A DNA stretch of 36,089 nt from an uncultured Candidatus Saccharibacteria bacterium. GTDB taxonomy: Bacteria; Patescibacteriota; Saccharimonadia; Saccharimonadales; Saccharimonadaceae. Made by a program: the position numbers and the translations under genes. Shown here piece after piece: positions 1-36,089 of the stretch. The notes beneath the pieces are model-generated. The model did no database searches. It was not told where the DNA came from and worked only from the letters and a program-made list of their open reading frames with translations. Each line of letters begins with the position of its first letter. Position 1 is the first letter of the stretch. The stretch spans positions 1 through 36,089 of the forward strand of contig CALJRR010000032.1 of the NCBI GenBank assembly GCA_937976315.1. Reading direction: 5' to 3'.

Positions 1-534
1 GGAGTAAAAATTACTGATCCTCATGTGAACTTGAACGCGTTGCGTCAAAATATTGGCATGGTTTTTCAGCAATTTAATCTGTTTCCGAATTTGAGCGTGA
101 TTGAAAATATTAAATTGGCTCCGAAAAAACTGCGTAAATTTTCAGATCAAAAAGCGACAAAATTGGCGCGAAGCTTATTGGACGATGTTGGACTATTGGA
201 TAAAGCGGACGCTTCGCCGAATAGTTTGTCTGGCGGTCAAAAACAGCGAGTAGCAATTGCGCGGGCGCTAGCGATGGAGCCGAAAATCATGCTTTTTGAT
301 GAGCCGACTTCAGCGCTAGATCCAGAGATGATTGGCGAAGTTCTGGACGTGATCAGGAAAGTTGCCAAAAAGGGAATGACGATGGTAATCGTTACGCACG
401 AAATGAAATTTGCCCGTGAAGTTGGGACGCGAATGATTTTCTTAGACAAGGGCGAGATTATCGAAAATGGCACGCCAGCTCAGGTAATGGATCACCCGAA
501 AACTGAACGTGCCAAAAAATTCTTCGCCAAATAG
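1..534 (+). CDS. Polar amino acid ABC transporter ATP-binding subunit (GlnQ family), 5'-truncated by window edge
   Basis: Frame open from position 1; [11 protein letters not shown]-loop, [15 protein letters not shown] signature, [13 protein letters not shown]alker B, VTHEM H-loop. Confidence 0.93.
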
Positions 535-548
535 CCCGAGTGACCTCG

Positions 549-1016
549 CTATAATTCGCTTAGAACTAGAACTTCTGTCAATTTATTAACCAGCTGGTCC
601 AGGTCAACCTCTGTCAAATAGCTTGGTAGAATCCGCGTCGTTTTTGGATCAACAAAGCCGCATTCCGCTACTTCCTCGACGCCGTGCGATGTTTGTTCCA
701 GGTCAATCTGCTGGTAATCTTGCCAGTTGGTGATGAGGAAGAAAAATTCCAATTGTTCATTCGGGCCGTGTGCTGATTGTTCGCCTGATTCGGCAAATTG
801 TTGTATAAATAACAACTTGCCAATTTCTGGTTTGACGCCAGTTTCTTCAATCATTTCTCGACGCAAGCCGTCCAGCAAGCCTTCGCCCATTTCTAAACCA
901 CCGCCCGGTGTACACCAAAAATCACTACCTTTACCGGTGTTTGCGGTTAATTTTTGGCAGAAAATTTCGCCCTTATTGTTGATGATAATTCCGCGTACGT
1001 TTACTCTTCGTCGCAT
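549..1016 (-). CDS. NUDIX hydrolase
   Basis: Nudix box GGGLEMGEGLLDGLRREMIEETG; start moved to ATG 1016 because AGGAGG lies at 1021-1026 on the minus strand. Confidence 0.9.
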   Translation of the reverse strand: MRRRVNVRGIIINNKGEIFCQKLTANTGKGSDFWCTPGGGLEMGEGLLDGLRREMIEETGVKPEIGKLLFIQQFAESGEQSAHGPNEQLEFFFLITNWQDYQQIDLEQTSHGVEEVAECGFVDPKTTRILPSYLTEVDLDQLVNKLTEVLVLSEL

Positions 1017-1081
1017 AAAACCTCCTTTGATTGCTAATAGCCAGAGGTTCAATTAAGCTGAACGTACGCCCAATAATTTCA

Positions 1082-1158
1082 TGGTCGGGGTGACTGGATT
1101 TGAACCAGCGACCTCACCGTCCCGAACGGTGCGCGCTACCGAGCTGCGCCACACCCCG
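1082..1158 (-). tRNA. tRNA-Pro(CGG)
   Basis: CGGGGTG/CACCCCG acceptor stem, anticodon arm CACCG-TTCGGGA-CGGTG, GGTTCAAATCC T-arm, encoded CCA. Confidence 0.97.
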
Positions 1159-1276
1159 ACGCTAAAAACAGTATAAAACTAACAGATATTTTTGTCCAAT
1201 TGTAATTATTAAAATGAAATCAACTAGTCCTAAAATGATATAATATAAGATGGACTTAGAGCGTAAAGGACTATAA

Positions 1277-3037
1277 ATGAAACATATTTTGCGAATTTTT
1301 AGAGACTATTGGCTGCTGTTTATTATCTTGATTGGATTCACGTATGGCGTTGTGATGGCGAATTTGTGGCTGCCGGATAAAATGTCGGAAATTGTCAATA
1401 ACGGCATTATTAAACAAGATATGTCGGCGATTTGGAATAATGGCTTGATGATGATTTTGGTGACGGCGGCTGGTGGGTTTTGTTCAATTGTCGTGGGTTT
1501 TTTGGCGGCGCGAATTGCTACGGGAATGGCGCAAAAATTGCGATTGAAATTGTTTGAACGAATAGAAAGTTTTTCTTTGGCGGACTTTAATAAGTTTTCT
1601 ACGGCGTCGCTTATTACTCGCTCAACGAATGATATTCAGCAGATTCAAACAACGTCAATAATGCTGCTGAGACTGGCGTTAATGGCACCGATTATGGCAA
1701 TTGGCGGTCTGCAAAAAGCCATGAATAATGCGCCAGACCTGAGCTGGATTATCGCTTTGGCGGTGTTTGTTTTGTTTGTGGTGATTGCTACGCTATTTAC
1801 GATTGCCGTGCCTAGGTTTAAGAAATTGCAGACTTTGGTGGATAAACTTAATTTGGTGGCGCGGGAAAATTTGGTTGGACTGAAAGTTATTCGTGCGTTC
1901 CATAACGAGAAGATTGAGCAGAAAAAATTCCAAAAAGCTAACGTGGAATTGAACAAGATGAATTTATTTGTGAACCGTTTGATGATGTTGCTTGATCCGA
2001 TTATGACTTTAGTGATGAACTTTTCGAGTGTGGCAATTGTGTGGTTTGGTGCGCATTTGATAAGTGGTGGCAATTTGCAAATTGGTAATATGATGGCGTT
2101 TTTGGAATACGCGATGCAGGTGATAATCTCGTTCTTGTTGCTGTCAATGGTGTTTATTATGGTGCCGCGAGCCGCCGTATCAGTGCGTCGAGTCGGGGAA
2201 GTGTTGGGTACTTTGCCGTCAATTACTGACCCGAAGTCGCCGAAAAAATTACCAAAAGATGCCAAGGGAAAAATTGAATTTAAGGACGTTACATTTACTT
2301 ATCCTGACGCGGATTTGCCAGTGTTATCTGATATTAATTTCACGGCTGAGTCTGGTCAGACAACGGCGTTTATTGGCAGCACTGGCTCGGGAAAGTCGAC
2401 GCTGATAAATTTGATTCCTCGTTTTTACGATGTCTCGGCGGGGCAGATTTTATTAGACGGCGTTGATATTAGAAATCTGAAATTGGAAGATTTGTCTGGT
2501 CAAATTGGTTACGTGCCACAAAAAGGTGTGCTGTTTAGTGGAACGGTTGCTAGTAATATCAAATACGGCAATACTGAGGCTAGTGATAAGTTGGTTGAAA
2601 AAGCGGCCAAAATTGCCCAAGCGGAAGAATTTATTAGCGAGTTAAAAAATGGTTATAAAAGTGAAATCGCTCAGGGCGGCAGCAATGTTTCTGGTGGTCA
2701 GCGTCAGCGTCTGTCGATTGCGAGGGCTATTGCGGTTAAGCCGAATGTTTACATTTTTGACGATTCGTTTTCGGCGCTTGACTTCAAGACGGACGCGAAG
2801 TTACGGGCTGTGCTTGCAAAGGAAACTAAGAATAAAACTGTGTTAATTGTCGGTCAGCGAATTAATACGATTATGAATGCAGATAAGATTATCGTGCTTA
2901 ATGAGGGAAAAATTGTTGGTCAGGGAACGCATCAGGAATTGATGAAAGATTGTGAAGTTTATCAAGAAATTGCCGCTTCGCAACTCTCGGAAGACGATTT
3001 GCAGAAAATGTCTATTGCTGCGAAAGGAGTGTCGTAA
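1277..3037 (+). CDS. Heterodimeric ABC exporter, subunit A (TMD+NBD, degenerate site)
   Basis: Hydrophobic N-terminal TMD; GSTGSGKS Walker A, VSGGQRQR; degenerate Walker B YIFDD and Q in H-loop (GQR), as in TM287-type subunits. Confidence 0.92.
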   Translation: MKHILRIFRDYWLLFIILIGFTYGVVMANLWLPDKMSEIVNNGIIKQDMSAIWNNGLMMILVTAAGGFCSIVVGFLAARIATGMAQKLRLKLFERIESFSLADFNKFSTASLITRSTNDIQQIQTTSIMLLRLALMAPIMAIGGLQKAMNNAPDLSWIIALAVFVLFVVIATLFTIAVPRFKKLQTLVDKLNLVARENLVGLKVIRAFHNEKIEQKKFQKANVELNKMNLFVNRLMMLLDPIMTLVMNFSSVAIVWFGAHLISGGNLQIGNMMAFLEYAMQVIISFLLLSMVFIMVPRAAVSVRRVGEVLGTLPSITDPKSPKKLPKDAKGKIEFKDVTFTYPDADLPVLSDINFTAESGQTTAFIGSTGSGKSTLINLIPRFYDVSAGQILLDGVDIRNLKLEDLSGQIGYVPQKGVLFSGTVASNIKYGNTEASDKLVEKAAKIAQAEEFISELKNGYKSEIAQGGSNVSGGQRQRLSIARAIAVKPNVYIFDDSFSALDFKTDAKLRAVLAKETKNKTVLIVGQRINTIMNADKIIVLNEGKIVGQGTHQELMKDCEVYQEIAASQLSEDDLQKMSIAAKGVS

Positions 3038-5031
3038 TGTCTAGGCAAACCACGAAAAAACGTCAGCAAGTACGAATGGGTGGCCCGATGGGCGGAATGG
3101 GCACTGGCGAAAAGGCTAAAGATTTCAAGGGAACGGTTAAGAAGCTAATTAAATATTTGTCGGATTTTCGATGGCAAATGTTGATGGTGTTGGTTTTTGC
3201 AATTGGGAGTACGATTTTTGCGATTGCCAGCCCGAAGATTTTAGGCGACGCGACGAATCAAATTGTTGATGATTATGCCAATATGAAAGCCTACGAGGCG
3301 ATCACTAGCAGATTGCCAAAAGGCGTTTCTTTACCGGCGGGAACTACTGGCGCGGATGTTTTGAGCCGATTGCCGAATAAGTCGGAGATTGAAAAACAGA
3401 TTCCGTCCAGTCAGCTTGAGTCGATTAAAAAGCTAGATCTTAGTCGGCGTCCAGAATTTCATTTTGACGCTATTTGGCGAATAATTATTTTGCTAGTTGG
3501 AATGTATGTGTTGAGTGCAATTTTTCGTTATATTCAAACGTGGATAATGACTCAGGTGACGCAAACCGTAACTTTCAGGATGCGACAACAATTGTCCGAA
3601 AAAATAAATCGCTTGCCGCTGAGTTATTTCGATAGGCAAACTTACGGCGAAGTTCTTAGTCGCATAACTAATGACGTCGATACGATTAGTCAAACGCTAA
3701 ATCAGAGTTTGTCGCAAATTATAACTTCAACGGTTACGGTGCTGGGAATTTTGGCGATGATGTTTTCGATTAGCTGGCAGATGTCGCTAGTTGCGCTACT
3801 GGTGCTTCCGCTGGCGGGTGGCGTGATTACGCTGATTGCAAAGAGCTCGCAAAAACAATTCTTACGCCAGCAAACGCAGCTTGGTGAACTCAACGGACAC
3901 ATTGAAGAAATGTATAGCGGACATCAAGTAATGCGCGTCTTTAATGGCCAGAAAAAATCGATTGCTAAGTTTTCTAAGATTAATAATCGGCTTCAGGAGA
4001 GCGCTTGGAAGGCTCAGTTCTTTTCTGGCTTGATTCACCCGATTATAAATTTTATCAGCAATATCGGCTACGTAGCCATGACAATTTTGGGCGGTTGGCT
4101 GGCGATTAATGGTCGGCTAAAAATCGGCGATATTCAGGCGTTTATTCAATACGTCGATCAGTTCAATCAGCCGCTGGTTCAGGTTGCTAATATTGCTAAT
4201 ATTTTGCAATCGACAGCTGCTGCCGCCGAGCGAGTATTCGAGTTTTTGGACGAGCCAGAAGAAGCGGTTGAATCGAATAACTTGGTGAAATTGTCTAACA
4301 TAAAAGGCGAAGTTGAATTTGATAATGTCGTCTTTGGATATAAGCCAGATCAAACAATCATCAAAGGTTTGTCGGCGCACATTAAACCAGGTCAGCGCGT
4401 AGCGATTGTCGGTCCAACTGGCGCCGGTAAAACGACGCTGGTTAATTTGTTGATGAGATTTTATGAGATTAATAGCGGTTCGATTAAAATTGACGGCGTG
4501 GATATTCGTAGAATGAAACGTAGCGATGTGCGTCAAATGTTTGGCATGGTGCTGCAGGATACGTGGCTGTTTAATGGCACGATTCGTCAGAATTTGATGT
4601 ATGGCAATCCAAAAGCTACCGAGGAAGAGATGATAAAAACCGCCAAAGAGGCGCATGTTGATCATTTTGTGCGGTCACTACCGGGCGGATATGATATGGT
4701 TCTTGGTGAGGAGGCTGCTAACATTTCCCAGGGAGAAAAGCAGCTGCTGACAATTGCCAGGGCGATGTTAGAGAAGGCGCCGATGCTGATTTTGGACGAG
4801 GCAACAAGCTCGGTTGATACGCGCACCGAAGTTCTTATCCAAAAAGCCATGGAGAAGTTGATGCAGGGAAAAACTAGTTTCGTCATTGCCCATCGGCTGA
4901 GCACCATTCGCGACGCTGATCTGATCTTGGTCGTCCGTGACGGCAACATCATCGAGCAAGGCAAGCACGACGAACTGCTGAAGCAGGGCGGCTTTTATGC
5001 TGAGCTTTATAATAGCCAGTTTGCTGAGTGA
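3037..5031 (+). CDS. Heterodimeric ABC exporter, subunit B (TMD+NBD, consensus site)
   Basis: TAATG stop/start overlap; GPTGAGKT, ISQGEKQ, LILDEATS, IAHRLS; hydrophilic insert between TM1 and TM2. Confidence 0.92.
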   Translation: MSRQTTKKRQQVRMGGPMGGMGTGEKAKDFKGTVKKLIKYLSDFRWQMLMVLVFAIGSTIFAIASPKILGDATNQIVDDYANMKAYEAITSRLPKGVSLPAGTTGADVLSRLPNKSEIEKQIPSSQLESIKKLDLSRRPEFHFDAIWRIIILLVGMYVLSAIFRYIQTWIMTQVTQTVTFRMRQQLSEKINRLPLSYFDRQTYGEVLSRITNDVDTISQTLNQSLSQIITSTVTVLGILAMMFSISWQMSLVALLVLPLAGGVITLIAKSSQKQFLRQQTQLGELNGHIEEMYSGHQVMRVFNGQKKSIAKFSKINNRLQESAWKAQFFSGLIHPIINFISNIGYVAMTILGGWLAINGRLKIGDIQAFIQYVDQFNQPLVQVANIANILQSTAAAAERVFEFLDEPEEAVESNNLVKLSNIKGEVEFDNVVFGYKPDQTIIKGLSAHIKPGQRVAIVGPTGAGKTTLVNLLMRFYEINSGSIKIDGVDIRRMKRSDVRQMFGMVLQDTWLFNGTIRQNLMYGNPKATEEEMIKTAKEAHVDHFVRSLPGGYDMVLGEEAANISQGEKQLLTIARAMLEKAPMLILDEATSSVDTRTEVLIQKAMEKLMQGKTSFVIAHRLSTIRDADLILVVRDGNIIEQGKHDELLKQGGFYAELYNSQFAE

Positions 5032-5206
5032 TTGGTGTTGATTGTGGCTGATAGGTTCGCTTTTGTCCGGCGAGCTCTTAATAACGTAACTGGGGTTGAA
5101 TATAAGGAATAACCGATAATATATGGTGATATAATTCTATTAGTAGCTATAGGATAATTTGGGCGATTTATTATAAGAACAAGACTAGGGTACTATAGGA
5201 AAAATC

Positions 5207-6832
5207 ATGAAAAAAAGACCAAAACAACATGAAATAGGAGACGATGGTGTAACTCTATTTCAGGAGGCTCTTCGCAAGGCTAACAAGAACTCTAAATTAA
5301 CCGCAACGTTTAATGAGCAAATCAAGAATGATTATGGGGTCGACGGTGAGTTGCAGTTTTTTGAAGACGGAAGACATACCTGTAATGTATTTAAGGTACA
5401 AATAAAGTCCACGAAGTCGTTAAAGATTATCCATAATAACACGCAGATTAGTTTCAAATTAGACAATGATGAAATTAAGTTTTTATACGAATTAAACGTC
5501 CCCTCAGCTCTAATTGTTTGTAATACTACTGACGAGAAAGTGTTTTGGCATCCTATTTTACGTGACAAAACGTTTATAAAAGCAGCGGAGACCACTGGCG
5601 AGCAAAAAAAGACTACAACGCTTCATCTTTCTCTTGAAAATAAAATTATGGATGGAAGCCTGCAGAGTTTTTATAAATATTTTACAGACATGCAAAATGA
5701 AGGTCTTTTGCGTAAAAGTAGTCTCAATACTATGAGTCGCTCTATGGAGTTGATGAAGGCGCCTGGTCTTGATTTAACTACACGAGACAAAGAAAGTCCC
5801 CTCAGTCCTAACGCTATAATGTCTATAGAGACAGAGCGATATGCTTACGACTATTGTACAAATAAAAAATATGGAGAAGATGGGTTACTCTCAGCAAAAA
5901 CAAAACTTAAATTTGATACAAAATCAAAATCTCAGGTAAAGACGTATCAAAAATTGCAGAATATATTAGAAGGCAATATTGGCGAAGTATACATACCTGC
6001 TAAGAATATAGTATCTACCCACGCATACACAGGAATACCGATATGGGATAAAAGTTTTTCCGAGCTTAAACTTGTTGGTCTATCGATCTCAAATAAACCG
6101 ATAAAGAGATCGGTTAATATTTTTCTTAGTAATAAGAGATCCAAATTCATCATAAAGGCTGAAGAATATTTTAGTAATGGGATTGTTTATATAAATTCTA
6201 TTGATGCCAAAAAGCAGCCGTTTCGCTTTACGGCTGAGCTAAATATAGAAAGTGCCAATGCTCAATCTAAAATGCACATTGGCTTAAACTATAACTTTTT
6301 CAAAAACTATGAAAGCATAATCCGCTATCTTGATTTTTTGTTAATGAACGATAGTATTACATTCGGTGGGTTTGCTCCAGATACAGGTGAGGAAATGAAG
6401 ATAGCAACAATAAGTCTACCACAAAACGTTGAAGATGGTCTAGAATACATGTATCATATTTGCCGTAGTTTTGTTGATATTCAAGAAAAGTATAATCTGG
6501 TCATACCATATAAAGAACTTAATACAATACAGGCGAAAGACGAGTACGAAATTAACAAAGTTATAAAACTGTTTGAGCTTGAGAGTGTACCTATTGACCG
6601 TGATATAACATTGACCATTACAATGAAAGAAGGCGCAAACATAGACAGACTGGTTGAAGGGTACCAGTTTAGGACATTAGTAGATGTTTGCATACCTTTG
6701 TTCGGTACAATATTATACACAGATAAGTTGAGGCAGGATATCAGTGGAGTTGTCTCTAAGATTACTAAACAAGGAGGGGGCCAATACAAAATTTTAGCAA
6801 AAGATGTCTCAATGAGACTTAAGAAAATTTAG
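5207..6832 (+). CDS. DUF4365-like protein (N-terminal PD-(D/E)XK nuclease-fold domain, uncharacterised C-terminal region)
   Basis: DYGVDGELQFF...FKVQIKST...PSALIV...KVFW pattern typical of DUF4365; 541-aa AT-rich ORF with AGGA upstream. Confidence 0.7.
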   Translation: MKKRPKQHEIGDDGVTLFQEALRKANKNSKLTATFNEQIKNDYGVDGELQFFEDGRHTCNVFKVQIKSTKSLKIIHNNTQISFKLDNDEIKFLYELNVPSALIVCNTTDEKVFWHPILRDKTFIKAAETTGEQKKTTTLHLSLENKIMDGSLQSFYKYFTDMQNEGLLRKSSLNTMSRSMELMKAPGLDLTTRDKESPLSPNAIMSIETERYAYDYCTNKKYGEDGLLSAKTKLKFDTKSKSQVKTYQKLQNILEGNIGEVYIPAKNIVSTHAYTGIPIWDKSFSELKLVGLSISNKPIKRSVNIFLSNKRSKFIIKAEEYFSNGIVYINSIDAKKQPFRFTAELNIESANAQSKMHIGLNYNFFKNYESIIRYLDFLLMNDSITFGGFAPDTGEEMKIATISLPQNVEDGLEYMYHICRSFVDIQEKYNLVIPYKELNTIQAKDEYEINKVIKLFELESVPIDRDITLTITMKEGANIDRLVEGYQFRTLVDVCIPLFGTILYTDKLRQDISGVVSKITKQGGGQYKILAKDVSMRLKKI

Positions 6833-6976
6833 TTAACTATTTTACTGTGCTGGGTGTGTTAATCATAGGAATCAAAAGCAAGCTTACAGAATATAATTAA
6901 GTATGACGTTGTATCTGTATAATTGTTTAATATCCACCATGTCTCTACTGGATAGGATATTCGCAGAATAACTAAA

Positions 6977-7441
6977 TCATGAGTTCCGCCGCAAAATATC
7001 CAACACGCCAAACTTCCCGGTCAGCACGGCTTGGCTAATGATGTGCGGCGTGAGGGCGGCGATGAGTTCTTTTGGTTTGGTGCCGCTTGGTAAATCCAGT
7101 GTCGTGTCCAGCGCGTACACGTAAAATTGATAGCGGTGCGTGCCAAATGGCGGCTGCAGCCCGCCCCAGCCAGGAAGGCCCCGGCTGGTAATCCCCTCGA
7201 CGGCATCCGCGGGTAGTGACTCGCCAGTTATTTCAGTGGTTTTGCTTGGTAAATTCCAAACCGTCCAATGGTAAAATCCATCGCGCCCAGGCGCATCGGG
7301 GTCGTGGCAAATGATCACCAGGCTTTTGGTATTTGCTGGCACGTCGCTGATTTCGAGTGGCGGGCGTTGGTTGCCGCCAAGCTTGGCGTAAATTTTTGGT
7401 ATTTTAGCGTTTTCGGCGAACGCAGGGCTAGCAATTTTCAT
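6977..7441 (-). CDS. YbhB/YbcL family (PEBP/Raf kinase inhibitor-like) protein
   Basis: MKIASPAF start, HDPDAP, FYHWTVWNLP, PP.GTHRYQFYVYALD motifs. Confidence 0.9.
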   Translation of the reverse strand: MKIASPAFAENAKIPKIYAKLGGNQRPPLEISDVPANTKSLVIICHDPDAPGRDGFYHWTVWNLPSKTTEITGESLPADAVEGITSRGLPGWGGLQPPFGTHRYQFYVYALDTTLDLPSGTKPKELIAALTPHIISQAVLTGKFGVLDILRRNS

Positions 7442-7450
7442 ACTATGATT

Positions 7451-8184
7451 TTAGCATAGTGATATTTTTGTAGCTTTTGGCGTGTGCAAATCGAAATCAA
7501 TATCAGTTTTCTGGACAATTTCATAATAAGGCGGAATTGATGGGTTTTTCGGAAGTTCAATTATTTTTCCGTCATTAAATAATTGTCCTTGTCTGTAAAC
7601 ATTGTGAATAAACGGTACATTTGGTTTTGTTTTTCTCAGGCGATATAACGCTGATTCATGACGTATTTCACCATTTTTAATGACTTTAGGTTGCGTGTGC
7701 CATTGCCCATAATACATAATGTCGGTAGAGAATTGTCGATTTTGAGAATGTTTTTAGCTAGCTGCTCTTCTCGTTCTTGCGGGCTTGATGGTATGATGGC
7801 ATCCTCATCTAAATTGTCAAAAAATGTATCAATAAAAATAAGTTCTTTAAGCTGGTTTTGTTGTAAAAGAATTGCTATCGTCTTTATCATTTCAAGAGAT
7901 AAAATGCTCGAATCAAAAAGGTCTTCATCAACTAAGGAAAAATCGTAAGAGCCGGTCTTTACTGAATTGATGAAGTTGGATACGGCGGGGCTGGCCTCAA
8001 TAGCTAATCGTTTTACGCCAAGTTTTATAACTAGAGTGTAGATAATATCGGCATTTTCTTTTATGCCGTGAATTTCGCCATATACAATTATGTTTGATTT
8101 TCGCAATGTGGATTGAAACAGATTTAACCATCTTATGTCTAGTTGTTTCGGTAAAAATGTTTTGATAATATCGTGATTATTCAT
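7451..8184 (-). pseudogene. Frameshifted EreA/ChaN/TraB-superfamily-like protein (ORFs 7636-8184 and 7451-7717 joined)
   Basis: YGEIHG, LAIEAS, REEQLAKNI in the first ORF; one added base near 7700-7710 gives LCIMG(N/Q)WHTQP, restoring a GxxH motif and continuing into the second ORF. Confidence 0.6.
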
Positions 8185-8281
8185 AGGTGCTAATTGATAG
8201 TTTACTTCATAAAACCGTAAATATATAGAGCCGCGTCGTTGATAATTTGTCGATATTTGGCGAACTATTTATAATTAAGTC

Positions 8282-8914
8282 ATGAATATCACAGACCAAC
8301 TCCTCACTAAATACCCGATCATTTCTGACCAAGTCGACATAAAAGAACTTGGTGCGCTTTTAAGAGAGTTGGAAAAAACTTTACGCCGTGGCGCCACTGG
8401 AGATATTGTGGAGTTTGGCTGTTATGTTGGCACGACTAGTTTGTTTATTCGCCGACTATTGAATGCTTATGATTTTACGGGTGAGTTTCACGTTTACGAT
8501 TCGTTTGCGGGATTGCCAGAAAAAACCCAGAAGGATAATAGCACTGCGGGTGATCAATTTAAGGCTGGCGAGTTGTTAGCGCCGCGTAAGACATTTGTCC
8601 AGAATTTTAAGAAAGCGGGGCTGAAGCCGCCGATTATTCATAAAGGCTGGTTTTCCGATTTTACTTCTGATGACGTGCCGGAAAATATTATGTTTGCGTT
8701 TTTTGATGGCGATTTTTATGAGTCAATTGTCGATTCTTTTCGGGTTTGTGAAAGTAAGTTTAATGAAGACGTGATAATTGTTATTGATGATTATGCGAAT
8801 GAAGCTCTGCCAGGCGCTGCAAAAGCCACTGATGAATGGCTGAAGGTTAATCGACAATTCACGGTCAGGACTGAAGCTAGCTTGGCAATCATCTCCTCTT
8901 GCCCAAAAACATAA
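8282..8914 (+). CDS. TylF/MycF family O-methyltransferase
   Basis: GDIVEFGCYVG, YDSFAGLP, HKGWFSD, FFDGDFYES, VIDDY motifs. Confidence 0.88.
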   Translation: MNITDQLLTKYPIISDQVDIKELGALLRELEKTLRRGATGDIVEFGCYVGTTSLFIRRLLNAYDFTGEFHVYDSFAGLPEKTQKDNSTAGDQFKAGELLAPRKTFVQNFKKAGLKPPIIHKGWFSDFTSDDVPENIMFAFFDGDFYESIVDSFRVCESKFNEDVIIVIDDYANEALPGAAKATDEWLKVNRQFTVRTEASLAIISSCPKT

Positions 8915-8926
8915 ACGTGTTACAAT
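8899..8926 (+). promoter_or_regulatory. Probable sigma70 promoter of the arc operon
   Basis: TTGCCC-16 bp-TACAAT with extended TGn; GGAGG at 8951-8955. Confidence 0.5.
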
Positions 8927-8961
8927 TAAAACATCACTAATATAAACAGGGGAGGGTTGTG

Positions 8962-10200
8962 ATGAACGAACCAATTCACATCACGTCTGAAATAGGAAAA
9001 CTTAAGACCGTTCTATTGCATCGGCCAGGTGAAGAGCTGGAAAATTTGACGCCAGACTATCTGACCGATCTTTTATTTGACGATATTCCATATCTGAAAG
9101 TGGCGCAGGCTGAACACGATGCTTTTGCGGAAGCATTGAGAAGTCGTGGAATCGAAGTTTTGTATCTGGATCAATTGGTCGCCGAGGCAATTAGCACGGA
9201 TCAATTGCGCGAACAGTTTGTCGATGAAATGTTGGCTGCTTCTAAGCAGGATTCACGCCGTGTTACTCAAACATTGCGCCAATTCTTGTTGGACTTGCCA
9301 ACTCACGCTATGATCCGCAAGATTATGGCTGGTGTTCGCAAGGATGAAATTACTTTGCCTCCAGATCAGCATCAGCAACTTCATAATATGATCGAGAAAA
9401 ATCATTATCCGTTCTATCTCGATCCAATGCCAAACCTATACTTTACACGCGACCCAGCTGCCGCAATTGGTAACGGTTTGACAATCAATAAGATGCACTG
9501 GACGGCTCGTCGTCGTGAATCGCTATTTATGCGCTACATCATCGACCATCATCCACGCTTTGCTAATCGTGCGCCAGTTTGGTACAACCGCACAGAGAAA
9601 TTCTCAATGGAAGGCGGTGACGAATTAGTATTAAGCGATAAGGTTATGGCAATTGGTGTTTCAGAACGAACAACTGCTGAGGCAATTGAAAAGATGGCAA
9701 CCAAGCTGTTTGCTGGCTCGAAATTCGAGAAAGTCATCGCTATGGAGATTCCAAAATCTCACGCCTTTATGCACCTAGACACCGTGTTTACGATGATTGA
9801 TCGTGATAAGTTTACGATTCACCCAGAAATTCGCGACCACGGCGGCAGGATGAATTGTTTTATTTTGGAGAAGGTTGAAGGTCAGCCATTCCCACGAATT
9901 ACACACGAAACAGACCTGGAACACGTCTTGAGAGTTGCGCTGGGCTTGCCGACTGTTACATTGATTGAGTGTGGCGGTGGTGATCCGATTGCTGCTGCTC
10001 GTGAGCAGTGGAATGACGGTTCAAACACTTTGGCGATTGCGCCGGGTGTTGTGGTGACTTATGATCGCAACTACGTAACTAACCAGAAATTGCGCGAAAA
10101 CGGTATCGAAGTTATCGAAATTAGTGGCGCTGAGCTTGGACGCGGCCGTGGCGGTCCACGCTGTATGAGTATGCCGCTAGTACGAGAGGATGTATTCTAA
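8962..10200 (+). CDS. arcA: Arginine deiminase
   Basis: [48 protein letters not shown] catalytic motifs. Confidence 0.98.
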
Positions 10201-11189
10201 TGGCTCAGAGTTTGAAAGGACGATCGCTACTGACTTTAAGTGATTATACCGCTGAAGAGATTCGCTTGCTATTGGACACGGCTCGTGAATATCGTCGATT
10301 GAAATATGCCGGCATTCCGCACCGAATTCATGAGGGTAAAAATGTGGCTTTGTTGTTCGAAAAGGCTTCAACGCGAACGCGCTGCGCATTTACGGTGGCT
10401 GCTAATGACCTTGGAGTTGCGCCGGAATACCTCGGTAAAGATGATATTCAATTGGGCAAGAAAGAGACGGTTGAAGATACCGCTAAGGTTTTGGGTCGAA
10501 TGTTTGACGGAATTGAGTTCCGTGGCTTTGATCACGCGACTGTTGAGGAATTGGCGCGTCACGCTGGCGTTCCAGTATGGAATGGATTGACCGATAAGTT
10601 TCATCCAACACAGATTTTGGCTGACTTCATGACAATTGAAGAGCATGTCGGAAAATTGAAGGGAACTAAGCTGGTGTTTGTTGGTGATGGTCGCAACAAT
10701 ATGGCAAATTCGCTGATGATTGGCTCAGCTATTATGGGACTTGATTTCCGTATTTTGGCACCTCGTGAATTGCATCCAGATCAGGCTTTGGTTGATAAAG
10801 CAAATCATTTTGCCAGGTCAAGCCACGCACGTATCACCATCACTGACAACTTCGAAGAAGCTTTGCGCGGTGCTGATGTAATTTACACGGATGTCTGGGT
10901 TTCAATGGGTGAGGAAGATAAGTTTGCTGAGCGCATTAACCAATTGCGACATTTCCAAGTTAATCGCCAGATGATTAACCTGACAGGAAATCCTGAGGTC
11001 AAGTTTATGCACTGCTTGCCAGCATTCCATGACGCATTGACGATTACTGGAAAGAAGATTCAGGAAGATTTCGGTTTAGATTCAATGGAAGTGACGGATG
11101 AGGTGTTCCGCTCGCCACATTCGATAGTTTTTGATCAAGCGGAAAATCGTATGCATACAATCAAGGCTGTGATGGCTTTGACATTGTAG
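10200..11189 (+). CDS. arcB: Ornithine carbamoyltransferase (catabolic)
   Basis: [40 protein letters not shown]. Confidence 0.97.
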
Positions 11190-11228
11190 TTGTTGTCGTA
11201 ATAAGGAGGTTAAGGAGGCTCCGAGGCA

Positions 11229-12773
11229 ATGGTAGAAAAAATTAAAAAAGCAAAGCAGAAGCTTCGATCACCGTCGGCGTTTACTATTTTGTTTGTCGTG
11301 ATCATCGTTATGGCGGCATTGACGTGGGTTGTTCCTTCTGGACTATATAAGACAAACGAAGATGGCGATCGTATAGCTAATTCATATCACGTAGTCGACA
11401 AAGATCGAACCGTCACGGAAGAAAAAGACGGTAAAAAGGAAGAGGCCAAAAAACACGACCAGCAAGGTTTGTGGGACGTCTTTACTGCACCTATTAAAGG
11501 TATGTCAGACAAGCTTGATGTCATCGTCTTCGTGATGGTGCTTGGTGGATTCTTAGGCGTCACTATGAAAACTGGTGCGCTTGATGCTTCTCTTGGTGCA
11601 CTACTTCGAAAGATGAAGGGCAAGGAAAAGTGGCTCATCCCGATTCTGATGATTTTATTTGCTATCGGTGGTACTACTTACGGTATGCAAGAAGAAACTG
11701 TGGCGTTCTATGCGCTCGTCATACCGATGATGATTGCTGCTGGCTATAACGCCATGACTGGTGTGATGGTTATCGTGTTGGGTGCTGGTACTGGTGTGCT
11801 CGGCTCGACAATCAACCCATTCTCTACTGGCGTTGCAGCAAAAACCGCAGACGTGAAATTGGGTAGCGTTATTCCAATAATGTCTATCATCTTAGTACTT
11901 TGTTTGATTGCTGCGATTATCTTTACTATGCGTTACGCCGCAAAAGTTAAGGCAGGCAAGTACAAAGAAGATGTTCGCTACAAGCCAGCTACGGCTGCTC
12001 TCGACACGACAAACGTACCAAAATTTACTGGTCCACGAAAAGTCGTTATGTCTGTGTTTGCTATTACGTTTGTGCTAATGATTCTTTCCTTGATTCCATG
12101 GGGAAGTTGGAATATCACACTCTTCGCTGATATGTTTGAATGGGCTGCAGGTTTGCCAGTCATTGGCGCGGTACTTGGTGTAGTCCACAGTGCGGCATTT
12201 GGTGATTGGTATTTCAATGAAATCACTGCACTATTCCTAATTTCAACAATTGTCATAACCGCAATTTACTACAAAGAATTTAAGAAAGAGGGTGTTTTCC
12301 CGGTTGATACATTTATTGACGGTGTGAAAGATATCTTGCCGGTTGCTCTGATTATCGCAGTGGCAACAGGTGTTTCTGTAGTGATGACTAACGGTGAAAT
12401 TCAGGACACGATCATCAGCTGGGGTGAGTCCCTTCTGAAAGATGCTGGTGGCGGTGTTGTCGGTGTATTGGCGTATCTATTCTACTTGCCAATGTCATTT
12501 ATCGTTCCGTCATCATCAGGTTTGGCGGCAGCAACTATGCCGGTTATCGCGCCAATTGCTGACTTGGTTGGCTCAAGCAAAGAAGTTATGGTTGCCGCAT
12601 TTGCGACAGCGTCTGGCTTGATCAACATGATGGCTCCAACTATCGCGTCATTGATGGGTGGATTGGCCTTGGCTGGCGTTTCATATCGCGACTGGCTAAA
12701 ACGTTCAGCTCCAATTATGGCAGTATTTGCTATTATCAGCATTACAGTTATTGCAATTTTCGGAGCACTGTAG
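11229..12773 (+). CDS. YfcC/DcuC-family transporter, probable arginine/ornithine antiporter
   Basis: PSAFTILF...TWVVPSG, GTTYGMQEET, STINPFSTG, PSSSGLA motifs; position inside the arc operon; AGGAGG RBS. Confidence 0.88.
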   Translation: MVEKIKKAKQKLRSPSAFTILFVVIIVMAALTWVVPSGLYKTNEDGDRIANSYHVVDKDRTVTEEKDGKKEEAKKHDQQGLWDVFTAPIKGMSDKLDVIVFVMVLGGFLGVTMKTGALDASLGALLRKMKGKEKWLIPILMILFAIGGTTYGMQEETVAFYALVIPMMIAAGYNAMTGVMVIVLGAGTGVLGSTINPFSTGVAAKTADVKLGSVIPIMSIILVLCLIAAIIFTMRYAAKVKAGKYKEDVRYKPATAALDTTNVPKFTGPRKVVMSVFAITFVLMILSLIPWGSWNITLFADMFEWAAGLPVIGAVLGVVHSAAFGDWYFNEITALFLISTIVITAIYYKEFKKEGVFPVDTFIDGVKDILPVALIIAVATGVSVVMTNGEIQDTIISWGESLLKDAGGGVVGVLAYLFYLPMSFIVPSSSGLAAATMPVIAPIADLVGSSKEVMVAAFATASGLINMMAPTIASLMGGLALAGVSYRDWLKRSAPIMAVFAIISITVIAIFGAL

Positions 12774-12776
12774 CCT

Positions 12777-13727
12777 ATGGATAAGAAGCGTACTATTGTA
12801 GTAGCGCTCGGTGGTAACGCCCTGCAACGGCAGGGCGAAGCCGCGTCTGAGCAACAACAACGAGTAGCCGATGAAACGGTTCGTCAACTTTTGCCGTTAA
12901 TCCAAGCCGGTCATAACGTAGCAATTGTTCATGGCAATGGTCCTCAGGTTGGCAATATTGTGTTGCACGAAGAGGCGATTAACACGCCAGATGTGCCGAG
13001 CTTGCCGCTGGAAGATTCTGGCGCTATGAGTCAGGGATTGATTGGCTTTTGGTTGCAACAGGCTTTCCATGACGCCTTTATGGTTAATCAAATGAACAAT
13101 CGCGCTGTTAGCGTTATAACTCAAACGATTGTTAGCTTGAGCGATCCAGCATTCCAAAACCCAACCAAGCCAATTGGTCCGTTCTATTCGGAAGACGAGG
13201 CAAAAACCGTCGCTAGCGAACGCGGCTACACAGTAAAAGAAGACGCTGGTCGTGGCTGGCGGCGTGTCGTTCCTTCGCCAAAACCTCAGACAATTGTCGA
13301 GGCTGATGTGATTAAGGCGTTGGTTCATGCTGGTGTGACGGTCGTTTCAACTGGCGGTGGCGGCATTCCTGTTTTGCAAGACGAAACTGGTCAATTAAAA
13401 GGCGTCGCTGCGGTCATTGATAAGGACTTCGGCGCGGCAAAATTGGCGGATCTTTTGGACGCCGATACCTTGCTGATTTTGACTTCGGTTGATGCTGCTA
13501 AAATTAATTTTGGCAAACCAGATGAGCAATCTCTCGGGGAAGTTTCAATAGAAGAACTTCAAAAGCATATTGACGATGGGCAATTTGCGGCAGGTTCGAT
13601 GTTGCCAAAAACTCAGGCTGCCTTGTCGTTCCTGGATGGGAAGTCGGGGCGTACGGCGATTATTACTTCGCTGGATAAAACTGCTGAAGCTATTAGCGGC
13701 TCAGCAGGCACGATAGTCAAATCGTAA
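12777..13727 (+). CDS. arcC: Carbamate kinase
   Basis: VVALGGNAL, HGNGPQVG, PTKPIGPFY, GWRRVVPSP, GGGGIPV, AVIDKD, GSMLPK. Confidence 0.98.
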   Translation: MDKKRTIVVALGGNALQRQGEAASEQQQRVADETVRQLLPLIQAGHNVAIVHGNGPQVGNIVLHEEAINTPDVPSLPLEDSGAMSQGLIGFWLQQAFHDAFMVNQMNNRAVSVITQTIVSLSDPAFQNPTKPIGPFYSEDEAKTVASERGYTVKEDAGRGWRRVVPSPKPQTIVEADVIKALVHAGVTVVSTGGGGIPVLQDETGQLKGVAAVIDKDFGAAKLADLLDADTLLILTSVDAAKINFGKPDEQSLGEVSIEELQKHIDDGQFAAGSMLPKTQAALSFLDGKSGRTAIITSLDKTAEAISGSAGTIVKS

Positions 13728-13734
13728 TAAAAAT

Positions 13735-13774
13735 CAAGAAGTTCCTGTGAATGGCGCAGGAGCTTCTTGTGTTT
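13735..13774 (+). terminator. Intrinsic terminator after the arc operon
   Basis: CAAGAAGTTCCTGTG/CGCAGGAGCTTCTTG hairpin followed by a T-rich tract. Confidence 0.7.
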
Positions 13775-13803
13775 ATGTATGTTTTATTTTATAATATGAA
13801 ATT

Positions 13804-14718
13804 ATGTTGCAATATCTTCGTTCGACAAATAGTGATTCAGTAATTAGCCCGCAAGAAAATTTGCAGTCTGGTTCGTGGGTGCGCTGCGAAAGACCGAGCG
13901 ACGAAGAGGTTTCGCAATTGCTGACACTGGGCTTGGATGAGGATTTGATAAGTGACGCGCTTGATCCACACGAGGTGCCGCGTATTGAGTTTGATGATGA
14001 GTGGACTTATTTGATTGCGCGACTGCCGGACACTGACGACGATTTTAACGATTTTACCACGCCGATTTTATTCTGCATCAATAAAGATCATATTGTGACG
14101 TTGTCCAGAGATAGTTTGGGGCGATTGTGGCAGCCATTTATTGATAAAGTGCGAATTAGGACGGATCGACAAGTTGAGCTTTTGGTGGCGATGGTTGAGG
14201 CAATTTCAATGCAATATCAGCGGCGCGTGGCAACGATTAATCGCCAGATGCGAGCGGCTACGGACAGTATTCATACACTGAGAGTTAATGACATTGCCAC
14301 TCTGGCGGAGTATGAGCGCAAATTGAATGATTATCTTGACGCGTTAATTCCGATGAACTGGGCAATTGAGAGACTTTTGGCGACTCAGAAGTTGCGACTG
14401 AAAGCTGATGATAAGGAAGACGTTGAGGATATTTCGATTGATTTGGAGCAGGTGATTGCGCGTTGTAAAAGTTTGTTGAGGACGATTACTAATGTGCGCG
14501 ACAGCTATAGGGCGGTGATGGATACGCGCCTTAATGAGACGATTCGCCTGCTAACTGTAATTACCGTAGCTCTGACTATTCCGACGATGATCGCTGGACT
14601 ATATGGCATGAACGTGCCGGTTCCAGGCGCCGATAATCCGTTGATGTTTTGGGCGATTACCGCGATCAGTGTAGTGCTGGCATTTGTTGTGGGCTATTAT
14701 TTCCTGCGCCGCCGCTAA
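13804..14718 (+). CDS. CorA family Mg2+/divalent cation transporter (copy 1)
   Basis: DALDPHEVPRIE, LNETIRLLT, IPTMIAGLYGMNV (GMN motif), two C-terminal TM helices. Confidence 0.92.
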   Translation: MLQYLRSTNSDSVISPQENLQSGSWVRCERPSDEEVSQLLTLGLDEDLISDALDPHEVPRIEFDDEWTYLIARLPDTDDDFNDFTTPILFCINKDHIVTLSRDSLGRLWQPFIDKVRIRTDRQVELLVAMVEAISMQYQRRVATINRQMRAATDSIHTLRVNDIATLAEYERKLNDYLDALIPMNWAIERLLATQKLRLKADDKEDVEDISIDLEQVIARCKSLLRTITNVRDSYRAVMDTRLNETIRLLTVITVALTIPTMIAGLYGMNVPVPGADNPLMFWAITAISVVLAFVVGYYFLRRR

Positions 14719-14775
14719 AGTTTAATTGCAATTCGGCAGATTGCTAATATCGCTTATGTATATTATAATTTTCTC

Positions 14776-15696
14776 ATGATGGTGGGCTATTTTGAACGCA
14801 GATCGTTGACTGAAAAGTTGACGCAAGCTCAACGAATGCATAAAAATGGTTGGATTAATTTGACCGGGAGTCTTGATGCTACTCGAGTTTCAAAGGCTTT
14901 GTCGCTGTCTGCTAATATTGTTCGCGATGTACTGGACATCCACGAATTGCCTCGAGCAGAATTTTCTGATGGTGTTGAGTATATTTTTACACGCATACCG
15001 TTTGGTCAAACTGATTCTGGCAAAACGGCACCGTTTTTGATTGCAATTAGCGGCGGTCATTATATTACAATATCGCCTCATGTTAAATTTTCACCTCTGG
15101 AGGTTAGCGATTATTTATTTAGCACAACCGAGCGTCCAGCGGGAGTTTTTGCTGCGAATTTGGCGTATATTATTTCTCAATATGAACAGCGTGTACACTT
15201 GTTAACGGAGCAAATTAGCGATGCTCGCCGGCGACTAAGTCGTCATGAAGTTGAGAATTCGGATTTTATTAAATTTGTCGCAATTGAAGACACGCTCAAT
15301 GAATATCGAAGCAGTTTGGAAGGTATGTCTCGCGTTATTACACAACTAATGGAAAACCGTCGCCATTTATTTAAGACTAGAGATCTGGAAGCCTTGGAGG
15401 ATGTTGATCTGCATATCAGGCAAGTTTTAGTGGCAATCAGTTCCAGCACGCACACAATTTCCAGTATCCAAAACGCTTATTCGACGGTTGCTAATAATAC
15501 GCTGAACCAACGTATGAAGGCGTTGACTGCCATAACAATTCTTCTGGCTATTCCAAATGTTTTTTACGGAATGTATGGAATGAATATCGCGTTGCCATTC
15601 CAGGGAGAGCCTTGGGCGTATCCGGTTATTACCAGTTTTACAGTGTTGTTGATTTTACTTGTTATGTTTGTTGCTAAGCGACTCCGCTTATTCTAA
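14776..15696 (+). CDS. CorA family Mg2+/divalent cation transporter (copy 2)
   Basis: DVLDIHELPRAE, NNTLNQRMKALT, YGMYGMNI (GMN motif). Confidence 0.92.
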   Translation: MMVGYFERRSLTEKLTQAQRMHKNGWINLTGSLDATRVSKALSLSANIVRDVLDIHELPRAEFSDGVEYIFTRIPFGQTDSGKTAPFLIAISGGHYITISPHVKFSPLEVSDYLFSTTERPAGVFAANLAYIISQYEQRVHLLTEQISDARRRLSRHEVENSDFIKFVAIEDTLNEYRSSLEGMSRVITQLMENRRHLFKTRDLEALEDVDLHIRQVLVAISSSTHTISSIQNAYSTVANNTLNQRMKALTAITILLAIPNVFYGMYGMNIALPFQGEPWAYPVITSFTVLLILLVMFVAKRLRLF

Positions 15697-15731
15697 TATA
15701 GATATAATAAGCATTTTCAAAATGTTTTTGC

Positions 15732-15760
15732 TTGACGTGCCAATAAACGTTTGGTAACAT
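15732..15760 (+). promoter_or_regulatory. Sigma70-type promoter upstream of a 30-aa small ORF
   Basis: TTGACG-17 bp-TAACAT with extended TGn. Confidence 0.65.
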
Positions 15761-15858
15761 TGTTAGCGTGTCTCGCGCCGAAGCATTAAATTGCTGATAT
15801 TAAGTGATAAAGGTCGAAGCGCGTGGGGCTGCACATAATAATAAGGAGTGCAAAACAC

Positions 15859-15951
15859 ATGCCAATAGCAATCAAATTTGTGCCATCAAGGCGCAAAAAG
15901 ATCGCGGTGGATGTGGTGCCTGCCGAATGGCAAACATACATAGCACAATAA
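15859..15951 (+). CDS. Putative 30-aa small protein MPIAIKFVPSRRKKIAVDVVPAEWQTYIAQ
   Basis: AAGGAG at 15843-15848, own promoter upstream and terminator downstream; below ORF-track cutoff. Confidence 0.55.
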   Translation: MPIAIKFVPSRRKKIAVDVVPAEWQTYIAQ

Positions 15952-15998
15952 AAAAGTAGTGCGGTCGCTCCAACGATAGAATAGGGACGACTATAAAC

Positions 15999-16031
15999 AA
16001 ATCCCGCTCCAAGGCACCGGAGCGGGATTTT
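15999..16031. terminator. Probable bidirectional intrinsic terminator
   Basis: Perfect 12-bp stem AAATCCCGCTCC/GGAGCGGGATTT between convergent genes. Confidence 0.85.
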
Positions 16032-16049
16032 GGTTTGTGTGAAAATGCG

Positions 16050-16742
16050 TTAATCTTTTACTTCAACGCCAGCTTTTTTCAAGGCTTCCTTGACTGATGA
16101 TTCAATTGAGCCAGAGCTGTCCATCTCGGTATTTTTTCCATTTATGTAGAAAGTTGGTGTTGCGGCAACGCCGTGTTTGCGACCGAGAGCCATATCGAAG
16201 TCGATTTTATTTTTAACCTTGTTGCTGGCAATATCGGTTTTATATTGATCGATATTAAGTTTTAATTGTTCAGCATAAGATTTGAAAATGTTGTCGCGTT
16301 CTGTAGTGTTGGCGTTTTTCCAAGCGTCCTGATTTGCATATAGAAGCTCATTCATCTCCCAGAATTTACCCTGTAAACCAGCAGCTTCAGCCACGGCAGC
16401 GGCAGCTCGTGCGTTAGGGTGTGAGCTGGCAATTGGGAAATTGCGGAAAATTAATCGAACGTGATCTTTGTATTTTTTAGCTAGCGCTTCGGCTTTTGGC
16501 GCAGCGGTGCCGCAGCCAGGACATTGGTAGTCGGCGTATTCGATAATTGTTACTTTGGCGTCTTTGCTACCAATTTCATGATCCGCGATATTGCCATTTC
16601 TTGATTCTGCGCTGATAGCTGTGTTCAGTTGATCGTTATTGATATCGCTAATGTTTAGTCGATTTTGTGTCGAAATATAGACCATTCCACCAACAATCGC
16701 CACTACAATAATTGCGAAAATTATCCAGCTTTTCTTATTCAT
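16050..16742 (-). CDS. DsbA/BdbD family thiol-disulfide oxidoreductase, membrane anchored
   Basis: N-terminal TM; IIEYADYQCPGC, FRNFP, GKFWEM, ATPTFYING. Confidence 0.93.
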   Translation of the reverse strand: MNKKSWIIFAIIVVAIVGGMVYISTQNRLNISDINNDQLNTAISAESRNGNIADHEIGSKDAKVTIIEYADYQCPGCGTAAPKAEALAKKYKDHVRLIFRNFPIASSHPNARAAAAVAEAAGLQGKFWEMNELLYANQDAWKNANTTERDNIFKSYAEQLKLNIDQYKTDIASNKVKNKIDFDMALGRKHGVAATPTFYINGKNTEMDSSGSIESSVKEALKKAGVEVKD

Positions 16743-16795
16743 TTTACCTCCATTTACTCTAGTAAGTATAGCACGGAATGCGGTACAATAAAACT

Positions 16796-17818
16796 ATGAC
16801 GATTGTGCTAATTTTTGGATATTTGGTTACTTTGGCGGCTTTGTTGATAGTGCTGGGAGTTCAGCCGAAAACGTCTTCGCATAGCCAATTTGAGCTGCGG
16901 CGGAGAAGTGGACTAGGCGATGAAAAGGCTAAAATTCTTTTGCGACAAAGAGAATTTTTACGAGATATTATTTCACTGCAGCGCGCCGTGGCTTCTTTAT
17001 GTTTGGTAATTTTAAGTATTATTAGCGTTTATTTGTTCAATTGGGCGGCTGGACTCATTTTGTCAATCATAATAGCCCTAGAAATCGGAGCCGTCGCGCG
17101 AATTGGCTTGTGGCAGAAATATTCACAGCAACTTTATGAAAAATACGAACCGCTAATTTTAACGACAATTGAGCGACATCAAGTAATTTTGTCGCTAATC
17201 CGTTCGGTGTCGCCAGTGGTTGGTGATAGTCGGGTTATTGAATCGAAAGAAGAATTGCTGGAAATGGTAGCTCAGTCCAGCGGAGCGATTTCACCTTCTG
17301 AGAAAAAGCTTATTACTAACGGGCTGAAGTTCAACGATATGAAGGTCGAGGAAATCATGACGCCGCGAAGCATGATTGAATCGGTACCTATAAATGAACT
17401 TCTCGGGCCGCTAGTACTTGATGATCTTCATAAAAAGGGGTATAGCAGATTTCCTGTCATTGATGGCGACATTGACCATGTTGTTGGCATGCTGAGGATT
17501 CAGGATTTGCTGACGATTGATCGCAAAGCAAAATCTCATCGTGCGGAAACAGCCATGAGTAAAGACGTCTATTATATTCGCGAAAATCAAACTCTACAGC
17601 ACGCCTTGGCTGCATTTTTGAAAACGCAGCACCACTTGTTTATTGTTGTAAATGAGTTTCGAGAAACAGTTGGTCTACTGAGCTTAGAAGACGTAATTGA
17701 AGTGCTATTGGGTCAGAAAATAATTGACGAATATGATGTTTATGGAGATATTCGTAAGGCTGCCACGGCTAATCCGCAGAAAAATAATTTACCCACAAAA
17801 ACTCGCCGCGACGTTTAA
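16796..17818 (+). CDS. CNNM/CorC-HlyC family CBS domain membrane protein
   Basis: N-terminal TMs; VEEIMTPR, GYSRFPV, VVNEF..TVGLLSLEDVIE..LG.I.DEYD; start placed 6 nt after TACAAT. Confidence 0.85.
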   Translation: MTIVLIFGYLVTLAALLIVLGVQPKTSSHSQFELRRRSGLGDEKAKILLRQREFLRDIISLQRAVASLCLVILSIISVYLFNWAAGLILSIIIALEIGAVARIGLWQKYSQQLYEKYEPLILTTIERHQVILSLIRSVSPVVGDSRVIESKEELLEMVAQSSGAISPSEKKLITNGLKFNDMKVEEIMTPRSMIESVPINELLGPLVLDDLHKKGYSRFPVIDGDIDHVVGMLRIQDLLTIDRKAKSHRAETAMSKDVYYIRENQTLQHALAAFLKTQHHLFIVVNEFRETVGLLSLEDVIEVLLGQKIIDEYDVYGDIRKAATANPQKNNLPTKTRRDV

Positions 17819-17856
17819 TTCTGGGAATTTGCCTGGATTATGCTATAATAACAGAT

Positions 17857-19635
17857 ATGAAAAATAGAATTTTGGCGGCAGAAACTTCTAAAAAAGTTGG
17901 TGAGAATATTACGGTTGCGGGCTGGGTTCATTCCAGGCGTGATCATGGCGGATTGATTTTTATCGATTTGCGCGACCACACGGGTTTGGTTCAGTTGGTT
18001 ATTAACCCTGATAAAAAAGATGCTTTTTCTTTGGCAGAAAGCTTGCGAGATGAGTTTGTGGTTCGTGCTTGTGGCGTGGTTGCAGAGCGTGGTGAAGGTC
18101 TGAAAAATCCGAATATCGCCAGTGGTGATGTGGAAATTGTTGTGGACAATTTGGAGATTTTGAACCGAGCTGAAACTTTGCCAATTCAGCCATTTGCCGA
18201 GGATAATCAAGCTGGCGAAGAACTAAGATTCAAATATCGTTATCTTGATTTGCGTCGTCCAAAAATGCAAAACATGCTTAAAAAACGCGCCGAAATGTAT
18301 CGTCGAATCCATGAGTATATGGACAATCGAGGTTTTATTGAAATTCAAACGCCAATTTTGGCTAATTCAAGTCCTGAGGGTGCGCGTGATTTTCTGATTC
18401 CGAGTCGTTTGCAGGAAGGGAAGTTTTACGCCTTGCCACAAGCTCCACAGCAGTTTAAGCAGCTGCTGATGGTTGGCGGTGTGCCTCGCTATTATCAGTT
18501 GGCTGCTTGTTTCCGCGACGAAGACCCGCGAGCAGATCGCTTGTATGGCGAGTTTTATCAGCTTGATTTGGAGATGAGTTTTGCTGAAGATGGCGAAGAA
18601 GTTCGTGCTGAAGTCGAACCTTTAATGAAGCAACTAGCAACTGATTTTGCTGGTAAAAAATTGTTGGATTTGAGCGATTTGGCGGTTGGCGATGGCAGTT
18701 CAATTCCGCGAATTTCGTATCGTGATGCCATGGAAACTTACGGTTCTGACAAGCCGGATTTGCGATTTGGTATGGAATTGATAGAACTGACGGATGTGTT
18801 CTCGGAGACTGAGTTTGGCGTATTTAAAAATGCTGAATGCGTTAAGGCTATTTGCGTAAAAAATGGCGCAAGTTTGAGCCGTAAGCAAATTGACAATTTC
18901 ACCAATATCGCTAAGAGTGAAGGCGCTGGCGGTTTGGCGTACATTACATATCAAGACGGTGAAGTAAAATCTCCAATTGCGAAATTCTTGAGTGAGAAGG
19001 AATTAGCTGATATCCAGCAGAAAACTGGTGCGGTTGATGGCGATGCAGTGTTCTTTGGCGCTGATTCTCGCTCGGTTGTTAACGCTGTATTGGGACGCTT
19101 GCGTAATGAATTTGCCTCGCATTTTAATCTTAAAGATCCATCTGTCGTGGCGTTTGCTTGGATTATTGATTTTCCGTTTTACGAATGGGATGAGCGTAGT
19201 AAGAAGCTTGATTTTGGCCATAATCCGTTCAGTATGCCAAAGGGTGGCTTGCAAGCTCTGGAGTCTGCTGAAACTGACGCCAAAAAATTATCCATTGTTG
19301 CTGATCAATTTGATATGGTGATGAATGGCTATGAGATTTGCTCTGGCGGCGTTCGCAATCATAATCCAGCGGTGCTATACAAAGTGTTCGGTTTGCTGGG
19401 CTTTAGTGAATCTTATGTTGAAGAGAAGTTTGGTGCTATGTTGGGCGCTTTCAAATACGGCGCTCCGCCTCACGCAGGATGTGCTTTTGGTGTTGATCGT
19501 ATTTTGATGGAATTGACTGATGAGCAAAACGTTCGTGAGACTCTGGCGTTTCCAAAGAACGGCTCTGGCGTGGATGTAATGATGAATTCGCCATCAGTTG
19601 TTGATCCCGCTCAGCTGCGCGAATTGGGTTTGTGA
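17857..19635 (+). CDS. aspS: Aspartate--tRNA ligase (probably non-discriminating Asp/Asn)
   Basis: GWVHSRRDHGGLIFIDLRD, PEGARDF, ALPQAPQ, CFRDED, GAPPHAG, AFPK. Confidence 0.97.
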   Translation: MKNRILAAETSKKVGENITVAGWVHSRRDHGGLIFIDLRDHTGLVQLVINPDKKDAFSLAESLRDEFVVRACGVVAERGEGLKNPNIASGDVEIVVDNLEILNRAETLPIQPFAEDNQAGEELRFKYRYLDLRRPKMQNMLKKRAEMYRRIHEYMDNRGFIEIQTPILANSSPEGARDFLIPSRLQEGKFYALPQAPQQFKQLLMVGGVPRYYQLAACFRDEDPRADRLYGEFYQLDLEMSFAEDGEEVRAEVEPLMKQLATDFAGKKLLDLSDLAVGDGSSIPRISYRDAMETYGSDKPDLRFGMELIELTDVFSETEFGVFKNAECVKAICVKNGASLSRKQIDNFTNIAKSEGAGGLAYITYQDGEVKSPIAKFLSEKELADIQQKTGAVDGDAVFFGADSRSVVNAVLGRLRNEFASHFNLKDPSVVAFAWIIDFPFYEWDERSKKLDFGHNPFSMPKGGLQALESAETDAKKLSIVADQFDMVMNGYEICSGGVRNHNPAVLYKVFGLLGFSESYVEEKFGAMLGAFKYGAPPHAGCAFGVDRILMELTDEQNVRETLAFPKNGSGVDVMMNSPSVVDPAQLRELGL

Positions 19636-19672
19636 GATTTAACTCATTGAGTTTATGGGAGATGCTCGTAGG

Positions 19673-20461
19673 ATGATGGATAATATTATTCTTCACATTC
19701 CTCATGCCTCGCTGCACCTACCGACCGATTTTTGGCGTGATATTACGGTGGGTAAAGAGATTGTCGAGAGAGAATTATGTTTCATCGCTGATTATAAAGT
19801 TGATGAGCTCGTTAAGAATATAGATAGTCATAAAATTATAGCTAAATATTCGCGGCTATATTGTGACGTTGAGAGGTTTCGTGATGACGAAGCTGAGTCG
19901 ATGGCTAAGCTGGGTATGGGGGCGACTTATACGCATTTATCTGACGGTACGCAATATCGCAAGATAGGATCATCTCGCCGCGAAGAAATTTTAGGCAAAT
20001 CATACGACTTACATCACAAACAACTAAACACATTGAGTAGAAAAATTGTTGATCAATATGGATCGTGTGTAATCATTGATATTCATAGTTATAGCGACGA
20101 ATTGGTGCGAAGATTGTTTGGCTGGACGGAGAATTTACCAGATATTTGCCTTGGCTATGATGAAAAATGGTTCGGTAAAGACAATGCATCAAAATTAAAA
20201 ACATATATTGAAAAAATGGGATATAGTTGTGAATTAAATTATCCGTATTCTGGGGCGCTGGTTCCGATGGAATTTTATCACGATGAAAATCCGAAGATAC
20301 AGTCGGTGATGTTGGAAATTAATAGGCGTGTCTATTTGAATGGTGATGCGGTAAGCGAAAAGGCTGTTTGTAATATAGATAAAATAATGAATTTTATCGC
20401 AGAAAATCTAAATCCTAATACCAAGCCACGCTGCCAAAATGTCGCCCGCAAAGTAGGCTAG
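19673..20461 (+). CDS. N-formylglutamate amidohydrolase family protein
   Basis: HIPHAS, SRLYCDVERF, IDIHSY, PDICLG, NYPYSG, SVMLEINRRVY; start uncertain (19655/19673/19676). Confidence 0.85.
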   Translation: MMDNIILHIPHASLHLPTDFWRDITVGKEIVERELCFIADYKVDELVKNIDSHKIIAKYSRLYCDVERFRDDEAESMAKLGMGATYTHLSDGTQYRKIGSSRREEILGKSYDLHHKQLNTLSRKIVDQYGSCVIIDIHSYSDELVRRLFGWTENLPDICLGYDEKWFGKDNASKLKTYIEKMGYSCELNYPYSGALVPMEFYHDENPKIQSVMLEINRRVYLNGDAVSEKAVCNIDKIMNFIAENLNPNTKPRCQNVARKVG

Positions 20462-20947
20462 TCCTGCCGCAATTGCCCCAAGAAGTAGCGTGATGCCTGC
20501 AGATTGCCAAGGTGATTGTTTACTGACTTTACCTTTGATGAAACCGATTGCTAAGAACGTTGCCGCAGTTAGCGCCGAGCTAACATAGAATAATACCGCG
20601 TTTGGCGCTTTTAAGTTTGCAATTACGTCAATCAAATATGGCAATACTGGTACGCTACCGATCACCACGAAAGCTAAGAATGTTACTGCGCCTATGATCT
20701 TTGGAGATGAGCGTTTTTGGGTGTCGCGCACAGATTCTTCATGTTCTGCACTTGCTGCTAAATATGCGCTAGAGCCCATTGAGAATCCGTCGGCTATTAA
20801 ATTAGCAATTCCTAATATAAGAATGACTGAACTGGATATTCCAGCACCGGCTGAAGCCGCCACGACTGCAAATGTTGTTACCGTGCCGTCGACTGCGCCA
20901 TAAACAAATTCCGGTATGTATCGTTTGAAAAAATCTCGCATAACCAT
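20408..20947 (-). CDS. VIT1/CCC1 family metal transporter
   Basis: VYGAVDGTVTTFAVVA, GIANLIADGFSMG motifs. Confidence 0.92.
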   Translation of the reverse strand: MVMRDFFKRYIPEFVYGAVDGTVTTFAVVAASAGAGISSSVILILGIANLIADGFSMGSSAYLAASAEHEESVRDTQKRSSPKIIGAVTFLAFVVIGSVPVLPYLIDVIANLKAPNAVLFYVSSALTAATFLAIGFIKGKVSKQSPWQSAGITLLLGAIAAGLAYFAGDILAAWLGIRI

Positions 20948-20987
20948 ACCAGTTTACCATATTATTAACGATTAGCAGACATCTCTA

Positions 20988-21016
20988 TTGACAATTTAAT
21001 AAGCTTATGCTATAGT
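20988..21016 (+). promoter_or_regulatory. Near-consensus sigma70 promoter
   Basis: TTGACA-17 bp-TATAGT with extended TGn. Confidence 0.7.
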
Positions 21017-21103
21017 GAAATAGTTAGATTATCTAATACAAACAATTTAACAAGCATGCTAAAATAAACATAACAAATATAAACTTTTGCAGAAAGGTAA
21101 AGC

Positions 21104-21325
21104 GTGGAAGATATCCAAACAGCCATCGTTTTATTATCAATCATCGTAGGATTGTTGTCGGTTATTATCGTAACGCTACTGGCAGTGGTTATCGCCTTGT
21201 TGGTAAGACTTAATACGGTCATGAAAAGCGTTAGTAAAATTACAACTAACGTAGCTAGTACAACCGAATGGTTGTCGCCAACAAAAGTTTTTAGTGAACT
21301 ATCAGGTTTATTTCGTAAAAAATAA
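21104..21325 (+). CDS. Small single-TM protein (DUF948/YtxG-like position upstream of YtxH)
   Basis: Long hydrophobic N-terminus then amphipathic helix; AAAGG upstream of GTG. Confidence 0.65.
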   Translation: MEDIQTAIVLLSIIVGLLSVIIVTLLAVVIALLVRLNTVMKSVSKITTNVASTTEWLSPTKVFSELSGLFRKK

Positions 21326-21344
21326 TTAAAAAAGGAGTAAATAT

Positions 21345-21614
21345 ATGAAAAAAGTTTTAGCAATTATCGGAGCAGTGGCAGCAGGTTTTACAGCTGGAAT
21401 TTTAACTGCACCAAAGAGCGGCAAAGAAACAAGAAAAGACTTGAAAGATAAAGCTGTAAAATTGAAAGCCGACACTGAAAAGGTGGCTTGCAAAGCGACT
21501 GCCGCAGCAAAAGATAGTGTGGACTCATTGAAAGCTGGTTCTCAGAAAGTTGGAGACGCTGTAGTAGAAACCGCAAAAGATGTTAAGGGCAATGTCGAAA
21601 AACGTTTCAAGTAA
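21345..21614 (+). CDS. YtxH domain-containing protein
   Basis: GAVAAGFTAGILTAPKSGKETRKDL motif; AAGGAG RBS. Confidence 0.9.
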   Translation: MKKVLAIIGAVAAGFTAGILTAPKSGKETRKDLKDKAVKLKADTEKVACKATAAAKDSVDSLKAGSQKVGDAVVETAKDVKGNVEKRFK

Positions 21615-21651
21615 TATTTGACTCTATTCAAGAAGACGTGAGATAATATAA

Positions 21652-22197
21652 GTGATGAAAAAAGTTACTTTCTATCTCGCGTCTTTTTTGATTGCTTCTA
21701 GTTTGTTAGTGACGCCACGGGCAGTTGAGGCTCAGTCTGTCGATGCTACGGCTGATTCTGAGATTATAAAAACGCTTGATCGAAACTGTAGTTCCGTAAG
21801 AGTTGCTATTAAAAACATCCATACCAATGACGCTCTGACTAGGGTTAATGTTGGACAGAGATATAATTCTATTTCTACCAAACTTATGGCCAGGCTGAAT
21901 GGTCGGTTGGCGATCAATAAGCTGGATAGCTCAAAGTTGGTGAATATTACTAATGAATTCGAGTCGACGAGGCTTAAGTTTAATAGCAATTACAATGACT
22001 ACGATACTGCGATGACTGATCTTCAGCGCGCAAATTGCTCTAATAGTGTGGCGGACTATTATCAAAAATTGACCGTCGCTCGCGAGGCTCGTAATAAACT
22101 TTCTGAGGACGTGAAGATATTGGATGAATTGTTAGTGAGATATAAAGAAGAAGTGCAAGTTATTAAAAATTCGCTGTCTGGAGGTTCTAATGAATAG
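21652..22197 (+). CDS. Secreted helical hypothetical protein
   Basis: Signal-peptide-like N-terminus ending AVEA; two Cys; coiled-coil-like character. Confidence 0.75.
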   Translation: MMKKVTFYLASFLIASSLLVTPRAVEAQSVDATADSEIIKTLDRNCSSVRVAIKNIHTNDALTRVNVGQRYNSISTKLMARLNGRLAINKLDSSKLVNITNEFESTRLKFNSNYNDYDTAMTDLQRANCSNSVADYYQKLTVAREARNKLSEDVKILDELLVRYKEEVQVIKNSLSGGSNE

Positions 22198-22534
22198 GGC
22201 TAAGGAATTATTTCGTAGTTATAAATTCGCTACGTTTATTGGGTTGACTATTGCGGTCTCAGTTGTGTTGGTGTCGATCGCGATGTTTATGTATTACAAG
22301 ACTGACGCCTACAGATTGGATTTGAGTCGCCCAGAATACGTTTCTCGCCGCAAGCAAATTAGCAAGGATGCGAATGAAAAAAGTCACGAATTTGACGCGC
22401 AAGGCACAGTAAGTAAGGATACATTGAAGGAATTTTTGGGAATTTATGATAAAGAAGTAGAGAACGTTAATAAAATCAAAGCGTTTTCTAATGATGTGTT
22501 GAGCGATAAAGAATTGGGTTTGTCTAATAATTAA
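22190..22534 (+). CDS. Single-TM hypothetical protein
   Basis: Overlaps upstream stop, GGAGG RBS, one TM segment. Confidence 0.75.
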   Translation: MNRAKELFRSYKFATFIGLTIAVSVVLVSIAMFMYYKTDAYRLDLSRPEYVSRRKQISKDANEKSHEFDAQGTVSKDTLKEFLGIYDKEVENVNKIKAFSNDVLSDKELGLSNN

Positions 22535-22537
22535 TCT

Positions 22538-23440
22538 TTATCTTCTGGTCATTGAGGTTGGGGTCGGCAGAGTCGCCAGAAGAACTCCTTCGCGATCGAA
22601 GTTTTGCAGCAATCGATGTCGCATTTCAGAGGTAACAGACCACTGATCTGATGGCTGAGTTTTTCCGGCAATGATCAATTCTGTTCCTCGTCCAGTAATA
22701 TCACCAACGGAAACGAATTTAGGCGGATCGATAATTTTCTTTTGCCAAGCCTTTTCTTTAGCCAATTCTTGACCAGTAGCGTTAATGATGTCTGTAACTG
22801 CAGAAATGTCAGAACTTGGGTCGATATAAATGCTAAAGCGCGACATACTATAGCCCATAGTTTTGTTGATAACGTGCTGAATCGTGCCATTTGGAACATA
22901 ATGAACATTACCCTCAGAATCTCGTATAACAGTAGTGCGAGTGCCGACTCTCTCGACGGTTCCAGCGGCTCCCATTACGTCAACAACATCGCCAACACGA
23001 TATTGATTTTCAGCAATGATAAAAATACCAGACAAGAAGTCCTTAACGAGTGATTGAGCGCCAAATCCTAATGCCACACCGATTATGCCAGCACTAGCGA
23101 ATAGCGGCGATAAATCAAATAGAAATAGCTTATTGGCGACAATTGCGGCGACATAGAAAATTATTATAATTTGCCAGAAACTTCGGGTTAATTGGATGAG
23201 AGTTTTTTCGCGCTTTTCTATGTCTTTACGGTGCCAGGAACGATGTTTAGCGGTGGAGCGTATAGAATAATGGATAGTCCAAGATAATAAATATTTCCCC
23301 AGAAAATAAACAAAAACAGAGCCGATAATAATGCTGACAGTGTCGATAATGCGCTCACTAATTAACCAGCCAAGGTTATTGCCGTGCAGCCATTGACCCA
23401 ATGTAGAAGAATCTAAGAACTGTTTTATAAGCTTATCCAT
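22538..23440 (-). CDS. MscS family mechanosensitive channel
   Basis: ASAGIIGVALGFGAQSLVKDFLSG, ENQYRVGDVV, GTVE..GTRTT, VPNG; start placed at MDKLIK. Confidence 0.93.
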   Translation of the reverse strand: MDKLIKQFLDSSTLGQWLHGNNLGWLISERIIDTVSIIIGSVFVYFLGKYLLSWTIHYSIRSTAKHRSWHRKDIEKREKTLIQLTRSFWQIIIIFYVAAIVANKLFLFDLSPLFASAGIIGVALGFGAQSLVKDFLSGIFIIAENQYRVGDVVDVMGAAGTVERVGTRTTVIRDSEGNVHYVPNGTIQHVINKTMGYSMSRFSIYIDPSSDISAVTDIINATGQELAKEKAWQKKIIDPPKFVSVGDITGRGTELIIAGKTQPSDQWSVTSEMRHRLLQNFDREGVLLATLPTPTSMTRR

Positions 23441-23464
23441 TATTGATTTAGTATAATAGAAAAT

Positions 23465-24106
23465 ATGAGTTTTGTCGATCCGAATCAATTTATTATCACC
23501 AGAAAACGTAAGAAGTATAAATTCGCTTTATTTCACAATTCACCTCTATGTTTTGAGTTTGACGAGTGGGTGCCGTATCATGTTGATGTGGTGGAAATTG
23601 GTGCTGGCAATGGCATGTTTACGGTCGAGTTGGCGACCCGTCATCCGGAGCAGGTGTTTGTGGCGGTTGATATCAAGGGCGATCGCTTGCAGAAAGGTGC
23701 GCGGGAAGCAGAGGCTCGCGGGCTTAATAATGTGTTTTTTGTTAGGGCTCGGGCTGATCAGCTTGGCGAGTTGTTTGCGTCTAACTCACTCAGTACTATT
23801 TGGCTGACTTTCTCTGATCCATTTTCGCGAAAACGTAGTGCTGGACGTCGTTTGACGCATCCGCATTTTCTGAAAACTTATGCCGAGTTGCTATGTGCCG
23901 ATGGGTCGTTAATTATCAAGCACGACAATCCTGACTTTTTCAATTGGAGTCTTGAACAGCTGGTCTCTGAAGGTTGGCGTTTGAAAGAATTGACCTTTGA
24001 TCTTCACGAATCAAACCTCGGCGAAGATTACAAAATCCTCACCGCCTACGAGCAGCGCTGGTTGGGTGAGGGTAGGGTGACGCACTGTGTACGGGCAGAG
24101 AATTAA
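23465..24106 (+). CDS. trmB: tRNA (guanine-N7)-methyltransferase
   Basis: VEIGAGNG, TFSDPF...RRLTHP.FL, KHDN, TAYEQRW. Confidence 0.9.
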   Translation: MSFVDPNQFIITRKRKKYKFALFHNSPLCFEFDEWVPYHVDVVEIGAGNGMFTVELATRHPEQVFVAVDIKGDRLQKGAREAEARGLNNVFFVRARADQLGELFASNSLSTIWLTFSDPFSRKRSAGRRLTHPHFLKTYAELLCADGSLIIKHDNPDFFNWSLEQLVSEGWRLKELTFDLHESNLGEDYKILTAYEQRWLGEGRVTHCVRAEN

Positions 24107-25407
24107 CCACCCAAGCTTAGGAAGTCGTGCTGCTGCGATGCTAGTGAGCGGTTTTTATAGCGCTTATCTTCACTAACATCCTTGCCGAACCATTCCGGTG
24201 GTTTAAATGTGTCGGCTCGTACTGATGCGTCAGCTTCTCGACCGCCAAATTCAACTTCAATGGTTGCTAGTCCTTCTAGATGACCCTTATAGATATCAAG
24301 CTCTGCTGTATATTTGCGACCATGTTCGTCTACTAGCGGTATGTAGTAACGAGTTTTTTCAACCCTTGCTCCACTTGTCAGTGGCCATAGCGTGTTAAAC
24401 ATCTCCTCGGTAATTTTAATGTTTTGCTCGTCGCGTATTACAGCGCCACTGCTCTTAACGGTTAATTCAAATCGCTTGCCATCGCCAAAACTTCTAATTC
24501 TTGTTTCAGATCCATCGGCACTTATCGCAAGATACCCCTGTTTGAGTTCTGCGCGTTGATAGCTCTCTAAATCTATTGGTATATTTTCTGGATCAACGAG
24601 ATACTTTCGTTCGACTTCTTTGAGATGATGTGGACGTTCGGGCGAGTTGTCTTTGCAGTAATTTTGACTCTCTTGAGCGTAGCGCTCTTCAAAAAGGTAG
24701 GAGAATAAGGCATAGAGTTGGTCGAGTTCTGGGAACTCGTTGCCAAACATGTTGTGATATTTGGTAGCTAGTCTGTCGCGTTCATCGCGCAATTTTTCAA
24801 GGCTTGTAACGCCAAAATCTTCCTCAACGACCCGAACGCCCTGGCCAGTAATGTCAACCAAGATGGCAGCCATTTTGTCCACATAGCGAGTCCAGCGTGC
24901 CTCTGGGGTGTCTTGTTTTTCGTATTTTCGGAGAGCATCGGCGTCGAGTGGTGGTAGTTCGGCCAGTAGTTCGTCGAGAGCTTCCTTCTCGCGTCGCTCT
25001 TTTTCGGCTTGTTCTTCGGGCGAAGTGCTGAAAGTTGCAACATCGCCAGTCTTAATTTCAAGCATATCGTGGACAAGCGAAAAATGGCGTATAAGATTAA
25101 CGTCAAGATCTGGGCGTAGCTCCTGAGCTAAGTTCGTGGCTATGCTCGCCAGCGAGAAGCTGTGTTCAACATCATTTTCACGATCACCATTAGAGAGTCG
25201 AGGTATTCTATCGACAAAGCAATATTGGTCAAAGAGTTCTGCTGCGCCGATGGCTGTTCGAGCCAGTTTTACTAAACGTTCTCGAGTACATGGTGAATGT
25301 TCAGGTTCATCTAAAGCCATCCATTCATCAACACCGCCACATTCGCGCAGAGTTTTGAGAGGACTATTATATTCACTACCGGTATTCAATTCTGCTATGT
25401 CTGTCAT
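24103..25407 (-). CDS. HD-domain phosphohydrolase fused to a CYTH/triphosphate tunnel domain
   Basis: ENDVEHSF, VHDMLE..GD, DK (HD_3/YfbR-like); KEVERKYLV, QGYL, RIR, KTRY, IEVEF, PEWFGKDVS (CYTH). Confidence 0.85.
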   Translation of the reverse strand: MTDIAELNTGSEYNSPLKTLRECGGVDEWMALDEPEHSPCTRERLVKLARTAIGAAELFDQYCFVDRIPRLSNGDRENDVEHSFSLASIATNLAQELRPDLDVNLIRHFSLVHDMLEIKTGDVATFSTSPEEQAEKERREKEALDELLAELPPLDADALRKYEKQDTPEARWTRYVDKMAAILVDITGQGVRVVEEDFGVTSLEKLRDERDRLATKYHNMFGNEFPELDQLYALFSYLFEERYAQESQNYCKDNSPERPHHLKEVERKYLVDPENIPIDLESYQRAELKQGYLAISADGSETRIRSFGDGKRFELTVKSSGAVIRDEQNIKITEEMFNTLWPLTSGARVEKTRYYIPLVDEHGRKYTAELDIYKGHLEGLATIEVEFGGREADASVRADTFKPPEWFGKDVSEDKRYKNRSLASQQHDFLSLGG

Positions 25408-25498
25408 AGACTTTCCTCAAATTTTTATAGCATCATTTTAGCATAAATTGTCAAAGAAGTCTATTTACTCAAAAAACATAACCGGCTACACTATAATT

Positions 25499-25846
25499 AT
25501 GCAATTTAACGATTATTCAATAAAAGCAATTTCTACATTGACAGATAAAGAATCTCATAAATATGGCGATGTTGACGCGAGATTGATGGCGCAGATATTG
25601 GGATTAAGTGGTGAATCTGGCGAAGTCATGGAGAAGTTTAAGAAAATCTTACGTGATAAAAATGGTGAGATCTCAGATAATGATCGCGACGCAATAATAA
25701 AAGAGCTCGGTGACGTGCTTTGGTATGTCAATTCTATAGCGCATTTGCTTGGTTGTAGTTTAGAGGAAGTGGCTCGCAGAAATAATGACAAACTGCTCAG
25801 CCGCCAGAGTCGGGGGAAGATTCATGGCAGCGGCGATGATCGCTAA
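25499..25846 (+). CDS. MazG-like nucleoside triphosphate pyrophosphohydrolase
   Basis: LGLSGESGEV.EK.KK..RD, KELGDVLWY, N..KL..R..RG.I.GSGD.R; start placed at MQFNDY. Confidence 0.9.
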   Translation: MQFNDYSIKAISTLTDKESHKYGDVDARLMAQILGLSGESGEVMEKFKKILRDKNGEISDNDRDAIIKELGDVLWYVNSIAHLLGCSLEEVARRNNDKLLSRQSRGKIHGSGDDR

Positions 25847-27093
25847 TTTTTAGCTAATTGCTCGCGAATCCATCCGTCGATTGTGCCAGCGCCCATACAC
25901 AGGACAAGCTTGCCAGAGTTCCTTGCCGCGGTTATTTCTTGCCATAAACTGTCATCTAATTCGGCGAAATGAACTTTTTCTTTGTTGATATTTTTAGCAA
26001 GTTGTTGTGGCGTCAAGGTTGGCAAATCTGGATTTTCCCTAGTTAAATAAGTCGGCAGCCAGTAAATTTCATTGGCATCATGGAAAATATCATTAGTGTA
26101 TTGGCCAATTATTTCGTGCTGGCGAACGTTTTGGTGTGGCTGATAAACCAGGACTACATCGTTTGACAGTTCTTTAGCCATCTGTAGTGTCGCTTGAATT
26201 TCAACTGGGTGATGTCCATAGTCAGAATATAGATTTTCGGCGAGCTTTTCAAAACGTCGTCCTGATCCGGGGAATGAGTTTATTGCTTGGTATATTTCTA
26301 ACCCCTCCGCGTCCACTCCCATATATCTCAAAGCTTCGATCACCAAAGTAGCATTCTTTCGGTTATGCTCGCCGGGTAGAGTGATATTTTTATTGGAATT
26401 GTGCAAGATTGTTAGATTTTTCTCATCAAATATGGCGGAATTTTCTTGCCACGCGATAACTTTTTTAGATTTTTCGCCGAATTCACGGAAGGCGTCTAAG
26501 TAAGATTCTTTTGTTGGATATGTGTCTGGATGGTCGTAATCAACAGATGTGATGAGGCTAATTTCTGGAGAAAAATGCAAAAAGTTGCGGTCGAATTCAT
26601 CACACTCGTATACGAAAAATTGGCTATTTTTATCAAACGTTCCGCTTGGTCCAAAACTTAAAGTCGAACCTACTGAATAGCTAACAGGAATTTGTAATTG
26701 CTCCATTGCCCAGACTAGCATACTCGTTGTTGTGGTTTTTCCGTGGGTGCCAGCGACCGCGATAAGTTTCAGGTTTTTATCGGCGATTATTTGTGCCAGC
26801 AATTCGTCGCGCTTGCTGGTTTTTATGCCTAATTTTCGCGCCAAGACTAATTCTGGGTGATTTTCCGGTAAAGCAGCGGTGTAAATAAACCAATCAAATG
26901 GTGATTTATCGTGCTCTGATTGCAAGAACGTGCCAGATTGATCAAAAGAAATAGGAATTCCGGCTGATTCTAATTCATTTGTGATTAGACTTGGTGATTT
27001 GTCGGAGCCGCAAACGTCATATCCAGCCTCTAAAGCAATTCTACTCAGTGGTCCGATACCAACGCCGCCAATTCCTGAAAAATAAATTCGCAT
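25843..27093 (-). CDS. murC: UDP-N-acetylmuramate--L-alanine ligase
   Basis: GIGGVG, AGTHGKTTT, ECDEFD, DHPD, RRFE, DYGHHP.EI, YQPH, MGAG; start placed at MRIYFSG. Confidence 0.88.
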   Translation of the reverse strand: MRIYFSGIGGVGIGPLSRIALEAGYDVCGSDKSPSLITNELESAGIPISFDQSGTFLQSEHDKSPFDWFIYTAALPENHPELVLARKLGIKTSKRDELLAQIIADKNLKLIAVAGTHGKTTTTSMLVWAMEQLQIPVSYSVGSTLSFGPSGTFDKNSQFFVYECDEFDRNFLHFSPEISLITSVDYDHPDTYPTKESYLDAFREFGEKSKKVIAWQENSAIFDEKNLTILHNSNKNITLPGEHNRKNATLVIEALRYMGVDAEGLEIYQAINSFPGSGRRFEKLAENLYSDYGHHPVEIQATLQMAKELSNDVVLVYQPHQNVRQHEIIGQYTNDIFHDANEIYWLPTYLTRENPDLPTLTPQQLAKNINKEKVHFAELDDSLWQEITAARNSGKLVLCMGAGTIDGWIREQLAKN

Positions 27094-27177
27094 ACAAATA
27101 TTATACCACCGCAACGGTAGCAATATTCACGTCATTGGGATAATTTGCTATACTAAAATCATAGAGAAAGTGGTGGG

Positions 27178-27843
27178 ATGGCTATAGATAAGAAGAAAAC
27201 CAAGTTCAGAATTAAGCGGCTCAGTCAGATTAAGACTTGGCAGTTGGTTATTTTACTGATTATGTCTGGTTTTATTTCGGCAACTTTTTTGAGGCTAAAT
27301 AATGTTGGCATGGTTGAGCGACGAGAATCTGTAGAAAATGCGGATAAGGCTGGGGATATAGTTAATCTTCAGCAGCGACTATATGATTTGCAGCGTTACG
27401 TGTCGACCCATATGAATGCAGATCCAGGTAGAATTGCGCTGGATCATACGTATAAACGAATGTACGATCGGAAGCTGAAAGAGTTTGAAGAAGAGATCAA
27501 GAATCAGTCTAACAATGATACTGTGTCGAAAGTTAGGGCTGTCTGTGACGCTAGGGCACAGCAAGGCGGTTACGGTCGATTTACGACGCAGGCGGATCCG
27601 AGATATATTAATTGTATCAACGAGGAATGGGCTAAATATCCTGCCGCGAAAGCCACTAATTTGCAGTTTGAAGCGCCTTCAACTGAGCCATATTATCACA
27701 CCTTCGTCTCGCCGATATGGTCAGCTGATTACGCGGGGTGGTCTTTGCTAGTGACGATATTTATTGCCATGATTATCGTGATGAGGTTGGTTGTCCTGGG
27801 GATGCTAAAGTTGATGCTTAGGCGACGAAATAAGCTTTTTTAG
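27178..27843 (+). CDS. Hypothetical membrane protein (two TMs around an extracytoplasmic domain with a Cys pair)
   Basis: 221-aa ORF, hydrophobic segments near both ends. Confidence 0.75.
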   Translation: MAIDKKKTKFRIKRLSQIKTWQLVILLIMSGFISATFLRLNNVGMVERRESVENADKAGDIVNLQQRLYDLQRYVSTHMNADPGRIALDHTYKRMYDRKLKEFEEEIKNQSNNDTVSKVRAVCDARAQQGGYGRFTTQADPRYINCINEEWAKYPAAKATNLQFEAPSTEPYYHTFVSPIWSADYAGWSLLVTIFIAMIIVMRLVVLGMLKLMLRRRNKLF

Positions 27844-27910
27844 CTTGACAGGGGTGATATAGAGATAGTAATCTATATAGGTATATCATTAATAGGAGGT
27901 ATATAACCAA

Positions 27911-28117
27911 ATGGCTTATAAACATACCAACTCAAAGGGCATCACATATTACTTGCATAAGACTGACGTAACTTTGCGCGGCGGCAAGACTCAAACTATT
28001 TACTTCTTCGCTAAGGTTGAGAAGAATGAAAAGGGTACACCATGTGATCTACCAGAAGATCGTATTGTGAAAGAAAACCCACGCAACGGCTTTTTGACAA
28101 TTTCTAAGAAAAAATAG
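27911..28117 (+). CDS. Small basic hypothetical protein (68 aa)
   Basis: AGGAGGT RBS, TTGACA at 27845 with TAATCT at 27869, downstream terminator. Confidence 0.85.
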   Translation: MAYKHTNSKGITYYLHKTDVTLRGGKTQTIYFFAKVEKNEKGTPCDLPEDRIVKENPRNGFLTISKKK

Positions 28118-28178
28118 TCCTTTGCTTGCACCATAAGCGTGTTTGGTGATATAGTATAACCAAACAAACAGGTGCCAT

Positions 28179-28210
28179 AACTCCTCTGCAAAATAGCAGG
28201 GGAGTTTTTT
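28179..28210 (+). terminator. Intrinsic terminator
   Basis: AACTCCTCTGC/GCAGGGGAGTT stem followed by a T run. Confidence 0.8.
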
Positions 28211-28255
28211 GTTGGGGTTGATTATTTGTGGATATTGTGATATAATAGCTAATAT

Positions 28256-28747
28256 ATGAAGTCGAAGACGGTTGAAGTGTTGGAGCTTGCTAGACCGAAC
28301 AGAGCGGGCGTTATTGATGTTGTTGATTCGGACGGTAATGTTGTGCCGTTGGATTATTTAGGCGAAGATTTTGTTCCTGATGCGAATAGCTATAGTGATG
28401 AAGATTTTACGAAGAGAAATAGAATTATAGTTGAGATGTGTGATCTTTTCGGCAGGATTCGTCGTCGTGCTGGCTTTGCCGAATATCATAGAGGTCGTGG
28501 CAACTATGATCGAGCTCGTCGCATAGAAAGAAACAGGGGTAGTGATATTTCTGAAGTTGGCAGACTTGCTATAAATGCTTGTGAAGCATGTCCACTTAAG
28601 CTTGATTGTGAACTGTATGGTAAATTAGGGGAGGCTGTTCTAAGTGATGTTTTGGATTATAAGAAAGTTCGCACAGCCACATCTCTGACTAAAGCAGGCA
28701 AGAAACGTCCGGGTTGGAATAAGGGTTGCATAGATAATGATGTGTAA
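28256..28747 (+). CDS. Hypothetical protein with WhiB-like CxxCPx4C motif
   Basis: AINACEACPLKLDC; TTGATT-17 bp-TATAAT promoter directly upstream. Confidence 0.7.
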   Translation: MKSKTVEVLELARPNRAGVIDVVDSDGNVVPLDYLGEDFVPDANSYSDEDFTKRNRIIVEMCDLFGRIRRRAGFAEYHRGRGNYDRARRIERNRGSDISEVGRLAINACEACPLKLDCELYGKLGEAVLSDVLDYKKVRTATSLTKAGKKRPGWNKGCIDNDV

Positions 28748-28784
28748 AGAAAAAGCCCCCTTCTAGACGAAGAGGGATTTTTCT
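28748..28784. terminator. Bidirectional terminator-like hairpin; probable original tRNA-fMet terminator
   Basis: AGAAAAAGCCCCCTTC/GAAGAGGGATTTTTCT imperfect inverted repeat abutting the left direct repeat. Confidence 0.65.
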
Positions 28785-28789
28785 TGGTG
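28780..28789. repeat. att core, left copy (TTTCTTGGTG)
   Basis: Identical to 30850-30859. Confidence 0.7.
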
Positions 28790-29070
28790 ACCCAAGTGCA
28801 TCTACATTGGAACCGTATCTGTAGCGAGATTCTGAGCTGAAGACGCTTAATAGAGGCGACCACCCCTTCAATAAAGATACCCACCGCCATTAAAGTATAT
28901 CGTAACAGAATGTGTTAATATCAATAAATTATCCTCTTGACTACTTTTACGTTGTCCAGCCTGATAAATTCATAAATCAGCACTAAATGTCGTGGTTGGG
29001 TTAGACTAAGATTGCCACAAAGGGCTAATCGAGGTCGCTTATTTAGGAGATTGACGATATAATCAAAATA

Positions 29071-30033
29071 ATGAAGAAAAACTCTCAAGCACAGCTCCAG
29101 GGTATGTTACTCGGCTTAGCTATTGGCGACGCCCTCGGTGCTCCTATTGAACACGGCTACACAAGTGATGAGATTGTCGCTCGTAAAGAAGAATTGCGTC
29201 ATATGCACGATGAAGCACACTTTCCTCGTGGTGTCTGGACAGACGATACTTCTATGGCATTATGTTTAGCAGATAGCTTGCTAGAGTGTGGCGGCTATGA
29301 TTCGTGGAACGTTATGGATAAGTATTGCAAATGGCAATCAGAGGGCTACCGTTCGTATTTTGACTATGGCGAGGGCATTGGCATGCAGACACTTATCATG
29401 CTGGATATGTACGCTAGCGGTTACGCTATTGTTCACAAAACGATGAATCGGAGCGATGGTGCTGGCAACGGCGTTGTAATGCGTCTCGCGCCAGTCGTGA
29501 TAGCTGCCTACGGCAAACGAGATGTTCGTGACGTGATACGACTTGCTCAAGTCTCTGCTAGAGAAACGCATTACTCCTATGAGGCTGAAGCTGCTGCTGA
29601 AGTGTTTGCTGCCATACTACATAACGCTATCCATCTAAAAAACAAAGCAGATATTATAGATGTTAGTAAGTATAGTACTGGCGCACACTACGACCAGCTG
29701 CTGAACAAGCTAAAAGAGAGAGTTGAGACAGATAAGCTCAAGAATAAGCCAGGTTATGTCGTATACACCCTCCAGATAGCTTTATGGGGCTTTATGAACT
29801 ATGACACATTTGAGGACGGAATGTTGGCAGTTATGTGTCTGGGTGGCGACGTCGATACAACTATGGCAGTGTACGGGCAATTAGCTGGTGCATACTATGG
29901 GCTTAATGCGATACCGAACGAATGGCGGCGTGATGTTTATCAAGGGAATGATATTATTGAACTAGCAGATAAACTAGCCGCAATGGACGATTGCCCTGTC
30001 CTGTATACACGGTTTGAGGAAGATGTAACTTAA
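29071..30033 (+). CDS. ADP-ribosylglycohydrolase (DraG/ARH family)
   Basis: GLAIGDALG, WTDDTSMA, GNGVVMR, ETH, GGDVDTT, GQLAGAYYG..IP. Confidence 0.93.
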   Translation: MKKNSQAQLQGMLLGLAIGDALGAPIEHGYTSDEIVARKEELRHMHDEAHFPRGVWTDDTSMALCLADSLLECGGYDSWNVMDKYCKWQSEGYRSYFDYGEGIGMQTLIMLDMYASGYAIVHKTMNRSDGAGNGVVMRLAPVVIAAYGKRDVRDVIRLAQVSARETHYSYEAEAAAEVFAAILHNAIHLKNKADIIDVSKYSTGAHYDQLLNKLKERVETDKLKNKPGYVVYTLQIALWGFMNYDTFEDGMLAVMCLGGDVDTTMAVYGQLAGAYYGLNAIPNEWRRDVYQGNDIIELADKLAAMDDCPVLYTRFEEDVT

Positions 30034-30058
30034 TACAAATTAGGAAGAGAATGACTAT

Positions 30059-30472
30059 ATGAACAAAACAACATTAGAAACCGCTCAGCAACTACTAGCC
30101 ACAAAAGAGTTTAGCTACAAGGATATTAACCCAGGCGAAAGAGGAATATTCCTAGCGGCGCTTATTGAGAATGGTAAAGTCGCCAAAGAAGGAACTAACC
30201 ACCACTCAAATATCCCCAAAGTAACGCTGATTAGTGAGTGGTATTTACGGCATGAGTTAGGACTAGGTGGAGTGATTAAGCACGACCTATACACTTCGCT
30301 TGAGCTGTGGAAGTTAGATGATAAGCGATATCAAATTATCTATTATAAGCCCTTCGGTTTGGGGAATTATGTTGAAACAAAATCAGAATTCTATGACGAT
30401 AAAGACTCTGCTCAGGCTCACCTTGACGAAGAATCTCGTAAGCTTGAAGCAGAGTTATCTCGCCTTGAGTGA
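30059..30472 (+). CDS. Hypothetical protein (island cargo)
   Basis: 137-aa ORF 25 nt downstream of the ARH gene, AGGAAG upstream. Confidence 0.7.
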   Translation: MNKTTLETAQQLLATKEFSYKDINPGERGIFLAALIENGKVAKEGTNHHSNIPKVTLISEWYLRHELGLGGVIKHDLYTSLELWKLDDKRYQIIYYKPFGLGNYVETKSEFYDDKDSAQAHLDEESRKLEAELSRLE

Positions 30473-30540
30473 TAAAACCTAGAATCATCTTTTGTCAAAG
30501 TAAGTCATGCTAGGTGCTGCTACTTTTTGTGCTTGGATTG

Positions 30541-30898
30541 TTGTATGATAAAACAGATCTAATAAATGCGTATGATGACGATAAGGTAATGATAGCCGAC
30601 AAGCTACGGCGACTAGAGCGTCAGCAAGCAATACGAGAGACTGATATTGATGTTGCTCTTGAGATTATGCTAGATGTAGATAGATAATGGGTACTGGCTT
30701 CGTCGGGCGCTAGGGCAAGGTTCCAAAGCATATTATTCCCCACAGGGGTTGATATATGACTATAAAAACCATAGGTTTGGAACCAGTGAAGTCAGTGTAT
30801 TTTACAGAGTGCTACCAACCAAAAAAGGCTCTCCAGAACCTGAAAAACCTTTCTTGGTGGCGGGGGTAGGATTTGAACCTACGACCTTTTGGTTATGA
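30541..30898 (+). pseudogene. Remnant C-terminus of a probable large serine recombinase
   Basis: LERQQAIRETDIDVALEIMLDVDR*WVLASSGARARFQSILFP [+1 frameshift at CCCC 30738-30741] QGLIYDYKNHRFGTSEVSVFYRVLPTKKGSPEPEKPFLVAGVGFEPTTFWL; stop at 30685; catalytic domain absent, so the family is inferred from recalled resemblance and position. Confidence 0.6.
30850..30859. repeat. att core, right copy (overlaps tRNA-fMet CCA end)
   Basis: Identical to 28780-28789; reverse complement CACCAAGAAA. Confidence 0.7.
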
Positions 30899-30931
30899 GC
30901 CAAACGAGCTACCAGGCTGCTCTACCCCGCG
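30855..30931 (-). tRNA. Initiator tRNA-fMet(CAT)
   Basis: CGCGGGGTAGAGCAGCCTGGTAGCTCG 5' half, C1xC72 mismatch, A11-U24, CTCATAA loop, encoded CCA. Confidence 0.95.
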
Positions 30932-30974
30932 ATACATAATTATGATATCAGCTTAGCGTAATAATTGCAACACC

Positions 30975-31424
30975 TTAGTGTTTATGACTATTGCCACCAA
31001 ATAGAAAGTTCATCCATTGCTGGAAATTGCTGTCAGTCCGCTTCGCGCTCGACGCAAGTTTTTGGGCGGGTGTGGCGCTTTCGAAAGATTGGGTGATGAG
31101 CTGTTTTTCGCCGGGTAGACCTTTTCCTGTGCGCTGTCTAATGGTTAATTCTTGATATTCTTCGCTTTGATAATATTTCGATTCGTATTCCAGCAAGGCG
31201 ACTTGTAATTTTTCTATTTCCACTTGCTGGCGTTTGTTGTCGATAGAGCGTTGCAGTTCGTAGTTTTTTTGCATTGATTCAATGGAGCCCCAAGCCCAAC
31301 TCATAGCGATTAAAATCGCAGCAGCAATAACGGCATTATTTAGGGTTAAATAGTCGTGCTGTATTCTGTAAATTAATCGTTTGAGTTTTAATTTGTTCAT
31401 TTTTGCAAATTTAATATCTACCAC
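30975..31424 (-). CDS. FtsB/DivIC-like septum formation initiator protein
   Basis: Single TM, coiled coil, then EYQELTIRQRTGKGLPGEK resembling the E..AR..LG...PGE motif. Confidence 0.65.
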   Translation of the reverse strand: MVDIKFAKMNKLKLKRLIYRIQHDYLTLNNAVIAAAILIAMSWAWGSIESMQKNYELQRSIDNKRQQVEIEKLQVALLEYESKYYQSEEYQELTIRQRTGKGLPGEKQLITQSFESATPAQKLASSAKRTDSNFQQWMNFLFGGNSHKH

Positions 31425-31482
31425 ATAATATTGTAGCAGGAATGGTAAAAATATTCATCTTATGATTATCAAGTTCAGACTG

Positions 31483-31558
31483 TGGTGGGGGCGGCTGGGA
31501 TCGAACCAGCGACCAATCGGTTATGAGCCGACTGCTCTAACCCCTGAGCTACGCCCCC
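31483..31558 (-). tRNA. tRNA(CAT), probably Ile2 (lysidine-modified)
   Basis: GGGGGCG/CGCCCCC acceptor stem, GTCGG-CTCATAA-CCGAT arm resembling known Ile2 tRNAs, encoded CCA; isotype is an inference. Confidence 0.9.
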
Positions 31559-31588
31559 GTGAGACTTATTATAGCGCATCAGAGGTAA

Positions 31589-32959
31589 TTATAGAAGTTT
31601 TCCGGCGGCAATTCGCACGGCTTCTGACCAAGAAGTGAAACAATGCGGAGTGGACGCTAGTTCTTCGCTGGTAATTTTATGTCGAACAGCTAGGGCTAGC
31701 TCGGCTGCCATATCGCTAGCGTGCGGTCCGACGATCGTTCCGCCCACGACAACTCGCTTCTTATCAACGATCAATTTCACAAAACCTATTCGCTGGTCGG
31801 TAATGTTACTGCGCACGGTAGTTGTAAGCGGAACAATTACTATTTTTGCGCTTATTCCTTTCGCCTTACAATCGTATTCATTCAATCCAATTTGAGCTAT
31901 TTCTGGCTGAGTAAATGCAACTTGTAGGCGCGGGGAATCATTGAATTTAATCTTATTATTATGTAGCAAATTATGAGCCGCAATACGACTCTGCGCTAAA
32001 GCTGTATGAGTTTGGATATTAGCGTCAGTTGCATTTCCTGCGGCAAAAATATGCCGAGCGGAAGTTTGCAGGGAAGAATTAACCAAAATGCCATTTTCGG
32101 TATATTTTACGCCGGCGTTTTCTAAGCCTAAATCTGTCGCAGGCAATTGTTGGTCGGCAATTAGAATTTCATCAACGCGTACAGATTTCTCTATTCGCCC
32201 TTGCAGAAAAGTGACGCGCTTTTGTATAGACGATTTTTGTATAGCGATAATCTTAGTGCGAGCTAAGATTGAAATATTGCGATTTTTTGCGTCATTCGCA
32301 ACCAAAGTGCTGACTTCTGGGTCAAATGTTGATAATATTCTGGGCGATTTCTCTGCTACGTAAACTTTTGCTCCCAGGGTAGAGAAGATGTGTGCTAATT
32401 CTAGCGCCGTAGCTCCCGCACCAACAATGAACATGGTTTTTGGTGGACGCTTCAAGCTAAAAATAGTTTTTGGAGTGTGGTAAGAAACGGCGCTTAATCC
32501 AGGTATTTCTGGAATTTGCCAATCAGATCCAGTTGCAATGAGAAATTTACGAGCGGACAGGTGTCTTCGATTGATGGCTATTTCGTTCGGACTCAAGAAA
32601 TGTGCATTGCCAGCAAAAACACTAATGCCTTGCTTCTCGTAATAATAGCGATTGCCACCAGCTCCAGTCCTCTTTACGACTTTGTCTTTCCAGGAGAGTA
32701 GAGAAGGGTAATTATACCCAACCGAGTTGGTTCGCAGCCCAAATTTAGCGGCATCTTTGGCTGTTTGATAAACGTTAAGAGCATGAGTTAAAAATCCAGT
32801 TGGCACATCTCCCCAGTTTGGTGATTCCCCGCCGAATGTTGATTTTTCTACAACAGCAACTTTTTTTCCAGCGCTTGCTAATATGCTAGCTGCGGGCGAA
32901 CCGCCGGCGCCGCTACCAATTACGATATAGTCATAGTCAAAAGTTGGTTTTTGCGACAT
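31589..32959 (-). CDS. Class I pyridine nucleotide-disulfide oxidoreductase homolog lacking the redox cysteines
   Basis: IVIGSGAGG FAD motif, IATGS, VGAGATALE NAD motif, FTQPEIAQIG, C-terminal dimerisation domain; GGESPNWGDVPT in place of GGxCxNxGCxP; AGGAG RBS. Confidence 0.88.
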   Translation of the reverse strand: MSQKPTFDYDYIVIGSGAGGSPAASILASAGKKVAVVEKSTFGGESPNWGDVPTGFLTHALNVYQTAKDAAKFGLRTNSVGYNYPSLLSWKDKVVKRTGAGGNRYYYEKQGISVFAGNAHFLSPNEIAINRRHLSARKFLIATGSDWQIPEIPGLSAVSYHTPKTIFSLKRPPKTMFIVGAGATALELAHIFSTLGAKVYVAEKSPRILSTFDPEVSTLVANDAKNRNISILARTKIIAIQKSSIQKRVTFLQGRIEKSVRVDEILIADQQLPATDLGLENAGVKYTENGILVNSSLQTSARHIFAAGNATDANIQTHTALAQSRIAAHNLLHNNKIKFNDSPRLQVAFTQPEIAQIGLNEYDCKAKGISAKIVIVPLTTTVRSNITDQRIGFVKLIVDKKRVVVGGTIVGPHASDMAAELALAVRHKITSEELASTPHCFTSWSEAVRIAAGKLL

Positions 32960-32967
32960 CAAATCTC

Positions 32968-33255
32968 CTAAATTATGGTTTTATAATTTTTATATAAATA
33001 AGCCGCGTCGGGATGCAGAGTTTTCATAATGCGTTGTGCTTGGCAGCGGATATCGGCAGAGGTTATTTCTGGGTGAGTTTCGCACCAATTCATAACGCCC
33101 AAAGTGACGGTTTTTGCGATGTCTTGAGCTTGACCCTCTGGCGTACGAACGCTTAGGCAGGTGGCAATTATGGAATTGTGGAGCTTGTCTGGGCTAAACT
33201 CCTCTGGCAGTCGTTTTCCCTGTTTGATGACGTCAATTTGACCTGGCTTTACCAT
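32968..33255 (-). CDS. Stand-alone ATP-cone domain protein
   Basis: VIKQGKRLPEEFSPDKLHNSI...ITSADIR...AAYLY matches the ATP-cone pattern. Confidence 0.75.
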   Translation of the reverse strand: MVKPGQIDVIKQGKRLPEEFSPDKLHNSIIATCLSVRTPEGQAQDIAKTVTLGVMNWCETHPEITSADIRCQAQRIMKTLHPDAAYLYKNYKTII

Positions 33256-33986
33256 AGATTGCCTCCGTAGCTGATAACGCCAATAACGCGGTCGACGAAT
33301 AGGAATGCTGCTAAAATCAATAAGCTACCACCGCTGGCGAATTGCAAAAATCTCTTATGATCTTCCCGCCAACGTTGTAAATTAGAGATGCTGCGTCCGC
33401 TGCCGATCAAGACGATAACGACAAATAACGGCAGTGTGGACACGATGACGTAGATCGCTATGCTGATGATTTGCAAGAAGGGGTTTGGTAGGGTGATAAT
33501 AGCCAGGCTGGCGGCGGTAATTGGCGCGATAATAAATATGATTTCTGCAATAACGCTAATTATTCCCAGGGCAAAGCTCTCTATGGAATTTTTGGTTTTT
33601 TTGGTGCGCTTGTTTAAATATTCCGCAAAATTGCGTGGAAGCCATAATGAAGTTCCTGGTTGTCGTCGAAAGTAGAATGCCCAAATTGCGATTCCTAAGC
33701 CAAACATCATCCCTGAAGAGACGGCGGCAACGAGTTGCTCTGCGCTGGTGGCGTGGTGGATGAATAGTGATAAGAAATAGGAAATGGAGCTGATAAGTAA
33801 CAAGGTGATTATTGCGACTCCAAGTACAAAACTGTTGCTCATACGAAAAATTTTTCTCTGGGCGGTTTTTTTGCCAATCGAATGTCCGCTAAGTAACGTT
33901 AAAACGCTGACGCTAAGCTGAAAACTAGCGTGAATAATCGCTGCAAAAATTATAGTAGCCAGTGATGAGATTGTTACAGGGGTCAT
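33249..33986 (-). CDS. Multi-pass membrane protein (possibly DsbD/LysE-like 6-TM fold)
   Basis: About six hydrophobic segments; 7-bp overlap with the ATP-cone gene. Confidence 0.75.
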   Translation of the reverse strand: MTPVTISSLATIIFAAIIHASFQLSVSVLTLLSGHSIGKKTAQRKIFRMSNSFVLGVAIITLLLISSISYFLSLFIHHATSAEQLVAAVSSGMMFGLGIAIWAFYFRRQPGTSLWLPRNFAEYLNKRTKKTKNSIESFALGIISVIAEIIFIIAPITAASLAIITLPNPFLQIISIAIYVIVSTLPLFVVIVLIGSGRSISNLQRWREDHKRFLQFASGGSLLILAAFLFVDRVIGVISYGGNLW

Positions 33987-34059
33987 TTTTGTGTATAAAT
34001 CCTTCCCTACCAGTGTACCACAAGCGGAATGAAAAGGTAAATAATGACCGAAAAAGGTA

Positions 34060-34088
34060 TTGCTTTTTTGTCAAATTTATGATAGTAT
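34060..34088 (+). promoter_or_regulatory. Probable promoter of a 54-aa small ORF
   Basis: TTGCTT-17 bp-TAGTAT with extended TGn. Confidence 0.5.
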
Positions 34089-34125
34089 AAAGACAGTTAA
34101 ATAATTAACACAAAAAGGAAAAAAT

Positions 34126-34290
34126 ATGGAAATCAACACCAGTGAATTAGCTGAATTTTTAGAAGTAACCCGAAAAAGGGATCTAGCAACGTGGGAGCGT
34201 CAGCGTAATTCATGGGAATTGGATAGCTTTGTGTCACGACGATTGGCGGCTTTGGACGGCGTTCAATCTGAAGAGCTTGAGCTAATTTAA
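34126..34290 (+). CDS. Putative 54-aa acidic small protein (MEINTSELAEFLEV...EELELI)
   Basis: AAAGGA RBS, upstream promoter, downstream hairpin 34309-34331; below ORF-track cutoff. Confidence 0.6.
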   Translation: MEINTSELAEFLEVTRKRDLATWERQRNSWELDSFVSRRLAALDGVQSEELELI

Positions 34291-34342
34291 TTCAGTATCT
34301 ATAAAAAATTCCCCGTCGTATTGACGAGGAAAAGATAATTTC

Positions 34343-34419
34343 TGGTAGCACCGGGTGGACCCGAACCACCGACCTCAGGCTTATGAGTCCTGCGCTCTAA
34401 CCAGCTGAGCTACGGTGCC
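34343..34419 (-). tRNA. Elongator tRNA-Met(CAT)
   Basis: GGCACCG/CGGTGCT acceptor stem, TAGCTCAGCTGGTTAGAGC D-arm, CTCATAA loop, encoded CCA; isotype is an inference. Confidence 0.9.
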
Positions 34420-34493
34420 ACACTGCATTGATTGTAACAGATAGTATAAAATTTGCCAAATACGTTTTAGGTAAATTGTGAGATAATGGATAT

Positions 34494-35330
34494 GTGAGAT
34501 ATATTATCGCAGTCAGTGGTGGGATTGATTCGGTAGTTTTGCTGGATTTGATGTCGCGAACGGAAAAAGATTTGGTGGTCGCTCATTTTGATCACGGAAT
34601 TCGTGAGGATTCGGCGAGTGATGCTAGATTTGTCGAGGCATTAGCTGATAGATATAAAATACAATTTGTTTGTCGGCGTGAAAAGCTGGGGGCTGATGCC
34701 AGTGAAGAATTGGCGCGTCAAAGGCGTTATGAATTTTTGCGTGGCGTGGCGACGGATTTTGATGGCGTGATAGTGACAGCGCATCATCGAGATGACATTA
34801 TTGAAACTGTAGCGATGAATCTTAAGCGTGGCTCCAGGTGGCGAGGTCTGGCGGGGATGAGTGATAGTCAAATAGTTAGGCCGATGAATAGCTGGACGAA
34901 GCAGAGAATTTATGAATATGCGATTCGTCAGAAATTGGAATGGTGTGAAGATGAGACAAATCAAAGCGACGCGTATCAAAGGAATAAATTTAGACGCAAG
35001 ATAAATCGTGAACTTGATGAATATCAGAAACTTGGAGTGTATGAGGCGTGGCGAAAACAGAGAGAATTAAGGGGAAAAGTTGAGCAGGAAATAGAGAAGT
35101 TTGATGGAGAAGTCCTGAGTCGGTATTTTTTGACGATGATAGATGATAATGTCGCACAAGAATTGCTATATTATTACGTTTTGCGACATTATGATGTGTC
35201 GTTACTGGGTTCTCAATTGGAGCGTATGCTAATTGCTATAAAAACTGGAAAAGCTGGCTCTTGCTGGCAAGTTGGCGGCGGCATTGTGATGAAATTGACG
35301 CTAAGAAGTGTTATAATAAAGAGAGTTTGA
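34494..35330 (+). CDS. tilS: tRNA(Ile)-lysidine synthetase (short form)
   Basis: AVSGGIDS PP-loop, HFDHGIR, TAHHRDD..ET, RP, DETN, RN; tilS-ftsH synteny. Confidence 0.93.
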   Translation: MRYIIAVSGGIDSVVLLDLMSRTEKDLVVAHFDHGIREDSASDARFVEALADRYKIQFVCRREKLGADASEELARQRRYEFLRGVATDFDGVIVTAHHRDDIIETVAMNLKRGSRWRGLAGMSDSQIVRPMNSWTKQRIYEYAIRQKLEWCEDETNQSDAYQRNKFRRKINRELDEYQKLGVYEAWRKQRELRGKVEQEIEKFDGEVLSRYFLTMIDDNVAQELLYYYVLRHYDVSLLGSQLERMLIAIKTGKAGSCWQVGGGIVMKLTLRSVIIKRV

Positions 35331-35358
35331 TTAGTATAGGCGAAAGGATTAGTTGAGA

Positions 35359-36089
35359 ATGGCTGTTAAGATGCCTCAAAGAAATGGAAAGAATAGAATA
35401 AGTCAAATTTTACGATTTGGATTGTTTTGGGCAATTATAATTTTTGTAGCGTTAATTTTTTACGCAACACTCTTCCCTGCGTCAAATCTTAAAGATGTTG
35501 CATTATCTGATGTAGTGCGTCGAGCAAATGACGGTAAAATTGCTCAATTGGAGATTCAAGGAAACGATATTAAGATTACTCCAAAAGATCAATCAAAACC
35601 TACCGAGCATTCAGTCAAGGAATCTAGTAGCATTTATGAGCAGGGATTGAACAAGGATGCTAAGGTTGAGGTGAAGGTTATTCCACCATCCACAACCGGC
35701 GAAACTATGTGGAATCTGGCGGTTATGGTTGTGCCTGTGCTGATTATCGTGGTGTTCTTTATGTTTATGATGCGCCAAGCTCAGGGTCAAAATAATCAAG
35801 CTATGGGATTCGGCAAGAGTAAGGCTCGCCTGTATGGACAGGACAAAGAAAAGGTTCTGTTTACGGATATCGCGGGAAATGATAACGCCAAGCAAGATCT
35901 ACAGGAAGTTGTTGATTTTCTTAAGCATCCGAAGAAATATAAAGATTTGGGCGCAAAGATTCCGAAAGGCGTATTGCTAGTCGGTAATCCGGGTACAGGT
36001 AAGACGATGCTAGCCCGAGCCGTCGCTGGTGAGGCTGGTGTACCATTCTTCTCGATCTCCGGTTCTGAATTTGTGGAAATGTTTGTCGG
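35359..36089 (+). CDS. ftsH: ATP-dependent zinc metalloprotease FtsH, 3'-truncated by window edge
   Basis: Translated by hand: two TMs, [60 protein letters not shown]. Confidence 0.97.

What the first reader, a model, noticed from the sequence alone, without database searches (positions are those of the whole stretch)
28780..30931. tRNA-fMet island whose att site lies inside the recombinase gene: excision would swap the C-terminus in frame
Seen: TTTCTTGGTG repeats at 28780 and 30850. The decayed frame at the right end runs through the repeat and ends in tRNA antisense (KPF-LV-AGVGFEPTTFWL*). Joining the repeats into a circle gives KPF-LV-TQVHLHWNRICSEILS* from 28781-28840, a short open tail in the same frame, and puts the hairpin at 28748-28784 back directly behind the tRNA. 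Only the CCA end is duplicated, unlike the long tRNA duplications of typical tyrosine-integrase islands. Inference: a serine-recombinase element with state-dependent C-termini, possibly a directionality switch, now immobilised by a stop, a frameshift and loss of the catalytic domain, leaving a cargo cassette. A 10-bp repeat alone is weak; the support is the combination.
Basis: partly seen in the sequence, partly recalled or inferred. Interest (0 to 1): 0.8.

Follow-up and report, generated by a model that had tools for sequence, protein, structure and literature searches.

The report
Recombinase gene spanning its attachment site
A small, now-dead mobile island beside the initiator tRNA gene of a tiny Saccharibacteria genome belongs to a widespread family whose recombinase gene runs across its own insertion point, so the enzyme's tail end changes whenever the element enters or leaves the chromosome.

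Summary
TTTCTTGGTG occurs only at 28780 and 30850. One close relative (G005) has the exact empty site: one copy of the 10-mer, with the hairpin abutting the tRNA.

The decayed frame at 30547-30898 is the C-terminal 116 residues of a large serine recombinase (LSR). Intact relatives of 504-556 aa carry Resolvase, Recombinase and Zn-ribbon domains. In 22 of 29 family loci the reading frame (whole or decayed) ends inside a tRNA gene read antisense (11 Met, 9 Glu, 2 Arg).

The left ends of 103 distinct islands encode, in the recombinase frame, a conserved tail, V[AT]QVxx[HN]WNx[IL]xxE[IL]xRW. The stop falls at codon 36 in 64 of 103. The frame stays open for 25 or more codons in 89%, against 12-14% in the other two frames. 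Several contigs carry recombinase and tail as one continuous gene.

So the crossover lies inside the recombinase's 3' coding end, and integration swaps about 35 residues for 11-14 tRNA-antisense residues. The window's copy is dead: no catalytic domain, a stop and a frameshift. Its cargo (an ADP-ribosylglycohydrolase and a 137-aa protein) is conserved. Whether the swap controls directionality is untested.

The parts
28747..28785 (.). Terminator-like hairpin that follows the tRNA in the empty-site state. It also ends the upstream 163-aa host ORF (28256-28747).
   Evidence: Inverted repeat I1. Terminator-like on both strands. It abuts the tRNA in G005.
28780..28789 (+). Left copy of the 10-bp core (attL core), TTTCTTGGTG.
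   Evidence: G005 holds a single copy.
28787..28840 (+). Left-end coding remnant of the excised-form recombinase tail, VTQVHLHWNRICSEILS, with a premature TGA at 28838-28840. Close relatives read W there and continue to 35 codons.
29071..30033 (+). Cargo gene 1: ADP-ribosylglycohydrolase, 320 aa.
   Evidence: Pfam PF03747, E 1.7e-62. NCBIfam Tri1- and DraG-like matches, both below the curated cut-offs. 95.6-98.8% aa identity over the full length in 21 other loci, plus one two-piece match and one 50-aa fragment.
30059..30472 (+). Cargo gene 2: 137-aa protein of unknown family.
   Evidence: No Pfam, NCBIfam or PADLOC match. The protein atlas finds only Saccharimonadota hypothetical proteins. Full-length matches at 88-96% identity in 20 loci, plus two partial or split matches.
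30547..30898 (+). Dead remnant of a large serine recombinase, matching residues 417-532 of a 532-aa relative. Internal stop TAA at 30685-30687, frameshift between 30740 and 30756, final stop TGA at 30896-30898 inside the tRNA.
30826..30841 (-). Terminator-like hairpin plus T-run on the tRNA strand, 14 nt past the tRNA 3' end. It is embedded antisense in the recombinase's last codons (KKGSPEPE).
   Evidence: A comparable hairpin plus T-run is present in 43 of 47 distinct right ends.
30850..30859 (+). Right copy of the 10-bp core (attR core). Bases 30855-30859 are the tRNA's CACCA end.
30855..30931 (-). Target gene: tRNA-Met(CAT), initiator-like, with an unpaired C1/C72 at the top of the acceptor stem.

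Best explanation
Window 28790-30849 is a 2,060-bp integrative island. A large serine recombinase (LSR) inserted it at the 3' (CCA) end of the initiator-type tRNA-Met gene.

In this element family the attP crossover, within TGGT (the antisense of the tRNA's ACCA end), lies inside the recombinase's own 3' coding region. In the excised or attP configuration the gene ends with a conserved tail of about 35 residues, V[AT]QVxx[HN]WNx[IL]xxE[IL]xRW..., encoded by the island's left end. After integration the same gene instead ends with 11-14 residues read from the tRNA antisense (...LVAGVGFEPTTFWL*). The element also brings its own hairpin plus T-run, which replaces the displaced tRNA terminator.

Shown here: the island boundaries, the empty site, the LSR identity, the in-frame alternative ends, and conservation of the tail. 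Inferred: that the tail acts in the excised phase (integration, stability or control), and that the hybrid gene is what acts, or fails to act, after integration.

The window's copy is immobile. The recombinase has lost residues 1 to about 416 and carries a stop and a frameshift, and the tail remnant carries a premature stop. Its two cargo genes are kept intact across related species.
For: - **Empty site.** G005 holds one core copy, with the hairpin abutting the tRNA. G018 and G003 hold the island at about 95% DNA identity.
- **Recombinase identity.** The remnant matches residues 417-532 of an intact LSR at 76-79% identity. That LSR has Resolvase, Recombinase and Zn_ribbon_recom domains and the motif YIRISSQRQ.
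- **Spread in the family.** 39 of 401 genomes of the family have a match to the remnant.
- **Ends inside tRNA genes.** 22 of the 29 loci examined have the frame ending inside a tRNA gene read antisense. The overlap is 44 nt for Met (11 loci), 41 nt for Glu (9) and 41 or 113 nt for Arg (2).
- **Left ends.** The pattern scan gave 54 genome stretches and 110 metagenome stretches, 80 of the latter fetched.
- **Tail conservation.** After dropping 3 chance hits there are 103 distinct left ends. 89% are open for 25 or more codons in the recombinase frame, against 12% and 14% in the other frames. The stop is at codon 36 in 64 of 103. E14 is kept in 95 of 103, with wobble entropy 1.09 against 0.14 and 0.08 at positions 1 and 2. 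Codon 15 is always NTN, and W18 is kept in 95 of 103.
- **Selection measure.** pN/pS is 0.76 in frame against 1.06-1.09 in shifted frames.
- **Contiguous recombinase plus tail.** Seen in P0002/L050, P0004/L049, P0008, P0009 and P0010, and in L025, L087, L111, L117 and L153.
- **Intact elements.** 11 distinct elements have an LSR open frame of 504-556 aa, a left-end tail of 28-37 aa, and a shared core of 5-12 bp containing TGGT in 10 of them. In the eleventh (L086/L174) the script returned no shared core.
- **Recent mobility.** In soil run X3 one contig skips exactly the 7,396-bp island of L062 (8 bp fit both sides, depth 8.6). A separate contig spans the occupied left junction at depth 2.4.
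- **LSR-like att anatomy.** TTGGAACC lies 22 nt from TGGT in the attP arm, and TTTGAACC lies 17 nt from it in the tRNA arm. That is a 5-bp register shift of the kind described for the phiC31 zinc-ribbon domain (passage seen).
Against: - No circle junction was seen for any Met-type element. The run data were contigs, which cannot show rare forms.
- All contiguous recombinase-plus-tail genes belong to the tRNA-Glu or other-CPR branches. Some may be internal junctions of tandem arrays rather than free circles.
- The scan pattern fixes codons 1-9 of the tail, so only codons 10-36 are independent evidence.
- The sequences are related, so the counts overstate independence.
- pN/pS of 0.76 is only modest constraint.
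- The WN motif may be conserved as DNA (part of the att site) rather than as protein.
- The AlphaFold2 model gives the tail as a helix (522-544) but at pLDDT 34-50, so nothing can be said about what it contacts.
- G005's empty site could in principle be a deletion between the 10-bp repeats rather than the ancestral or excised state.
Confidence: 0.87

Rival explanations
1. The C-terminal swap is a built-in directionality switch. The tail-bearing form (made from the circle) carries out attP x attB integration. The tRNA-ended hybrid (made from the integrated copy) is competent for attL x attR excision, reducing or removing the need for a separate directionality factor.
For: The tail can be selected only while it is fused to the recombinase, that is in the excised state, yet it is conserved. 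Elements with intact recombinases are very small, 3.7-7.9 kb. Occupied and empty sites coexist in one soil sample. An engineered fusion of a directionality factor to the integrase C-terminus is reported to control directionality (PMC5737554, abstract start only; a fusion construct is described in passages of 10.1101/2025.05.02.651858).
Against: There is no functional data. No circle junction was seen. The tail is modelled at low confidence. The other island ORFs were not examined for directionality factors, and those cannot be recognised by homology.
Confidence: 0.22
2. The swap is a lock-in. Losing the tail inactivates or weakens the recombinase, so integration is effectively one-way and the gene then decays.
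For: Most integrated copies are decayed. Among 34 genome left ends with a downstream tRNA, 7 have an LSR of 480 aa or more in one piece, 16 have remnants and 11 have none. The metagenome set gives 5, 11 and 10 of 26. Tandem arrays of left ends (L095, L108, L138) suggest accretion without loss.
Against: The family is spread over many genera with different cargo, which needs some route out of the chromosome. Intact recombinases persist in integrated copies. In the Mx8 precedent the altered integrase stays active (PMC6070905, passages).
Confidence: 0.25
3. The overlap is a neutral by-product of compaction. The conserved left-end sequence is mainly the attP arm recognised as DNA, and the tail has no role of its own.
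For: The strongest motif, ATTGGAAC (which encodes WN), mirrors the tRNA T-arm motif with a 5-bp shift. pN/pS is only 0.76. The tail is modelled at low confidence.
Against: Conservation continues 40-105 nt past the crossover, beyond the 40-50-bp att sites described for serine integrases (10.1101/2025.05.02.651858, abstract start). It has coding signatures: E14 wobble, codon 15 always NTN, a fixed stop at codon 36, and an open frame in 89% against 12-14%.
Confidence: 0.12
4. The 10-bp repeat is a coincidence and the region is native chromosome, or an island of the tyrosine-integrase type.
For: Exact 11-mers also repeat by chance within the same 3.6 kb.
Against: The empty site falls exactly at the repeat. 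The same architecture recurs in more than 100 loci. No tyrosine integrase was found among the 8 local ORFs scanned against Pfam. Only 5 nt of the tRNA are duplicated.
Confidence: 0.01

Closest known systems
Myxococcus phage Mx8 IntP/IntX (tyrosine integrase). Source: PMC6070905, passages read. The target tRNA-Asp is recalled, not seen.
   Same: attP lies inside the integrase coding sequence. Integration creates a recombinant gene with a new 3' end, and the altered protein is reported to remain active with changed specificity.
   Different: Mx8 uses a tyrosine recombinase and is a 50-kb phage. Here the enzyme is a large serine recombinase on islands of 0.6-7.9 kb. The swapped piece is a conserved helix-like tail of about 35 residues, exchanged for tRNA-antisense codons.
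Classical large serine integrases: phiC31, Bxb1, A118/LI. Sources: 10.1101/2025.05.02.651858, passages; PMC1470463 and PMC3556126, listing and abstract starts only.
   Same: The domain set is Resolvase, Recombinase and Zn ribbon with a long helical insert. The shared core is short, and a half-site motif is shifted by 5 bp between attP and attB.
   Different: From recall, those enzymes mostly target protein-coding genes, their attP lies outside the int reading frame, and directionality is set by a separate factor. Here the target is a tRNA 3' end and attP lies in the gene's own 3' end.
Ralstonia filamentous phage phiRSM Int (small serine recombinase). Source: PMC3816273, passages.
   Same: A serine recombinase integrates at the 3' end of a tRNA gene with a short (13-nt) core.
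   Different: phiRSM Int is a small resolvase/invertase-type enzyme, and its attP lies between ORF14 and ORF15, not inside the recombinase gene.
Integration-dependent immunity of mycobacteriophages and corynephage CyranoPS. Sources: listing and abstract starts; 10.64898/2026.10.29.762952, passages. Also phiRSS0 ORF13.
   Same: attP sits in the 3' end of a gene, so integration changes that protein's C-terminus and with it the element's behaviour.
   Different: There the affected gene is the repressor or regulator and the integrase is a tyrosine enzyme. Here the affected gene is the recombinase itself.
tRNA-targeting genomic islands of the Islander type. Source: PMC4383910, abstract start only.
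   Same: The island sits at a tRNA gene, and the element restores what it displaces. Here that is the CCA-end bases and a terminator.
   Different: Those islands use tyrosine integrases and duplicate a displaced fragment of the target gene. Here only 5 nt of the tRNA are duplicated and the enzyme is a serine recombinase.

Membership tests
Large serine recombinase (integrase) elements | N-terminal resolvase catalytic domain with the nucleophilic serine | tested here: not met
   The window's remnant covers only residues 417-532, so the catalytic domain is gone. Intact relatives have it: PF00239 at E 1.2e-22 to 6.8e-27 and the motif YIRISSQRQ. The window's copy is therefore a dead descendant, not a working member.
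Large serine recombinase (integrase) elements | Recombinase domain plus zinc-ribbon domain with a coiled-coil insert | tested here: met
   Met for the intact relatives. PF07508 and PF13408 match L042 and L050. The model of P0002 has long helices at 357-404 and 410-437.
Large serine recombinase (integrase) elements | Short att sites with a small common core, and a half-site motif displaced by about 5 bp between attP and attB | tested here: met
   Shared cores are 5-12 bp in 10 of 11 intact elements and 10-18 bp in decayed ones. TTGGAACC lies at +22 in the attP arm and TTTGAACC at +17 in the tRNA arm, in the consensus of 50 reconstructed sites. Dyad symmetry itself was weak.
Large serine recombinase (integrase) elements | Catalysis of attP x attB recombination, with control of the reverse reaction | not testable with these tools
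   There is only population evidence: contigs for the empty and the occupied site occur in one run.
attP-inside-integrase elements (Mx8 type) | The crossover lies within the recombinase ORF, so integration gives a gene with a new 3' end | tested here: met
attP-inside-integrase elements (Mx8 type) | Tyrosine recombinase chemistry | tested here: not met
   The domains are those of a serine recombinase.
Tyrosine-integrase tRNA islands (Islander type) | A tyrosine integrase, and duplication of a substantial 3' part of the tRNA | tested here: not met
   No tyrosine integrase was found among the 8 local ORFs scanned against Pfam. Only 5 nt of the tRNA are repeated.
ADP-ribosylglycohydrolase (cargo gene) | A PF03747 domain above Pfam's gathering score | tested here: met
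   212 bits against a cut-off of 26.2. It is not an equivalog of Tri1 or DraG: 169 and 133 bits against cut-offs of 490 and 337.

The most novel reading that the evidence does not exclude
These CPR elements carry a genetically hard-wired directionality or commitment switch. Because the crossover lies in the recombinase's own 3' end, the circle makes an enzyme with a conserved 35-residue helical tail on a charged linker, and the integrated copy makes an enzyme with a tRNA-encoded end. The two isoforms would have different substrate preference (integration versus excision) or different stability, without a separate directionality factor. The same 3' coding stretch would then serve three purposes at once: protein linker, attP arm, and antisense terminator for the initiator tRNA.
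Probability: 0.25. Interest if true: 0.85.

Novelty: new variant of a known kind. Interest (0 to 1): 0.66.

Why it matters
Large serine recombinases are widely used genome-engineering tools, and their one-way behaviour normally depends on a separate directionality protein. A natural family in which the enzyme's C-terminus is rewritten by the recombination event itself would be a new way to couple enzyme form to integration state. It can be tested directly with two isoforms and four att sites.

The finding also identifies a common, very small class of mobile islands (0.6-7.9 kb) at the initiator tRNA of Saccharibacteria and at tRNA-Glu and tRNA-Arg of other CPR bacteria. These organisms have few known routes of gene exchange and few genetic tools. 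The defined att sites and intact recombinases listed here (L055, L059, L061, L062, L080, L086, L090, L119, L128, L134) are candidate integration tools.

For the window itself the result is more modest: a fixed, dead island whose two cargo genes have been domesticated.

Tried and rejected
- **Viral contigs.** The left-end pattern gave 0 matches, so there is no sign that these are phages.
- **Dyad symmetry.** For 50 reconstructed attP and attB sites the best score was 0.43, with no clear centre, so the central dinucleotide is not placed.
- **AlphaFold2 model.** For a natural recombinase-plus-tail protein (P0002, 11-row alignment) mean pLDDT was 74 and pTM 0.35, with the tail at pLDDT 34-50. It is too weak to say what the tail touches, so I ran no fold search.
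- **Complex prediction.** Not used. No binding claim is made.
- **Sequencing runs.** No go-back (circle) joint was seen. All runs were contigs, so this says nothing about absence.
- **Defence and family libraries.** PADLOC found nothing for either cargo gene. NCBIfam, Pfam and the protein atlas gave no family for the 137-aa protein.
- **Upstream frames.** blastp of upstream frames against family recombinases found only L087. L111, L117 and L153 were recognised by eye from motifs.
- **Literature.** I found no paper describing a large serine recombinase with attP inside its own gene, and none on serine-recombinase islands in Saccharibacteria. The library lacks most subscription journals, so this does not prove the point is unpublished.
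- **Considered and rejected.** A degenerate tRNA at 28787-28870: ARAGORN finds none, and the resemblance is better explained as the attP arm mimicking the tRNA arm.
Full report
**1. The observation**

TTTCTTGGTG occurs only at 28780-28789 and 30850-30859. Shuffles gave a mean of 0.08 matches. The right copy overlaps the last five bases of tRNA-Met(CAT), 30855-30931 on the minus strand. ARAGORN draws this tRNA with an unpaired C1/C72 at the top of the acceptor stem. From recalled knowledge that is the bacterial initiator hallmark, and the other two CAT tRNAs of the window are fully paired there.

The frame ...KPFLVAGVGFEPTTFWL* runs through the repeat and stops in the antisense anticodon loop. 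Reading from 28781 gives FLVTQVHLHWNRICSEILS*. The hairpin at 28747-28785 is real and terminator-like on both strands. A 10-mer repeat by itself is at chance level here, because two exact 11-mers repeat in the same 3.6 kb. The weight therefore rests on what follows.

**2. Empty site**

Three close relatives share the left-flank ORF at 96-97% identity.
- G018 is colinear with the window, island included, at 95% DNA identity.
- G003 also holds the island.
- G005 aligns up to 28789 and again from 30850, with a 10-bp overlap.

Read directly, G005 has hairpin, TTTCTTGGTG and tRNA body in immediate succession. The island is thus exactly 28790-30849 (2,060 bp), bounded by one duplicated core.

**3. 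The remnant is a large serine recombinase**

The decayed frame, read through its TAA with X, matches 39 of 401 genomes of the same family. The best match is a 532-aa ORF (L042:4785-6383), 76-79% identical over residues 417-532. That ORF has Resolvase, Recombinase and Zn_ribbon_recom domains and the catalytic-serine motif YIRISSQRQ. The window's copy lacks everything before residue 417, has a TAA at 30685-30687, and has a frameshift between 30740 and 30756.

**4. A family whose gene ends inside its target**

Of the 29 loci returned, 22 have the frame ending inside a tRNA gene read antisense:
- 11 in tRNA-Met, with a 44-nt overlap and the ending ...FLVAGxGFEPxTxWL*;
- 9 in tRNA-Glu, with a 41-nt overlap;
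- 2 in tRNA-Arg, with 41- and 113-nt overlaps.

Of the rest, one ends 52 nt short of a tRNA-Glu, two run off their contig, and four have no tRNA nearby.

**5. The other end encodes the other tail**

Left ends of five islands shared GGTKRCCCAAGT-N8-ATTGGAAC. Scanning with that pattern gave:
- 54 stretches in the genome collection, almost all titled Candidatus Saccharibacteria, Saccharimonadales or Nanosynbacter, with some other CPR records;
- 0 in viral contigs;
- 110 in metagenome contigs, 80 of them fetched.

Three hits were dropped as chance (L103, L132, L135), because their translations are unrelated.

The remaining 103 distinct left ends all read, in the recombinase frame, V[AT]QVxx[HN]WNx[IL]xxE[IL]xRWxxL.... 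Beyond the nine codons fixed by the pattern:
- I/L11 is kept in 101 of 103, E14 in 95, a hydrophobic residue at 15 in all 103, W18 in 95, and a hydrophobic residue at 21 in 96;
- E14 varies almost only at the wobble base (entropy 0.14, 0.08, 1.09), and codon 15 is always NTN;
- the stop falls at codon 36 in 64 of 103;
- the frame is open for 25 or more codons in 89%, against 12% and 14% in the other two frames.

Over 47 distinct 35-codon tails, pN/pS is 0.76 in frame and 1.06-1.09 out of frame. This is modest but real coding constraint, and many of these islands are already decayed.

**6. Recombinase and tail as one gene**

The protein collection holds close homologues with either ending.
- P0003, P0005, P0006, P0007 and P0011 end in tRNA-Glu antisense (...MVISPGIEPGLPG).
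- P0002, P0004, P0008, P0009 and P0010 continue from the same MV/LV position into a tail, for example ...VMVNRLLANWNLISSEIIRWNK....

Contigs L087, L111, L117 and L153 likewise show a recombinase C-terminus running straight into VTQVGxNWNQL....

These continuous forms lie on contigs with other resolvases, and in L050 also a type IV coupling protein. They could be free elements or internal junctions of tandem arrays. P0013, an unrelated recombinase with a tail 91% identical to that of P0002, suggests the latter does occur. No continuous form was found for the tRNA-Met branch.

**7. Anatomy of the site**

Ten of eleven distinct elements with intact recombinases (open frames of 504-556 aa) share 5-12 bp between their two ends, always containing TGGT. 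For the eleventh (L086/L174) the script returned no shared core. Their islands measure 3.7-7.9 kb.

In the consensus of 50 reconstructed sites, the element arm carries TTGGAACC 22 nt from TGGT. The tRNA arm carries TTTGAACC, its T-arm, 17 nt from it. This is the 5-bp register shift noted for the phiC31 zinc-ribbon domain on attB versus attP (passage seen). Its generality among serine integrases is recalled, not seen. It means the 'WN' of the tail may be conserved as DNA.

The last codons before the crossover (KK[GD]SEEPSKSF) fold, on the tRNA strand, into a hairpin followed by a T-run. This holds in 43 of 47 distinct right ends. In the window it lies at 30841-30826. The element therefore appears to bring a replacement terminator for the tRNA whose own terminator it displaces.

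**8. Activity and decay**

Laying contigs of three soil runs on the 7.4-kb island of L062 showed, in run X3:
- one 2,639-nt contig that skips exactly 7,396 bp (8 bp fit both sides, depth 8.6);
- a separate contig across the occupied left junction (depth 2.4), plus interior pieces.

Near-identical genomes with and without the island thus coexist. No circle joint was seen, and contigs could not be expected to show one.

Most copies are decayed. Of 34 genome left ends with a downstream tRNA in the locus, 7 have a recombinase of 480 aa or more in one piece, 16 have a remnant and 11 have none. The metagenome figures are 5, 11 and 10 of 26. Some contigs hold two left ends in tandem: L095, L108 and L138.

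**9. The window's copy**

The same island of about 2.07 kb occurs in records titled Candidatus Nanosynbacter (L054, L060, L093) and others. The same recombinase truncation, starting at residue 417-424, is seen in 7 of the 9 such genome loci listed. The other two (L063, L068) retain only residues 481-532.

The ADP-ribosylglycohydrolase is 95.6-98.8% identical over its full length in 21 other loci, with one further two-piece match and one 50-aa fragment. The 137-aa protein has full-length matches at 88-96% identity in 20 loci, plus two partial or split matches.

The loss of mobility is therefore old, and the cargo is under selection. In the window the tail remnant has TGA where relatives have TGG (W18). 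The cargo's role is unknown. It falls below the curated cut-offs for Tri1 and DraG, and PADLOC finds nothing.

**10. How it most likely works**

Shown:
- the crossover lies in the recombinase's 3' coding end;
- there are two in-frame endings;
- the tail is conserved;
- only the CCA end of the tRNA is duplicated.

Inferred:
- The tail can be selected only while it is attached to the recombinase, which is in the excised form, so it must matter in that phase.
- The tRNA-ended hybrid is either the excision enzyme (a switch), a disabled enzyme (a lock-in), or functionally equivalent (a neutral overlap). I cannot separate these three.
- The model of P0002 gives the tail as a helix at residues 522-544 after a low-confidence linker, at pLDDT 34-50.

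**11. Comparison with what is known**

- *Mx8.* The principle is known for phage Mx8, whose attP lies inside a tyrosine integrase gene so that integration makes a new 3' end (PMC6070905, passages).
- *Repressor and regulator genes.* The same principle applies to mycobacteriophages (listing only), corynephage CyranoPS (passages) and phiRSS0 ORF13 (passages).
- *phiRSM.* A small serine recombinase that targets a tRNA 3' end is known in phiRSM, with attP between genes.
- *Large serine recombinases.* I found no report of one whose attP lies in its own gene, nor of these islands in Saccharibacteria. The library omits most subscription journals.

I therefore rate this a new variant of a known kind.

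**12. Caveats**

- The sequences are related and were found with a pattern derived from the feature itself.
- The continuous forms come from branches other than the window's.
- No experiment or circle junction supports activity of either isoform.
- The direction of the polymorphism in run X3 (gain or loss) is unknown.

Noticed in passing
L011 1780-6763 (G003), corresponding to window 31477/31483: G003 has a 5-kb insertion exactly at the 3' end of the second tRNA-Met(CAT). It carries GTP cyclohydrolase I, a PTPS/QueD-like protein, a radical-SAM-like protein, QueC, a Ham1-like pyrophosphatase, a thymidylate-kinase-like protein and a 263-aa ORF with no family. This is a 7-deazaguanine-type gene set, and no recombinase was seen with it.
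   Followed up: partly
window 30826-30841 (minus strand), and the right ends of 47 loci: The recombinase's last codons (KK[GD]SEEPSKSF) form, on the opposite strand, a hairpin plus T-run just past the tRNA. This holds in 43 of 47 distinct right ends. It looks like a replacement terminator embedded in coding sequence.
   Followed up: partly
L095 2415 and 5766; L108 326 and 1233; L138 4327 and 6001: Two left-end tails lie in tandem on one contig. This suggests successive insertions at the tRNA-proximal side, that is, island accretion.
   Followed up: no
P0013 (513 aa): A recombinase unrelated to P0002 over most of its length ends in a tail 91% identical to the P0002 tail. This is as expected if one element's recombinase reads into the left end of a neighbouring element.
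   Followed up: no
L050 (G336:C42) 9701-12542: An ATPase with an OLD-type TOPRIM domain sits next to a UvrD-like helicase, a Gabija-like gene pair by recall. The same contig carries three serine recombinases, an Mrr-like nuclease and a type IV coupling protein.
   Followed up: no
window 30855-34419: Three tRNA genes with anticodon CAT lie within 3.6 kb, all on the minus strand. Only the first has the unpaired 1/72 position. Two of the three are insertion points in relatives.
   Followed up: partly
L039 (G109:C4): One family recombinase reads through 113 nt of a tRNA-Arg(TCG) gene before its stop, far more than the usual 41-44 nt.
   Followed up: no
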